NCBI GenBank assembly: GCA_963846575.1
Contig: CAWJWJ010000002.1
Coordinates: forward strand, 864,001 to 928,000
Source: an uncultured Nitrospiraceae bacterium
Lineage (GTDB): Bacteria; Nitrospirota; Nitrospiria; Nitrospirales; Nitrospiraceae
Reading direction: 5' to 3'
Length of the DNA: 64,000 bases
Part shown: positions 1-64,000 of the stretch, piece by piece
Position numbering within the stretch: the first letter of the stretch is position 1
Layout: each line of letters opens with the position of its first letter
The notes under the pieces: generated by a model
Told to the model about the DNA's origin: nothing
What the model saw: the letters and a program-made list of their open reading frames with translations, nothing else
The model's database searches: none
Position numbers and translations under genes: made by a program

Positions 1-502
1 ACAAGCAGGTTCCACTCAAGCGACTATCACCGTGACATCGAAAAACGAGCCGTGGGGACAAATTGTTCTGCGTTTGTTTCCGGACGTCGCGCCCAATCAT
101 GTCAAAAACTTTGTCGATCTGGCGAAGCAGGGCTTTTACGACGGCACGACATTCCACCGGGTCATCCCCGGTTTCATGATTCAGGGTGGCGATCCCAACA
201 GCAAGAATCCTGATCGAGCCTCCCACGGCATGGGAGGGCCAGGGCACAAGGTGAAGGCGGAGTTCAATAGTAAGCCGCATAAGCGGGGCACCCTGTCCAT
301 GGCTCGCGCCAATGATCCGGATAGCGCTGGGTCGCAGTTTTTTATCTGCGTCAACGACTCCAACTTTCTGGACTGGCAATATACGGTGTTCGGGGAAGTG
401 CAGAGCGGACTCGAGGTCGTGGACAAGGTCGTCGGCGTCAAGCGCGACGGGCGGGACAATCCGCTTGAGCGCGTCGAGATGACGGTGGCGATCACCGAGT
501 AG
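1..502 (+). CDS. Cyclophilin-type peptidyl-prolyl cis-trans isomerase (frame open to window start, probably 5'-truncated)
   Basis: FYDGTTFHRVIPGFMIQGGDP, GTLSMARA, SAGSQFFI and YTVFGEV cyclophilin motifs. Confidence 0.95.
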   Translation, partial: QAGSTQATITVTSKNEPWGQIVLRLFPDVAPNHVKNFVDLAKQGFYDGTTFHRVIPGFMIQGGDPNSKNPDRASHGMGGPGHKVKAEFNSKPHKRGTLSMARANDPDSAGSQFFICVNDSNFLDWQYTVFGEVQSGLEVVDKVVGVKRDGRDNPLERVEMTVAITE

Positions 503-543
503 CCCAAGGCACCCTTCGTGAAGCGCCAGGAGAGCATATCGCA

Positions 544-1284
544 ATGAGCGTGACCCGGCTCTTCCTGCGCTTCGCGCGTCATGGCTCACGAAGCCTGGTG
601 CTCTGCCTGGTGGTCGCGGGCTGCGCCATCCCGCAAGTACCCTCCCGCACAGTCTACGAAGACCCGGTCAATTTTGTCCGTCTTGAAGTGGATGCCAACG
701 TGTTGCCGGAGTGGCCGCCCGGTCATTTCAGCCATCCGGCTGAATTTTCCCAGGAGCAAATGCGACGCGTGTTGATGGGGCTCACCGTTCGCGAGCACCG
801 GGTGGCTGTACAACGCTGGCTAGGGGATGACTCGCGGCGGTTGCCGATGTTTCGGGACGCGGAAATCGCGATGCTGGTGCCGCAGTTGGTGGAAGCCTTG
901 CGCATGGCCCGTGAAAATGAGCGGGTGACTTACTACATGAGTCAGCCGCAAACGTCGGTGAAACGCATCATCACGTCGGGAGGACTCTACCTCAAGGGCA
1001 CCGAACTCCATTTCATATTGGGTAATTGGCAGACGGTCTACGGAATTCCGGCGTACGGGATGATTTACGACCGTCGTTACCCGATGAACCCCGTCGTCTC
1101 CAAAGGCTTCGATTTATTTTTCGATCTCGACCAGGCCATGGTGCAGCAGAGCACCAGCTTGTGGGACTCGCTACTGGCCAACACCAAGGACGAACTCGTC
1201 ATCGATCTTGCCAAGGTCTTCCCGGGCCTGAACCTTCGGGCCGTGCTCTCGCCGACAGTCGACCGCCACAGTCCTGCGCTCTGA
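544..1284 (+). CDS. Hypothetical lipoprotein (paralog of 62245..62922)
   Basis: Hydrophobic N-terminus with lipobox VAGC; 246-aa ORF co-oriented with cyclophilin. Confidence 0.75.
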   Translation: MSVTRLFLRFARHGSRSLVLCLVVAGCAIPQVPSRTVYEDPVNFVRLEVDANVLPEWPPGHFSHPAEFSQEQMRRVLMGLTVREHRVAVQRWLGDDSRRLPMFRDAEIAMLVPQLVEALRMARENERVTYYMSQPQTSVKRIITSGGLYLKGTELHFILGNWQTVYGIPAYGMIYDRRYPMNPVVSKGFDLFFDLDQAMVQQSTSLWDSLLANTKDELVIDLAKVFPGLNLRAVLSPTVDRHSPAL

Positions 1285-1299
1285 CACGAGGATGGTCGG

Positions 1300-2730
1300 T
1301 CAATAGGCCTCCTCATGCGGATCTTCCACCCGGCTGACTCGAGTGGAGGGACCATTGACCGGAGTGGAACGGCTGAGCAAGAGTATCCGGGCTGTGTCGT
1401 CGCCTTGAGACGTATAAGCCAACGTCACCTCGGCGATCTTGTAGTCGTATTGCGTCTCGGCCAGGCGCGTCTGCGCTGCCGTGACGGCCACTTCGGACTG
1501 AGTCACCTCTACCACCGTTCCCAGTCCCAGTTTGTAGCGCTGTTTAGACAGTTGGAGGGCCTCTTCGGCGGTTCTGACCTGTTCCTCGGCCAAGGTGATT
1601 TGCTGGGCGAAGGTCAGTGTATCGAGGTAGGCATTGGTGACCTGTTGAGTCAGCGCCTGCTCGATATTGGTCGTTGCCGCAGAGGCAGCCTCGCGAATGG
1701 CGGTCGCCTCCACGACCTGGTTTTCGATGAGAAATCCCGTGAACAGCGGCATTGACACCAAGGCGCCTGCCATCCACCATCCGCCGGTCTGTTGATTCTG
1801 GCGGGGATCGAAAGGGTCGAACGTGCCGCCGCTGGCAATCGCCGATACTGTCGGCATGTATTGACGCTTGGCCGCCGTTAGTCTGGCATCCGCCGATGCG
1901 GTCTGCTCCTTGGCGCGTTTCACCTCCGGGTGCGAGAGACTCTCATTGATCAGGCTTTCCAGGGTTTTTTGCGGACGTACGTCCACGGAGATATTCTCCA
2001 GCACATAGTTCTCGGCGCCGGCGATCCCCATGGTCCGGTTCAAGTCGGCGAAGCTGGATTTCAAATCGTTGCGACTCCGGACCAGCAGCGACTGCGCGTT
2101 CACCAACTCGACGTGGGCCAGGTCGAAATCCAGTTTCGACTTCAGCTGTTGGCGGTAGAGAGTTTCGATCCGGGCCGCGATCTGCCCCCTTTCCCGCACC
2201 GTTTCTTCCGCAATCTGCACCAGCCGGCGTCGCTTCAGACTGTTCAGGTACGCACGTTGGACGTAGAGCAGCACCAGGGCACGTCTCGCGTTGACATCCT
2301 GGCCCAGCGCGCGCTCAGCCAGTTTGTTCGATGCGATGAGATTGCTGGTGTAACCGAAATCGTACAGCCGCTGGTTGGCGATCACGCCGCCGGTAAAGGT
2401 CGATTGGTTTTCCCGGAGCAGTCCGCCGCCGATCAGGAAGCGAGGGTTACTAACGCCCGCGCCCGCTATGGTGTTGGCATTGGCATAGATCTGAGGATAA
2501 TACAGCGAGCGAGCCTGTTCGGTGCGCGCCTCCGATGCCTTCAAGTTCGCGGTGCCTTCGAGGAGCATCGGGTGATTCTTGACGGCAATGTCGACGGCCT
2601 GTTGCACCCCGAGGAAACTACCGGAGGATAAGAGTGCAGCCTCGTCGGCCCCGGAGGCTGGGACAAAGGAGGCAGCTGCCGCCAGAACGAACAACGTCAC
2701 CCTGGCGGTGCGATGCAACGAGCGTCTCAT
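1300..2730 (-). CDS. TolC-family outer membrane efflux protein
   Basis: Signal peptide, two OEP-like repeats (YYPQIYA..LYDFG; YMPTVSA..PLFTG; RYKLGLGT), last gene of RND operon. Confidence 0.92.
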   Translation of the reverse strand: MRRSLHRTARVTLFVLAAAASFVPASGADEAALLSSGSFLGVQQAVDIAVKNHPMLLEGTANLKASEARTEQARSLYYPQIYANANTIAGAGVSNPRFLIGGGLLRENQSTFTGGVIANQRLYDFGYTSNLIASNKLAERALGQDVNARRALVLLYVQRAYLNSLKRRRLVQIAEETVRERGQIAARIETLYRQQLKSKLDFDLAHVELVNAQSLLVRSRNDLKSSFADLNRTMGIAGAENYVLENISVDVRPQKTLESLINESLSHPEVKRAKEQTASADARLTAAKRQYMPTVSAIASGGTFDPFDPRQNQQTGGWWMAGALVSMPLFTGFLIENQVVEATAIREAASAATTNIEQALTQQVTNAYLDTLTFAQQITLAEEQVRTAEEALQLSKQRYKLGLGTVVEVTQSEVAVTAAQTRLAETQYDYKIAEVTLAYTSQGDDTARILLLSRSTPVNGPSTRVSRVEDPHEEAY

Positions 2731-2741
2731 GAGAGGTCTCC

Positions 2742-4028
2742 TTATTTCGTATGTGCCGGATTCGATGCCGTGGGGGCAACCGTGGCCGGCGGTGTGCCGC
2801 CCGGTGCCCGCCGTTCAAACTTCTGTTGGGACGGCTTGGCGTCAGGCAAATTGAACGGCGAGGTCGTGACACGTGTGCCGTCCGGGAGTGTGCGTTTTCC
2901 GACGACCACGATCTCTTCGTCCCCTCGCAATCCGGAAGCAACCTCGATCCAGCGGCCATCGCTGATGCCGGTCTGGATCGGGATGGAGGTGGCCTTCCCC
3001 TGGTCCACGATATAGACCGATTTACCCTTCTGCGTACTGACGACCGCCTGGGGCGGGACAACCAGCGCCTGCGGAATGTCGCGTAATCCGAGCGAGACCT
3101 GCGCGAAGGTTCCTGGACGGAGTTCGTGCTTTTCGTTGGGGAGGTCGATTTCGACTAACAGGCTTCGCGTGGCGGGATCCAGTGCGAGAGTGGTGCGTGT
3201 GACGGGGCCGGTAAATGCGCGCCCTGGAAATTCCGATACCTTCACCGACGCCATGGTCTTACCGGGAACGACCCAGGGACTGTCGTCCTGGGGCACGTTC
3301 GCATACACGCGGACGGTGTCGAGATCCATGATCGTAAAGAGCGGAATCGCCGTGGATGCCGATGAGGTGGCCACCTGTATGAGTGCGCCGGGATCGGCGA
3401 AACGAGCGGTGACAATGCCGGCGTAGGGCGCGCGCACCTTCGTGTAGTCGCGCATAACCACTCGCTGCTCCATCAGGTGCCGGGCCCCTTGGTAGGTCGC
3501 TTCGGCAACATCCACATCCTGTTTGGCAATGACATCCGGCGATTCCGTCCAGACCTTGGCGAGGCGCTCGTAGGTGAGTTTCTTGATCTTGTAGTCCGAC
3601 ACCGCCTCCTGATACTGCTCTTCCACTTCCGGGGCATTGATGATCGCCACGACCTCATTTTTTTCCACGCGGTCGCCTTTGTCGGGGCCGATCCATTTCA
3701 GATATCCGGACACCTTGGCATAGAGGGTGGTCTGGTAGAACGGCGAAATGTTGGCCGGGAGAGTAATGGTGTAGACCAGATCGCGTCGCGTCGCTTTCGT
3801 CACCTGCACGTCGACCGGCACGCTCTCAGCAGCCGTCCCCTGGTGAGCAGGCTGGGGCGCATCGCCGCCAGCGGACGACGGAGCGGAACCCTCTTCGCCG
3901 GCCGCCTGAATATGGCGCCAGTACAACAGCCCACCGATGACCAGCGTGAGCGCGATCGCACCAGCAAGCCAGGGAGCGGGCCGCCGTGAGGACCGGATCA
4001 GACGGGAAGTCGTCGGCATATCGTCCAT
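2742..4028 (-). CDS. RND efflux periplasmic adaptor (membrane fusion protein)
   Basis: N-terminal TM, LYAKVSGYL..DKGDRV lipoyl half, VRAPYAGIV, LDPATRSL, LRPGTFA. Confidence 0.93.
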   Translation of the reverse strand: MDDMPTTSRLIRSSRRPAPWLAGAIALTLVIGGLLYWRHIQAAGEEGSAPSSAGGDAPQPAHQGTAAESVPVDVQVTKATRRDLVYTITLPANISPFYQTTLYAKVSGYLKWIGPDKGDRVEKNEVVAIINAPEVEEQYQEAVSDYKIKKLTYERLAKVWTESPDVIAKQDVDVAEATYQGARHLMEQRVVMRDYTKVRAPYAGIVTARFADPGALIQVATSSASTAIPLFTIMDLDTVRVYANVPQDDSPWVVPGKTMASVKVSEFPGRAFTGPVTRTTLALDPATRSLLVEIDLPNEKHELRPGTFAQVSLGLRDIPQALVVPPQAVVSTQKGKSVYIVDQGKATSIPIQTGISDGRWIEVASGLRGDEEIVVVGKRTLPDGTRVTTSPFNLPDAKPSQQKFERRAPGGTPPATVAPTASNPAHTK

Positions 4029-7000
4029 TAGTTGTCCTCCGAGGTCGCGTCGGCTGTCGCCGGGACCAGCTGGCGCTCCCGACGATGGAGCACGAGATAA
4101 TGCATCACGGGCACAACTAGCAAGGTCATCATCGTGCTCACGGCCAATCCGCCGACCACTGCGCGCGCCAGGGGCACCATTGTTTCGTTCCCTTCACCGA
4201 AGCCGAGCGCCAGCGGGAGAAGGCCGAGGATCGTGGCGAGCGCCGTCATGAGAATCGGACGGATGCGGCGGCGACCGGCTTCCAGTACCGCCTGTTCGGC
4301 GCGGGCACCATGGCGCACCATGCGATTGGCAAAATCCACCAGGAGGATGCTGTTCGACACCACGATGCCCATCATCATCAGTGTCCCGATCATGGACTCG
4401 ACGTTGACCGAGGTGTTCGTCACATGCAGTGTCAGAACCGTCCCGATCCATCCCAACGGCACGGCCACCAGGATGATCAACGGATCGATGAAGGAGCGAA
4501 ACAATGCCACCATCACCAGGTAGATGAGCATCACGGCAAGGGGCAGCGCCAGGGCGAAGTTCTGAATGGCCGCCCGCATGTTGGCGACCTCCCCACGCAG
4601 TTGCACGGTGACGTCTTTGGGCAGGGTAATACCGGCCAAGACCTGTTCGATATCCTTCGCCACCCGGCCCAGGTCGTTTCCGACCGGCGTCACCAGCACA
4701 TTGATCAATCGCGACAAATCGTAGTGGTCCACCGAATCGGGGCCGGTCTTGAAATTCAGTGACGCTACGTCCCGCAGCAAGAGCGGTGGCCCGCGCCGAT
4801 CGTCGCCGGACGCATAATAACCGGTGGCGAGTTCCATCTGCCGTCCGGCGAAGGGCGTGTTCTGCAATGCCAGGGTGGACCCCTGCATCCCGCCCCCCGT
4901 GAGGCTGGCGGTGGGCAGCAGCGGCGTGCGGGCGCCGATGATGGGAATGTTCAGCAGATCCTCGGTCGTGGTCAGCGATTGCTCGGGGTACTGCGCCAGA
5001 AGAAAGTATCCGTTCGCGGTTTTGGGATCCAACCAGTAATTCGGAGACAGGGCCAGGTTCGAGCTGATGCCGGTCACGACGTCGACGACCACCCGGTTCT
5101 GATTGACGCCGTAATAGGCCGCCTTGGTCCGGTCCACGTCAATGTGCAACTCCGGATAACTTTTCCCTTGCTTGATGCGCACGTCGACCGTGTTGGGAAC
5201 CTGCGCGATCTGTTGCTGAATCCGCTCCGCCACGGGCCGGATGAGGTCGAGGTTCGGCCCTTTGACCTGAATGTCGATCGGCGCCTTCAGCCCGAAGTTC
5301 AACACGTCGCTGATGATGCCGCCGGTTTGGAACGCGACTTCCACGCCGGGCAGTTCGGAGGCGAGTTTTTCGCGCAACGACGCGATGTAGTCTTCCGAGC
5401 GGCCCTCGTGGCCGGAGATCAGATTCACGAGCACGAAGGCGGTATGGTTTCCGGTGTTGGGGGCGAAGCGGGCGGCGTCTCCATAATACAGGCCTGAGTT
5501 GGAAATCACTTCTTCCAGCTCGGCTTTCGGGATGGTCTCCTGCACCAGTTGTTCAATCCGCCCCACAATCGCGGTGGTCTTCTCGATGCGCGATCCTTCG
5601 GGCGCTATCACCATCATGGTGAAATTGCCCGCGTCCACCTTAGGGAAAAACTCGGTGTGGAGCAGAGGGACGAGCACAAGGCCTGTGGCCATCAAGGCCA
5701 GGGTGGCCAGGGCGATGACCAACACCTTGAGTCGCAGCCCGGTTTTGAGGAGGGGTTCATAGATCGCGAGTACATAGCGGAACCACCCTTCGTCGGCCGA
5801 GGAATCCTCCGGGGCCCCGTGACCGTGCCCGGTCTGATAGAGCCAAGCCAGGATGACGGGAGTGACCGACATGGAGACGACATAGTCCGCCAACATGGCG
5901 AATGCGACCGTCATGGCGAGCGGGACAAAGAGATACTTGATGATGCCGGTAAAAAACATGATCGGTAGATAGACAATCAGGATGCAGATGGTCGCCACGA
6001 GAATCGGGAGAGTCAGTTCGGTCGCGCTGTCTTCCGCCGCGGAGCGCCCGTCTTTGCCCATCTCCAAATGCCGGTGCAGGTTCTCCTGCACCACGATATT
6101 GTTGTCCAGCAAGGTTCCTATGACCAGCGCCAACCCGCCCAGCGTCATGATGTTCACGGTTTGCCCGGTGAGGTACAGGGCGACCAAAGCGGCGGTCAGC
6201 GAAAGCGGAATGGCCAGACCGACGACGAGCGCGGCCTTGGCACTCGCCAGAAATACAAAAATCATCAACCCGGCCAGTCCGGCGCCGAGGAGTCCCTCTT
6301 TTTGGAGATTCGCGATGGCTTGACGGATGTAGAGCGACTGGTCGTAGAGGAATTTGACCGTGGCGTCGGCGGGAATCTCCGTCAGTTTGGACAGTTTGTC
6401 CCGCATGCCGTCCGTCACCTCGAGCGTGTTGGCGCCTTCCTGGCGGGTGATCGGAATATAGGTGGCTTCGCGTCCGTTCACGCGCACGATGGAGGTCTGG
6501 ATGGCCGCACTGTCGGACGCCGTGCCGATGTCGCGTACTAGCACAGGGGTGCCGTTCACGATCTTGATGGGAATGTCGTTGATCTTGTCGACCACGTCGA
6601 TGAGGCTGTTGGAATAGACGTAGTAGTCCAGATCGCCGATTTTGAGGTTGCCGGCGGGAATGATGGCGCTCTGTGAATTGATCGCCGTGACCACTTCGGA
6701 AGGAGAGATGCCGCGCGCCAGCAGGCGCTGCTGGTCGAGGAACACCGTGATCTGCCGGACTTTGCCGCCCAGCGGCGGACCGAAGGAAATGCCGGGAATG
6801 TTGGCGATCTGCTGGCGCACGGTGAAGTAGGCCAGGTCGCGTATTTCCTTGGGACCGAGGGACTCGCTGGAGATGGAGAGCAGGCCCACCGGGAGACTGG
6901 AGACGCCGAATTTATAGACCGAGGGCGGGTACACGCCGGGCGGCAGGAGCCGGATGATGCTATAGGCCAGACTCGTCAACTCGGATTGGGCCGCATCGAT

Positions 7001-7297
7001 GCTGTAGTCCGGCTGAAAAAAGACCTTGATGTAACTCATTCCGGCAAGCGACTGTGATTCGATGTGCTCCACGTAGCTCGCTTCGACGAACCGCTGTTCC
7101 ATCTTGAGCGTAATGGCGCCTTCCATCTCGCCGGGGCTCAACCCTCGATAAAACGTGGTGACGAGAATCGAGGGCAGCTTGATCTCGGGAAAGATGTCCA
7201 CGCGCATTTTCTGGTAGGACACGCCCCCCAGAATAAGCGCGATCATGCAGAGAGCGAACACGGCATAGGGGTTTTTGAGCGCGGCGCGAGTCAGCAT
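4028..7297 (-). CDS. RND efflux permease (AcrB/AcrD/AcrF superfamily)
   Basis: 1089 aa, VDIFPEI, NIMTLGGLAL..DNNIVVQEN, RRIRPILMT, PLARAVVGGL. Confidence 0.95.
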   Translation of the reverse strand: MLTRAALKNPYAVFALCMIALILGGVSYQKMRVDIFPEIKLPSILVTTFYRGLSPGEMEGAITLKMEQRFVEASYVEHIESQSLAGMSYIKVFFQPDYSIDAAQSELTSLAYSIIRLLPPGVYPPSVYKFGVSSLPVGLLSISSESLGPKEIRDLAYFTVRQQIANIPGISFGPPLGGKVRQITVFLDQQRLLARGISPSEVVTAINSQSAIIPAGNLKIGDLDYYVYSNSLIDVVDKINDIPIKIVNGTPVLVRDIGTASDSAAIQTSIVRVNGREATYIPITRQEGANTLEVTDGMRDKLSKLTEIPADATVKFLYDQSLYIRQAIANLQKEGLLGAGLAGLMIFVFLASAKAALVVGLAIPLSLTAALVALYLTGQTVNIMTLGGLALVIGTLLDNNIVVQENLHRHLEMGKDGRSAAEDSATELTLPILVATICILIVYLPIMFFTGIIKYLFVPLAMTVAFAMLADYVVSMSVTPVILAWLYQTGHGHGAPEDSSADEGWFRYVLAIYEPLLKTGLRLKVLVIALATLALMATGLVLVPLLHTEFFPKVDAGNFTMMVIAPEGSRIEKTTAIVGRIEQLVQETIPKAELEEVISNSGLYYGDAARFAPNTGNHTAFVLVNLISGHEGRSEDYIASLREKLASELPGVEVAFQTGGIISDVLNFGLKAPIDIQVKGPNLDLIRPVAERIQQQIAQVPNTVDVRIKQGKSYPELHIDVDRTKAAYYGVNQNRVVVDVVTGISSNLALSPNYWLDPKTANGYFLLAQYPEQSLTTTEDLLNIPIIGARTPLLPTASLTGGGMQGSTLALQNTPFAGRQMELATGYYASGDDRRGPPLLLRDVASLNFKTGPDSVDHYDLSRLINVLVTPVGNDLGRVAKDIEQVLAGITLPKDVTVQLRGEVANMRAAIQNFALALPLAVMLIYLVMVALFRSFIDPLIILVAVPLGWIGTVLTLHVTNTSVNVESMIGTLMMMGIVVSNSILLVDFANRMVRHGARAEQAVLEAGRRRIRPILMTALATILGLLPLALGFGEGNETMVPLARAVVGGLAVSTMMTLLVVPVMHYLVLHRRERQLVPATADATSEDN

Positions 7298-7725
7298 GGA
7301 GAGGTCAGTCGTGCAGTACAGTTATGTTCGATCCAGAATTTCCAGAGGTGGTGGACCACCGTGATAAGGTCTTCAAACTGGCCCGGTTTTACGACATAGC
7401 CGTTCGCGCCAGCCTGGTAGCACGCGTGGATATCCAGCGCGTCGTCGGAACTCGTGAGGATCACAATGGGGATATGCGAATAGAGGCGATGTTGCTTGAG
7501 CTGTCTCAGAAGATCCAGGCCGCGTTCGCCTCGTAACTTGAGGTCCAGGAGGATGAGGCCGGGCTCGTCCCTGTTCAAGTGATCGTTGAGGTGTTTCATC
7601 ATCGCGAGGCCGCCGTCGGTCATGTCCAACCTGCCTTTGTACCCCGCCTGCTCAAGCGCCTGGCGAAACAGTTCACATTCACCGGGGCTGTCATCGACCA
7701 CCAGAATAGAAGAGGAGTTGGGCAT
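7291..7725 (-). CDS. Single-domain response regulator (Rcp1/CheY-like)
   Basis: ILVVDD, ILLDLKL, PIVILTSS, CYQAGANGYVVKP; overlaps the permease start. Confidence 0.92.
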   Translation of the reverse strand: MPNSSSILVVDDSPGECELFRQALEQAGYKGRLDMTDGGLAMMKHLNDHLNRDEPGLILLDLKLRGERGLDLLRQLKQHRLYSHIPIVILTSSDDALDIHACYQAGANGYVVKPGQFEDLITVVHHLWKFWIEHNCTARLTSPC

Positions 7726-7737
7726 GCCTGAGAGAAC

Positions 7738-7753
7738 AGCACGGAATGTGCCC
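7738..7753 (-). promoter_or_regulatory. Candidate sigma-54 (-24/-12) promoter for the response regulator-RND operon
   Basis: Minus strand GGGCACATTCCGTGCT = GG-N10-GC with GGCAC core; AT-rich tract immediately upstream. Confidence 0.55.
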
Positions 7754-7861
7754 GACTCTCTTCGTCACACATAAGTTATATTTAATCCTTAAAAAACAAG
7801 AGTGTGCACTATATAGATGATGCGATTGATAATCTATCTACGGCGTGTGGACGTGGAAGGA

Positions 7862-7898
7862 GTGGGGAGAAATTCCAGTGCGGTAGGGAATAAATCCA
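7862..7898. promoter_or_regulatory. Candidate tandem upstream activator sites for an enhancer-binding protein
   Basis: Imperfect direct repeat GTGGGGAGAAATTCCA / GTAGGGAATAAATCCA with 21-bp period, about 110-145 bp upstream of the -24/-12 box. Confidence 0.45.
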
Positions 7899-8008
7899 GA
7901 GCTGTGAAAACGTCGGTGGACGGCACTGCCGTCTGACGCCTCGGCATCTCGCGCCGCTCGGTTATGGGGGCAGGTCCCCTCGCTTCAAGCGAGGCCGCCG
8001 GAGTGCCA

Positions 8009-9307
8009 TCACCGACCGCGGCCTGCCCCGTGACTGAAAGAGTGGCCGCCGCTCGCACCCGCGATTGGGCCACCCCCGGATCGAGGACCAACGGAGGGAC
8101 TCTGCTGCGAGAGTGAGGGTGAGGTGCGAATGTTCGGGGGGCTCGGCTGCCAGAAATGAGAGGGATGGAGTTGGTAGGGTGGCGGCTGAGGTGAAGGTTG
8201 ATAGGTCGCTGGCGGAGCAGACCTCGGTGCCTGGAGGTTGACGATATCGCCGACCTTTGCCGGCACGCCTGCGGGCGTCAGCAGCGGCGGGATATATGAA
8301 GACACCGGCGGTCTGGGTGGCGTCACCGACGACTGACGGAGAGTTTGCTTAGACAGGGGCGCCATGTCAGGCGAAACGGTGCCGTTCTGCATCGTGATCA
8401 TGCGTTGCGCGAGCGCCAGATGGCGGTGGCGGGGAGAGAGGCGTTGCGCTTGAAGGAGGAGCCCATTGACGCCGCCTACGACAATCCCGGGATAGGAGTA
8501 AAAGCCCATCGTCGGGTAGGTCCAACTGGTCCAGGCTTGGGACACCAGCGCATTCGCTTGCAGCTCGTCAAACATGTCCCGCCGGCGTTGGGTGAGTGTC
8601 TGCACCTCTTCCGGCGATGTCGCGGCGGCCAGCGACTGGTTGGCGGCATCGAGCTGCTGCTGCAGTTGATCGGTTTCGGCGCGGAGCGCCGCGAGTTCCT
8701 GCCTGGCGCTCTCGTTGTCCCGCAGGGCCGTGATGGCCTGTGCCACTTCATGGGGATCGATCTCCGCCGTCAGGTCGGCTCGGACTATGGTGCTGCCCTG
8801 CTCCATCCGGGTCGTGATCGACTGATTGAGGATATTGACGATGCCCGCCGTATAGGTGCGGATGTCCTCTCGCGTCACATCCATATCCCTGACCTCGGTG
8901 ACACTCTCTAAGTAAGTTGAGACCTGTTCAAGCGCCTCTTTCTTAGCGGCCTCGACCGCCAAACGCAGAGCATCGGCCCTGGTGTCGTGTGCGCCCATGC
9001 GGTACTCCGCGCTGGCCGTGACTTTCCGGACCTTGGCGGGGATTGCCGGCCGGCCATCGGCAGGAGCAGGTATGGAAGCGGAAGCCGGGGCAGCCGTCTG
9101 CGGGGCATCCGCCTCCCGTACCACGAGCTTGTCGCGATACTTCTCAGGGATTGAGTGCAATTCGTTGGTAAAGGTGAGGATGCCCGCGTCGTCGGTATAG
9201 GTATAGATGGCAGCCGATCCCAGGCTGAGTGATGCCGCGACTGCCTGGGTCGCGAGCGAAAGAAGAAGTGCCGTGCAGAGTTTCAATGCGCCGCGGGAGA
9301 AGTGCAT
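8009..9307 (-). CDS. Exported hypothetical protein: DUF4124-like N-terminus, coiled coil, Pro/Ser-rich tail
   Basis: Signal peptide, IYTYTDDAGILTFTN..IPEKYR motif, heptad-rich segment, low-complexity C-terminus. Confidence 0.7.
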   Translation of the reverse strand: MHFSRGALKLCTALLLSLATQAVAASLSLGSAAIYTYTDDAGILTFTNELHSIPEKYRDKLVVREADAPQTAAPASASIPAPADGRPAIPAKVRKVTASAEYRMGAHDTRADALRLAVEAAKKEALEQVSTYLESVTEVRDMDVTREDIRTYTAGIVNILNQSITTRMEQGSTIVRADLTAEIDPHEVAQAITALRDNESARQELAALRAETDQLQQQLDAANQSLAAATSPEEVQTLTQRRRDMFDELQANALVSQAWTSWTYPTMGFYSYPGIVVGGVNGLLLQAQRLSPRHRHLALAQRMITMQNGTVSPDMAPLSKQTLRQSSVTPPRPPVSSYIPPLLTPAGVPAKVGDIVNLQAPRSAPPATYQPSPQPPPYQLHPSHFWQPSPPNIRTSPSLSQQSPSVGPRSGGGPIAGASGGHSFSHGAGRGR

Positions 9308-9754
9308 CAGGTCCCCCGTTTCTTTAGGTACTCACCATACCACACCACGGCGGTGCGAATCGCGAGCCGGAGACTTGGATAAGTATGCTCCGAGCGGGTT
9401 GGGTTTTGTCGTCCTCCGGCGGACAGCCTGATGGTTGGCCGGGGTTCGGGGGATGCCCGGTCCCGCTCGCGAGGTAGACTCCCAGGCGGTGGCTAAGGGG
9501 CGTTGAAAGCCTCAGCGTCAGTGGAGTAGCGGAGAATACTGCTCAACGGAAAGATGGACCATATGCCCGAGTGATCTGTGAGCACGATCAAAGGGGATGG
9601 CTCATGATCTGTATGCCTGGCGGCAGCTGTGCGATCGACATATTGTCGTAAATGTTGGTTTGCAAGATCTGACCCCTTCGGCATTCATTCAAGACTGACG
9701 CACTTTGCAATGTCACCCTCCGATGTTAGTTCCACAGTTCCAAGATCTGTGGCC

Positions 9755-10141
9755 CTATTCGGTGATGCCCGGTGCAAGCTGAGTATGCGTCCGTCGCGCC
9801 AGATAGAAACGGTGATTGCACACCCGGCAGCGGAAGGGATAGTAACCGACGGTCTTGGCGAGGCAATCTCGCCACCCAACCCGGCGAGACCGGTACACCA
9901 TCTGGCCACATCGTATGCAATCCAAAGCCGAGGGTTGCGCTCTCGGCCTGTGATGCCGTAACCACGTAGTCAGCCCCCGGAAGAATCTCTTTCCTGCTCC
10001 CAAAGGCGGGCGCTGCGAACCACCGGCCCAACAGGTAATGCTCTCCCAGTGGGACGATAGTATAAGCCACCACCACGGAGGGGTGACCCCACCGGATCTT
10101 CTGAGGCGTCGGCTGGTAGAACTTGCTCGAACCGGTTCCAT
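9755..10141 (-). CDS. Small zinc-ribbon-like hypothetical protein (start uncertain)
   Basis: CIRC..RSRR..YYPFRCRVCNHRF double CxxC; ATG abuts the upstream stop (TAGATG). Confidence 0.5.
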   Translation of the reverse strand: MEPVRASSTSRRLRRSGGVTPPWWWLILSSHWESITCWAGGSQRPPLGAGKRFFRGLTTWLRHHRPRAQPSALDCIRCGQMVYRSRRVGWRDCLAKTVGYYPFRCRVCNHRFYLARRTHTQLAPGITE

Positions 10142-11329
10142 CTAGGAAATCACGAGGTGCTTGGAACCACGACCCGTGAGAGGGAAAGCCTCGTCTCCCA
10201 CCCCCGGAACGTTTTCCCGCAATAAGTCGTGGATTTGTGCACCAATTCGGATGGGGTGGAGATAGCGGTCAAAGTACTGGGCACTTTCTCTCTTCATGTC
10301 TTCATGCAAATTAGGCTGACCAAGCAGTTCCTGCACCATTTCAGGAATCATGGCGTAGTGGGAGTCAGAGGCGACCGGGTCCTCATTGGAGGTTGTCGCA
10401 TTGAGCGAATAGTAGTGTTGGTTTGGAACCAAGCGAGCGGGCCAAAGCGTCTTTGGATGTTGATCGAGCACCGTGCAGGCTCCCAGTGCCAGGAGGTCGG
10501 TCATGCGCCAGGACATACAGTGGTGATTGCCCAGACGGGAAATGTTCAGCTTGGATCGGGCTGTCACATCCCAGAGTTGCTTCAGGCCGAAGCGCGCGGT
10601 GATTGTTGGAATCCCGCTCAGGCGCAGGCGTCTGGCCTGAGCTTCAGTATCCCCGATCACCAACTCTGCCAATAAAAATTTCTTGGCCCGTACCTTCGCC
10701 ATCGCTTCGAGTAGCCGTATGCTGTGTTCGACCCCCTCGATGCCGCTCGGTCCCCCCCACACGCGTACATAGAAGCAGAGATCGAAGACCGGCGGGCACT
10801 CCCTCAGCGCTTTCAGCTTCTCGATATGGGGAAGAATTACGGGATTACAGTTGTAGAACGGGCGCACTCGCGGGTCGTATCGTTGCCCCGCCCAGTAATT
10901 CGTCTTCAGGTAGAGATCGCATCCATCTAGCAATGACGGAGAATTGATCGCGCCAGAGTCATGGGTGTCAATGCAGACTTTCGCACTACAAAGCGCGTCA
11001 AGCCAGAATAAATATTCACCCACGAGGGAAGCGGAAGGGGCGGTTTGCGCGCCGACATGTTGCGCGACCCAATCGAGATATTCACCGACTGCTACCACCC
11101 TGCTTCCTAACACGCGTCGAAGAGTCGAGGCATCGCGGACCCGCCGAAGCACTTTGAGAACAGTGGGAAAGTGTGTGCGACACAAGACCCGGAGGTCTAG
11201 TCCTTGCGATCGGAGAAATTGCCTGAGCCCCGTTTGATAGTACTCTTGATATCGGTCGTGCCACTTGTCGTAGGGAAAGGTCTTCGCTACCACCGAACTC
11301 GGGGCGCGATCAACGGCTACGGTCATCAT
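10142..11329 (-). CDS. Putative glycosyltransferase (GT-B, CgeB/Glyco_trans_1_2-like C-terminus)
   Basis: DLYLKTNY, SKLNISRLG..SWRMTDLLALGACTV, LVPNQHY, AQYFDRYLHP; GGAGG RBS before ATG 11329. Confidence 0.6.
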   Translation of the reverse strand: MMTVAVDRAPSSVVAKTFPYDKWHDRYQEYYQTGLRQFLRSQGLDLRVLCRTHFPTVLKVLRRVRDASTLRRVLGSRVVAVGEYLDWVAQHVGAQTAPSASLVGEYLFWLDALCSAKVCIDTHDSGAINSPSLLDGCDLYLKTNYWAGQRYDPRVRPFYNCNPVILPHIEKLKALRECPPVFDLCFYVRVWGGPSGIEGVEHSIRLLEAMAKVRAKKFLLAELVIGDTEAQARRLRLSGIPTITARFGLKQLWDVTARSKLNISRLGNHHCMSWRMTDLLALGACTVLDQHPKTLWPARLVPNQHYYSLNATTSNEDPVASDSHYAMIPEMVQELLGQPNLHEDMKRESAQYFDRYLHPIRIGAQIHDLLRENVPGVGDEAFPLTGRGSKHLVIS

Positions 11330-11962
11330 CTCAGGCCTCCTTCTACAACTGCCCAACGTCGATGTCCCGAGCAGCGCAGCCACACGCTAAAACCATCAGT
11401 AGATCCACTGTGAATGGTTTGGCATACACTAAGTGCAACGACGTATCCTGTCAATACATTTTGGACGTCGCACGCAAGAAATATTAGTTGTATTCGACTG
11501 AAAAACCGTGGATTTAATTGGAGGGTGGTTCTAGCGCTCGGAGAGGGGCGTTGGTTAAAGGTTGAGGCGGTCTCTCCGCGACCTGCGGCAAAATTCAGGT
11601 TCGCTATTCAAAATCGTGACAGCTTGTTCCCGCGGGTCTGAATTTTTTTCATCGGCCTGCCGTCTCAACTCGGATGTATGTCCGGTACCGTCACGTCAAG
11701 GCCGTTCAAAGTGCGTCAGCGCCTGATCGTGATCGGCCTTGGCCTGGTCAAGAATCGTGAGCCGATGGCTCACCTTCTGTCTGAATCTGCCGAATGGTTG
11801 TTGTACCGGCGGGGTGCACCGCCAACTACGAAGCGATCGTACCAGCCTGTTGAGTTACACGTACGATCGCCGCGACTGAGCCTGACCGGACGAAGGAGCG
11901 GTCAGACTGCAGACCACAAGTAGGCAGGCGATCCGAGGAATGGCAAGTCGGGCCGTCACCGC

Positions 11963-14900
11963 TTATCGTTGTCGTGTGGTGGCGTATCTGGTGCTGTCCA
12001 TCTCGGTGATCTCCATCAGATCCTGGCTTGTGAATTCGTACCACATCGTGCCGATCTGTCCTGAACGTTCGTCATAGAGCACCATTTGGCCGCGAGAGGG
12101 TTCGGGTCTGCCGCGAACCGGATCCCGGCCGATCTTGACGTCCATTTTGCCTTCCGATGTTGTCCCGTCCGTCGAGACGAGCGTGAATTTGGCGTTGGCC
12201 TCGATCGTCAGCGTCTTCTCCGGCAGGAACTGATTGTTCGGCGTCATCTTCCAGCGACCCACGACTTCCGGCACCACGCGCGCGCGTGGTGCCATCTGTC
12301 GCACGGCCAAGCGCGACCGTTCCTGGTCCTGTTGCAGCTGCATGTCGATATAGGGGCGTTTCTCCCCGCCCATGCCGGCATAGGGGTCGCGAGGCCGGCG
12401 CGGATGCAGGCGGCCCATGGCCATGTTCAGTTCGTTGAGCTGTCCCCGCAGGTGGTCCGGCAGGTTGCGGCCGGCTTCGTATAAGACCTGTTGCGCGCCT
12501 TCCGGATCGCCCTTCGTCATCAATTCCTTGGCTAGATAGAATTGCGCCTCCGCTGCTGGCGCGCCGGCCAGGCCGCTGAAATTGGTATCGCCTTTTGCAT
12601 TCCCGATCTGTGGCATGCCGGCCATTCTCAATGGTCCGTACATGGCGGCGGCCCGGAGGTGCTCGATCGATTCGTCATGGTTTCCCATCGCCGAGAGCAG
12701 TTTGCCGGTTCGCAGATGAGCGTCGGCCACGAGCGTGGAGGCGTTCTTGGGCGCCATGACCACGGCTCCCTTTTCGGGTGTCTGATCCGGCCACATGGCG
12801 GTGAACATCTGCCGTGACTCAAATCCCCGGCTCATCCGTTTTTCATATCCCAACACGGCCAGATAATGGATCAGTGCGTCATCCTGATTGCCGTTGTGCT
12901 CGGCAATGCTGGCGAGGTGAAGGCGCGTTTGAATGGCCAGTCCGAACTCTAAAGCATCCCGGCCCAGAGGCGCGCCGGCCTCCGGTTTCCGCTCGTCCAA
13001 TTGCAGACGCGCTTCTTCCAATGCCAGGGCGATGCGGTAGTCGGCTGACGCCTCCTCCGGTTTCTCGTCGGCTTCGTGGATCACGCCGAGATAGGCGGGG
13101 ATGCGGGCATCTTCAGGATCGATCGGCTGGGCTCGGGCCAGATAACCCGTCGCCGCTTGCCAGGCCGTTTTCTCCATGCGTGTCCAGGCCAGCCGCAGCA
13201 GGGGAGCAACGGTGGTTTGGACGAGATTGGCGGCGATCAGTCGCTGTTCTTCCGCCTTCTCCCGCTGCCCCGTTTGCGCGTAATGCTGCACCAGGCGATC
13301 CTGGGCTTCCAACGACTTCGGGTCGAGCTTGACCGCTTGCTCGAGATAACCCTGTGCCTCGGCTGCCTTGCCGTCCCACAGGGCCAGGTCCGCCAGAATG
13401 AGATAACCATCGACGGTGCCTTTGGTCACCTTGGCGGCGGTTTCCAAGGCTGACTTGGCCCGGCGGCGAAGTTCGGCCGCCATGGCTTCAAGCTGCGCAG
13501 CCCGGTTCAGATCGGCCTGCGAGGGCGGATAACAGGTCGTCGTCGTCACGCGATAGATGCCGTCGCTCCGGTTTTCGTCATGGGATGAACTCGAGCAACG
13601 CTCCTGCCGCAGACCCCAGGCCTCGTTGGAAAGTTGGTTGGCGCGCATCGCTTTGAATTTTGCATAGAGCCGCAAGGCATCGGGATTGTTGCCGGCCAGG
13701 CCCACGGCCTGATCGGCCAGCTTGTCCGCCTGGCTGTATTGTTTCAGGGCCGTCAGGGCCAAGGCTTTCTGCATCATGGCGCCCACGTGCTTGGCGTGAA
13801 GCGCCAGGGCTTGGTCAGCGATGTGAATCGCCCGTTGTAATTCCTTCTCGCGAGACTCCTGGAAGCGGTAGGGCTGGAGTTCCCGGCGCGGTTCCACGTG
13901 CTCACCGCGGTTGTCGGCCTCCTCGATCAGGTACGTGGCCAGGTTGACGAGTGTGTCGGGATTTTTGGGGTTGTCGCGCACCGCATTGTCGAGGACCCGC
14001 AAGCGTTCCTGGTAGAGCTCGTCATATCGACGCCGCTCGCCGCCCATCACGCGATGCAGCTTCGAGGCGATGGCAACCAGGTGTTCCATCGGTTTGCCGC
14101 CGCGGGCCGACTCTCGTAACGCCTTCATCAATGATTCGGTCGTCCCGCTCACCCTATTGCCGCCCAATTGCTCCTCCACAGCCAGGCGCGCGGATCTGGT
14201 CGAGAGCCATCCCCCTTTCTGATACACGGCGAGGTCCGCAGCCATCCGTTTCTCATCGCCGAGTTGGGCCGCGGCCGTGGCCCGTCCTGCATAGGCCTCC
14301 GGGTAATCGCTTTTCAGGGCGAGCGCCGTCGTGAATGCGTGGCGGGCGCTGGCCGGTCGACCGGCGTCGAGCCAGGCCTTCCCTGCCTGGTAGTGCGCAT
14401 CGGGGTCACCGGGGTTCGCTGCGAGCGCGCGCTCCACATGGGCCATGGATGCATCGGGGGTTTTTCCGCCGGACGTGTGTTTGGCTCGTGAGACGTTGAG
14501 CGAAGCCAGCTCGGGACGCCGGTAGTTCCGTTCCGCGAAGAGTTGACCGGCTTTCAGCAGAGCCTGCCGCATTTGCGGTCCCTTAAGGGTGTTGGGGTTG
14601 CCCGATCCTCCCTGATCCGGAGGCAGGCGATGCTTCTGATATTCCATCGCGAGCCCGTAGATGATAAAGGAGCCGTAGTCGGTCGTGTAATCGTCATGGC
14701 CCTGAGCCATATGTCCGGGGATGCTGACGACGGCGGGGCGTCCGGAGTTGAGGCTTCTGGGCCCGCCTCCGAGGGCATGGTCCGGGACGAGGATGGTTCC
14801 GCTCATCGCCTCGGTTGCCCAGAGCCACAGCTGGGCCTCGCGGCCTTTGAGTCCCAGGCGTTGAGCCCGGTCGAGGTCTTTCTGTGCGCGAGGGAAATTC

Positions 14901-15139
14901 TCTGCCAGCGTGTTCGCCACGCCGCGCGCGAGCACGATGTCGGGATCATCGCCTGCCTGGTCCAGAGCGCGGGAAAAGGCCGACAGGGCATCAGGCCAGC
15001 GGCCTTCGTTCAAGGCATCCAACCCTTCGGCATAGGGGGCGACTCCCGACGCGGGCAACGCCAAGCCGAGAGGCACGGTGCCCAAAAAAGACACGGTCGC
15101 GAGAATGCTTGTGATCAGCAGGTAGCGGAGCGAGGCCAT
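11963..15139 (-). CDS. Large exported tetratricopeptide-repeat protein
   Basis: 1058 aa, signal peptide, many TPR-like units (ALAANPGDPDAHYQAG, AVKLDPKSLEA, IDPEDARIPAYLG); AGGAGG RBS. Confidence 0.85.
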   Translation of the reverse strand: MASLRYLLITSILATVSFLGTVPLGLALPASGVAPYAEGLDALNEGRWPDALSAFSRALDQAGDDPDIVLARGVANTLAENFPRAQKDLDRAQRLGLKGREAQLWLWATEAMSGTILVPDHALGGGPRSLNSGRPAVVSIPGHMAQGHDDYTTDYGSFIIYGLAMEYQKHRLPPDQGGSGNPNTLKGPQMRQALLKAGQLFAERNYRRPELASLNVSRAKHTSGGKTPDASMAHVERALAANPGDPDAHYQAGKAWLDAGRPASARHAFTTALALKSDYPEAYAGRATAAAQLGDEKRMAADLAVYQKGGWLSTRSARLAVEEQLGGNRVSGTTESLMKALRESARGGKPMEHLVAIASKLHRVMGGERRRYDELYQERLRVLDNAVRDNPKNPDTLVNLATYLIEEADNRGEHVEPRRELQPYRFQESREKELQRAIHIADQALALHAKHVGAMMQKALALTALKQYSQADKLADQAVGLAGNNPDALRLYAKFKAMRANQLSNEAWGLRQERCSSSSHDENRSDGIYRVTTTTCYPPSQADLNRAAQLEAMAAELRRRAKSALETAAKVTKGTVDGYLILADLALWDGKAAEAQGYLEQAVKLDPKSLEAQDRLVQHYAQTGQREKAEEQRLIAANLVQTTVAPLLRLAWTRMEKTAWQAATGYLARAQPIDPEDARIPAYLGVIHEADEKPEEASADYRIALALEEARLQLDERKPEAGAPLGRDALEFGLAIQTRLHLASIAEHNGNQDDALIHYLAVLGYEKRMSRGFESRQMFTAMWPDQTPEKGAVVMAPKNASTLVADAHLRTGKLLSAMGNHDESIEHLRAAAMYGPLRMAGMPQIGNAKGDTNFSGLAGAPAAEAQFYLAKELMTKGDPEGAQQVLYEAGRNLPDHLRGQLNELNMAMGRLHPRRPRDPYAGMGGEKRPYIDMQLQQDQERSRLAVRQMAPRARVVPEVVGRWKMTPNNQFLPEKTLTIEANAKFTLVSTDGTTSEGKMDVKIGRDPVRGRPEPSRGQMVLYDERSGQIGTMWYEFTSQDLMEITEMDSTRYATTRQR

Positions 15140-15472
15140 AAGACCTCCTTAGTCAGGGGGAGGGTAGGCAGCAAAGTGTAGACTCAGCGCCGCCTTCGTT
15201 CAAGTAGGAATGATGCGCGAGCCAGTAGAGGCTGATCTACCCCTGTATGCAGGGCTGGAGGTTGACGAAGCGCGAGTCAAGCCTGCCTGGCTCATCGGAG
15301 TGACAACCAAGCTGGTCATCGCGACCCTGCCGCTGTCATGGCCAGGTCGCGGGACTCTCGATGGAGCACTAGCGGAATACCTAGTGGAAGGAAGACATGA
15401 TCCGGGCCATTGTAAGAGAAGTAAAGAACGTGTCGTCACACGGTCGTGATGCACGTGATGCAAAGGAGAATT

Positions 15473-15937
15473 ATGAAAGGCTTGCCCCTGCCCCTCTGGC
15501 CCCGTTCCACCTTCGCCCTTCTGTTGCTCACGCTCTGCAGTGTGGGGACCAGTGCTGATGCTGGCGCAAGGTGGCAGATTCCCGTGGTTGACGTGACCGG
15601 CTCTCCGGCTGGTTTCGTGCTCCTCATCAAAGAACCAGTCCCTGCCGCCGACGATACGGGCCGGAATGTCCGGGACCGCGACGATCAGACGTTGACCCCC
15701 ATGGACCAGTCGAACGATCCGAAAGATCTGGAGTTGACGCGGGACATTCGCAAGGCGCTCATGGCCGACGACACGCTTTCCACGACAGCCCAGAATATCA
15801 AGATCATTACCAGCCACGGGAAAGTCACGCTCCGTGGCCCGGTCGCGACAGCGAAGGAGAAGGCGGTCATCGGCAAGAAAGCGCAGAAGCTCGCGAAAGG
15901 CCGCGTGGATAATCAACTCGAAGTGACAGTGCGATAA
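15473..15937 (+). CDS. BON-domain (OsmY-like) protein
   Basis: DLELTRDIRKALMADDTLS..NIKIIT..GKVTLRGPV..VDNQLEV; AAGGAG RBS. Confidence 0.9.
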   Translation: MKGLPLPLWPRSTFALLLLTLCSVGTSADAGARWQIPVVDVTGSPAGFVLLIKEPVPAADDTGRNVRDRDDQTLTPMDQSNDPKDLELTRDIRKALMADDTLSTTAQNIKIITSHGKVTLRGPVATAKEKAVIGKKAQKLAKGRVDNQLEVTVR

Positions 15938-15969
15938 TTTGCGGTGATTCACACTCACGGAGGTATGTG

Positions 15970-16524
15970 ATGGCTAAAGCAGTATTCGGTATCGCGAACA
16001 GTGACGTGCAGGCGGAAACGATCGTTGACGCACTCAAGACGGCGGGCTTTAGCAACAATGATATCTCGGTACTCTTGCCCGACAAGGACGGCACGCGGGA
16101 TTTCGCGCACGAGAAAAATACAAAAGCTCCTGAAGGCGCTGCCACCGGCGCCGGCACAGGCGGAGTTGTGGGAGGCGTGCTCGGCTGGCTGGCCGGCATC
16201 GGTTCCTTGGCCATTCCAGGAGTCGGACCGTTTGTGGCCGCCGGACCGATCATGGCGGCGTTGAGCGGCGCAGCGGTGGGAACTGCCGTGGGAGGCCTGA
16301 CCGGCGCGCTCGTCGGACTCGGGATTCCGGAATTCGAGGCCAAGCGCTACGAAGGCAAACTCATGGCAGGCAACATTCTGATCTCCGTGCATTCGGAGAA
16401 CTCCGCGGAGACAGACAGGGCGGAGAAAATTTTCAAGCAGGCCAACGCCCAGGATATTTCCTCTGCGACGGAGAGCGGCGTCAAAAGGGATGATAAGGCT
16501 CCTGCACATCCCGGAATGTTTTAG
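15970..16524 (+). CDS. General stress protein (glycine-rich membrane hairpin, YflT/DUF3341-like)
   Basis: GFSNNDISVL, GAATGAGTGG..LAIPGVGPFVAAGP, GIPEFEAKRYE. Confidence 0.85.
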   Translation: MAKAVFGIANSDVQAETIVDALKTAGFSNNDISVLLPDKDGTRDFAHEKNTKAPEGAATGAGTGGVVGGVLGWLAGIGSLAIPGVGPFVAAGPIMAALSGAAVGTAVGGLTGALVGLGIPEFEAKRYEGKLMAGNILISVHSENSAETDRAEKIFKQANAQDISSATESGVKRDDKAPAHPGMF

Positions 16525-16614
16525 CGCGCAACTGTTGCGGACTTTTTGCCGCGAGGAAGAACCGGGACGCAGGTTGCTCTTCGGGCTGAAGCGCGCAAGG
16601 GCGATCGCTGTTGC

Positions 16615-17121
16615 TCAAGAGGTGTGCGGCGGCCCCTGGACCCGCTCAAAGGTCCCAGTTCCGCATCCCAAGCCTCCGTACGTCATGCCGAAGAACCCGC
16701 AATAGGCTCCGGCCTTGAAGGCCCAGTCTCCGCGCGTGGCGCTCTCGACCCGCCCGTCATGTATGACGAAGGATACGTATTGTGATCCGACTGGAACCAT
16801 CGCCGGCAGGGGAATGACGACTACGAAGAGGACGAGACCGGACCATCGCAACCCGTCGGTCTTGTAGGTCCATTCTTCTTTTCCGTCCGGCCGGGCCAGC
16901 ACCTGGTCCGGCTCCCCCCATCCCGCGCGTAGATCGCTCGCGCTTGCATGCAGTCCCGGCCTCTCGCTGCTGCGAAGATCGAAGGACCCTCTGGCCTGAT
17001 TTATTGTCGGGCGATCGCTCGACTCGGTACGACTCCCCAGCGTCCAGGCCCCGACGCCCAGGCATCCTTGTAACGGCAACAGGACAGCCATCAACATGGC
17101 AATGCGTATGGACTTTTGCAT
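16615..17121 (-). CDS. Hypothetical lipoprotein with SmpA/BamE-like WGEPD motif
   Basis: Lipobox LQGC, WGEPDQV..EEWTY, second hydrophobic segment. Confidence 0.65.
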   Translation of the reverse strand: MQKSIRIAMLMAVLLPLQGCLGVGAWTLGSRTESSDRPTINQARGSFDLRSSERPGLHASASDLRAGWGEPDQVLARPDGKEEWTYKTDGLRWSGLVLFVVVIPLPAMVPVGSQYVSFVIHDGRVESATRGDWAFKAGAYCGFFGMTYGGLGCGTGTFERVQGPPHTS

Positions 17122-17437
17122 CGTCAACCCTTTCTTATCAGCTCTTATCAGCCGCCCGATCGCGCAGCGGTTCCCGCTCCCCTCACCAGGAATAGCCAGG
17201 CGAGCGGGAGCAGGCATGGATCGGCCCGCAGCCTATCCAGATCGCATCTCCAAAACAAGCGGCTTCGTGCCTGTTCAACCGATCTTGAAAGAATTGCTGT
17301 GTCGGTCCGGGCAGGGATCTCAGAGTGTTTCATGGATCTGTGCGCCCCATTCCTGTAAGCTGCCCTGGTGTGGCGAATCATGGCGCTCAGGAGCATGGGA
17401 CCCGCAATATTCGAACGGTGCCCCGCATCACTCGCTG

Positions 17438-20260
17438 ATGGGTAACATGGCATCCGATCCAACCCTGACAGATCTCAGCGTACCGGAAGGGAACCCGCCC
17501 GTCTCGAAAATCTCCTGGGCCCCTTTCACCCGGTTGAATCCACTCGTCCTTGCCACAGCGGTCCTCGCCTTGGCGACGGGTCTGCGCCTCGCGCTGACTT
17601 CTCTATGGGGTGCGGACTATATCTTCATCACGTACTATCCGGCGATCGTGGTGATCGCGCTCGCATCCGGTTGGCGGTATGGCATCGGCGCGACCTTGAT
17701 CGCGGCGGCGCTGTCCGCGGGGCTGCTGTTTGACGAGACATCCTCACTTCTTGAGCAAGCGATCGCCTTGACGGTGTTCGTGACCGCCAACATCATCATC
17801 ATCTCATTGGCCGAAGCCGTGACGCTGGCGCGCATGCGGGCACAGGAGGAGGCCCTCCTCGCGCGGGCCACAGAGGCACGATTGCGTCGCGAACTCCAAG
17901 TACGCGCCAGGGCGGAAGAGGCGCAACGCGCCAGCGAGCGGCAGATACAGTTCGTGACGGACCATGCACCGGTCTGCATTGCCCAGTGCGGAGCAGACGG
18001 CTGGTATCGGTTCGTCAATCAACAATATGGGAAATTGTTCGGGTGGAAACCCGAGGAGATCATCGGCCGGCATCCGCGCGAGGTGCTGGGAGAGGCGGTC
18101 TATGCGCAGGCGGTTCCGTTCATCCAGCAGGTACTCGCCGGTCGGCAGATCCAGTACGATCTGAAACTGCCTCGGGCGGGTTTCGCTGAACGCCTCCTCC
18201 AAGTTACCTATGCGCCGGAGCTGGCTGAGAGCGGCAGGGTGACCGGATTCATTGCGGCGATCGTTGATGTGACCGAGCGACAGCAGGCGGAGACGGCCCG
18301 CGCGACCCTTGCGGCCATCGTCAACTCTTCCGATGACGCCATCATCGGCAAGGATCTCTACGGGTTCATCACCAGCTGGAACCAGGGAGCTGAACGGATC
18401 TTCGGATACAGCCGGGAGGAGGCCGTCGGTCAGTCGGTGACCATCCTCATTCCGCCGGATCGCCTGCATGAAGAACCGCCGATCCTGGAAAAAATCCGGC
18501 GTGGCGAGGTCATTCAACATTACGAAACGGTGCGCCGCTGCAAGGATGGCAGGTTGCGCAACATTTCGTTGACGGTCTCCCCGATCAAGAACGATGAGGG
18601 GGTGATCGTGGGCGTGTCCAAAGTGGCGCGAGACATTACCGAGCGCAAGCGCGCCGAGGAGGCGCTGCGAGAAAGCGAGGCGCGGCATCGGGCCACGTTC
18701 GACAAAGCCGCGGTCGGCATTGCGCACGTCGGCTTGGATGGACGGTGGCTTCGTTTCAACGATGCGATGTGCACGATTACCGGCTACTCCCGCGAGGAAC
18801 TCGGGGCCAAGACCTTTCTCGATATCACCCATCCCGATGACGTCGATGCCGACTGGTCCGCCGCCCGTCGTTTGCGGAACGGTGAGATTGAAACCTATTT
18901 CCGGGAGAAGCGCTATATCCGACAGGACGGCACGGCGGTCTGGACCCATCTGACGGTGTCGCTGCAGCGTGATGCGCAGGGGCGCCCGCAAAACTTCATT
19001 TCGATCGTGCAGGACATTCAGAGTCGGAAAGAAGCGCAAGCGCAGATGCTCCGGCTGGCGGAGGATTTGGAACGGCGGGTCGAAGCACGCACCCGCGAAT
19101 TGGCTGTCTCGCAGGATAAGCTTCGCGCGTTGACGACCGATTTGAACCTGGCCGAGCATCGCATCAGGCAAAAACTCGCCACCGATCTGCATGATTATCT
19201 GGCGCAGCTCCTGGTCTTGAGCCGGATCAAACTCGGGCAGGCCAAGCTGGAAGAAGTGTCGCCGTCGGCGGCCCAAGCCATGACGGAAGTTCAGCAGGTT
19301 ATGGACCAGGCGCTGTCCTATACGCGCACGTTGGTCGCACAGCTCAGCCCGCCGGTTCTCAACGAGTTCGGCCTGCCCATGGCCTTACGATGGCTGGCGG
19401 ACCAGATGCAGCGGGAACTCACCGTCACCTTGGAATTGGAGACGGAGACGCTGTTGTTGCCTGAAGAGCAATCTGTGCTGCTGTTTCAATCGGTCCGGGA
19501 ACTCCTGATGAATATCGTGAAACACGCGGCGACGGCTGAAGCGAAGATCGTGGTGTCGCAGGTGGATGGAGCGCTGCGGATCACCGTGTCGGACCAAGGA
19601 GCCGGCTACGAGCTGGGGACGACGGAGACCGGCCTGGCGCCGGGATTTGGCCTGTTCAGCATTCGTGAGCGAATGAAAGCGCTCGGGGGAGAATTTGAGG
19701 TGCACTCCACCCCGGGAGTCGGCACGACGGCAACCCTGTTGTTGCCGATTGTTCACAGAGAGGTGTCGCGTGCCGAGTCGATCGGTGACGCCTGGGGAAG
19801 CTCCGCACCGAAAGCCGTCGCTGCTGCTGATGCGCTCGATGCGGGATCGCTTCATATCGCGCCGGCCACGACCTTCCTGCCCCCGCCCAAGGTGCGCGTC
19901 CTGTTGGTGGACGACCATCTCATGTTGCGCCAGGGGTTGCGGGCCATTGTGAACCGGCATGTGAGACTGGAAGTCATCGGGGAGGCGGCGGATGGTCTGG
20001 AGGCGATCGACCTGGCGAGGAGACTCAAGCCGGACGTAGTCGTGATGGACGTCAACATGCCGCGCTGCGACGGCATCGCCGCCAGCAAGCGCATCAAGGA
20101 GGAGTCGCCGCACATCGGGATCGTCGCGCTGTCCATGCACGACTCTCCCGAAATGATTGAGCGGATGATCCAGGCAGGCGCGTCCAACTATCTGACGAAG
20201 GAGAGCGCCGGCGAGCAGCTTTGCCACGCGATCGTCGAGGCGGCGGGTCACAATTCCTAA
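17438..20260 (+). CDS. Hybrid sensor histidine kinase: DUF4118-like TM region, 3 PAS/PAC, HisKA_3, HATPase, C-terminal receiver
   Basis: AIVNSSDDAIIGKD..SWNQGAE PAS, LATDLHDYLAQ H-box, GFGLFSIRER, VLLVDDH..DVVVMDVNMP; true start probably 17438 or 17447. Confidence 0.92.
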   Translation: MGNMASDPTLTDLSVPEGNPPVSKISWAPFTRLNPLVLATAVLALATGLRLALTSLWGADYIFITYYPAIVVIALASGWRYGIGATLIAAALSAGLLFDETSSLLEQAIALTVFVTANIIIISLAEAVTLARMRAQEEALLARATEARLRRELQVRARAEEAQRASERQIQFVTDHAPVCIAQCGADGWYRFVNQQYGKLFGWKPEEIIGRHPREVLGEAVYAQAVPFIQQVLAGRQIQYDLKLPRAGFAERLLQVTYAPELAESGRVTGFIAAIVDVTERQQAETARATLAAIVNSSDDAIIGKDLYGFITSWNQGAERIFGYSREEAVGQSVTILIPPDRLHEEPPILEKIRRGEVIQHYETVRRCKDGRLRNISLTVSPIKNDEGVIVGVSKVARDITERKRAEEALRESEARHRATFDKAAVGIAHVGLDGRWLRFNDAMCTITGYSREELGAKTFLDITHPDDVDADWSAARRLRNGEIETYFREKRYIRQDGTAVWTHLTVSLQRDAQGRPQNFISIVQDIQSRKEAQAQMLRLAEDLERRVEARTRELAVSQDKLRALTTDLNLAEHRIRQKLATDLHDYLAQLLVLSRIKLGQAKLEEVSPSAAQAMTEVQQVMDQALSYTRTLVAQLSPPVLNEFGLPMALRWLADQMQRELTVTLELETETLLLPEEQSVLLFQSVRELLMNIVKHAATAEAKIVVSQVDGALRITVSDQGAGYELGTTETGLAPGFGLFSIRERMKALGGEFEVHSTPGVGTTATLLLPIVHREVSRAESIGDAWGSSAPKAVAAADALDAGSLHIAPATTFLPPPKVRVLLVDDHLMLRQGLRAIVNRHVRLEVIGEAADGLEAIDLARRLKPDVVVMDVNMPRCDGIAASKRIKEESPHIGIVALSMHDSPEMIERMIQAGASNYLTKESAGEQLCHAIVEAAGHNS

Positions 20261-20470
20261 ACGGATGGAAGCGGTGCCGGAGGGCGGCTGGCAGCAGCGA
20301 ACAGTGAGGCGTCTCCAGGATGTCGCGATCGGTCGGCGAACTATTCCCACCGGCAACGGGGAAAGAGGAAGTTTCAGGGAGGGGAATCAACCGGCGTTTG
20401 ATCCGGTTCCGTCAGGCGGCGAACTCCGGCATTCGCGGCGCTTGCATCGCGCCGGCGTCTCTTCCCACCG

Positions 20471-20851
20471 TCAGTGCACGGTATTCTGTTGCTCCAGTTC
20501 CTGGGTAATGACGGTAAAAATCTTTTCGGGCACGAACTCTTTGGGCACGAAGGCGTTCGCGCCGACGGCCAGAAGAGCCGTCTCCACATCCCGGCTGGTA
20601 TGGCACGACATGCCGATGACGATCGTGTCCGGCAGGAGCGCCCGGATGCGCCGGGTAGCCTCGACCCCGTCCATACGCGCCATTCCGACGTCCATGAGAA
20701 CGACCTTCGGCCGAAGCGTCTGGGCCAGCTGAGCGGCGGCGATTCCGTCGGCTGCTTCGCCGACCACGCGGAACCCGGGCCGTTTATTTAAAATCGTCCG
20801 TAACGTTTCCCTGAGCTGCAGATTATCATCGACCACCAGAATTTCGACCAT
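20471..20851 (-). CDS. Stand-alone NarL-type receiver-domain protein
   Basis: ILVVDDN, VVGEAADG, VVLMDVGM, AFVPK; no DNA-binding domain. Confidence 0.88.
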   Translation of the reverse strand: MVEILVVDDNLQLRETLRTILNKRPGFRVVGEAADGIAAAQLAQTLRPKVVLMDVGMARMDGVEATRRIRALLPDTIVIGMSCHTSRDVETALLAVGANAFVPKEFVPEKIFTVITQELEQQNTVH

Positions 20852-21419
20852 GGGTGACCTCCTTCGAATAAGGCAGAAGGCTGCAGTACTTACGCTAACA
20901 TAAGTTTGCGGTGACGCGAATCAAATTGCAGAAGTCGCCGGGGGTTCCCGACCGGCTCGTTCTTGACGCCCGCACAGGCTCCGTGTAGGGTCGCCTCATG
21001 GCTGCCTGAGGTGACTGCTCGCATCGACTCCCGGATCGGCTTTCATGTCCCGGACCATGGTAATGTTTCTATTTGCTGCGGCGGCGGCGGCCGGATGGTC
21101 CGGCTCGGCACAAAGCCCGTGCGGGAAACAGCTGCGCGCCTCTCCGGAGAATTATCAGCGGGGTCTCGACAATGCCACCGGCCAGCAGGATAAGATGGGT
21201 TATGGCGATAATCAGAAGGCGCGAGCGGAGACCAGTGAAGACGGACTCGGTAACGTGAGAACAGCCCGGAACGCGGGGTGGCCGTTGGCCGGAGAAGGAT
21301 CCGCGCCCTGATCCATGACGCCGTGAGGCGCCGGTCTGAGCGGACCCCGGGTGGTCACCCGCTAGCCTTTGAAATGTTTGAAAGAGCGGCGTCTGAATGC
21401 GAGAGGAGAACGAACGCAG

Positions 21420-22685
21420 ATGGGAATGAGTCAACAACGACCGGTCGTGGCCATCCTCGTCGGAGGCGGGCCGGCGCCGGGCATCAATAGCGTGATCGGC
21501 GCAGCCACCATCCGGAGCATACTGGGCGGCTGCGACGTCATCGGCATCAGGGACGGCTTCAGGTGGATCATGGAGGGCGACACGAGCAAAGTCAGGCCCC
21601 TGTCGATCGAAGCCATCAGCCGGATCCATTTCAGCGGCGGATCCTGCCTCGGGACGGCGCGGGCGAATCCTACGCAAAAAATCGAGAGCCTGGATGCCTG
21701 CCTCGCGTCCCTTGCCAGACTCGGCGTCACGAGGCTGATCACCATCGGAGGGGACGATACGGCCTTTTCCGCGCTCAAACTGGAGCAGCGGGCCGCCGGT
21801 CGGCTCCAGGTCGTGCATGTGCCGAAAACCATCGACAACGATCTGGATCTGCCGCATGGCATTCCCACATTCGGGTTTCAAACCGCACGCCACATCGGGG
21901 TCGAGCTCGTGAAGAGTCTGATGGTGGATGCGGAGACGACCTCGCGCTGGTATTTCATCGTCACGATGGGTCGCAAGGCGGGACATCTGGCCCTGGGGAT
22001 CGGCAAGGCCGCCGGCGCGACGCTGACGCTGATTCCTGAAGAGTTCCGGCACAAGCCCATTCGCTTGACCACCCTGGTGGATATCCTGGCCGGTGCGATC
22101 ATCAAACGCCTCGGTGCGGGGAGGTCGGACGGCGTCGCGGTGCTGGCGGAAGGCCTGGTTGAAATCCTTGATCAGAAGGATCTGGAGGGATTGGAGGATG
22201 TGGAACGTGATCAGCATGGCCATGTGCGGCTGGCGGAGATCAACTTCGGATTTGTGCTCAAGCGGGCAGTGGAAAAGGCGCTGCGATCGCTCGGCGTCAA
22301 AATGACGGTCGTCGACAAAAACATCGGCTACGAGCTCCGCTGTGCGGACCCTATTAGCTTTGACATGGAATACACGCGTGATCTCGGGTACTGCGCGGCG
22401 CAGTTCCTGCTGGAGGGCGGAAATGCGGCGATGGTGTCGATCCAGAACGGTCGGTTCATCCCGATCCCGTTTGCGGAGATTTTAGATCCCGCGACAGGCC
22501 GCACCAGAGTGCGCATGGTGGACGTCGAGTCGGAGTCCTACGTGATCGCCCGTCGATACATGATTCGCCTCTCCCCGGATGACCTGAGCCAGCCGGAAGA
22601 TCTGGCTCGCCTCGCGACCAGCGCCGGATTGTCACCGGACGACTTTCGCAAGCGGTTCGAGTACCTGACGTCGCAGAACCTGTGA
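21420..22685 (+). CDS. pfp: Pyrophosphate-dependent 6-phosphofructokinase
   Basis: GGGPAPG, GGDD and PKTIDND (Asp/Lys signatures of PPi-type PFK), MGR, GYELRC. Confidence 0.9.
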   Translation: MGMSQQRPVVAILVGGGPAPGINSVIGAATIRSILGGCDVIGIRDGFRWIMEGDTSKVRPLSIEAISRIHFSGGSCLGTARANPTQKIESLDACLASLARLGVTRLITIGGDDTAFSALKLEQRAAGRLQVVHVPKTIDNDLDLPHGIPTFGFQTARHIGVELVKSLMVDAETTSRWYFIVTMGRKAGHLALGIGKAAGATLTLIPEEFRHKPIRLTTLVDILAGAIIKRLGAGRSDGVAVLAEGLVEILDQKDLEGLEDVERDQHGHVRLAEINFGFVLKRAVEKALRSLGVKMTVVDKNIGYELRCADPISFDMEYTRDLGYCAAQFLLEGGNAAMVSIQNGRFIPIPFAEILDPATGRTRVRMVDVESESYVIARRYMIRLSPDDLSQPEDLARLATSAGLSPDDFRKRFEYLTSQNL

Positions 22686-22745
22686 TCTCTCAATGATGGA
22701 TCGGCAGACAGAGGATGCTGATAGCCGGATTGGGTTATCGAGTTG

Positions 22746-23696
22746 ATGGTTGATCCCACCCCTGACAGTGAGATTCATCTCTCCTTTGAAAACCAGCGGG
22801 CTGTTGTGTCTCCCTGGGGGGCCGCCTTACGCCGGTATTCTTTGCTGGAGGCAGAGGGCAGCGAAACCGACGTGGTCTGGGGCTATTCCGGAGGCGGACA
22901 AAAGAGGGGCGGGCAGGGGGATGTCCTCATTCCCTTTCCGGGACGCGTTGCGGAGGGCCGCTACTCGTTCGACGGACGGACCTTTCAGCTCGAACGAAAC
23001 GACAAGGAGGGGCCGAATGCCATTCACGGATTTGTCCGTACCTTGCCCTGGGCGGTGCGCGATCTACAACCGGCTGGCGTCACCTTCGAGGTGACGCTCG
23101 ATGCCGACGCCTATGGACGACGGGGATATCCCTTCACACTGGCCATCAGCGTGAGCTATAGCCTGCAGCAGGAGGGTCTGGCCTGCTCATTTTCCCTGCG
23201 GAATGCCGGCCGGCCGGCAGCGCCGGTCGGGGTCGGCTTTCACCCCTATTTCACGGTCGGCACGGCGCGCATCGACGAAGCCGAAGCCAGGATCCCCTGC
23301 GCAGGGTATCTGGAATTCAATGATCGGCTCGCGCCGACGGGCGCCGTTCTGGATGTGGCTGAAACGGAATGGGACTACCGTCGGTATCGCAGGATCGGCG
23401 TCCGCCGGTTCAATCACTGTTATGTGAATCTGGAGCGCGATGCGGAGGGGATGGCTACCGCTTCTCTACGGCATGAGGGGTCCGGTCGGGCGATCGACAT
23501 CGTGATGGACCGGTCATTCTCCGCTGTCGTGGTCTACACCGGAGATGCCATTGCCGACGTTCCCCGACGGGCATTGGCCATTGAACCTATGACCTGTGCG
23601 ACTGACGCCTTGAACCATCCCGAGTGGGGTTTGAAGCGGCTCCTCCCCGCAGAATCCTTCGCCGGCCGTTACCTGGTCAGACCGGGCCGGACGTAA
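22746..23696 (+). CDS. Aldose 1-epimerase family protein
   Basis: LIPFPGRV, NAIHG, GFHPYF, AIEPMT. Confidence 0.9.
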   Translation: MVDPTPDSEIHLSFENQRAVVSPWGAALRRYSLLEAEGSETDVVWGYSGGGQKRGGQGDVLIPFPGRVAEGRYSFDGRTFQLERNDKEGPNAIHGFVRTLPWAVRDLQPAGVTFEVTLDADAYGRRGYPFTLAISVSYSLQQEGLACSFSLRNAGRPAAPVGVGFHPYFTVGTARIDEAEARIPCAGYLEFNDRLAPTGAVLDVAETEWDYRRYRRIGVRRFNHCYVNLERDAEGMATASLRHEGSGRAIDIVMDRSFSAVVVYTGDAIADVPRRALAIEPMTCATDALNHPEWGLKRLLPAESFAGRYLVRPGRT

Positions 23697-23798
23697 ACTG
23701 CTCCCGGAAAATCTTCCTGCTGGGCTTTGCACGCCGCCGCCTGCATCGCAGCGATAGATCCCTTTGCTCAGCCACAGGTCTTGGCGATGCCAGCTCCG

Positions 23799-25559
23799 TC
23801 ACGAGGGCCGGCTGGCTTCGATAATGCGGAATCGCACCTCATCGACCTGGTTATAGGCCGAGGCCTGTTCGCCTGCGAATAGGCCGCACCGATACAGGCC
23901 GGGAGTCCAACCAGCGACCGGACGCGGGAGGACAAAATATCCCGACTGGTCGCTCGTGGACATGATGAGGTGATCCTGTGCGACGGCGGTCTGTGTCCCC
24001 GTGACCTCGGCGGTTTCCTTGAAACATCGCGCGGCGAGCGGAACCTCATCGTAGGAGGCCGTCACCAGGCCGAATACCAGATAGATCTCCTGCTGCGTGG
24101 TGGGAAAACTGATTCCCGGATTCAAGGGAATAAAGTCATGGGCCCCTGTGGGTGAATCGTCCCGCATGACTTTCCTGGCCGGGATGACGAAGCGGAACCA
24201 GGCAAAATCCGCGTCCCTGCCCACGAGTGAGGCCGCCGTATCGAGGTATTTCTGCGGTGCCAGTTTGTTCATGGCGGTCGCCGCCAATTCCTGTTCCGAA
24301 GCAATGGCCGGAGCGGCGGGCTGGCTCGCGGCGGCCTTTTTCGCCGCTTCAATCTCCCGTACAAGGTCGGGGACGTGCGGCCGGATCGTATCCAGCCAGC
24401 GCGCCAGTTTGTGTTTATCCAAGACCCGTGTTCCCGTAGGAAGCATCACGTCCTTCGTCGCCTTCTCGAACTCCACCGTCGCATCGTAGAGAACCTTGAA
24501 CTGGATATAGGCATCTTCCCATTGCCCCAGATCCACCAGACATTGGCCCATTCGGTAGACCGTTGCCGCATAATCCTCATCGGTGGGATCGAGATCGGAC
24601 ACCTTCTTGAAAATCGTGACGGCCTCCTTGCACCGGCCCAGATTCATGAGGATGAGTCCGAGATGTTGCGTGGCGAGAGGATCCATCGGGTTGAGGAGCA
24701 GCAGCTGTCGATAAACCGGCTCGGCTTCCTGAAACCGTCCGGCCTCGAACAACCTGTACCCCTCGGCGCGAATCATCGACCAGTCGATGAGTTGTTGCGG
24801 AGTGGCGTCCGGGGTCATCACGGGAGTAAATCGCCGCCCGCGTTCCGTCGAGACAGAAAAGGCGGTCACTAAATTTTTGGCGGACAATTCCAGCGGAGAA
24901 CCGGGCGGGACTCGCTCCAGAACGAGCTGCACGTCCCGGTTGGCCCCGTCATAGTCCAGCACATCAAAACGCGCTCGCGCCATGGCCAAACGCCAGCCCA
25001 GCAGATCCGGGGCCAGTTCCACGGCTCGCTGATAGGCCTTGAACGATTCTTCCAGGCGGTCCAGTTTGCGCAGTTCACGCGCGAGCCGCAGGTGGATCAG
25101 CGGATTGTCGGGATCGAGTGCGGCGATGCGCTGTAACTCGTTGAAGGCCTCCTCTCCCTGTCCCGAACGCACCAGCACACTCCATTTGGCCCATCGGACA
25201 TCCAGCGCAGTGGGCGTGGTGGCCAGGACGATATCGTAGGATTCCAGGGCTTCCTGGGTGTGACGCGACGTCGCCAACATGTCGCCGCGGAGCTGATACA
25301 GAGCGAGTGCCTGGGGATTGTCACGCAGCCCGCGGTCCACGATGTCGAGTGCCAGGTCGAGTGTGCCCTGCTCCCAGGCGGCCTGTGCGCGCTGCGCGAC
25401 CTGGGCTTCCGGGCGGGGCGAAAGGTCGTTTGCCCCTGTCGGGGGAATGGCGAACAGGGTGAGTAACAGCAACAGGGCCGGAATCCTTCCAGGGGACAGA
25501 TGTCTCAGACCTTCGACGGTTCCTTGCAGGAGGGGTGGCATGATGCGATGTATGAGCAT
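23799..25559 (-). CDS. Exported TPR protein with beta-rich C-terminal domain
   Basis: Signal-like N-terminus, tandem TPRs (LDPDNPLIHLRLA, LNPMDPLA), GWTPGLYRC..VRFRI tail. Confidence 0.82.
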   Translation of the reverse strand: MLIHRIMPPLLQGTVEGLRHLSPGRIPALLLLLTLFAIPPTGANDLSPRPEAQVAQRAQAAWEQGTLDLALDIVDRGLRDNPQALALYQLRGDMLATSRHTQEALESYDIVLATTPTALDVRWAKWSVLVRSGQGEEAFNELQRIAALDPDNPLIHLRLARELRKLDRLEESFKAYQRAVELAPDLLGWRLAMARARFDVLDYDGANRDVQLVLERVPPGSPLELSAKNLVTAFSVSTERGRRFTPVMTPDATPQQLIDWSMIRAEGYRLFEAGRFQEAEPVYRQLLLLNPMDPLATQHLGLILMNLGRCKEAVTIFKKVSDLDPTDEDYAATVYRMGQCLVDLGQWEDAYIQFKVLYDATVEFEKATKDVMLPTGTRVLDKHKLARWLDTIRPHVPDLVREIEAAKKAAASQPAAPAIASEQELAATAMNKLAPQKYLDTAASLVGRDADFAWFRFVIPARKVMRDDSPTGAHDFIPLNPGISFPTTQQEIYLVFGLVTASYDEVPLAARCFKETAEVTGTQTAVAQDHLIMSTSDQSGYFVLPRPVAGWTPGLYRCGLFAGEQASAYNQVDEVRFRIIEASRPS

Positions 25560-25864
25560 GATCGGAATCTCGTAGTTAGTGTGGGATATCTACAGTCATG
25601 GTCCAACGCGAGCGCACAACACAATAGTCAGGTGTCCAAGCAACATTCCCTGGCTTGGTGATTAGAGTCATCCTTCCGGGGAAGGATTCGCGAAGCCGCA
25701 GGTCCCACGCCGATGGATTAGCTTACTGCACGAACGGCTGTTGTTGCGAGGGATCCTGGGTCCGGAGGGGGGATGGGATCGGGGGAGCGGCTCCCTTGCC
25801 GGGTCGGTTCAACCCTCGTGCGTCGCCCGGGAAAGCGGTGGTGCCGAGACGCCATCGCCCGGCA

Positions 25865-27427
25865 TTACCGCACGGTGACGAACCGGCCCTGTGCCATGGT
25901 TCTCAGCTGATCGATGTCTTCGCGACGGGTGATCGAGAGGGGGACGGTCTGGGCCAGTTCCTTGAGCAACAGCGCGGTCGTCAATGGCTGCTTTTCATGC
26001 AGCGCACGATATAACGCGGCAACGACGGCCTGTTCGATTTCGGAACCGCTGAAACCATCGCTCATCTTGACGATGGTGGCGAGATCGAACTGTGGGGGCT
26101 CCTGTTTGCGAAGCGCCAGATGAATCCTCCAGATGGCTTCCCGTTCCGCCTGATCCGGCAAGTCCACGAAAAAGATTTCGTCGAACCGGCCTTTCCGCAG
26201 GAGTTCGGGAGGCAGGGCGTTGAGATTATTGGCGGTCGCGACCACGAACACGTCCTGTCTTTTTTCCTGGAGCCAGGTGAGAAAGGCGCCGAACAGCCGT
26301 CGGCTCAACCCCGCGTCGCCGTCGCCGCTACCGCCGCCCGCGACCATGGCCTTTTCGATTTCGTCGATCCACAACACGATCGGGGAGAGCGATTCCGCCA
26401 GTTCGATGGCCTTGCGGAAGTTCTTTTCGGATTCCCCGACGAACTTGTCGAACAGCCGGCCGGCGTCGAGTTTGAGTAACGGAAGTTGCCATGCCCGGGC
26501 GATGGCCTTGGCGGCCAGCGATTTGCCGCAGCCGGGGACGCCGACCAGCATGAGCCCTCGTGGAGGGGCCAGGTTCAGCGCTTGGGCCTCAGGCGTGAAC
26601 CCGACCTTTGCCCGTTCCAGCCAGGATTTGAGGTTCGCGAACCCGCCCAGTTCGAACCGGTTGTCTTCCAGCGGATAATATTCCAGCAGCCCGCCGTCCT
26701 TGATCGTCTGGACCTTCCGTTTCAGAATCGTCTGCACGTCATCCGCGGACAGCGAACCGTCTTCCACGATGCATTGCGTAATGACCTGCCGGGCCTGGTG
26801 GAGCGTCATGCCTTGCAAGGCGCGAAGGATAGCCTCACGTTCCTGCACGGCCAGTTGGGTTTCCGCCGGTTTGGACTCGGTCATGGAGTTGAGGAGGCTT
26901 TGTACGACCGTGGTGGATCGTGGACGACGAGCCGGCGTTCCCGACCCGAGAGATTGAAGGACACTGCTGAGCATGGACTGGAGCTCGTTCCGGTCCGGCA
27001 GCTGCAGATCGAGCCGGACCGCGAGCTGTTCGATATCCGCTGGAAGGGTAATAGGATGGCCGGTCAGTAGGCAGGTCGACCGCGAGCGGCCATAGAGGGC
27101 CGCCACCTCGCGCAGCTGCCGTGCGACCGCGGCCTCCTGCAGGTGCGGCGCAAGATCCTTGAGCCAGAAGATCCCTTCCACGGTCAGCCCGTTGAGATGC
27201 TGGAGGACGGCTAAGGGGGTCGACGTCATCTTGCTCAGCGTCGATCCATCGTCGCGCCTGGTGAGGCCCCTGGTAATCGACCATTCGAAGAGGGGCATGC
27301 GCTCCTGGCCGGCCACCGATTGCAGCAAGGTGAGCACCCGCTCTTCTTCTACCGTTTCGATGACGATGATCGGATGGCAGGACCGGACGAGGGTGCGGAG
27401 ATCATGGACACTGGTTGAGCGGGCCAT
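25865..27427 (-). CDS. AAA+ ATPase, Ycf46-like
   Basis: IETVEEER N-domain, GVPGCGKS Walker A, IDEIEK Walker B, LPPELLRKGRFDEIFFVDLP. Confidence 0.92.
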   Translation of the reverse strand: MARSTSVHDLRTLVRSCHPIIVIETVEEERVLTLLQSVAGQERMPLFEWSITRGLTRRDDGSTLSKMTSTPLAVLQHLNGLTVEGIFWLKDLAPHLQEAAVARQLREVAALYGRSRSTCLLTGHPITLPADIEQLAVRLDLQLPDRNELQSMLSSVLQSLGSGTPARRPRSTTVVQSLLNSMTESKPAETQLAVQEREAILRALQGMTLHQARQVITQCIVEDGSLSADDVQTILKRKVQTIKDGGLLEYYPLEDNRFELGGFANLKSWLERAKVGFTPEAQALNLAPPRGLMLVGVPGCGKSLAAKAIARAWQLPLLKLDAGRLFDKFVGESEKNFRKAIELAESLSPIVLWIDEIEKAMVAGGGSGDGDAGLSRRLFGAFLTWLQEKRQDVFVVATANNLNALPPELLRKGRFDEIFFVDLPDQAEREAIWRIHLALRKQEPPQFDLATIVKMSDGFSGSEIEQAVVAALYRALHEKQPLTTALLLKELAQTVPLSITRREDIDQLRTMAQGRFVTVR

Positions 27428-27655
27428 AGGAGTGCGATGCTAACACGGGGTATGCACGTCACCAAGAAAAGCGGCAATTGCGGCGGGGCCTGCCTGCTAC
27501 GGACAGACGACTCGCCGATGCGTGATTGGTGACAAGGGGGAATTGGGAAGGTGGCCATGGGGAGCACCGGCACGCCCTGTTCCAGACCAGCTCAGGAGAG
27601 TCCCGGGGCGAGCAGATGTCAGTCTTCCTGCAGCCCTTCGTACTGGTCCATGGAG

Positions 27656-28513
27656 CTAGACATCATTTTCCGTCAGGCAGCGTCCGAGGCCCTGTTGCTC
27701 GGCCAGATGATAGGCGTAATGCAGGGCGGCCAGATTCGCGACACGTTCCTCGGCCTCCTCCCGGCTGTCCGTATAGACGATCTGAACGCCATATCGCGCC
27801 GTCAGCGCGTCGAGGAAGTCCACCATGCCGTTCCGGTGGTACTGGCCCAGGCGCCCGCCGCCCGTATTGTATTGAATGGTGCCTTCGATGAGCAGGAATC
27901 GATGTGGAACGGTGAGCAGCGGCTCGAGCTCACGTAAGAATCGGGGACGATGGTCGGAATGGTTCGAGAAGATCGTGTTGAGTTCCTCCACCCGCCGGCG
28001 TTCCACGCAAAAAATATGGGGCGCTTCCGCAATCGCGTAATCACCCGCCTGCAAGGCCTGGCGCTTCGTGCCGGCGATGCGCACCAGTCCCTTGAATTCG
28101 TAGGGCAGCTGCTCATGGATGTCCACCAGTACATGGATGGCCGGGACCATGATCTTGGGATGGCTGAAACGAGTCACGTTGAGCATGGTTTGAGGGCCGC
28201 GCAACTCCTGCCTAGGTCGCGGGGCCGGCTGCGGCCGCGGCGGCGACGTTCGTGGCGGCGGGTTGGTCGAGGGAGTCTGTTGCCGGGCGGCGTCGTAACG
28301 GGTGCGCGCAGCGGGGTCGCTCAGGATCTGATAGGCCTGATTGATCAACTGGGTGCGGGCTTCGGCTTTTCGATGCAGGGTCGGGGAATGCACGAAGCGA
28401 TCCGGATGCCAGACCTGCATGTGCTCGTGCCAGGCCCGTTTGATTTCCGCTTCGGTGGCGGTGGAAGAAAGTTCCAGGATGGCGTAGTAGTTGGTGGTCC
28501 GTTCGTCCCGCAT
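27656..28513 (-). CDS. DnaJ (J-domain) - ERCC4/XPF-like nuclease domain fusion
   Basis: NYYAILEL..WHPDRF..INQAYQILSDP; Pro-rich linker; VDIHEQ..GDYAI..VERR..RFLREL..LLIEG. Confidence 0.8.
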   Translation of the reverse strand: MRDERTTNYYAILELSSTATEAEIKRAWHEHMQVWHPDRFVHSPTLHRKAEARTQLINQAYQILSDPAARTRYDAARQQTPSTNPPPRTSPPRPQPAPRPRQELRGPQTMLNVTRFSHPKIMVPAIHVLVDIHEQLPYEFKGLVRIAGTKRQALQAGDYAIAEAPHIFCVERRRVEELNTIFSNHSDHRPRFLRELEPLLTVPHRFLLIEGTIQYNTGGGRLGQYHRNGMVDFLDALTARYGVQIVYTDSREEAEERVANLAALHYAYHLAEQQGLGRCLTENDV

Positions 28514-28695
28514 CGGTTTTCCCCGCTAGGATCAGCAAAGTGTAACGGAGTCCAAGGGGAAATCGCCAGATTGAAATCACCGGCCGGCGGGTGTCTGCGC
28601 GCAAAACGGCTTGGCATTGTGCGTGACGGGGAGCCGGTGTATGGTACGCATCCGGACAATCTGAGTGCACATCCATTCCATCGGAGGCAAGGCTC

Positions 28696-29715
28696 ATGGT
28701 TCTGGTCACAGGCGGTGCGGGGTATATCGGGTCGCATACCTGCGTGGAACTTCTCCAGGCGGGTCGGGATGTCACGGTGTTCGATAACTTTTCCAACAGT
28801 CATCCTGAGTCATTGGAACGGGTCCAGCGCATCACGGGAAAGTCGCTTCGCCTGATACGAGGGGACTGTCGTGACCGCGCGGCCCTGGTGGCGGCGCTCC
28901 GTGAGAGTCGAGCCACCGCGGTGATTCACTTCGCGGGTCTCAAGGCCGTGGGAGAGTCTGTCCAGCAGCCGTTGGCCTACTATGACAACAACGTGACCGG
29001 CTCCCTTCGCCTCTTGGAAGCCATGGGCGAATGCGGGGTGAGGCAGCTTGTGTTCAGCTCCTCCGCCACGGTGTACGGCGATCCGCAACGGCTGCCGCTG
29101 ACGGAAGACCAGCCGCTGTCCGCCACCAATCCCTACGGGCGAACCAAGCTGATGGTCGAAGAGATCCTGCGCGACCTGCATCGGAGCGAGGCCTCGTGGC
29201 GAATCGGGATTTTACGGTATTTCAACCCGGTGGGGGCGCATGCCAGCGGGTTGATCGGTGAAGATCCCCAGGGCATTCCGAACAATCTGCTGCCCTTCGT
29301 GGCGCAGGTGGCGGTGGGGCGGATGGCATGTCTCAACGTGTGGGGCAACGATTATTCCACTCCGGACGGCACGGGGGTGCGGGATTACATCCATGTCGTC
29401 GATCTGGCGTTGGGGCATCTCAAGGCGCTGGACTCGCTTGCCCGGTTGGATCATCAGGCCGACTGCCTGACCGTCAACCTTGGAACCGGGAAGGGCTACA
29501 GCGTACTGGAGATCGTGCGGGCATTTGAAACGGCGAGCGGCAGGCCGGTGCCCTACAAGATTGCGCCTCGCCGCCCCGGGGATATCGCCGCCTGTTATGC
29601 GGACCCCCAGCAAGCGTTGACGATGTTAGGTTGGCAGGCGACGCGTGGCCTGAGCGAAATGTGCGCGGATGCCTGGCGCTGGCAAAGCACCAATCCCAAG
29701 GGGTACGTAGGGTGA
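28696..29715 (+). CDS. galE: UDP-glucose 4-epimerase
   Basis: GGAGYIGSH, HFAGLKAVGES, YGRTK, LRYFNPVGAH, TGVRDYIHV. Confidence 0.97.
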   Translation: MVLVTGGAGYIGSHTCVELLQAGRDVTVFDNFSNSHPESLERVQRITGKSLRLIRGDCRDRAALVAALRESRATAVIHFAGLKAVGESVQQPLAYYDNNVTGSLRLLEAMGECGVRQLVFSSSATVYGDPQRLPLTEDQPLSATNPYGRTKLMVEEILRDLHRSEASWRIGILRYFNPVGAHASGLIGEDPQGIPNNLLPFVAQVAVGRMACLNVWGNDYSTPDGTGVRDYIHVVDLALGHLKALDSLARLDHQADCLTVNLGTGKGYSVLEIVRAFETASGRPVPYKIAPRRPGDIAACYADPQQALTMLGWQATRGLSEMCADAWRWQSTNPKGYVG

Positions 29716-29818
29716 ACCAGACACCCGGCATGGCTCGTTCCCGCATTGGAACAGGCGCCTGGCGCCGGAGCGCGGAAAGCAGTAGACTCCGTCGCACGAT
29801 GGCACGGCCTCAGCGAGC

Positions 29819-30877
29819 ATGACAGTCGAACTGGTGACCTGGATCGGGATCGCGATCTGTCTCAGCCAATCGGCCCTGTTCTCCGGGCTGAATCTCGCAG
29901 TCTTCAGCCTGGGCCGGCTGCGACTGGAGGCGGAAGCGGCGAGCGGCAATTACGCCGCGCGAACCGTCCTGAAACTGCGCGACTCCTCCAATGACATCCT
30001 GGCCACGATCCTCTGGGGGAATGTCGGCATCAACGTCCTGCTCACCCTGCTGTCGAACTCGGTCATGGCCGGGGTCAGCGCCTTTCTCTTCTCGACGTTC
30101 ATCATTACAATTCTTGGTGAGATCGCCCCGCAGGCCTATTGTTCCCGTCATGCCATGCTGGTGGCGGCCCGCTTCTCCTCCGTTCTTCGGGCCTACCGTC
30201 TCCTGCTCTTTCCCGTCGTCAAGCCCACCGCGATGGTACTGGACGCATGGCTCGGCAAGGAAGCCATTGCCTACTTGCGCGAGGCGGAAATCAAGGAAAT
30301 CCTCCGCCGGCACATGATGAACGAGAAGACCGAGGTCAGCCGTCTGGAGGCGATCGGCGCGTTGAATTTTCTGACGATCGACGATATTCCGGTCGAGCAG
30401 GAGGGGGTACCCGTGGCCCCGGAGAGCATTCTCCAAGTGCCGTTTCATGACGGGGTCCCGGAATTTCCTTCCTTCCGGAAGTCTCCGGACGATGCGTTTC
30501 TCCGGCAGGTCAATGCCGCGAACAAGCCCTGGGTGGTCATCGTGGACGAGTGGAAGGAGCCACAGTTCATTCTGGATGCCGATGGGTTTCTGCGCCACGC
30601 TCTCCTCACGGATCAGGAGACCGATCCCGCGGCCTATTGCCATCGACCCGTCATCGTCCGTGACCCCAAGGAGCCGCTGGGCAAACTGCTGGAGCAGCTC
30701 AGTTTTGATCGGACCTCGCCCAGTGATCATTTGATCGCGGAAGACACGATTTTATTGTGGCGGAGCGAGCCGCGCCTCGTCACCGGTGCCGACCTCCTGG
30801 GCCGCCTGCTACGGGGGATCGTGAAACGGACGCGCACGGAAGAGTCCGAGCCTGAGGGACCCGGCCGGGAGGGCTGA
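29819..30877 (+). CDS. DUF21/CNNM domain membrane protein with degenerate CBS region
   Basis: SALFSGLNLAVFSL, LATILWGNVGINV, GEIAPQA. Confidence 0.85.
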   Translation: MTVELVTWIGIAICLSQSALFSGLNLAVFSLGRLRLEAEAASGNYAARTVLKLRDSSNDILATILWGNVGINVLLTLLSNSVMAGVSAFLFSTFIITILGEIAPQAYCSRHAMLVAARFSSVLRAYRLLLFPVVKPTAMVLDAWLGKEAIAYLREAEIKEILRRHMMNEKTEVSRLEAIGALNFLTIDDIPVEQEGVPVAPESILQVPFHDGVPEFPSFRKSPDDAFLRQVNAANKPWVVIVDEWKEPQFILDADGFLRHALLTDQETDPAAYCHRPVIVRDPKEPLGKLLEQLSFDRTSPSDHLIAEDTILLWRSEPRLVTGADLLGRLLRGIVKRTRTEESEPEGPGREG

Positions 30878-30946
30878 CCGGGCGCGGTTGAGGAAACTAT
30901 GGCTGCCAGCGGTGAAACTGGGACAGCCGGAATGATCGTGCCGACG

Positions 30947-32242
30947 CTATTCCAGGAGTTGGGAAAAGGCAGTGGCCAGGCCGAGGAAACTGAAGAATCC
31001 GACGATATCCGTCACGGTGGTAAGGATAATGGACGAGGATTGCGCCGGGTCCTGGTTGAGAGATTTCAGAATCAGGGGAATCACGGCTCCGGACAGACCG
31101 GCGATGCACATGGACGCCACCATGGAACTCCCGATGATCATCGTGAGCCCGAGAGACCGGCTCCAGAGGTACACCGCGAGCGAGGTCGTCGCGGCGATGA
31201 CGATACCGTTGAGCAGCGCGACTCCCGCCTCCTTGGAGGTGACCCGCAGCCATTGCGCCGGTCGGATGTCGCGGAGGGCGAGCCCGCGCATCACCACCGC
31301 CAGCGATTGCGCGCCGGTATTGCCCGATTGGCCGGCGACCACCGGAAGCAGGACCGCCAGCGCGGTAAACTTGGCAATGACATCTTCGAACATGCCGACC
31401 ACGAAGGCCGCCAGGAAGGCCGTCACCAGATTCACTTCCAGCCACCCGAGACGCTTCCGCACCGAAAACCAGACCGGCGACAGGGCGCGCTCATCCCGGC
31501 TGGCGCCGACCATGGTTTGCAGGTCCGCGGTGGCTTCCTCCTGACTGGCCTTGATGATGTCTTCGTTCTTGATCACGCCGAGCAGCCGTTCGTCCAGATC
31601 CACGACCGGAATGGTCATGAATCGTTGGGCTGCGAACAGGTCGACGATCTGTTCGCGATTCTCCATCGGATGGATATGCGTGACGTCCCGCCGCATGACT
31701 GACTGCAATCGCTCATCCGCATCGAGCAAGAGCAGATCCCGCATGGACAGCAAACCCACGAGGTGCCGGCGACGGTCGATCACATAGATGTCGTGCAGGT
31801 CCTTGGGGGCATGTACGCGCACATGCCGCACCGCCTCTTCCACCGTGAAGTCTTCGGGCAACGCAAACGCCCTGGCATCCATCAGGCTGCCCACCGATTC
31901 GGGCGGGTACTCCATAAATAACCGAATGTCTTTGGCCAGCTGGCGCGGGAGATGGCGCAACAGGGCCTGTTGCCGTTTCTTTTTCAGCCGCAACAGGAGG
32001 TTGGCGGAATCTCCGGGAGAGAGCCACCGGAGCGTCTGCGTCCCGACTTCATCCGGTAGACGATCCAACGTATCGGCCGCCACGGGGGGATTCATCGAGG
32101 AGAGGAGTTCGGCGACGATCCGGGGAGGGGTGGTTTCCACGAGGTGGACGATGTCATCCGGATCGAACGATTCCAGCAGTTGCCCGGCTTCCTCCGCATG
32201 GTCGACGAAAAACGCTTCATGAAGTTTTTGGTGGAGTGCCAT
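30947..32242 (-). CDS. mgtE: Magnesium transporter MgtE
   Basis: YPPESVGSLM CBS pair, KRLGWL, GQSGNTGAQ, DPAQSSSIILTTVTD. Confidence 0.95.
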   Translation of the reverse strand: MALHQKLHEAFFVDHAEEAGQLLESFDPDDIVHLVETTPPRIVAELLSSMNPPVAADTLDRLPDEVGTQTLRWLSPGDSANLLLRLKKKRQQALLRHLPRQLAKDIRLFMEYPPESVGSLMDARAFALPEDFTVEEAVRHVRVHAPKDLHDIYVIDRRRHLVGLLSMRDLLLLDADERLQSVMRRDVTHIHPMENREQIVDLFAAQRFMTIPVVDLDERLLGVIKNEDIIKASQEEATADLQTMVGASRDERALSPVWFSVRKRLGWLEVNLVTAFLAAFVVGMFEDVIAKFTALAVLLPVVAGQSGNTGAQSLAVVMRGLALRDIRPAQWLRVTSKEAGVALLNGIVIAATTSLAVYLWSRSLGLTMIIGSSMVASMCIAGLSGAVIPLILKSLNQDPAQSSSIILTTVTDIVGFFSFLGLATAFSQLLE

Positions 32243-33110
32243 CGGGGGTCTCGCCTTCCTGGTGCAGCAAAGGCGCTGCATCCGATACTGTCGTACCGAC
32301 TGCCTGCGCCACATCGGTCATGATGTGCAGGCCGATCAGTGCATAGGCTTCCCACATCTGCAACAGGGCCTCGGGAAGGGACCCTCCCGTGGGCCGCACC
32401 TCGGACCGGTCGCCGATCTGCCGAAGCGTCCGGTATCGGAGCGCCCCGAGAAAATGTCCTTCCCGGTCGACGACCGGAAGGGTGTGGTAGAGCTGCCAAT
32501 TGGGGTTTTGCAACAACTCCCCTTCGGTGGCCTCGGCGGTCACAGTTTCCAGCTGGTTTCTCATGATGGTGGCCACCAACTCGTCGGGAGCCGCCACTAC
32601 CAGTTCTTTCGTGGTCACCAGGCCGACGAGCACGCCATCCCGTTCGACGACGTATTGGTAGTAGGTGGCCCGTCGGGGGTCGCGCTTGATGCGGTCGATC
32701 GCCGCCGATACCGCGATGTCGGGCGGCAGGGTGACGACACGAGGGTCGGACAGGCTCGCGGCGGTGCCTTCAGGATAGGTCACGCTCAACCGGAGACCGG
32801 GGCCGACGGTCTGATCCAGGGAGGCGAGCAGGTCTCCCTGCAAGGCCGGCTCGAATTGGCGCAGGATCCCGGTCGCAGCGTGGGTGGGCAGTGTTGCAAG
32901 GATGTCCACGGCTTGTTTCTGAGGCAATAACAACAGGACCGGGGCAGCCAGGTCCGGGGAGAATTGTTCGAGCACCCGAGCCGAGTCCTGCGCGGCAAAC
33001 TCCGCCATGACGGCGGCGATGTCCACCGCGGTCCAGTTCTCCATATGTTTGGTGGCTTCGAGCGGGTAGGCCCTGAGATAGGTCAATGTTAAGCGTGCGT
33101 CCGCGTCCAT
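32217..33110 (-). CDS. Soluble MgtE N-terminal/CBS-domain protein (no transporter TM domain)
   Basis: Helical MgtE_N-like repeats, YPEGTAASL, LPVVDREGHFLG; overlaps mgtE start. Confidence 0.8.
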   Translation of the reverse strand: MDADARLTLTYLRAYPLEATKHMENWTAVDIAAVMAEFAAQDSARVLEQFSPDLAAPVLLLLPQKQAVDILATLPTHAATGILRQFEPALQGDLLASLDQTVGPGLRLSVTYPEGTAASLSDPRVVTLPPDIAVSAAIDRIKRDPRRATYYQYVVERDGVLVGLVTTKELVVAAPDELVATIMRNQLETVTAEATEGELLQNPNWQLYHTLPVVDREGHFLGALRYRTLRQIGDRSEVRPTGGSLPEALLQMWEAYALIGLHIMTDVAQAVGTTVSDAAPLLHQEGETPDGTPPKTS

Positions 33111-33113
33111 AGT

Positions 33114-33943
33114 TTACCTGGGATTTTCGATGGTCGCGCTGGACTCCTGAAAACTGGACGCCGGCACGACGACGCGGCCTCTCGGCGTATCGACGACGAT
33201 GGCGACCGGGGTGAGGGCGACGATCTGTCCTTGTACGTCAGCCACGCGGATCGTCTGTCCCACCCGGAACAACGGGTGGAGATAGTGCGCGGCGATCAGG
33301 TTGGCCACGGCGCTCCGGGCCCCCAGTCCAAAGGACAGGGCGGCGCCCGCGATCAATCCGCCGAAGGCGATCATGATCGTGCTGTTCAGCAGCGTCGTGT
33401 CGATCCCCAATTCGTTGATCCCCGTCACGAAGACGACCAGAATGGCCGCGACATAAAAGGTCTGGGACACGATCGCGCCTTGGGCGACGCCGGCCGAACT
33501 GCAGGCCAGGGCAATGAGATCCTTGATATAGCCGGCCGCCAACATGCCCAATACGATGATGAGGATCGCGGTGCCGATCCGGGAAGGTAGAAGGCAAAGG
33601 TGGTGAGGGCTTCCGACACGGCCGGAAGGCCGATCGTTTCGGTGGCCGAGATGCCGAAGAGCAGAAAGATGAGCCAGAAGACCAGCAGGCCGAGAATGTC
33701 GGCGCTGGTCCTGTTGCCTTCGGCTTTCGCCAGGAGGGTTTGGATCGGCGTCTTGGCGAGGAGGCGATTGAAGCCGATCAGCTTCAGCAGTGCCGCCGTT
33801 CCCGCCGCGACCATCCGGGCCAGGAGATATCCGGCCAACAGGAGAAGGACCGCGCCGAGCAGTTTGGGCAGGAATGCGACGATCATGGCGAGGCTTGCTG
33901 CCACCGACTCTCGAAAGATGTCCAGCCAGTCGCGAAAGTTCAC
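33114..33943 (-). pseudogene. Small-conductance mechanosensitive channel (MscS/TM_helix type), split by a -1 frameshift at about 33581
   Basis: 5' frame FLPKLLGA..FAFYLP joins 3' frame RIGTAIL..FGLGAR..FRVGQTI; one C missing from a C-run restores it. Confidence 0.8.
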
Positions 33944-34218
33944 CTGGTTCCCTTTCCGGCGCATGACGCGCTGCGCGCCGCAGCCAAAGGTGGAGGATGC
34001 CGCGCCAGTATGCCTGAGTACGTGAGGGAAAGCAGCCCACCGTACCGGGTCGGAGCATCGTGGCCCAGGGAGTTTGCGTCACCCTCGGCGGGGAGTTCCT
34101 GGCGCTCCGTGTGGAGAAGCGGCGACCGGATCGTGCCTCATCCCGGGAATGTGTAGAATATCGGGATAACGATGCCTCTGATTTCCCGGCCTGCCCTCTT
34201 GCGTCCTTGGAGGACCCT

Positions 34219-35472
34219 ATGGATACACATACAGTTCGGATAACGCCTGACAGAGACGAGAGTCAGCCGGGCTTCGGATCGTTCCGGGCTGCGGCTCCTT
34301 ACGCGGCATCCGTGAACTCATTGTGGCCGGAGCCCTGGCCATCGTCTGGGCTGTATTGCCTGCCACGCCGGCCGGGGCAAATCATTCCGGTCACGCCGGT
34401 CAGCACGAGCCGGACATGTCACCCGTGACCGGTGCCGGACATTCGATCCCGGGCGCAGCCTTGGAGGTGTTTCTAGGGCCAGGCAAAGAATCTCGCGAGG
34501 GCCCCGGACTCGACCGGGACCAGGCCGATGCGGCCGTCCGGACTGTCATCCAGGCCTTCACCCACATGTTGCAGCACCGGACGGACTATCCGCGATTTGA
34601 TGAAAGCCTCAAGAAGAGGCACTACAGCAGGTCATTGTCGAGCCGTTCGTGGTCAATCAGGAGGGCAAAGAGTTCCCATTTTTGGTTGCGCGGACGAAGA
34701 AGCCGGGAAAGTCAGACTCCTGATCAGCGCCTCGTCGCTGAAGGAGAAGGACTTCCTGGACCATCCGGACCGGCTTGTCCCGGTCTTGGCCAGAGAGTTC
34801 CAATGGGTCGTCAGCAAAGCGGATACGGCGCCCAAAGCGACATCCGTCGCGGTCGAACGCGATCTCATCCATGCACCGGTACGTCCGGATCAGGATATTC
34901 TGTCTCTTCCGCCCGAGGCTCGGCTGCAGGTGCTACAAGGATTGTTCGACAGGTATCTGCGGACCGTGGATGACCAGAACAGTTTGAACGGACAATCGTA
35001 TTACGAGGTGGGGAGTACGAGCCTGGTGGCGCCGGCTCAACCGGAGTCCACGACCAGGTTGTACGACATCCGGGTTCGGGAAGCGCTGCAGAAGATCGTG
35101 CACGATCCCTATTTCGCGGAAAATCAGCCTCAAGCCGTGCGAAGCCTGTTGAATGGAAAAATCTGGAATGTCGCCTTCGTCAAGATCGATCAGCGGGATT
35201 GGGCCACGCGGACCAGGGTGCTGCCGGAAAATAAATCGGTGGTGGTCGGCGAACGGGCGCACCCTGTCCAGCCCGCGTCCATTCTGGTGAATACCTATCG
35301 GACGGCATCGCCGGACGATCCGTTTTATCCGGACAGCGGAGGATTGCCGATGGGGGCACTCTCGGCGGATCGGCTGGCGCGGGTCATCGCATCCGAAATT
35401 GAGCACAATATTCATGAGAAATCACTCAGCGGCCACGTGGCCCAGGATGCACTCTCCGCCCCCTCCAAGTGA
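34219..35472 (+). pseudogene. Exported hypothetical protein interrupted by about three -1 frameshifts
   Basis: GGAGG-ATG at 34219; coding-like segments pass through all frames (signal-like LIVAGALAIVWA; EALQQVIVEPFVVNQEGKEFPFLVART; GKVRLLISAS..). Confidence 0.6.
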
Positions 35473-35714
35473 TGGTCGGACAGAGTCACGCTGTTGCAAC
35501 CGGCAAAGGGCACAGGCCGCTGCTTGTTGCCGATGGATGGAACATTCGAATCAGAATGCTCAACGGCCCGGCGCCTCCCGCAGCGCCGGAGGAGTGGACC
35601 GCAAAGACCCTGAGCACGTACAATACGCATCCGCGGTCGCTATTCCTCTCGCCCTCACGGTGCTCCGGAAGCGTCCTACTCGCGTACTATCAACATGACC
35701 AGGAAGGGATCGTC

Positions 35715-36806
35715 ATGAGTGTGAAATGTGGAATCGTCGGGCTGCCCAATGTGGGCAAGTCCACCTTGTTTAATGCGCTCACCAAATCGGGGATTGCGGC
35801 GGAGAATTATCCGTTCTGTACCATCGAGCCGAACATCGGCATCGTGGAGGTCCCCGATGCTCGGATTCAGGCCCTGGCCGATATCGTCAAGCCGCAGCGG
35901 GTGCAGTATGCGACGACTGAGTTCGTGGATATCGCCGGGCTCGTGGCCGGTGCCTCGAAGGGCGAAGGCCTGGGTAATCAATTCCTGGCCAATATTCGCG
36001 AAACCGACGGGATCGTGAACGTGGTGCGCTGCTTTGAAGATGACAATGTGGTTCACGTCTCGGGCAAGGTCGACCCGATCTCGGACATCGGGACGATCGT
36101 GACGGAATTGGCCCTGGCAGACCTCACGACGGTGGAGAAAGCTCAAGAGCGGAACATGAAGGTCATTCGCTCGGGGGATAAGGATGCCGCGAAACTGGGT
36201 GAGGTGCTGGTGCAGGTGGCCGCCTGTTTGAACGAGGGGAAGCCGGCACGCACGCTCAAACTGGACGCCGCGCAACGTCTCTTGCTGAGGCCGCTCTGTC
36301 TGCTCACGATGAAACCCGTGATGTATGTGGCCAACGTGTCGGAAAAGGGATTCAAAAACAATCCTCTGCTGGCTGCCGTGGAGGACTATGCCGCTCGCGA
36401 GGGCGCGCCCGTCGTCGCCATCTGCGCGGCGCTGGAATCGGAGATTGCAGTGCTCTCCGACGAGGAGAAACGGGAGTTCCTCGTCGACATCGGCATGACC
36501 GAACCCGGCCTCAACCGCCTGATTCGCGCGGCCTACCAGCTCTTGGGCTTACAGACGTATTTCACGGCGGGGGTCAAGGAAGTCCGCGCCTGGACGATTC
36601 ATATTGGTGACACCGCTCCACAGGCGGCCGGCGTGATTCATGGTGATTTCGAAAAGGGTTTCATCCGCGCGGAAGTCATCGGGTACGACGACTTTATCGG
36701 GTGCAAAGGGGAAGCGGGGGCGAAGGAGAAAGGAAAGATGCGGCTGGAAGGGAAAGAGTATGTGGTGCAGAACGGCGACGTGATGCACTTCCGCTTCAAC
36801 GTGTAA
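35715..36806 (+). CDS. ychF: Ribosome-binding ATPase YchF
   Basis: [40 protein letters not shown] domain ending FRFNV. Confidence 0.97.
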
Positions 36807-36826
36807 CGGCCCGCAACCCATCCATC

Positions 36827-37393
36827 GTGGCATCGGCATTTTCGCATGCGCTCGTGGCCCTGGGGATGGGCAAGGTCTCCCCCCATGCCGTCATGGACCG
36901 CCGCGCCCTGTTGCTGGGTGCCCTCTGCGCGGTGCTGCCGGATCTCGACGTGATCGGATTCGGATATGGCATTCAGTACGGCGACCTGTGGGGACATCGC
37001 GGGCTGACGCATTCGCTGGCCTTTGCCGCGCTGTTGAGCGCAGGCCTCGTGGCCCTGTTGTACGGACGGGAATCCGGTGCGGTCAGGCGAGGCATGGGCC
37101 TCTATCTCTTTCTCTGTACCGCTTCACACGGGATGCTCGATGCGCTGACCGATGGAGGGTTGGGTGTCGCGTTTTTCTCCCCCTTTGATCCGACTCGATA
37201 CTTTTTCCCATTCCGGCCCGTGGCGGTGTCCCCCATCGGCGTCCGTGAGTTTTTTGACGAACAGGGTCTGGCGGTGCTGGTCAGCGAAGTGACATGGATC
37301 TGGCTCCCCGCCGGTCTGTTGTTCTGGGGCCTTCGAGCCGCGAAAGCGGTGTGGTTGCGCAGGCGCGCTCCACTGGCCTCTCCCGCCGAGTGA
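36827..37393 (+). CDS. Inner-membrane metal-dependent hydrolase (YbcI/YdjM family)
   Basis: SH..LPDLD..GHRGLTHS..SHGMLDALTDGG..RYFFPFRP. Confidence 0.9.
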   Translation: MASAFSHALVALGMGKVSPHAVMDRRALLLGALCAVLPDLDVIGFGYGIQYGDLWGHRGLTHSLAFAALLSAGLVALLYGRESGAVRRGMGLYLFLCTASHGMLDALTDGGLGVAFFSPFDPTRYFFPFRPVAVSPIGVREFFDEQGLAVLVSEVTWIWLPAGLLFWGLRAAKAVWLRRRAPLASPAE

Positions 37394-37426
37394 ACGGAGC
37401 CTGCGCCGGTTCCCTCCGGAGGGCGA

Positions 37427-37870
37427 TCAGGGAGACTTCATTTCCAGCCGCACCCGGTCGATGGACCAGCGGAGGTCCTTCAATGGAAGGTTGTGCCCAT
37501 CCAGCGCCTCGACTTCGATGATGACTTGGGGGGTGCGTTCACGGCCTCCGGTGATCGTCTTCAGAGCCTGCGTCACGTCCAGGCGAATGAGGGGCAGGCG
37601 TCGTGGCTCCGACATGGTTGGTCGCGCCGCCACGATGCCTGCCGAGCCCAGGACCACGGTCTGGTGCCGGTCCGTTACGCTGATCACGCGAAGCTTGAGA
37701 GGTTGATCTCCCGGAACAGTCACTCCCTCCAACACAAGGTGAATCCTGCTCGCGTCCGAGGATGCCGGCGGCAAGGCCAGGGTGAACCGGGGATTTCCTT
37801 CATCGGCATGAACCGGCATGCAAAAGCTCGCGATCAGGAACAGCGTGGTGAACGCCACTTGTCTCGTCAT
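37427..37870 (-). CDS. Exported protein resembling the C-terminal (KFDV-like) domain of polyphenol oxidases
   Basis: Sec signal (VHA-D); LVLEGV..LKLRV..LGSAGIV..IRLDVTQAL..SIDRVRLE pattern; ATGA overlap with the PPO stop. Confidence 0.65.
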   Translation of the reverse strand: MTRQVAFTTLFLIASFCMPVHADEGNPRFTLALPPASSDASRIHLVLEGVTVPGDQPLKLRVISVTDRHQTVVLGSAGIVAARPTMSEPRRLPLIRLDVTQALKTITGGRERTPQVIIEVEALDGHNLPLKDLRWSIDRVRLEMKSP

Positions 37871-39303
37871 TTGTCCTCGCGTTCCACCTCCGCGACTGTG
37901 AGATGGACGTCCTTCGCTCGCACGGGAATCACCGTGCGAGTTTGAGTCTTGTCCGTTCGTTCTACCAAAGCAAGCCGCACAGGGCCTTGCATGCCGCTTA
38001 ATGCATCGAGCATTGGCAGGGACAGATTCATGGCCACGTTCCGAGCCTGTTTGGAGGTATGGCGTCCTTCCCGATCGCTCAGGACGACCGGGACCGTCCC
38101 CAGATAGCCCTTGCTGCCTGGACCCTCGTCAGCCTTGGCTGCCTCCGGCGTGGCATACAATCGATAGACCGCACTCTTCTTCAATGGCAAGGAGAGCGCA
38201 GTCAGGTGGAGCCGCGCCCGTCCCCCCTGTTCCAGCATCTTCACGATCTTATCACGCGTAGCGCGGGCCACCGTCACCGTGTTGCTGATGCGCCAATCAG
38301 TGCGGATCACTATCCAGTCCAGGAGGCAGGGCAAAATCTCAAAGAACCGCGAGGGGCCATAACTGTATCGCAACTGGTTTTCGTGGTTCAGCACCTGTGC
38401 CGCCGTAATCGAACGCCAGACTTTATTTTCATCGAAAAAGTTCCAGGTCAGATTGAGGAAGGCGCTGTCGGTGGAGTTCGTGTGGCTCGAGGAGGCCTTG
38501 TTCCAGTCGGACCAGATCTTGTCCACGTTGGCATGGTGGGCGTAAAACACGGGATCCTTGCCTGCTGAGTCGAAGAACCCCATGTCGCCGCCCACATCGA
38601 CATGTACGGAGCCGTGCGGTGCGCCCTCGGGGATGCCGCTGCCTCCGGCCGTTCCGCCGAACTCGGCGAACGTTCCGGCGTTGAGCGCCGCGTCCATCAC
38701 AGTGTCTCCCACATCTTCGTCCGGAATCACGTCAGTCGGGCTCATGGTTCGAGTGCCGTTCCACAGTGGATTGCTGCCATCGTTGGGAGACGTGTACCCG
38801 CCTGGAAGGGTGCGATGGGCCGGACTGTCCCAATCCCAGTAAGGGAGCCGGAAGTTCATATCGCCGATGAGTTTGCCGAGTATCCGTTCATGAAAATACA
38901 GGTAGGCCCGGTGCCATGCAAAAAACTGCCAGGAGAAATGCACCTGCGTACCCTCGCCACAATACCAGCAATGGATGTTCGCCTGGCGTGTGAACCCTCG
39001 CGGATCGGCGGGGTCGCTCGTGTCCAGGGCGCGCATGGCCTGATAGGCCTCCTTTAATTTTTTGAGTTCATCGGCGCCGAGGGTCGAGGCCGGTCGTCGA
39101 GGCTGTATGATGCGGCAATCCTTTCGCCACCGTTTCGCCGTGCCGGGATTCCCGGGCGGCTCACAAACGGCCAGGACCGATTGCGGTAGCGCCAGGCCTG
39201 CGAACAGGCTCACACCGAGTGCACCTGCGCCAAATCCGAGTTGGCGCAGGAATGCTCTGCGCGACGACATACCTGCGTTAGGGTTGTGTGTACCGGTGGA
39301 CAT
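37867..39303 (-). CDS. Tat-exported type-3 copper polyphenol oxidase/tyrosinase, plant-PPO-like
   Basis: SRRAFL Tat motif; CuA HCWYC..QVHFSW..WHRAYLYFHERIL; CuB PHGSVH..DMG..DPVFYAHHANVD; GGAGG RBS. Confidence 0.92.
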   Translation of the reverse strand: MSTGTHNPNAGMSSRRAFLRQLGFGAGALGVSLFAGLALPQSVLAVCEPPGNPGTAKRWRKDCRIIQPRRPASTLGADELKKLKEAYQAMRALDTSDPADPRGFTRQANIHCWYCGEGTQVHFSWQFFAWHRAYLYFHERILGKLIGDMNFRLPYWDWDSPAHRTLPGGYTSPNDGSNPLWNGTRTMSPTDVIPDEDVGDTVMDAALNAGTFAEFGGTAGGSGIPEGAPHGSVHVDVGGDMGFFDSAGKDPVFYAHHANVDKIWSDWNKASSSHTNSTDSAFLNLTWNFFDENKVWRSITAAQVLNHENQLRYSYGPSRFFEILPCLLDWIVIRTDWRISNTVTVARATRDKIVKMLEQGGRARLHLTALSLPLKKSAVYRLYATPEAAKADEGPGSKGYLGTVPVVLSDREGRHTSKQARNVAMNLSLPMLDALSGMQGPVRLALVERTDKTQTRTVIPVRAKDVHLTVAEVEREDK

Positions 39304-39394
39304 TGACCGACCTCCTCTGTGGTTGGATTGAACGTGAATGGCCGACGTGCAGGAAGATCTTCCTCGCTGGCACGCGTCGGACCAATGGAGATGC

Positions 39395-39410
39395 ATCAAT
39401 AAGCGTGCCT
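39395..39410 (-). promoter_or_regulatory. Possible sigma-54 promoter upstream of the PPO
   Basis: Minus strand AGGCACGCTTATTGAT; good -24 box, -12 reads TTGA instead of TTGC. Confidence 0.3.
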
Positions 39411-39708
39411 AGCGGGCAGTGAGATCATGAGTCTTCCAGGAAATCACGTGGACGCCACACCAGGTCATCGCCGCAGCTCCATCTTCGCGCTGGTGTATCT
39501 GATGCGATACGGGCCATGACCGATTGGATACAGTGTGGAACCCGGTGAGCCCCTGCGTAGTTCTACAACCCATGTGTTGACAGGCTTCCCGGCTCGGGCT
39601 AGCCTGCATCGTCTTTCGCCCGGGGGCCCACGCCTGCTGATGCGGTGCCTCGAGCACCACCGCAGCAGTACGTAGACCGGCGTTGCCTCATTCTCACAGG
39701 AGACCGCC

Positions 39709-41187
39709 ATGCCAGAGTCTCTTTCGCCCGGAATCTACGTCCCTGAAATCCAGGCCGGAAGCCAGGCGATCACAGGTGTGGCGACTGGCACGGGGGGATT
39801 TCTCGGCATCGCCGAGCGTGGGCCGACAGTGCCGACTCTCGTGTCGAGCGTTGCTGAGTATCGCGCAATGTTTGGAGACTACGTGATGGATGGCGCGCAG
39901 GACCGTTACTTGACCTACGCCGTCGAGGGCTACTTTCAAAACGGGGGGCGGCGCTGTTATGTCCAACGGGTGTGTGGAAGAGGGGCCGCGGCGGCCGGCG
40001 CGACGGTCTCCGGGAAGCTCAGGGTTTCCGCGGTTGGGCCTGGAGCCTGGGGAAATCGCATTGCGGTGGACATCCTACCGGCGGGGTCGCGCCATCTGTT
40101 CGGACTCACGGTGAGGTATTGGGGTCCCCATACCATCCACCCGGGCGAAGCCACTGTCCGCGAAGAGTACGCCCATCTATCGTCGGACGAAGCGTCGCCG
40201 GACTTCTATGTGAAGAGGGTCAATGGCACGTCACGTCTGGTGAGGCTTGAAAGGGCGGGCAGGGGCGGTCGTCCGGCAGCCGCCACGGAACGATGGTTGT
40301 TTCGAGGGAGGGACGGCGGGGCCTGTGCCGACAGTGACTGTCAGGCGGCCCTGGATCTCCTTGGGCAGGTGGATGAGATCGCTCTAGTCTGTTGTCCGGA
40401 TGAGCCGGGTTTCCCATCCGTCACGGGGCAGCTGCTGGAGCACTGTGCACGCCTCAAGGATCGATTCGCCATCCTGCAGGCTCCGCTGTCGGTTCCCGAC
40501 CTGCTGCATCACCGGCCTCCACGTGATTCGCGCTACGGGGCCTATTACCTGCCCTGGGTGCGCGTCAGGCATGCCATGAATGGCCGGGAAGTACTCGTTC
40601 CACCGGGAGGGCACATCGCGGGTATCTATGCCAGGACGGACCAGGAGCGAGGAGTGCACAAGGCTCCCGCGAATGAAGCGGTTCGTGGTCTGCTGGCCGA
40701 TCCGCTGGATCCTGAGCGAGGACTAGCCCTCCGGATCACTCAGGCGCAACAGGAAGCGCTTCATCCGCAGGGAGTCAATCTGCTCCGGTATTTTCCGGGG
40801 AAAGGAGTCCTCCTGTGGGGGGCGAGGACAATGGCATCGGATCCGGAATGGAGGTATGTGAACGTCCGGCGGTTGCTCATCTTCGTCGAAGCCTCCATCA
40901 GAAAGGCCATCGGATGGGTGGTCTGTGAGCCCAATGAGGAGCCGTTGTGGGCGACGCTGCGGAGCAGCGTCGGTAATTTCCTCACGGAGTTGTGGAGAGC
41001 CGGCATGTTTCAGGGACAAACTCCGGATGAAGCGTTTTTTGTGAAGTGTGATCGAACGACGATGACCCCAGCCGATCTCGACCAGGGCAGGCTCGTTCTG
41101 GTGATCGGCATTGCTCCGATCAAACCGGCCGAATTTGTCGTCTTTCGAGTCGGACAGTGGGCCGGAGGATCCGACCTGACCGAATGA
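39709..41187 (+). CDS. Contractile tail sheath protein (phage/eCIS type), orphan
   Basis: SPGIYVPEI, YFQNGGRRCY, GIYARTDQERGVHKAPANE, WGART..WRYVNVRR, APIKPAEFVVFR. Confidence 0.93.
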   Translation: MPESLSPGIYVPEIQAGSQAITGVATGTGGFLGIAERGPTVPTLVSSVAEYRAMFGDYVMDGAQDRYLTYAVEGYFQNGGRRCYVQRVCGRGAAAAGATVSGKLRVSAVGPGAWGNRIAVDILPAGSRHLFGLTVRYWGPHTIHPGEATVREEYAHLSSDEASPDFYVKRVNGTSRLVRLERAGRGGRPAAATERWLFRGRDGGACADSDCQAALDLLGQVDEIALVCCPDEPGFPSVTGQLLEHCARLKDRFAILQAPLSVPDLLHHRPPRDSRYGAYYLPWVRVRHAMNGREVLVPPGGHIAGIYARTDQERGVHKAPANEAVRGLLADPLDPERGLALRITQAQQEALHPQGVNLLRYFPGKGVLLWGARTMASDPEWRYVNVRRLLIFVEASIRKAIGWVVCEPNEEPLWATLRSSVGNFLTELWRAGMFQGQTPDEAFFVKCDRTTMTPADLDQGRLVLVIGIAPIKPAEFVVFRVGQWAGGSDLTE

Positions 41188-41314
41188 CCATCTCCGCAGT
41201 CCGCCACTTCCGGTGCCATTGTGCGGACATCTGCACATCAGAGTTGAGGTCGTCCAGGTCGGACGTGCTAGACTGCGCCAGTTTCGTGAGGTCATCAATC
41301 CGGTTACTCGCTCC

Positions 41315-41779
41315 ATGTTCGACGTCATTCTGTATCAACCTGAAATTCCTCCGAACAGCGGCAACATCATTCGTCTCTGCGCCAATACCGGCGCGAGGCT
41401 GCATATGGTCAAACCGCTGGGATTTACGCTGGAGGACAAGCAATTGCTGCGGGCCGGACTGGACTACCATGAATTCGCCAGCCTGACGGTGCACGAAAGC
41501 TGGGGGGAATGTGTCGGGCAGTTCCAAACTCGGCGGCTCTTCACCGTGTCGACCAAGGGGACTCAGCGCTACGATCTGGTGAACTACCTTGAGGACGACG
41601 TGTTCGTCTTCGGCCCCGAAACCCGCGGGTTGCCCCCCGAGATCCTGGGAAGTGTGGGCCCGGACCGGCGGATTCGCGTGCCGATGGTGAAGGGGAGCCG
41701 CAGCCTCAATCTCTCCAACGCGGTGGCGGTGGTCGTCTATGAAGCCTGGCGGCAGCTCGATTTTGGAAACGGTTGCTAG
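41315..41779 (+). CDS. trmL: tRNA (cytidine/uridine(34)-2'-O)-methyltransferase
   Basis: LYQPEIPPNSGN, LLRAGLDY, FGPETRGLP, RSLNLSN. Confidence 0.95.
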   Translation: MFDVILYQPEIPPNSGNIIRLCANTGARLHMVKPLGFTLEDKQLLRAGLDYHEFASLTVHESWGECVGQFQTRRLFTVSTKGTQRYDLVNYLEDDVFVFGPETRGLPPEILGSVGPDRRIRVPMVKGSRSLNLSNAVAVVVYEAWRQLDFGNGC

Positions 41780-41981
41780 CTGAGTGGGGCGTCTGACCCT
41801 TCTGTTCCGGTGCGACGTCTGCCAGGCCGTTCGTCCATGGCCGGTCACGCGCTCAGGGATTCGTCGGGACAGAGCACCAAGGCACGCAACTCTCACAGAG
41901 GTTAGACAACGCGTCGAGGGTATGAGGCCCGTTGGAAACCGGGACCTCTCGATGCACGGCTGATTGTTCGAAGGAGGCATC

Positions 41982-43589
41982 ATGTCGAACCCACACGCAC
42001 CGTTTTATCCAATTATCTATGTGCGCGGTTATGCGATGACGCCCGGAGAGATCGACGAGACGACCGCCGATCCCTTCTGCGGCTTCAACCTCGGTTCCAC
42101 CGTGTACCGCGCCGTGCCGGACAAGACCCGCCAGCCGCGCAAATACATCTTCGAATCGCCCGTCGTGCGGCTGGCCTCGGACTTCAAATATTGTGACGTC
42201 TATGAGGATGGGTACGACATCCTCGACCCCGAGTGGAGCACGGATGAGAGGAATGTGCTGACGAGCCGGTCCATCATCATCTACCGCTATTACGACGAAG
42301 CCTCGCGTCTGCTTGGATTGGGAAAGACGCCGGCCATCGAGGTGTTTTCGACCAAGCTGGGCGAGTTGATATTAAAGGTCCGCGATCTCGTCTGCGCCAA
42401 CCCCGAGAACGGCATCACGCCCAAGGATTTCCGTTGTTACCTGGTAGCCCATTCGATGGGTGGTCTGGTCTGCCGCGGCCTGTTGCAGAATCCCAAGAGC
42501 GACAAAAAGAATGCCCGGCAATACGTCGATAAGCTGTTTACCTATGCGACGCCCCATAACGGAATCGAGGTTGCGGGGGTCAATGTGCCGTCGTGGCTGA
42601 CGCTCGCCGACATGAATAATTTTGATCGCAAGAGGATGGCGAAGTACCTGGGTCTGGAAGCAGCGTACGACAAGACCGAGAGGGTCGATTGGATGCCCGA
42701 GGATCGCTTCGATCCGGCGCGGATCTTCTGCATGGTCGGTACCAACCGGATGGATTATGAAGCCGGCCTGGGCCTCTCGCGCACGTTTGCGGGTCAGGGC
42801 AGTGACGGCCTGGTGCGCATCCATAACGCGACCCTGTGCGGTCTGAAGGAAAACGGCGCGCCCGGTTCCCCCTGCGCGAAGGCCTTTGCGTATCGCGCCC
42901 ATTCGGGATTTTTCGGCATTGTGAACAGCGAAGAAGCCTATCAGAACCTGACGCGGTTTCTGTTCGGCAACGTGCGCGTCGACGTGTGGGTCGATGTGGA
43001 AGAGATCAAGCTCCCGGTCACGGTGCAGGAAGCCGTCGATAAGGGCCGGAAGGTGAACGCGCTGTACCAGTTCGAGGTGCTGGCTTCCACGCGCGGCAAA
43101 CTGTGGTTTCTCACGCGCCGGACCTCCGAGGAAGATTCTGTCGCCTGTCTCACGCACGAGGAATGGCTCGCCGCCCCCAAAAAGAACGGCTCGTTGTACG
43201 TCTCGAGCGTGTTTCTCGCCAACCGCGCGAAAGTCATCAAGGCCCGGCGGTCGCTGGCCTACAGCATGTCGCTCGGCGTGCGAGTGCCGGATTATGAAAT
43301 CGATCGCAAACTCTGGATCAATGAGCACTATGAAGGGGGCTATTTGTACCGGAATACGATCTTGATGGAGATGGTGCCGCCGGAGGCGAAGGGCGAGCGA
43401 TGGAAGGTGACCTACGCCTGGCAGAATCAGGGCAAGACCCTGCCGGACAGCGAGATCGATCCCAAGAGTCTCAGGAGCGGCAAGGTGGAGGTGGCTGTGC
43501 CGTTTGAGAGCGGCACCACGCCCGGTATCCGCGGGACGCTGCGGTTCGTCATCTCGGCATGGAATACGGATGCCGTCATGGAGGAATAA
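41982..43589 (+). CDS. Alpha/beta-hydrolase (lipase/PGAP1-like) with extended C-terminal domain
   Basis: LVAHSMGGL nucleophile elbow, TYATPHNG, SDGLV, RAHSG; AGGAGG RBS. Confidence 0.8.
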   Translation: MSNPHAPFYPIIYVRGYAMTPGEIDETTADPFCGFNLGSTVYRAVPDKTRQPRKYIFESPVVRLASDFKYCDVYEDGYDILDPEWSTDERNVLTSRSIIIYRYYDEASRLLGLGKTPAIEVFSTKLGELILKVRDLVCANPENGITPKDFRCYLVAHSMGGLVCRGLLQNPKSDKKNARQYVDKLFTYATPHNGIEVAGVNVPSWLTLADMNNFDRKRMAKYLGLEAAYDKTERVDWMPEDRFDPARIFCMVGTNRMDYEAGLGLSRTFAGQGSDGLVRIHNATLCGLKENGAPGSPCAKAFAYRAHSGFFGIVNSEEAYQNLTRFLFGNVRVDVWVDVEEIKLPVTVQEAVDKGRKVNALYQFEVLASTRGKLWFLTRRTSEEDSVACLTHEEWLAAPKKNGSLYVSSVFLANRAKVIKARRSLAYSMSLGVRVPDYEIDRKLWINEHYEGGYLYRNTILMEMVPPEAKGERWKVTYAWQNQGKTLPDSEIDPKSLRSGKVEVAVPFESGTTPGIRGTLRFVISAWNTDAVMEE

Positions 43590-43756
43590 GCTCCGGGCCG
43601 GACGGGTGCCTCAGAGTGTTGGGCCTCTCCCTGTGAACTGCGCGGGTCAACAAGGTGGATGCCAGGCTGCTCGTCTTGCTCTGTTCAAGAGCAGTCTGCT
43701 AGGGTGATGTCTTCTGCTACGAAGCAGGTCAACCCCGAGAACGGAGGAACGCTACC

Positions 43757-44191
43757 ATGGGAGAGGTCGATACAGCCCCGGAAGTTGCCGCCAAGGTCAT
43801 CGAAGATCTGACGGCGTTGGAGGTGGATCCGGCCAAATGCGAGCGTCTTTTTAAGGCCGCGCTGGTGCAGTCCCAATCGGGCACCACCTATCGCATGCTG
43901 GCCAAGGTGGCACAGACTGGAAAGGTGGATCTCGTCCACTACGGCTGTGCGCTGGATGCGGATGGGAACCCAACCACGAAATGGAAGATCAGGCGCATCC
44001 TCGAACAAAAGCCTGAGCGGTTTGACAAAGAGCTTGAGGCGATCAAGCAGGGAGTCGCGGACGATGGTGAGGTTGTGCAAGGCGCATGGGTGCATGATAT
44101 GACCGGCCTCCCGGACGTCGCCGCACAGGGCAAGAGTCTGGACGAATGGTTTCGGACTACGATCGCGGAGCTTCGCAAGAAACCGAGCTAG
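43757..44191 (+). CDS. Hypothetical protein
   Basis: GGAGG RBS, typical codon use, 144 aa. Confidence 0.7.
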   Translation: MGEVDTAPEVAAKVIEDLTALEVDPAKCERLFKAALVQSQSGTTYRMLAKVAQTGKVDLVHYGCALDADGNPTTKWKIRRILEQKPERFDKELEAIKQGVADDGEVVQGAWVHDMTGLPDVAAQGKSLDEWFRTTIAELRKKPS

Positions 44192-44226
44192 CCGATGCCG
44201 GGCCGCCATGGCTCCACCGGTGGCAT

Positions 44227-45519
44227 TCAAAAAATCATCGGCGGTGAGCCCGGCGGCAGGGGCGACGGGCCGGTTGCGGCCCGTGGTGAGGCGGTGATGA
44301 CGACCGTCAGCCGGCGATGGGCCTCCCGTAGCGACCGCTCAACATCCTCCGGGGTATTCCCGCGTGCCAGGAGAAATCCCAGATAGCGCGTCCCTTCCGG
44401 GAGCGGGACCAGTTCGTCACCGGGCGTTGCCGTGATCGTCAGTTCCTCGACCCCCGGCACGGCCTTCGCTTGACTCTGTCCCCGTACCTCGTGGAGCCGG
44501 CCCCCGTAGGGAATAGGAAGCATCATCACGCCCGCCGAGCGCGCTTGCCTGGTGAGAGCAGGAAGCGGCATCCGTAACGCGTGGCGGAGGATCAGCTCTT
44601 CGAGCGACATTCCGGCGGCGAAGTCCAGCGTCCTGGAGCAGCGTCCGCCGATGGCTCGCGCCGCCATCTCAATGACCCACACCCCCTCCTGATTCACCCG
44701 GAATTCGGCATGTACCGGTCCCTCCCGGAGATCGAGAGCTTCGGCTGTCCGGCCGGCACAGGTGACAATGTCCTGCTGTACGTCGGCCGCGAGACGAGAG
44801 GGAGTCACATAGATCGTCTCCTCGAAGTAGGGGCCGTCGAGCGGGTCGGGCTTGTCGAACAGCGCGAGAGGCTGGAGGACTCCGTCGGTGAGCAGGCCCT
44901 CGAGTGCAAACTCCATCCCGGGTACAAAATCTTCGACAAGCACCCAGCGGGCCTGTTCATCGGCTGCGGTCAGACCCAAGGTAGTGAGGAGCGCGCCTAT
45001 CCGACGGAACGCACGAATATATTCCTCCTCGTCATTCGCGCGAATGACCCCGCAACTGGCGGAGAGGATCAGCGGCTTCACGACGCAGGGATAACGCACC
45101 TGCCGGGCGAACGTCGTCGGATCGCCATCGAGCGGGAATACGGCATGCAGGGGGACGGCAATGCCCCGGGCCGAGAGCAACTCGCGCATCCGGCGCTTAT
45201 TGCCCGCGGCGGTCACGGACGCGATGGAGTTGTGGGGTAACCCGAGCGCCTCTGCCACGACCGCGGCGGTGACGGCGGTGGCATCGTTCACGCCGATCAC
45301 CGCATCGATCGCGTGGCGGCGGGCGAATTCCAGGGCGGTTCGTGCGGCTGCTTGCGGATGCCGGAGATCCAGCGTCAGGACATTGCCTGACAGGTCAGGC
45401 AGCGCCTCGTCAGCCTCCTCCGTCCCGATGGTCACGGCGACATCAGTGCGGCGGGCTGCCTCGAGGAATGCCTCCGCTCGATACGTTCGCGTCGGCAGGA
45501 GAAGCAGAAGTCTCGACAT
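44227..45519 (-). CDS. ATP-grasp domain protein (L-amino-acid ligase-like)
   Basis: NKRRMR, YPCVVKP..SASCGV, LVEDFVPG.E, HAEFR..VIEMAARAIGG. Confidence 0.88.
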   Translation of the reverse strand: MSRLLLLLPTRTYRAEAFLEAARRTDVAVTIGTEEADEALPDLSGNVLTLDLRHPQAAARTALEFARRHAIDAVIGVNDATAVTAAVVAEALGLPHNSIASVTAAGNKRRMRELLSARGIAVPLHAVFPLDGDPTTFARQVRYPCVVKPLILSASCGVIRANDEEEYIRAFRRIGALLTTLGLTAADEQARWVLVEDFVPGMEFALEGLLTDGVLQPLALFDKPDPLDGPYFEETIYVTPSRLAADVQQDIVTCAGRTAEALDLREGPVHAEFRVNQEGVWVIEMAARAIGGRCSRTLDFAAGMSLEELILRHALRMPLPALTRQARSAGVMMLPIPYGGRLHEVRGQSQAKAVPGVEELTITATPGDELVPLPEGTRYLGFLLARGNTPEDVERSLREAHRRLTVVITASPRAATGPSPLPPGSPPMIF

Positions 45520-45634
45520 CGTTCGCGACACCGGTGAATCGTGCAACGTCTCTCGTTGCGGATAAGCCTATCTGACGACTGGCCTTGAGCCGGTTCGAAA
45601 AGATCCTGCTCCGGCTCATGTCAGGAACGGCCTG

Positions 45635-46351
45635 TCACGAAGGAAGCGCGGCGGCTGCGCGGGCTTTGTGAAACGCCTCTAACTGACGATTGGCCTCGGT
45701 GATGACGCCTAATTGTTGCACCACGGCGGCCACTCTCTCGCCGGGTATCGCGTAATAGCCCTCATCATCTCCGAGTCCGGTATAGACGCGGTTGCCGATA
45801 CAACCAAAACTGGTGGCCGTCCGTCCCGACTGCAATGATTCCGGCAGCACGGCGCAGGTCGGCCGGCCCATCGTCGCGCCGCCGCCGGCCACGCCCGCGG
45901 CCTGTGCGGCTTCCGCCAGCAGCATCAGTTGCTTGACGGTCCCGCGAACCAGGACCACGTCGGGCGCGAAGCTGGCCTTGGTGAGTGGCGCATAGATGGC
46001 CACATGAAACGGTTTCTGTCGCCGCGGGATCATCGGAATATCTGCCATCGTGAGATACTGCAGGCCTACCATGGTCTGTACCAGGCCGTTCAACTCAGTC
46101 GCCACCTGCGGCGGTAGCTCCACACCGTGGGTATGGGCGCCGACCGGACAGGTATAGTGATCCGTGGCTTCCGTGTAGAAGACCTGTCCCTCTGCCGCCA
46201 ATTTCCAGTACCCGCAGCCCGCCGGCGCCGGCGTGGCGACATGCGGAATGCCGACCGGAGCGGCATCGCGAAACGCGATGGCGACGGCCGGTACCTGTAA
46301 ACCCAGAAGCTCTTGTATCTGCCTGCCTTGTGTCGTTGATTCAGCGTTCAC
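45635..46351 (-). CDS. DUF169-family Cys-containing protein
   Basis: PAVAIAF, GCGYW, CPVG, PDVVLV, PTCA, SFGCIGNR. Confidence 0.8.
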   Translation of the reverse strand: MNAESTTQGRQIQELLGLQVPAVAIAFRDAAPVGIPHVATPAPAGCGYWKLAAEGQVFYTEATDHYTCPVGAHTHGVELPPQVATELNGLVQTMVGLQYLTMADIPMIPRRQKPFHVAIYAPLTKASFAPDVVLVRGTVKQLMLLAEAAQAAGVAGGGATMGRPTCAVLPESLQSGRTATSFGCIGNRVYTGLGDDEGYYAIPGERVAAVVQQLGVITEANRQLEAFHKARAAAALPS

Positions 46352-46546
46352 CGGTCGTTCCCCTCTCTCCTGTATGTGACTCCATCCGAACGTGTTTGTT
46401 CCCGCTGTGCGCAGAAGTCGCGCATGAAGCTTTGCCTGAATCCACGTCAGACCAACCGGGATCCGTTCTCCTGAGTCAGTCTGTTACTCGACTCGTGCGC
46501 CTGCCGGAAGTGGAAGCGGAGCCGGCCATCTCTGGTCGGCACGCCG

Positions 46547-48066
46547 TCATATTTCCCCATGCCCTTTCGTGACCAGCGGTCTGAATTGCCGGCTCGTCGG
46601 CTCGGCACAACAGAACCATGATTCGGTCAGGCGAGGCGGTTTCTGACGGTCAGTCTGGCGCGCGATGGTCCGGGTCGTCGGGCGTGGGGGACGGCCTGCC
46701 GTCTCCTCCGCCGCCGCCCTGATACGATGAAAGATCAACAGGGCATCATCTTCGGCTTTCGCGCCGGCCTCGACGATGGCGTTCACCGCCTGATGGAGCC
46801 GATCCATCCGCTCATCCGGGTGTGTCCATACATATTGAAATGCAGCCTGATCCAACGGCCCGAGGAACCGCCGAACATCGGAATTCGTGAGCAGCGCCGA
46901 TCCGGGCGGAATCAGCAGGCGAATACTTAATTGGACGGGGTCGGTCGCATCGATCAGGTCATGTGCCTCCAGCATATCCAGCATATGAAGGTAATCATCC
47001 AGACTGGTCCATGGGGTGAACGCCACCAGTGAGGGACGCAACGAAAGGCCGGCTTCACGCAGGATGCCGACTGTCGTGATGATGTCAGCCTCTGTGTGCC
47101 CCTTATGGAGTGTTTCCAGCACAGGGTTACTGAAGGACTCCACTGCGGAAATCACGAAGAGGCATCCGTGCGCGCTCAGCTCAGGGATCAGGGATTGCCG
47201 CTTCAGCAGGTGCTCGACCTTGGCGGTGACATCGAAGGTCAGGGACGGAAACTCCGCATGCAGTGCGCGAACGATACTCATGGAGTGGCCGGGGCCGTTG
47301 AAAAAATCAGGGTCGCCGAAGGTGATGTGCGTGGCGCCCGCTCGCACCTGGCGTCGAATATCTTCCAGGACGACGGCCTCCGGGACGAGGACGAAGCGCC
47401 CGTCATAGACCGGGACGATCGGGCAGTGGAGACAATGGTGGAGGCATCCGCGACTCGCCTCGACATAGCCGACCAACCGTTCCCTGCCGTGGTGTTCGAG
47501 CCGCGCATACCGGTCCAACATCGGCAACCCGCTCCGACTCGGTATCGGCTGTGAGGGACTCGAGGTCGTGGACTTGTAGACACGCTGCAGCGAGGGCTCG
47601 GTGATACGCCCCGGTGAACTGACTCCCTCGAGATGACCGATCGGCTGCCCGCGCTCGAGTGCCTCGATTAACGAGATCAATGGCAGGTCGTATTCGCCGC
47701 CCACCACCGAATCGGCCAGGTTTTGAAGGAGATATTCCGCATTGATGGAGGCGTACAACCCGTAAAAACAGATGTGGCTGGAGGGATTGATCTTGCGGAT
47801 CAGCTCGGCGACCCGCACCCCGAGCCGGAGCGCCGTGTGCATGGGCACCGAGATGCCGACGAACCGAGCTGTTTGAAAGGCTGATTCGTCGATGTTGTCC
47901 ACTGCGATGTCGAGGCCGACCGGGGCCCATCCCCCTGTTCGAGAAAGCCGATCGGTTGGGCGATGCCGAGGGGTTGATGGCCCAACTCGTAGCAAGAGAC
48001 GAGCATGATCGCGCCCGGTTGTCTCAGGTCCCGCCACTCTGCTGGGTTGTCCGCACTGCGTCCCAT
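46547..48066 (-). CDS. CUAEP/CCAEP-tail radical SAM protein (ArsL-like), apparent -1 frameshift at about 47933
   Basis: N-terminal LVSCYELGHQP in one frame, then SVPMHTALRLG; EASRGCLHHCLHC (CxxxCxxC); ITFGDPDF; C-terminal WFCCAEP; one G missing from a G-run joins the frames. Confidence 0.85.
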
Positions 48067-48242
48067 CGCACGCTCCTCCCGCTCGGTCATCGGTCACTCT
48101 AACTCACCCCCGAGAGCAGGCGCAATGTGCCGCAGGACAGCGCTGGTTGAACCGGGTCGCCCGTTCTTTCATAATGAAGACGCCGACAGCGGCAGACGAT
48201 CCATCACTCCGTTCTCCGTTGCGCATCCATTGTGGAGGGCCT

Positions 48243-48929
48243 ATGAAAATTCTTCCGCTCATCACCATTGTCATGGCGGCGGTCGTCAGTCTGAGCGTTT
48301 CCGGGTGCGCGAGCGGCCCACGCGAGAAAAAGATCGAGTTCGTCTACCTCGCGCTCGGCGCCAGTGACGCGACGGGGGTCGGGGCTACGCCATTGACGGA
48401 AGGGTACGTGTTCCTGATCAAACAGGATCTGGACCGGCGGATGGCAGGAGTCTTTCTGATTAACCTGGGGATACCGGGGGCCAGGATCGATCTGATCAAG
48501 GAGCAGGTGCGCGTGGCCGGGCAACTTGGCACCAAGGCGAATCTCGTGACGGTGTGGACCGGGGCGAACGATCTCGTGCGCGGTGACGATCCGAAGACGT
48601 TCCGTCAGGATCTGCGGTTTATTCTTCAGATGCTGCGGGACGACGTGTCGGAGAATATCGTGATCGGCAATCTTCCCGATCTCACCCGGCTTCCCCGATT
48701 CCAGCGGGCCCCCGATCCGCGTGTGACCCTGGCACGGGTCACTGCGTATAACGACGCCATTGCGCAGGAGGCGCGCGATGTCGGGGCGACAGTCGTGGAT
48801 CTCTTCACGCAGCCGGTTCGCGAAGAACTCATTTTCGATGTGGATGGGTTCCACCCCAATGATGCCGGTCATCGCGAAATCGCCCGCCTGTTCCTGCAGT
48901 CGATCCTGACCAAACTGGGGGTGAGGTAA
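48243..48929 (+). CDS. SGNH/GDSL hydrolase lipoprotein
   Basis: Lipobox VSGC, LGASDATG block I, GAND block III, DGFHPN block V. Confidence 0.88.
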   Translation: MKILPLITIVMAAVVSLSVSGCASGPREKKIEFVYLALGASDATGVGATPLTEGYVFLIKQDLDRRMAGVFLINLGIPGARIDLIKEQVRVAGQLGTKANLVTVWTGANDLVRGDDPKTFRQDLRFILQMLRDDVSENIVIGNLPDLTRLPRFQRAPDPRVTLARVTAYNDAIAQEARDVGATVVDLFTQPVREELIFDVDGFHPNDAGHREIARLFLQSILTKLGVR

Positions 48930-48936
48930 AAGAACC

Positions 48937-49251
48937 ATGGCACAGCATGCCTACAAGACGCTGGCCGAAGCCGTGGAGGGTCTCAGGCAGAGAGGCTTCG
49001 CGGCAAACTTTGAGTTACTCCATACACAGTTCAGGGCGGTCAACAGCGGCCGGACATTTACGGCCGATCAGTTGACGATCGTCGAGCATCACCGGTTCGA
49101 AGGAGCCAGCGATCCGGACGACATGTCGGTGGTGTATGCGATCGAGGCGCAGGACGGCACCCGCGGGACCATTGCCGATGCCTTTGGTCCTGAAGCCGAT
49201 CCGGAACTCGGCCGGTTTCTCAAAAGCGTAAAGATGCTCGAAGACGTCTAA
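48937..49251 (+). CDS. Conserved hypothetical protein (family often mislabelled PRPP synthetase)
   Basis: TLAEAVEGLRQRGF..HRFEGASDPDDMSVVYAIE..DAFG pattern. Confidence 0.75.
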   Translation: MAQHAYKTLAEAVEGLRQRGFAANFELLHTQFRAVNSGRTFTADQLTIVEHHRFEGASDPDDMSVVYAIEAQDGTRGTIADAFGPEADPELGRFLKSVKMLEDV

Positions 49252-49300
49252 GGCGTCAGCCGCTACTCCGGCCCTCTCCGGACCCCCGTTGTCCGGCGGG

Positions 49301-51220
49301 TCAAATCTCCAGCACCAGCCCTATCTCGACGACCTGTTCCGCCGGCAGGTTGAAATACGAACTGGCGCGCTGGGTGTTTCGAGAGAGGACCACAAACAGT
49401 TTCTCCCTCCAGATCGCCATCCCCGGTTTTGGCGTCGCCAGGAACGTGATCCGACTGAGAAAGAACGTCGTGTCCTCGACCGGAAGCATGTGGCCGTGCG
49501 CCGCGAGTTGGGTCAGGACACGTGGAATATCCGGCCGCTCCATGAATCCGCATCGCGCCACGACCTGAAACAGATTATCCCCGATCGGGGTGATCTCCAG
49601 GGGGCTGCTCGACGGGACGAACGGTACATGTTCCGTGTGGACCGTGAGCAGGTAGACCTGTTCGTGGATCGATTTATTATGTTTGACGTTTTGCAGCAGG
49701 GCCGGCGGGGTGACATCCGGATATTGCGAAAGAAAAACGGCACGTCCGGCTGTTCGGCACTCCACCTTCGACAAGACCTCCCCGACGAATCGCCGCAGGG
49801 GAGGAAACTGAATGCGCAGGTGGTCGGCCACGATCGCGCGGCCTCGAGCCCAGGTGCTCATCACGGTAAAAATAGCCGCGCCCATGAGCAACGGAAACCA
49901 TCCGCCATGCGGAATCTTTTGCGCATTCGCGAGAAAAAAGGCCAGGTCGATGAAGAGAAATCCGCCCACGGCCAGGGCCGCCACCGGAGGACTCCATCCC
50001 CAATGGGTCTGGACCACGCGGAACATGAGCAGCGTGGTGATCACCATGGAGCCGGAGACCGCGATACCATAGGCGGCCGCGAGGTTGCTCGACGATCCGA
50101 AGGAGAGAATCAAGCCAACGGTGCCGATGAACATCAACCAGTTCAGCACACCAAAATAAATCTGGCCATGTTGCGCTGCGGAGGTGTGGGTGATCCGGAG
50201 CGGCGGGAGATAACCGAGTTGGACGGCTTGTAAGGTGAGCGAGAAGGCGCCGGACAGCATGGCCTGGGAGGCGATGACCGTCGCCAGGGTCGCCAGGATG
50301 ATCAGCGGGTAGAGCATCCAGTCAGGAGCCAGGTAATAGAAGGGGTTTGCCAGGGCCGCCGGGTTTCGCATCAGAAGCGCGCCCTGACCGAAGTATTGGA
50401 GGAGTAGCGCCGGCAGGGCGACCACAAACCAGCCGAGTTGGATCGGGCGACGGCCGAAATGCCCCATGTCGGCATAGAGCGCTTCGGCGCCGGTCAACAC
50501 CAGAAAGACGCTTCCCAGCACCAGGAATCCGATTCCCGCATGGTGAGTGAGGAACTCGATTCCGTACAGGGGATTGGCGGCCAGCAACACCTCGGGAGTG
50601 TGCCACAGACTCACCAACCCCAACAGGGCCATGGTGGTGAACCACACCAGCATGATCGGACCGAAAATACTGCCGATCTGTCCGGAGCCTTTGCGCTGGA
50701 TGGTGAACAACAATGCCACCAGGGCGACGGTGATCGGCAGAATGTACGGAGTAAAGAAATCTGTGGCTAACGTGAGCCCTTCGACTGCGCTGAGCACCGA
50801 AATGGCCGGCGTGATGATACCGTCGCTGTAAAGAAAGGAGACGCCGATCAACCCGAGCGTCGCGACCAGGCCGAGTCCCTTTCGAAGGTTCGCCGGGCGG
50901 GAGCGCTGGCTGAGCGCCATGAGCGCCAGCATGCCGCCTTCGCCGTCGTTATCCGCTCTCAGGACGAACAGAAGGTATTTGACCGTCACGACGAGCACCA
51001 GCGACCAGACGATCAGGGAGAGGATGCCCAGGATATTGCCGGTGGTCACCGCCAACCCGTGTGAATCATGAAAACATTCGCGCAGGGCATACAAAGGGCT
51101 CGTGCCGATGTCGCCATACACCACTCCAAGGGCAGCGACGGCGAGTGAGACGGGTGGGGAGGGGGCACCTTGGGGTTCGAGCAGATGCTTGTCCCGGCGC
51201 AATGAGGTAGCCACGGTCAT
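49301..51220 (-). CDS. kup: KUP/HAK/KT potassium transporter
   Basis: LGVVYGDIGTSPLYA, ADNDGEGG, ITPAISVLSAVEG, GAEALYADMGHFG, AAAYGIAV. Confidence 0.96.
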   Translation of the reverse strand: MTVATSLRRDKHLLEPQGAPSPPVSLAVAALGVVYGDIGTSPLYALRECFHDSHGLAVTTGNILGILSLIVWSLVLVVTVKYLLFVLRADNDGEGGMLALMALSQRSRPANLRKGLGLVATLGLIGVSFLYSDGIITPAISVLSAVEGLTLATDFFTPYILPITVALVALLFTIQRKGSGQIGSIFGPIMLVWFTTMALLGLVSLWHTPEVLLAANPLYGIEFLTHHAGIGFLVLGSVFLVLTGAEALYADMGHFGRRPIQLGWFVVALPALLLQYFGQGALLMRNPAALANPFYYLAPDWMLYPLIILATLATVIASQAMLSGAFSLTLQAVQLGYLPPLRITHTSAAQHGQIYFGVLNWLMFIGTVGLILSFGSSSNLAAAYGIAVSGSMVITTLLMFRVVQTHWGWSPPVAALAVGGFLFIDLAFFLANAQKIPHGGWFPLLMGAAIFTVMSTWARGRAIVADHLRIQFPPLRRFVGEVLSKVECRTAGRAVFLSQYPDVTPPALLQNVKHNKSIHEQVYLLTVHTEHVPFVPSSSPLEITPIGDNLFQVVARCGFMERPDIPRVLTQLAAHGHMLPVEDTTFFLSRITFLATPKPGMAIWREKLFVVLSRNTQRASSYFNLPAEQVVEIGLVLEI

Positions 51221-51266
51221 GGTTGTAAGGCGGCCATCACGGGAGTGATCCGATCGTCCTGCTGCG

Positions 51267-52352
51267 TCATTTAATGAGTAGGTCGCTCGGGTGGTCTTGA
51301 AATTCGTCCTGATAGATACGGAAGGTTTCCAGGAGGACGGCCAAAATAATCGGGCCGAGGAACAGCCCCAGGAGGCCGAAGGAGGCCAGCCCGCCGAGCG
51401 AGGCAAAGAAGAGAAAGAGCATCGGCAGCCGTGCCTTGTTCCCGATGAGAAACGGCTGGAGCAGATTATCCAGCAGGCCCACGAGCCCTGCCCCGACTCC
51501 GATCATAATAAAACCTTTGACGATCGACCCGGTGAAGAACAGGTAGCCCGCAACCGGAATCCAGACGAGGGCGGTACCGCCGAATGGCAGCAGGGAGAAC
51601 ATGGCAGAGATAGCGCCGAGGAAGATGGAGAATCGCACGCCGAGGGCCCAGTAGGTCAATCCGGCCACTGTGCCTTGCGCCAACGCGGTCAGCAGGGTGC
51701 CCTGCATCACCGCACTGATCGTGCCGTTCATCCGTTCGAAGATCTTCGATTTGTGGTCGGGATCCAACGGAATGGCCTTGTACAACCCGTGATACAAACG
51801 ATCGCCGTCGCGAAAGAGAAAAAACAGCGTGAAGATCATGACCAGAAAATCGGTCAGGAACAATAGCGCGTTTTTGGCGAGATCGGCGCCCTGTGACAGG
51901 AGAAACGAGCTGATGACTTTTCCGCCTTCCAACACGGATGATTCGAGTTGGCCCTTGTTGGACAGAATCAGACGGCCGAAGAGTTCCTGGCTGAAGCCGC
52001 CGATCAACGGTAATTGCGAAATAGACACACCCAATTCACGCAGCCGGCCTTCACGAAACCACTGGGTCACGGAGTCATAGGCCTGGACCCCTTGATTGAT
52101 GCCTAAGAAGATCAGGTAGAGCGCGGGTAACACCGCGATCGACATGACCATGGCCGTCATCACGGCGGCAGCGGGTTCACGTCGCTGTTTCAAGATCGCG
52201 AGAATCTTCAGGTAGAGCGGGTAGAAGGTGGCCGTCAGGATCACCGCCCATACGATCGGATAAAAAAACGGGCTGAGGATGACGCCGAGTTGCCAGATGA
52301 GAATGAGGACGATGGCGAAGAAGGTGAAGGAGAAGATCTGCTTGCGATTCAC
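51267..52352 (-). CDS. AI-2E family transporter
   Basis: Multi-TM, FFLFRDG, LLPFGGTALVWIP, DNLLQP, GLFLGP. Confidence 0.92.
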   Translation of the reverse strand: MNRKQIFSFTFFAIVLILIWQLGVILSPFFYPIVWAVILTATFYPLYLKILAILKQRREPAAAVMTAMVMSIAVLPALYLIFLGINQGVQAYDSVTQWFREGRLRELGVSISQLPLIGGFSQELFGRLILSNKGQLESSVLEGGKVISSFLLSQGADLAKNALLFLTDFLVMIFTLFFLFRDGDRLYHGLYKAIPLDPDHKSKIFERMNGTISAVMQGTLLTALAQGTVAGLTYWALGVRFSIFLGAISAMFSLLPFGGTALVWIPVAGYLFFTGSIVKGFIMIGVGAGLVGLLDNLLQPFLIGNKARLPMLFLFFASLGGLASFGLLGLFLGPIILAVLLETFRIYQDEFQDHPSDLLIK

Positions 52353-52685
52353 AAATCCACCAGGGTTGATAGAGACCTCAGCCGGGCACCGCGAGCGGGC
52401 GATGCCGTAGCCGGGAGCCTGTCCGCACTATACCATTTCTACTGCCTGGGTGAAGCGCTCTTCGGCGGCGGACCGTGGCACCCTCGTGGTTCCGGGCGGA
52501 AGCCGGCGTGGTTGTGCGGCCTGGAAGTTCCCGGCATCTTCTGCTAGATTCCCCGACGGCCATCGCACAAGAGGATGGTCATCACCCGGGTCCGGATATT
52601 CTATTTCACCTGACAAGAGAGCTTCCCGGGACCGGTGGATCGCCATCGGTTGCCTGTCGCTTTCGGAAAGCCTGACGCCAGCCAC

Positions 52686-55085
52686 ATGACTTCTTCAACG
52701 ACTCAGACTCTCTCAGACGCTGCACAACGGAACATCGTCGGCCTCCTTGCCAAGGAACTGGGCGTCACTCCCCCGCAGGTCGCGGCGGCGGTGACCCTTC
52801 TGGACGGCGGAGCCACGGTCCCCTTCATCGCCCGGTATCGCAAAGAGGTCACGAACAACCTTGACGATACCCACCTGCGCACGTTGGAAGAGCGTTTGCT
52901 GTATTTGCGCGAGTTGGAGGAGCGGCGTATTGCGATTCTGACGTCGATTGACGAGCAGGGGAAGCTGACGGATGAGCTGCGCCGCGCCATCGAACAGGCG
53001 GCCACCAAACAAACGCTGGAAGACGTCTACCTGCCCTACAAACCCAAGCGCCGGACACGCGCACAGATTGCCCGCGAGGCGGGATTGGAGCCGTTGGCCG
53101 AGGCGCTCTTCGCCGATCCCACGCTCGATCCCGAGCTGGAGGCCGCGAAGTACGTGAAGGTGGTGCCGGCGGCTGAGGGTGTCGAGGCCATCAACGTTCC
53201 CGATGCGAAGGCCGCCCTGGAAGGAGCCCGGGATATTCTGGTCGAGCGATTCGCCGAAACCGCGGAGCTGCTCGCGACGCTCCGGGCCAAACTCTGGAAC
53301 GAAGGCATCGTCAGCTCGGCGGTGATGCCCGGCAAGGAGACGGCTGAAGAAGAGAAGTTCCGTGATTATTATGCCTATTCCGAAACGATTCGCACCATTC
53401 CATCACATCGCGCGCTCGCCCTGTTTCGCGGCCGTACGCTGGGAGTTCTCAAAATCGATCTCGGCCTGGGCGAGGGTCTCGAAACTCTCGTTCCCCATCC
53501 CTGCGCCGCCATCATCGCAGCACATTTCAGGATTGAAAACCGCGGACGCCGTGCGGACAAATGGCTGACGGACCTGTGTTACTGGACCTGGCGGGTGAAG
53601 ATGCATCTGCATCTCAGCACTGAGTTGCTGTTGCAAGTCCGTGAGGCGGCCGAAGCCGAGGCCATCAAAATTTTCGGGCGCAACCTGCACGAACTGCTGC
53701 TGGCTGCCCCCGCCGGCCCGAAAGCCGTGCTCGGCCTGGACCCCGGCCTCCGCACCGGCTGCAAAGTGGCGGTCGTGGATCCCACGGGGAAATTGCTGGA
53801 AACCGCGACGATCTACCCGCATCAACCGCGGAATGATTGGCAGGGGGCGTTGGCGACGATTGCCCAACTGATCATCCGTCATGGCGTCCAACTGATTTCG
53901 ATCGGCAACGGCACGGCGAGCCGTGAGACCGATAAACTTGCCATCGAGGTCATCAAGCTGGTGGCTGAGCAGAAACCGGAGCAAAAAGTGGCCAAGATCG
54001 TGGTGAGCGAGGCCGGTGCGTCGGTGTATTCGGCCTCGGCCTTTGCCGCGGCGGAGTTTCCGTCCTTGGACGTCAGTCTGCGGGGCGCGGTGTCGATTGC
54101 CCGGCGGTTGCAGGACCCGCTGGCGGAGCTGGTGAAGATCGACCCCAAATCCATCGGCGTCGGTCAATACCAGCACGATGTGAATCAGCGTGCCCTGGCG
54201 CGATCGCTCGATGCCACCGTCGAAGACTGCGTCAATGCCGTGGGCGTCGACGTCAATACGGCGTCACCCCCGCTGCTGGCTCGCGTGTCGGGCCTGAATC
54301 GCGTCCTGGCTCAAAATATTGTGGACTATCGCGATACGCACGGTCCATTTCCGAATCGTGTCATGATCCGCAAGGTGCCGAGGCTGGGCGACAAAACATT
54401 CGAGCAGGCGGCCGGCTTTCTGAGGATCAACGACGGCGACAATCCGTTGGATCGCTCCGCCGTCCATCCGGAGGCTTATCCGGTGGTAGAACGGATCCTG
54501 ACGCATCTCGAGAAGGGGATCGGCGAAGTGATGGGCCGTCCGGCGGTGTTGAGGGGACTCTCGCCCGCCGATTTCACCAACGAGACATTCGGGCTGCCGA
54601 CGATCCAAGACATATTGACGGAGCTGGAGAAGCCGGGGCGCGATCCGCGGCCTGAATTCAAGACGGCCACCTTCCGGGAGGGGGTCGAGTCGCTGGCCGA
54701 CCTACAGCCCGGCATGTTGCTGGAAGGGGTGGTCACCAACGTCGCGGCCTTCGGGGCGTTCATCGACATCGGGGTGCATCAGGATGGTCTGGTGCACGTG
54801 TCTGCTCTGTCACACACCTTCGTCAAGGACCCTCACGATGTGGTGAAGGCCGGCCAGATTGTGAAGGTCAAGGTGCTGGCAGTCGATGCGCCTCGCCAAC
54901 GGATTTCTCTGACCATGCGGCTCGATGACACCCCCGCCGCCGCCTCGCCTTCCGAACTACGCCCGGGAGCGCCACGTGAGGCGCGCGATCGACGTCCGTC
55001 GAACCAACAGCCGGCGCCTGTCCGGCAGCCTCAGCCAACCGGCGCATTTGCCATGGCGATGGCCAAGGCCAAGTTGAAGAAATAA
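52686..55085 (+). CDS. tex: Tex family RNA-binding transcription accessory protein
   Basis: [51 protein letters not shown]-terminal S1 domain. Confidence 0.96.
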
Positions 55086-55146
55086 CAGGCCTGTGGTCCA
55101 TGGACCGGCCAGCGTGGCGCCGGCGGCAGGCTGCTGCTGATGATTG

Positions 55147-55749
55147 TTACGGTCTGACTTTAAAAAAGTTTCCACCCTTGAGCCGCTCATCATCGGTGCC
55201 CCAGGCAATCTGTTTGTCCAGGCGCTTGAGAAGCGGGACATGTTTCGAGCAGTGGATGTACGCTTCTTCTACGTCGATGACGACCCAGGCGTCAGCACGG
55301 CGACCACCCCTATTCTGCGCCGCCTCGGTCATGCCCGGGGGAAGATTCGGTAAGGAGGCGGCTTCAGCCGAATCCAGCACGCGCGCCCGTCCGTTGACGT
55401 GCAGGCCGATGGTGGTCTGATAGTAGTCGAGAAAGATCAGGCCGACGTGCGGATTCTCCAGGATATTGCCGATACTGGCCAGCACGCCGTTGCCCCGGTA
55501 TTCCGGATAGGCGAGGGTCTTCTCGTCAAGCACCTGGACGAATCCCGGAGCTCCGGCACGAAAGGAACAGTCACACTCACCGTTTGCGTCGGCCGTGGCG
55601 ATGAAGGCCATTTCCATTCGCGCGATGAACTCCTGCATGGGCTGATTCAAATGGTTCAAGAGCTGATTTGCATAAAAGGCTTCCGCACGACTGGACGTGC
55701 CGAAACGCTCCTGTGCCCGACGTTCGCCCGTGGATCCCGGCCAAGTCAT
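55147..55749 (-). CDS. Pyridoxamine 5'-phosphate oxidase-like FMN-binding protein
   Basis: FIATADANGECDCSFRAG.PGFV, YPEYRGNG, NILENPHVGL, EEAYIHCSK. Confidence 0.88.
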   Translation of the reverse strand: MTWPGSTGERRAQERFGTSSRAEAFYANQLLNHLNQPMQEFIARMEMAFIATADANGECDCSFRAGAPGFVQVLDEKTLAYPEYRGNGVLASIGNILENPHVGLIFLDYYQTTIGLHVNGRARVLDSAEAASLPNLPPGMTEAAQNRGGRRADAWVVIDVEEAYIHCSKHVPLLKRLDKQIAWGTDDERLKGGNFFKVRP

Positions 55750-55937
55750 TGCCAATGCTCCTTTTCCATGCTCGCGTGTCTCCCGATCACCCAGTGATTG
55801 TCGCGCACCAAGGGGCTGGCTGTCGATGCCTGCATTGTGGCGTCGGCGAGCGGTATGTCCTTCCAGTTTCGATCAGGTGTGAACCGCGGCGGTAAAGGCC
55901 GGTGATGGGGGGGCGGGTGGTGAGGGGAGATCTCTCC

Positions 55938-55969
55938 GTGCAGAGAGCTTTGGGCGAAGCTCTCTGCAC
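55938..55969. terminator. Perfect 13-bp hairpin just downstream of the 55981..56580 gene
   Basis: GTGCAGAGAGCTT-TGGGCG-AAGCTCTCTGCAC; no clear U-tract on the minus strand. Confidence 0.5.
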
Positions 55970-55980
55970 CAATCGAACGC

Positions 55981-56580
55981 CTACTTCATCTTGTTGGGAT
56001 CCTGATAGATCATCAGGTGGGCGTAGGGGCTGCCGTCGAACATGACGTAGGCGCCGGAGGGATTCGGGGACGTGGGCAGTTTGGTTGTCCCTGCATCGAA
56101 CGGCCACATCACCATCCAGTGCGGCGGCTCCTTGACGACCTGGGCTCCGGCTTCCTTCTGCATCACGATTTTCTTGTTCTTCTCGAAATGTGATCCGCCG
56201 CGTGCCATGTAGGCGATGCCCGGTATGGTGTTCGATGGCTTGGGTGCATTGTTCATAATGTCGGTCATCCACTGATGGGCCGCGCCGTCCATACAAATGG
56301 GATCCGGGTCCGGAAGATTCATGACCGTGGGGATACAGGTGAATCCGTTCTCACTTTTCCTGACCTCGGTAAGGGTTCCGTCCGCGCCAAACACCATGAC
56401 TCCGGCCTCCTTGGAGATGTGTTTCGGCGCCGCGCTGAGGGCCAGCGTGGTCTGTTCCTTTTCAGACAGGGCCTTGACGTCTTTAACTGTGGCACCTTTT
56501 TTCTTCGGCGCCGCATGGACATCGGCCGCTAAGCTGAGCGGCAGGACCGCGAGCAGCGAGAGCACGACAGTACGGATCAT
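55981..56580 (-). CDS. Exported hypothetical protein, Met/His-rich
   Basis: GGAGG RBS, signal peptide (VHA-A), ALSAAP, NGFTC..PICMD, PGIAYM, PHWM, YAHLMI. Confidence 0.78.
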   Translation of the reverse strand: MIRTVVLSLLAVLPLSLAADVHAAPKKKGATVKDVKALSEKEQTTLALSAAPKHISKEAGVMVFGADGTLTEVRKSENGFTCIPTVMNLPDPDPICMDGAAHQWMTDIMNNAPKPSNTIPGIAYMARGGSHFEKNKKIVMQKEAGAQVVKEPPHWMVMWPFDAGTTKLPTSPNPSGAYVMFDGSPYAHLMIYQDPNKMK

Positions 56581-56691
56581 AATGGCCTCCTTGGTGGGGT
56601 GAATAAATAGATTTGCCCGGGGAATCATGCTAGCGCGTTTCACGGCTGAAAGCTATGGCGTGGGTGCACGGGGAAGGGTAGTCGGCGGACA

Positions 56692-58050
56692 TCAACCGGA
56701 AAGGTTGTAGTTTTTGAGTTTCGTCAGAAGCGTTTTGTAGTCGATCTCTAAGGTATGGGCGGTTTTCGATTTGTTGCCCCCGTGGGCGCTCAAGACCCGT
56801 TGGATGTGTAGCCGTTCGATTTCGTCGAGTGATAGCTGTGACTGATCGACCGGCTGGTTCGTCGACCGTGATGGTGGGAGGACCTGCAGGACTTCCTCGG
56901 CTGTGATCGGTCCTGTACGCGGACTCATCAGCACGATCCGTTCGATGACGTTTCGAAGTTCACGGACATTGCCCGGCCAATGGTATGTCGTCAAATGCTG
57001 CAAGGCTTCTGCGGCGATCGTCCGTGCCGTGGTGCCTGCCACTCGAAGGTTGCCCAGGAGATGATCCGCCAGGGCCGGGATGTCGGCCGGTCGCTCGCGA
57101 AGCGGGGGTACCATCAGGGTGACGGTGTTGATGCGATATAAGAGGTCGTCGCGGAATCGGCCCTGCAATACCAGGTCCTGGATGTCTCGATTGGTGGCGC
57201 AGATGATGCGTACATCGGCACGGAGCGTGCGGGTGCTCCCGACGGGACGATATTCGTTGCGATCGAGAAAACGTAGCAGGCTCACCTGCATCGGGCCCGG
57301 CATTTCGCCGACCTCGTCCAGAAACAGAGAGCCGCCGTCGGCTGCGGCGATCAAACCGGCCTTTGCCGTGGTGGCCCCGGTGAAAGCCCCCTTCTCATAG
57401 CCAAACAACTCGCTCTCCAGGAGCTCGCGGCTCACGGCGCCGCAGTTGACGGCAATGCAGGGCCCCTCGGCCCGATGGCTTCGGGTGTGCAGCAGACGGG
57501 CCACGACTTCTTTCCCCGAGCCGGTTTCTCCTTGAATGAGCACCGGCGCTTGTGAAGGCGCCACTTGAGCGATTTGCCCGTTCAACGACCGCCAGGCCTG
57601 GCTCGTTCCCTCAACGATTCTGTCCTGTTTGTAACCGCCGTGGCGGGCGGCGAGATTTTCACGTCGCAGCCCCCGGAGGGTGCGCAGTTTGGCGAGGGCG
57701 GCCTTCACGGCCTCGCCGTCGAACGGGGTGTCTTTGACGAGGAAGTCCCAGGCCCCGTCTTTGATGGCCGCGACGGCATCCTTCACGTCGCCATGGCCGG
57801 TCAGGACGATCACATCGACATCCGGTTGATGTTCCTTCACCCAACGGAGCACTGTGCGGCCATCGATGCCGGGCATACGAAGATCGGTAATGACGCAATC
57901 GAACGAGGCCGTGCGGAGGCGCTCGATGCCCTGTTGTCCACCGCCCACGCTCTGCACCTCGCACCCCTCTTCGCGGAGCGTCTGCTCCACGATCAGGCGC
58001 ACGAATTCTTCGTCGTCGATGAGCAGAATGTGCATGCCGTGGATCGTCAC
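56692..58050 (-). CDS. Sigma-54-dependent response regulator (NtrC family)
   Basis: Receiver, GETGSGKE, ESELFGYEKGAFTGA, WPGNVRELRN, Fis-type HTH. Confidence 0.95.
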   Translation of the reverse strand: MTIHGMHILLIDDEEFVRLIVEQTLREEGCEVQSVGGGQQGIERLRTASFDCVITDLRMPGIDGRTVLRWVKEHQPDVDVIVLTGHGDVKDAVAAIKDGAWDFLVKDTPFDGEAVKAALAKLRTLRGLRRENLAARHGGYKQDRIVEGTSQAWRSLNGQIAQVAPSQAPVLIQGETGSGKEVVARLLHTRSHRAEGPCIAVNCGAVSRELLESELFGYEKGAFTGATTAKAGLIAAADGGSLFLDEVGEMPGPMQVSLLRFLDRNEYRPVGSTRTLRADVRIICATNRDIQDLVLQGRFRDDLLYRINTVTLMVPPLRERPADIPALADHLLGNLRVAGTTARTIAAEALQHLTTYHWPGNVRELRNVIERIVLMSPRTGPITAEEVLQVLPPSRSTNQPVDQSQLSLDEIERLHIQRVLSAHGGNKSKTAHTLEIDYKTLLTKLKNYNLSG

Positions 58051-58059
58051 CGGACTGTT

Positions 58060-59634
58060 CTACTCCGTCCTCGATGGACGCCTGATGTTGGTGTCGGCTC
58101 GTTCGGGAAATGCGAGGGAGAACCTGCTTCCTGAGCCCGGCGTGGACTCGGCCCAGGCCCGGCCGTTGTGTTTATCCATGACCAGTTTCACGATGGCCAG
58201 GCCGACGCCCGTGCCCTCGTAATCCTGCGGGCCGTGCAACCGTTCGAAGAGGCCGAAAATTTTGTCATGCTGGGACGCATCGAATCCGATGCCATTGTCC
58301 TGCACCCAGATGATGCGTTCGTCCGCATTCTGGGTCCCGCCGATGGTGATGGCAGGTGTCAGGGTGCGGCGGGAAAATTTCGCGGCATTGTCGACCAGGT
58401 TCGCGAGCGCCTGGCGTACGCTTACCGGTTCGCCATAGAGGTCGGCAAACGGCAGTTCGACGTGCACCTTCGGCTTCGGCCCCTGGATGCCGCTGAACCG
58501 GTCGGTGATGAGGGTCGTGATCATCTCCAGGACGTTGAAACGCTGGCGCGGCAGGTCCTGTTGCTCCAACCGCGAATATTTCAACAGCGCGTCGATCATG
58601 TGCGTGAGGCGCAGGGCGGAGTTCCGGATCACGTCGATCTGATGACGCACCTGCGGATCGTCTGCATCGGAAAATCGCTTCTCCAGCAGGGAAGAAAACC
58701 CTTCGATTTCCCGCAGGGGGCCCTTGAGATCATGAGCCACTGAATAGGTGAAGGCTTCGAGCTCCTTCGTCTTACGCGCAGTGGCGGCAGTCTGTTCGCG
58801 GAGGCTGGTCACCATGGTCGAGAGCGAGGCGGCCAGCGTGCCGACCTCGTCGCGGCTCGGCCAGCTTTCGAACTGAGCCGTGAGGTCATGGTGGGCAACC
58901 CGGTCGGCGGTAACCGACAGGCGCTGGAGCGGCCGGGCGATCTGCCGATTGACCAGGATGTAGATCGTGGTGATGACGAGTCCGAGCACGGCCACCAGGC
59001 CAAGAGCGATCAGTCGAGCCTCCCGCAGCAGCAAATCGCCTTCCACCTTCATTTCCACATCGATATCGCGATGGGCTGCCACCAACTGATCCAGGCTATT
59101 CATTAAATCCACGATGAGTGCGTCGGCTTTCAAAAGGGGCGTCATGGCAGCCGCATTCGTCCGAGGAGCAGGCGTGAGCACGGTTTTCCATAAGCCCGCG
59201 AGCTCTTGCAGGGTCACATCGATCTGCGCGAGGGCGCGATCCTCCTGGCCGACGAGATCGTCCCGTTGATGTTCCGTCAGCATGCCGAACAGGACGGGAT
59301 GGGTCCGCGCCGCATGGGTGGATCGATACAGATCCAGTGCGCTACGTATCTGGTCGGCATGCCGGTTCAGTTCCGAGAGCGTGTTGGTGGCATTGCGTGT
59401 GCCAGCCTGTTCCATAAAAAGATGCAGGGCCAGATTCATTTCATAGGTGGAACGTTGCATGGTGGCCGCCGTGACGATGGCCGGAACGGTGATGCGTTTG
59501 TGGCGGTCGACGTAACTGTTGATGCGGCTGAGGTACAAGATCAGGGCCGTCAAACTCAGCGCCAGAAGGCTGAGAATGATTCCGAAGGAGACGAAGAATT
59601 TCTGTCCGATGGAGCGGTCGTGCAGCCAGCGCAT
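58060..59634 (-). CDS. Membrane sensor histidine kinase with HAMP domain
   Basis: Two TM helices, HAMP (PLQRL..DEVGTLA), FTYSVAHDLKGPL, DNGIGF, GTGVGLAIV. Confidence 0.93.
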   Translation of the reverse strand: MRWLHDRSIGQKFFVSFGIILSLLALSLTALILYLSRINSYVDRHKRITVPAIVTAATMQRSTYEMNLALHLFMEQAGTRNATNTLSELNRHADQIRSALDLYRSTHAARTHPVLFGMLTEHQRDDLVGQEDRALAQIDVTLQELAGLWKTVLTPAPRTNAAAMTPLLKADALIVDLMNSLDQLVAAHRDIDVEMKVEGDLLLREARLIALGLVAVLGLVITTIYILVNRQIARPLQRLSVTADRVAHHDLTAQFESWPSRDEVGTLAASLSTMVTSLREQTAATARKTKELEAFTYSVAHDLKGPLREIEGFSSLLEKRFSDADDPQVRHQIDVIRNSALRLTHMIDALLKYSRLEQQDLPRQRFNVLEMITTLITDRFSGIQGPKPKVHVELPFADLYGEPVSVRQALANLVDNAAKFSRRTLTPAITIGGTQNADERIIWVQDNGIGFDASQHDKIFGLFERLHGPQDYEGTGVGLAIVKLVMDKHNGRAWAESTPGSGSRFSLAFPERADTNIRRPSRTE

Positions 59635-59776
59635 GCGGGCCTCATGGTGAACCGTGAACGTACCATAGAGACCCGGCGCCTGTCAGTCTGAAGCTGCTGT
59701 CTCACGGCTCTCCTACTCACTGCAGTGTCCACTGCCGGGTGAATGCGGAACTGCAGAAGCTCTGATCCTGATCGGC

Positions 59777-59905
59777 TGCCGGCGCACAAGGGACGCGAGT
59801 GCCCTGCCTGGGTCACGTGATCGCCCGCCCTCTGCCCGATAGACCCGCCGGGGCCTGGACCGATCGCCGCACTCCGTGCTGAGCGGGAGTCCTTGTGCGT
59901 CGGCA
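59777..59905. repeat. Imperfect 17/18-bp inverted repeat enclosing about 95 nt
   Basis: TGCCGGCGCACAAGGGAC ... GTCCTTGTGCGTCGGCA (one G-U pair, one bulge). Confidence 0.5.
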
Positions 59906-60015
59906 ACGGGTCTCCTCTGCCCTGATCAAGGCCTGGCCGGACCGGCATGACGGCCAGCGGCTCGCGATACAGGATCTGCATTTCTTCACGGGTCGTCGTG
60001 AGTGGTTCTCAATAC

Positions 60016-60042
60016 TTGACATAATTTAACATATCGTGATAT
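60016..60042 (+). promoter_or_regulatory. Sigma-70-type promoter with overlapping palindrome
   Basis: Perfect TTGACA at 60016, AT-rich spacer, ATATC-GT-GATAT palindrome over the -10 region; -10 match weak. Confidence 0.5.
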
Positions 60043-60055
60043 CCACGGCCTATCC

Positions 60056-61249
60056 ATGAGCGAAAAAAGCAAAGCCGAACCTGCCTCCAATGTCGTCAAT
60101 TCGCTGCGTGCATTACGTATGGCGAAGGGCCTGTCTCAGGGTCAGCTGGCGGACGGGGCTTTGGTCACCCGCCAGGCCGTGTGCGCTATTGAGGCCGATC
60201 AGTATCTGCCCACCACTGCGGTGGCCCTGCGCCTCGCCAGCGTGTTGGGATGTCATGTGGAAGACATCTTCAGCCTCAAGACGACCGGCGAATTGATTGA
60301 GGGCGATTGGGTCTGGCCCGGGATGGCCGTCTCGGCCGTGCAGCCTCGCACGCGCGTCAAGGTGGCCAGGATCGAAGATCGGTTTGTCGTCCGTCCCGTT
60401 GCGGCTTTGGGTGAAATCCTGAACTACACCGTCCCCGCAGACGGCCTCATCATCGGGAAACCAGGCGCTGCCGGGCGCTCAACCAAATCCGGTAGGCGTG
60501 TGCCCGTGCGTCTCTTGCGTGAGCGCCAGCTCGTCGAACGGGAAATCGCAGTCGCCGGTTGCGATCCCGCCATCAATCTGGCCAGCGAATATCTCCATCG
60601 GCATAAGGATACATCGACGGTCGTCGGGTGGTCGATGGGAAGCGCGGCGGCGCTGGATGCGCTCAAGCGTAAGGAAGTGCATATGGCAGGACTGCATATC
60701 CTGGATGAAAAGACGGGGGAATCCAATCTGCCCTATCTCCGGCGTCACCTTCAGGGAGATGACTATATCGTCGTGGCATTTGCCGCCTGGGAAGAGGGTT
60801 TCATTGTACGCGCGGGGAACCCCAAGCGGATCCGCGGCGTCGAGGACCTGGTTCGTCCCACTGTGGTGGTGGTGAATCGTGAAGAGGGTGCCGCAGCCAG
60901 AATGCTTCTCGACCAACGCCTCCTGAGCCTGGGCATCGATGGTGGTGGAGTAAAGGGATACGGGGTGAACGTCAGCTCCCACTTTGAGGTCGCACGGCAC
61001 ATCGCGGAAGGCCAGGCCGATACCGGGATCGGCGTGCGATCCGCCGCGCAGATTTTCGGCCTCGATTTTATCCCGTTGCAGCAGGCACGGTACGATCTGG
61101 TCCTGCCAAAACGCTATCTGGCTACGCATCCAGGCCTGGCGCATCTTCTGGATGCCATTGCCAGCCGGCAGTTTCGAACCGAGGTCGAAGCCTTGGGCGG
61201 ATATGACATGACCGAAACCGGGAAGGTGCGCAGCCTCCGTGCCGGGTAG
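60056..61249 (+). CDS. XRE-type HTH regulator fused to a molybdate-binding PBP-like domain
   Basis: LRALRMAKGLSQGQLA..TRQAV..IE HTH; AGCDPA, MGSAAAL, VNREEGAAAR, ARYDLV, LGGYD. Confidence 0.88.
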   Translation: MSEKSKAEPASNVVNSLRALRMAKGLSQGQLADGALVTRQAVCAIEADQYLPTTAVALRLASVLGCHVEDIFSLKTTGELIEGDWVWPGMAVSAVQPRTRVKVARIEDRFVVRPVAALGEILNYTVPADGLIIGKPGAAGRSTKSGRRVPVRLLRERQLVEREIAVAGCDPAINLASEYLHRHKDTSTVVGWSMGSAAALDALKRKEVHMAGLHILDEKTGESNLPYLRRHLQGDDYIVVAFAAWEEGFIVRAGNPKRIRGVEDLVRPTVVVVNREEGAAARMLLDQRLLSLGIDGGGVKGYGVNVSSHFEVARHIAEGQADTGIGVRSAAQIFGLDFIPLQQARYDLVLPKRYLATHPGLAHLLDAIASRQFRTEVEALGGYDMTETGKVRSLRAG

Positions 61250-61318
61250 ACGGCGGGCGGTTCTACGTCCGCGACTGTCTGCCGGATCGAGGGCATCAGC
61301 TGTCGGGGGAGGATATCG

Positions 61319-62158
61319 ATGGAACGGAGTGATCCCGGCAGGAGTCCCGGTCGGATCATGTTGTGGGTTGCAGCCTTCGTGCTAGCCGGACTTGTCTTGA
61401 CGACTGCCGATGCGACAGCCCGAGAAGCGTTCGTCATAGCGGCGTCGCCGAGTCTCAAGGGTGTACTGCAGCGGCTCGCGAACGCGTTTGAGCAAACTCA
61501 TCCTGGCGTGCGGGTGCAACTCTACTTCGGCTCGGGACTGGATCTCCGGCAAACCATTGCCGGCATGGAAAACAGCATGGTGGGCCGGTATTCCCTCGGG
61601 AAAGGTCCGATACACCTCGTCGCGCCCGGAGGCGATGAGATGCTCACCCGATTGGAACAGAAATATTATATCCTGCCGGCCACGACGCACCCCTATGCGG
61701 TGGACCAGCTTGTCTTGGTTGTTCCGGAGTCCCTGGTCGAAGGGCCTGAGTCTCTCGAAGACATGAGCCGCAGGACCACCCGGCTCGCCGTCGCAGATCC
61801 GTCGCAGACCCGACTCGGTACGCAGACTGCCGAAACCCTTCGCTCGCTCGGTCTTCGTGAGTCTTTCAACGGACGGCTGGATGTGGCGACCGATTCTCGC
61901 GGGGTCATCGATCATGTCCTGAGCGGACAGGCGGAGGCGGGAATGATCTTCGGAGACGAGGCGGTGAGACAGCAACAGCGTCTGCGTGTGGTCGCACGTG
62001 TCGAGAAAGGGTACGTGGCGACCGTTCACTCGATGGCCATGGAGCGTTCCTGTCCCAATCGTCCGCTGTGTATGGATTTTCTCTCCTTTCTCCACAGCGC
62101 CGAGGGGCAGGCCGCAGTGCGTCAGGCCGGATATGCCGTACCGGCAGGCAAGCCGTAA
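61319..62158 (+). CDS. ModA-like molybdate/tungstate-binding periplasmic protein (divergent)
   Basis: Signal peptide, AASPSLK..FEQTHPGVRVQLYFGSG, LVLVVP, LAVADP, VLSGQAEAG, FLHSAEGQA. Confidence 0.75.
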   Translation: MERSDPGRSPGRIMLWVAAFVLAGLVLTTADATAREAFVIAASPSLKGVLQRLANAFEQTHPGVRVQLYFGSGLDLRQTIAGMENSMVGRYSLGKGPIHLVAPGGDEMLTRLEQKYYILPATTHPYAVDQLVLVVPESLVEGPESLEDMSRRTTRLAVADPSQTRLGTQTAETLRSLGLRESFNGRLDVATDSRGVIDHVLSGQAEAGMIFGDEAVRQQQRLRVVARVEKGYVATVHSMAMERSCPNRPLCMDFLSFLHSAEGQAAVRQAGYAVPAGKP

Positions 62159-62244
62159 GGAACGATTTGTTTATCGCATGATCAAAAATAGAAGAATTGA
62201 TGAGTCGTACCCATGACGGTCGGACCTGCCGTGAAGGAGGGGGT

Positions 62245-62922
62245 ATGAGGAACCGAATGGCCGGAACAGGTTGGCGAAGCGCTGTGCCGCTTGCGCTCGC
62301 TCTCGCATGCGCCACCGGGTTCATGATCACCGGCTGCGCGAGGTTACCCTACACGACGAGGACGGTGCATGAGGATGAGCGGACGGTCGTCAGCGTGCAA
62401 CAGGAGGTTCAGTCGCGTGGGTACACGCATCCGATCCGGGTAACCGCGACAGGTGTCACCGCGATTCTCAGGGGATTTTCCATACGTGAACAACAGCGTT
62501 TGCCCTTGCGGTGGTTTGCCGAAGAGACGCCGCCCAAACCCTTATTCCGGGAGGATGAACTTCAGGCGCTGGTGCCCCCCCTCACTAAAGCCGTTCAGCA
62601 GTTAGGAGCCGATGAACGGGCACATTTCGAGGTCCGTGGGCCTGGCCTCAATCCCGAGTACGGACGCGATACCGTGGCCGGCTGGATCGCTGCGCGGGAC
62701 CCCTACCTGTATTTGACGGTCGAATACTTTCACGTTCAAATTCCGATCCGGAAGTCAGACCAGTACGATTACAACTATCCCCTGCCTCCGCCTACGCCGA
62801 AAAACTACATCCTCTATTTCGAGCCGGGCCGCTTTTGGGTCACCGACGACAAGGGGGGCCGTGCAGTCGAGTTTCGACAATTTCTCAAATCGGGAGAGGC
62901 CGGCGCAGCCGGTGCCCATTAA
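62245..62922 (+). CDS. Hypothetical lipoprotein (paralog of 544..1284)
   Basis: Lipobox ITGC; RTVHED..HP..LFREDEL..LVPPL pattern shared with 544..1284. Confidence 0.75.
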   Translation: MRNRMAGTGWRSAVPLALALACATGFMITGCARLPYTTRTVHEDERTVVSVQQEVQSRGYTHPIRVTATGVTAILRGFSIREQQRLPLRWFAEETPPKPLFREDELQALVPPLTKAVQQLGADERAHFEVRGPGLNPEYGRDTVAGWIAARDPYLYLTVEYFHVQIPIRKSDQYDYNYPLPPPTPKNYILYFEPGRFWVTDDKGGRAVEFRQFLKSGEAGAAGAH

Positions 62923-62997
62923 GGTTCTCCTTGCCGGCATCTCTGCCCGGACGTTGATGACCGCAAGGGACTCTTTGCCCATACAGGAGACGGCCCC

Positions 62998-64000
62998 ATG
63001 ATCAGACGATGGCCACGCAGCCATAGCGACCACGACCCGGGAATCAGAGTTCTGCTCCAGCTGCTGATTGTGTTGGTCGCATCGTTCACCTGCCCGGCGG
63101 GGATACTGGCGGCAGAGACCGGCAGGTTGGTGGAAAAAAATGGCAACTACGTCTTCGTCGAGAGTATGGATCCGTCCTTGAAGCTCCTGCTCGAACGGTC
63201 GGTCCAGAACGGCATGATCACGCAAGAGGAATATAACCGCGTGGTCCAGGACTCGGAGGAACGGGCGCAGTTGTTGATGCCGAGTTTTCGTGGTTGGTAC
63301 GACCGCGGATTCAACCTCTCGTTCAATGACAACGCCTTTTTTCTGAAGATCCGGTTCCGGAGCCAGATGCGGTTTACCCAACGGCTCAGGAACGAGGCCT
63401 GGCGCAATCCCGGAGAAGCCAAGAACTTTCCCGAACTGCTGGGGGTGTTCGGCGATTACCGCGCCAATCGTTCGGAGAGCACCGCCTCATCATTCAATAT
63501 CAGGCGGTTGCGGTTGTATTTCATGGGGCATCTCTTTGATCCGGACTTCAAATACTATATCCAAATGCGGGCAGAGACGGCGGAGAATGCACAGTCTCCC
63601 GGGTCCCTCTCGCTCATGGACGTGAATTTCACCTCCACGCACGTGCCCTGGATGAATGTCCAGTTCGGCCAGTACAAAGTGTATTTCAACCGGTCACAGA
63701 TCAATTCGACGGCCTCGATGCAGTTTGCGGAACGCGCATTGGTTCAGGATGCGTTCACGGCCAGCGGCCTGGATCGACGCGATGTCGGTATTACGATCAT
63801 GAATGACGAAGAGCTGTTTCCCGTTAACTACTACTTCGGTGTCTTCAACGGCGCGGGACCGAGTTTCAACCGGCTTGGCTCGTTCGGCTCAGAACAAGCC
63901 ACTGAGGGCTGCCCCGGCGGCCAGACCGGCGGGAATCCGTTCCCGTCTCCGGCCAACTGTCCCGTCAATCAACGGAATTTGAACGCGAATCTGCGGCTCG
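62998..64000 (+). CDS. Outer membrane porin, OprO/OprP-like (3'-truncated by window end; not in ORF track)
   Basis: AGGAG-ATG at 62998, frame open to the end; FNIRRLRLYFMGH, VQFGQYKV.F, MQFAER, RDVG, YYFGVFNG. Confidence 0.85.
   Translation, partial: MIRRWPRSHSDHDPGIRVLLQLLIVLVASFTCPAGILAAETGRLVEKNGNYVFVESMDPSLKLLLERSVQNGMITQEEYNRVVQDSEERAQLLMPSFRGWYDRGFNLSFNDNAFFLKIRFRSQMRFTQRLRNEAWRNPGEAKNFPELLGVFGDYRANRSESTASSFNIRRLRLYFMGHLFDPDFKYYIQMRAETAENAQSPGSLSLMDVNFTSTHVPWMNVQFGQYKVYFNRSQINSTASMQFAERALVQDAFTASGLDRRDVGITIMNDEELFPVNYYFGVFNGAGPSFNRLGSFGSEQATEGCPGGQTGGNPFPSPANCPVNQRNLNANLRL

Follow-up and report, generated by a model that had tools for sequence, protein, structure and literature searches.

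What might a bacterium make with a radical SAM enzyme that ends close to a pair of vicinal cysteines and an amino-acid ligase encoded beside it? The question arises from a 64,000-nucleotide stretch of DNA from an uncultured Nitrospiraceae bacterium (the window), in which a first-pass annotation had singled out three same-strand genes as a candidate biosynthetic cassette. The three genes are present and co-oriented on the minus strand: a CCAEP-tail radical SAM gene (46547-48066), a gene for a 238-residue DUF169 protein (45635-46351) and one for a 430-residue ATP-grasp protein of the L-amino-acid-ligase type (44227-45519), with intergenic gaps of 195 and 115 bases. The trio is not the whole cassette, because a fourth co-inherited gene for a 144-residue orphan protein (43757-44191, plus strand), convergent to the trio, had been overlooked. 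These four genes are gained and lost together in Nitrospira-like bacteria, the same seven of 41 relatives carrying all of them, and the proposed trio is co-conserved in Nitrospirota. Promoter and terminator scans of the cassette gave chance-level scores only, and Rfam gave zero matches there. The cassette likely makes a modified amino acid and joins it to a second amino acid; this pathway recurs in many soil bacteria beside Fe-S repair genes.

The radical SAM protein is a member of the CUAEP/CCAEP-type family NF040546 (625.3 bits; curated cut-off 500) and carries the Cys-Cys form of the tail. It scores 306.8 bits with the ArsL model NF040542, below the cut-off of 450, and matches the Pfam Radical_SAM domain. 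The cluster-binding CxxxCxxC motif noted earlier reads CLHHCLHC (47423-47446, minus strand); its three cysteines are invariant across 86 homologues, as are E482, W484 and C486 of the tail region. The WFCCAEP motif (46598-46618, minus strand) is there as described, but it is near-terminal rather than terminal since 16 further residues follow. At the second position of the tail, 60 of 80 loci have TGA and 19 have Cys; in one locus the position was not seen. The family is named and uncharacterised. By our estimate, some 2700 of the stored stretches match its pattern, and none of the papers searched mentions that it pairs with a ligase, DUF169, YggX or NfuA. In the literature searched, which did not extend to subscription journals or bioRxiv supplements, we found no published description of the radical SAM/ligase system.

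The gene is broken in this assembly at the G-run suspected earlier near position 47933. Positions 1-25 of the NF040546 model fall in one frame (47935-48066, minus strand, the first 44 codons) and positions 27-466 in another (46547-47935, minus strand, 462 codons, the frame with the score above). The N-terminal 44 residues share 37 identities with the intact G003 orthologue. A DNA alignment with seven relatives showed one base fewer at 47931-47935 than in intact relatives, and one relative's contig (run X1) has one base more there. A genuine recent pseudogene would leave the cassette dead in this strain and the intact relatives unaffected. The frameshift does stand in the assembly, and neither reads of the strain nor near-identical short contigs span the run, but we consider a pseudogene quite unlikely: frame changes occur in 7 of 180 orthologues of this assembly, including purA and hppA, all 80 family-conserved columns are retained over both frames, and dN/dS against G003 is 0.17. 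Because purA is also broken and dN/dS is at this value, the 1-base frameshift is probably an assembly error; the refuting frameshift feared earlier is thus present but probably spurious.

In a quick tree with six other B12-type radical SAM sequences as the outgroup, the ArsL/RCCLKC enzymes group with the CUAEP enzymes in a single clade (SH-aLRT 99) that excludes the outgroup. The relatedness to ArsL claimed earlier thus holds as a sister relation, and the cassette enzyme does not group with an unrelated characterised family. The two types of enzyme are 32-37% identical and alike in domain layout, CxxxCxxC motif and vicinal cysteines near the C-terminus; 49 of the 90 conserved positions of the CUAEP sequences are common to ArsL, 16 of them also to the outgroup. 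According to the accessible text of two reports (10.1101/2024.02.01.577332; 10.64898/2026.04.29.721666), ArsL forms MTA and a 3-amino-3-carboxypropyl (ACP) radical, and its Cys tail is required for the use of As(III). Among CxxxCxxC radical SAM enzymes, the literature surveyed credits ArsL alone with releasing the ACP arm from SAM. From the sister clade, the shared positions and the known chemistry of ArsL, we infer that the cassette enzyme probably cleaves SAM in the same manner. The tails speak against too close an analogy: that of ArsL, RCCLKC, has three cysteines, whereas WFCCAEP lacks the third one and is preceded by a 60-residue insertion. A sequence search of a PDB copy did not find an ArsL-family structure.

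A different chemistry was suggested by the B12-binding-like N-domain of the first-pass annotation, which stands as a weak match to PF02310 (18.6 bits on the truncated frame and 28.9 on full-length relatives) and falls below the cut-off of 32.1. A canonical or cobalamin-dependent reaction, with a 5'-dA radical or methyl transfer, could make the ligase substrate, and the tail would then be a redox or metal arm. Weak matches to many B12 methylase models are in line with this idea, and enzymes only 35% identical may well catalyse different reactions. However, those matches all stay under 40 bits, far below their cut-offs, versus 307 for ArsL, and the GG motif of the outgroup has become GLYA/GQxA in both sister clades. 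Moreover, the accessible parts of the two ArsL reports describe reconstitution of this enzyme of the same domain layout with SAM, reductant and As(III), and name no cobalamin. We regard the alternative as unlikely.

The ligase matches ATPgrasp_N, ATP-grasp_4 and LAL_C2 above cut-off and retains the catalytic set K148, E272, E284, R288 and G291, in agreement with its earlier description. It has the three-domain layout and catalytic residues of the L-amino acid ligases BL00235, BacD and RizA/RhiM. The closest solved relative is BL00235 (3VOT, E 3e-35), which forms Met-Gly and Met-Met according to the accessible part of PMC6920838. Unlike these enzymes, the cassette ligase has its own FDKPDPL-GP-FEE loop and a Cys294 in R-x-I-G-G-x-C that is found in 70 of 70 orthologues, and it falls far below the cut-offs of the BacD and DdaF models. 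Cys294 aligns two residues past BacD Trp332, a substrate-pocket residue in the same source, which by alignment places this invariant cysteine near the substrate pocket. As judged from sequence, the ligase is likely of the dipeptide-forming type. Dipeptide-antibiotic clusters carry an exporter, whereas this cassette has none.

The radical SAM enzyme and the ligase are the core of the system. Among 151 drawn Acidobacteriota, 24 have both genes, one has only the radical SAM gene and five have only the ligase; the ligase lies in 47 of 80 radical SAM loci and in 26 of the 33 remaining genomes, that is, in 73 of 80 carrier genomes. The two are fused in a single protein (P0376). Together with the Nitrospirota co-inheritance, these counts bear out the functional link proposed earlier. 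Co-inheritance, the fusion, Cys294 and the methionine dipeptides of BL00235 suggest that the ligase very probably acts on the product of the radical SAM enzyme, although the five Acidobacteriota with a ligase and no detectable radical SAM gene count against this reading.

We therefore favour, with a probability of roughly 0.3 for the reading as a whole, an ArsL-like ACP transfer to a thiol-held heteroatom, most likely arsenic, followed by ligation. The ACP arm would be passed to a soft heteroatom on the Cys-Cys tail, most likely trivalent arsenic, to give a glutamate- or methionine-like amino acid, and the ligase would add a second amino acid to yield an intracellular dipeptide. A tail offering two thiol or selenol ligands, where ArsL offers three, might accommodate an already alkylated R-As(III) as well as it would arsenite.

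Given ACP transfer, the odds that arsenic is the acceptor appear to us evenly balanced. An ATP-grasp ligase occurs within arsenic gene islands in four of the five ArsL-family plasmid loci examined, which, like the soft-metal contexts described below, favours the reading as a whole. These ligases were rejected as orthologues of the cassette ligase: their identity to it, 20-25%, is lower than the 24-33% of unrelated plasmid ligases, and they lack Cys294, so the pairing arose in parallel rather than by shared descent. Unlike ArsL, the cassette enzyme and its relatives are associated with a ligase of another type, with DUF169 and with Fe-S proteins. Arsenic genes are rare near 119 loci, with an ArsB-like permease at four (below cut-off) and an arsM-like gene at two, and none of arsN, arsQ, acr3, arsC or aquaporin genes was found at E 1e-10. 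ArsM was also rejected as a co-distributed gene, being above cut-off in 2 of 7 carriers versus 16 of 34 non-carriers. Both the rarity and the distribution argue against arsenic. The arsQML arsinothricin cluster has arsM and arsQ, whereas the cassette has no arsM, arsQ or arsN beside it; arsM and an ars operon of this genome sit on another contig, and the queries used for arsQ and arsN gave no match anywhere in the genome. The cassette is not an arsinothricin cluster, as the first-pass annotation had expected from the absence of adjacent arsM, arsN and exporter genes, an absence that we confirmed.

Delivery of the ACP arm to a soft element other than arsenic (mercury, antimony, selenium or tellurium), in detoxification or scavenging, would suit the Cys-Sec tail implied by most loci, and the accessible text of 10.1101/2022.07.06.499078 discusses the CU motif as hinting at heavy-metal interaction. 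Three ligase-less genomes have a radical SAM-DUF169-CpaM-HgcAB-like arrangement instead, one family member is fused to MerB, and a MerT-like link was seen; the HgcAB-like and MerB associations are soft-metal contexts. DUF169 also adjoins hgcA in Nitrospina, as far as the accessible part of 10.1101/648329 describes. Such HgcAB-like and Mer contexts, however, amount to four cases in which the ligase is missing or was not scored. SelD is present in the CU carrier G075, but none was above cut-off in this genome (G000) or in G003, G029 and G032; since no tRNA-Sec was called in this genome either, we consider it unlikely that this organism makes a selenium product. We give these elements only a slim chance.

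The usual neighbours point elsewhere. Beyond Nitrospirota, the prevailing partners, which had been missed, are the Fe-S proteins YggX and NfuA. Among 80 loci, YggX adjoins the pair in 42, aconitase in 19 and NfuA in five, and of 24 Acidobacteriota carriers drawn evenly, 22 have YggX or NfuA at most 3.4 kb away. A single Gammaproteobacterium has IscA as a neighbour, and a SufR-like regulator was seen at one locus. In seven Acidobacteriota genomes in which the pair is split, NfuA stays with the ligase and not with the Fe-S enzyme, which, like the neighbours themselves, counts against the favoured reading. In those phyla, YggX, NfuA or IscA may keep the radical SAM cluster loaded. These associations make a sulfur-based metabolite a close rival of arsenic. 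With the ACP chemistry unchanged, the acceptor would be a tail persulfide, or sulfide of the cluster that NfuA replenishes, and the dipeptide would act as a housekeeping thiol or iron ligand for Fe-S repair together with YggX and NfuA. The single copy and the absence of an exporter are consistent with this role, as is the renewal by NfuA of the sacrificed lipoyl synthase cluster (from a title cited in PMC8593673). The pair was not found in 300 drawn genomes of Pseudomonadota, and Pseudomonadota are typical glutathione users. Replacement of glutathione or bacillithiol is nevertheless not exclusive, because bshC occurs in 11 of 24 carriers (versus 18 of 24 non-carriers) and two genomes with the ligase also have gshB; the cassette does not simply replace known thiols. 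It is missing in 34 of 41 relatives, yet gshB or bshC was found in 0 of 19 tested, and yggX is present in 40 of 41 relatives whether or not they have the cassette, so YggX was rejected as a dedicated partner. ACP-sulfur would also be homocysteine, for which cells have cheaper routes. We hold the sulfur acceptor to be possible but doubtful.

A small protein is encoded convergent to the ligase both in Acidobacteriota (YggX) and in Nitrospirota (the orphan), which could mean that the two enzymes modify a partner protein such as YggX, NfuA or the orphan, much as Dph1/2 attach ACP to elongation factor 2. The diphthamide system is alike in its ACP radical chemistry and small iron-protein helper (Dph3), but Dph1/2 have a protein substrate and a fold unrelated to the cassette enzyme, and homology is not expected. 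YggX, NfuA and the orphan are mutually unrelated and interchangeable, LAL_C2 is a domain of small-molecule ligases, and yggX occurs without the two enzymes; we find this explanation very unlikely.

The sister family is far commoner than ArsL (25 of 151 drawn Acidobacteriota), is mostly of the selenocysteine type, and can be tested directly, since its partner ligase is defined and its Cys-Cys form needs no selenium machinery for expression. An arsenic acceptor would imply a large unrecognised soil route to organoarsenic peptides, and a sulfur acceptor an Fe-S-support metabolite new to these phyla. We can envisage, with the odds leaning against it, a widespread chromosomal pathway of two enzymes in soil Acidobacteriota, Chloroflexota, Methylomirabilota, Myxococcota and Nitrospirota. 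In it, an ArsL-type radical SAM enzyme armed with Cys or Sec and a ligase with a cysteine in its pocket would produce an unseen intracellular heteroatom dipeptide (organoarsenic or sulfur) that acts in concert with Fe-S repair proteins, and DUF169 and the orphan would be new carriers for it.

DUF169 is an accessory gene tied to the radical SAM enzyme rather than to the ligase: it occurs in 17 of 80 loci and is fused to the radical SAM domain in 8 of 15 members among those listed, in one cluster. The protein scores 86.8 bits with PF02596, and has, in line with the several Cys motifs noted earlier, four invariant cysteines (C46, C68, C166 and C184), accompanied by an invariant H65. It may serve the radical SAM step as a metalloid or Fe-S carrier, a putative role, as is that of the thiol-based substrate carrier envisaged earlier. 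Its model (pLDDT 94) had no Foldseek match at E 0.001, and the VIA fold search gave weak thiolase-like hits (best Z 5.0) without a clear match. The orphan has no match in Pfam, NCBIfam or Atlas, and a fold search with its model (pLDDT 82) returned WGR-like hits (best Z 5.4), again without a clear match. An alignment of 63 orphan sequences shows an invariant H61-Y62-x-C64 motif.

The first-pass annotation described three genes on one strand, which we confirmed on the minus strand: a radical SAM gene (48066-46547), a gene with a DUF169 domain match (46351-45635), and a gene (45519-44227) in which all three domains of L-amino acid ligases are present, in line with the likeness noted for its ATP-grasp product. 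The proposed membership of the radical SAM enzyme in the CUAEP/CCAEP-tail family was borne out by its score of 625.3 bits against the NF040546 cut-off of 500. An orphan gene of 144 residues (43757-44191), convergent to the trio, is co-inherited in relatives. The closest named relatives are Nitrospira and Nitrospiraceae records. As suspected from a G-run at about 47933, the radical SAM gene is frameshifted in the assembly: the run at 47931-47935 is one base shorter than in intact relatives, and NF040546 positions 1-25 are read in a different frame from positions 27-466. With both frames combined, 80 of 80 family-conserved columns are retained, and dN/dS is 0.17 against the orthologue in G003, a relative with an intact gene. 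At this site, the extra base is present on one contig from a relative that is 93% alike. The frameshift is likely an assembly error. Among 180 G003 genes with a clear orthologue, nine were flagged for a frame change in this genome, two of them tandem-paralogue artefacts; the radical SAM gene is among the remaining seven, and breaks of this kind affect about 4 per 100 genes tested in this assembly. The seven also include purA (contig C1:6657-8091; two single-base deletions, a single blastn match) and hppA (C2:2457112-2459176), both frameshifted.

The cassette is real and co-inherited, and its core is an undescribed two-enzyme pathway; we found no description of the system in the literature searched, a scope outside which most subscription journals lie. 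In a set of 41 genomes (the present one plus 40 relatives), six encode a radical SAM enzyme scoring above the cut-off, and a seventh has the gene split across two contigs. The ligase, DUF169 and the orphan are present in exactly these seven genomes and nowhere among the remaining 34; the trio of the first-pass annotation is indeed co-conserved. Because the genomes are kin and adjoining genes travel together, this pattern is evidence for one cassette and does not count four times over. No Pfam, NCBIfam or Atlas match was obtained for the orphan, and it was not found in eight of nine additional genomes; the one that has it is a Nitrospirales record. Outside Nitrospirota, the core is the radical SAM enzyme and the ligase. 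At the best 80 of 560 loci, the ligase was visible at 47 and lay elsewhere in the genome for 26 of the other 33 (including the unpublished genomes G047, G051 and G052). An even draw of 151 Acidobacteriota contained the radical SAM enzyme in 25, the ligase in 29 and both in 24, frequently unlinked. Four ligase-only Acidobacteriota genomes, retested at a looser threshold, yielded no radical SAM family member; one ligase-only genome, G096, is unpublished. The two enzymes are fused in a single protein, P0376. The system was not found in 300 drawn Pseudomonadota, the seed aside. At locus L196, a family member above the cut-off stops matching at model position 437 without an in-frame CUAEP tail, in a genome (G094) carrying the ligase and NfuA.

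The claimed kinship to ArsL was recovered when 47 rows, five ArsL-family and 35 CUAEP rows among them, were placed in a quick maximum-likelihood tree: both groups formed one clade (support 99), with ArsL sister to the CUAEP rows and not nested among them (supports 99 and 94). Of 90 CUAEP-conserved positions, 49 are common to ArsL, 16 of which also occur in the outgroup; the count includes the row of locus L023, a wrongly picked paralogue that grouped with the outgroup. ArsL splits SAM into MTA and a 3-amino-3-carboxypropyl (ACP) radical and makes a C-As bond, depends on its RCCLKC tail for the use of As(III), and rejects phosphorus analogues as substrates (10.1101/2024.02.01.577332). Its tail binds arsenic, and an Fe-ACP species is the proposed electrophile, according to 10.64898/2026.04.29.721666. 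The CUAEP family, said earlier to be of unknown function, is termed uncharacterised in 10.1101/2022.07.06.499078. The selenocysteine versions attributed to it were also found, the second tail residue being encoded by TGA in 60 and Cys in 19 of the best 80 of 560 loci. The present enzyme has the Cys form, and neither SelD above the cut-off nor a called tRNA-Sec was found in its genome. The cassette is not an arsinothricin cluster, such as arsQML (described in PMC8552651), upholding the earlier opinion. The enzyme scores 306.8 with the ArsL model NF040542, under the cut-off of 450.

Most likely, the cassette acts as ArsL does, with a dipeptide ligase following: the radical SAM enzyme would perform an ArsL-like step, and the ligase would then act on its product. 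Methionine is itself ACP attached to a heteroatom. The closest solved relative of the ligase, BL00235, makes Met-Gly and Met-Met. The catalytic residues are retained in the ligase. Its Cys294, found in 70 of 70 orthologues, aligns with BacD Met334, which presumably also has a role; a thiophilic side chain would suit a cysteine here. Gly292 aligns with BacD position 332, where Trp332 is a binding-pocket residue (PMC6920838).

Arsenic is a tentative candidate for the heteroatom, slightly ahead of sulfur. The sister enzyme is ArsL, the tail has vicinal thiols, the family has HgcAB-like and MerB links, and an ATP-grasp gene lies inside arsenic islands at four of five ArsL-family plasmid loci examined. 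However, those ligases are only 20-25% identical to the cassette ligase and lack Cys294, an ArsB-like permease (under the cut-off) occurs at only 4 of 119 loci, one in the unpublished G047, and an arsM-like gene at two of 119. ArsM does not track the cassette (2/7 carriers versus 16/34 non-carriers), and the missing exporter and acetyltransferase also count against arsenic. Plasmids of Alicyclobacillus (L133:2019-11538), Priestia (L135:2249-9441), Pantoea (L136:5893-12947) and Bacillus thuringiensis (L137:1037-10017) carry an ArsL-family gene (RCCLKC), an L-amino-acid-ligase-type ATP-grasp gene and a CobW-like GTPase, with aquaporin in three and partly MFS, arsM and ArsN/GNAT genes; they resemble gene clusters that would make a peptide of the arsinothricin type. 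An ars region of the present genome (C1:144920-152318) holds arsR, arsM, acr3, arsC, a second arsM-like gene and, behind it, a radical SAM gene that we take to resemble ArsS.

Fe-S proteins are usual neighbours of the enzyme pair. YggX occurred in 42, aconitase in 19 and NfuA in five of the best 80 of 560 loci; the arrangement varies, and several phyla are represented. In the even draw, YggX or NfuA lay within 3.4 kb of either enzyme in 22, and within 350 bases in 20, of the 24 Acidobacteriota carrying both. NfuA adjoins the ligase in seven genomes with a split pair, which may be close kin. In the present genome yggX lies away from the cassette, and 40 of the 41 genomes of the relatives set have it. 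The neighbours agree with sulfur as the heteroatom, in a product supporting Fe-S proteins, a reading we hold to be only slightly less probable than arsenic. Against it, bshC is found in 11/24 carriers versus 18/24 non-carriers, and gshB above the cut-off in 3/80 genomes, every one a carrier. Chemistry other than arsenic or sulfur is less probable still. In Chloroflexota (L024-L036, L119, L124, L126), an Fmt-like formyltransferase gene, under the cut-off, is divergent from yggX; this pair adjoins the radical SAM or ligase gene in 11 of 80 loci and also stands beside several unlinked ligases.

DUF169, which may act as a carrier as proposed earlier, is an accessory associated with the radical SAM enzyme. 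It is present at 17 of the best 80 of 560 loci; 30 more carrier genomes were searched for it, 21 of them without a find. Seven of the 17 loci also hold YggX or NfuA, so DUF169 is not a strict substitute for them. The Cys motifs noticed earlier correspond to four cysteines that, with one histidine, are invariant in alignments; the predicted structure is confident, yet had no clear match among solved folds. In one cluster of 153 members, of which 40 were read, DUF169 is fused downstream of the CCAEP tail in eight of the 15 listed, which could reflect loss of a stop codon in one lineage. Three loci with CU tails (L081:6730-12168, L085:7917-12198, L200:5977-12975) have the order radical SAM and DUF169, then a CpaM methyltransferase and an HgcAB-like fusion, and no ligase was found in their genomes; L081 additionally has MerT-like and DF-family genes. 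Among single proteins, P0252 fuses a CCAEP radical SAM enzyme to MerB, and P0389 joins ArsN2-like, ArsM and ArsL parts in one chain. Alphaproteobacterial CC-tail members without the ligase (L048:1452-6450, L069:6131-9290) lie behind a linalool-dehydratase-like gene. L048 additionally has genes for a peroxiredoxin and for SaoD/DsrE, and each of the two genomes contains gshB, either whole or as a fragment. Elsewhere in the window, the translations suggest two further genes: on the minus strand (37867-39399) one resembling tyrosinase, with a leader of the twin-arginine type, and on the plus strand (39709-41187) an isolated one resembling a phage tail sheath gene.
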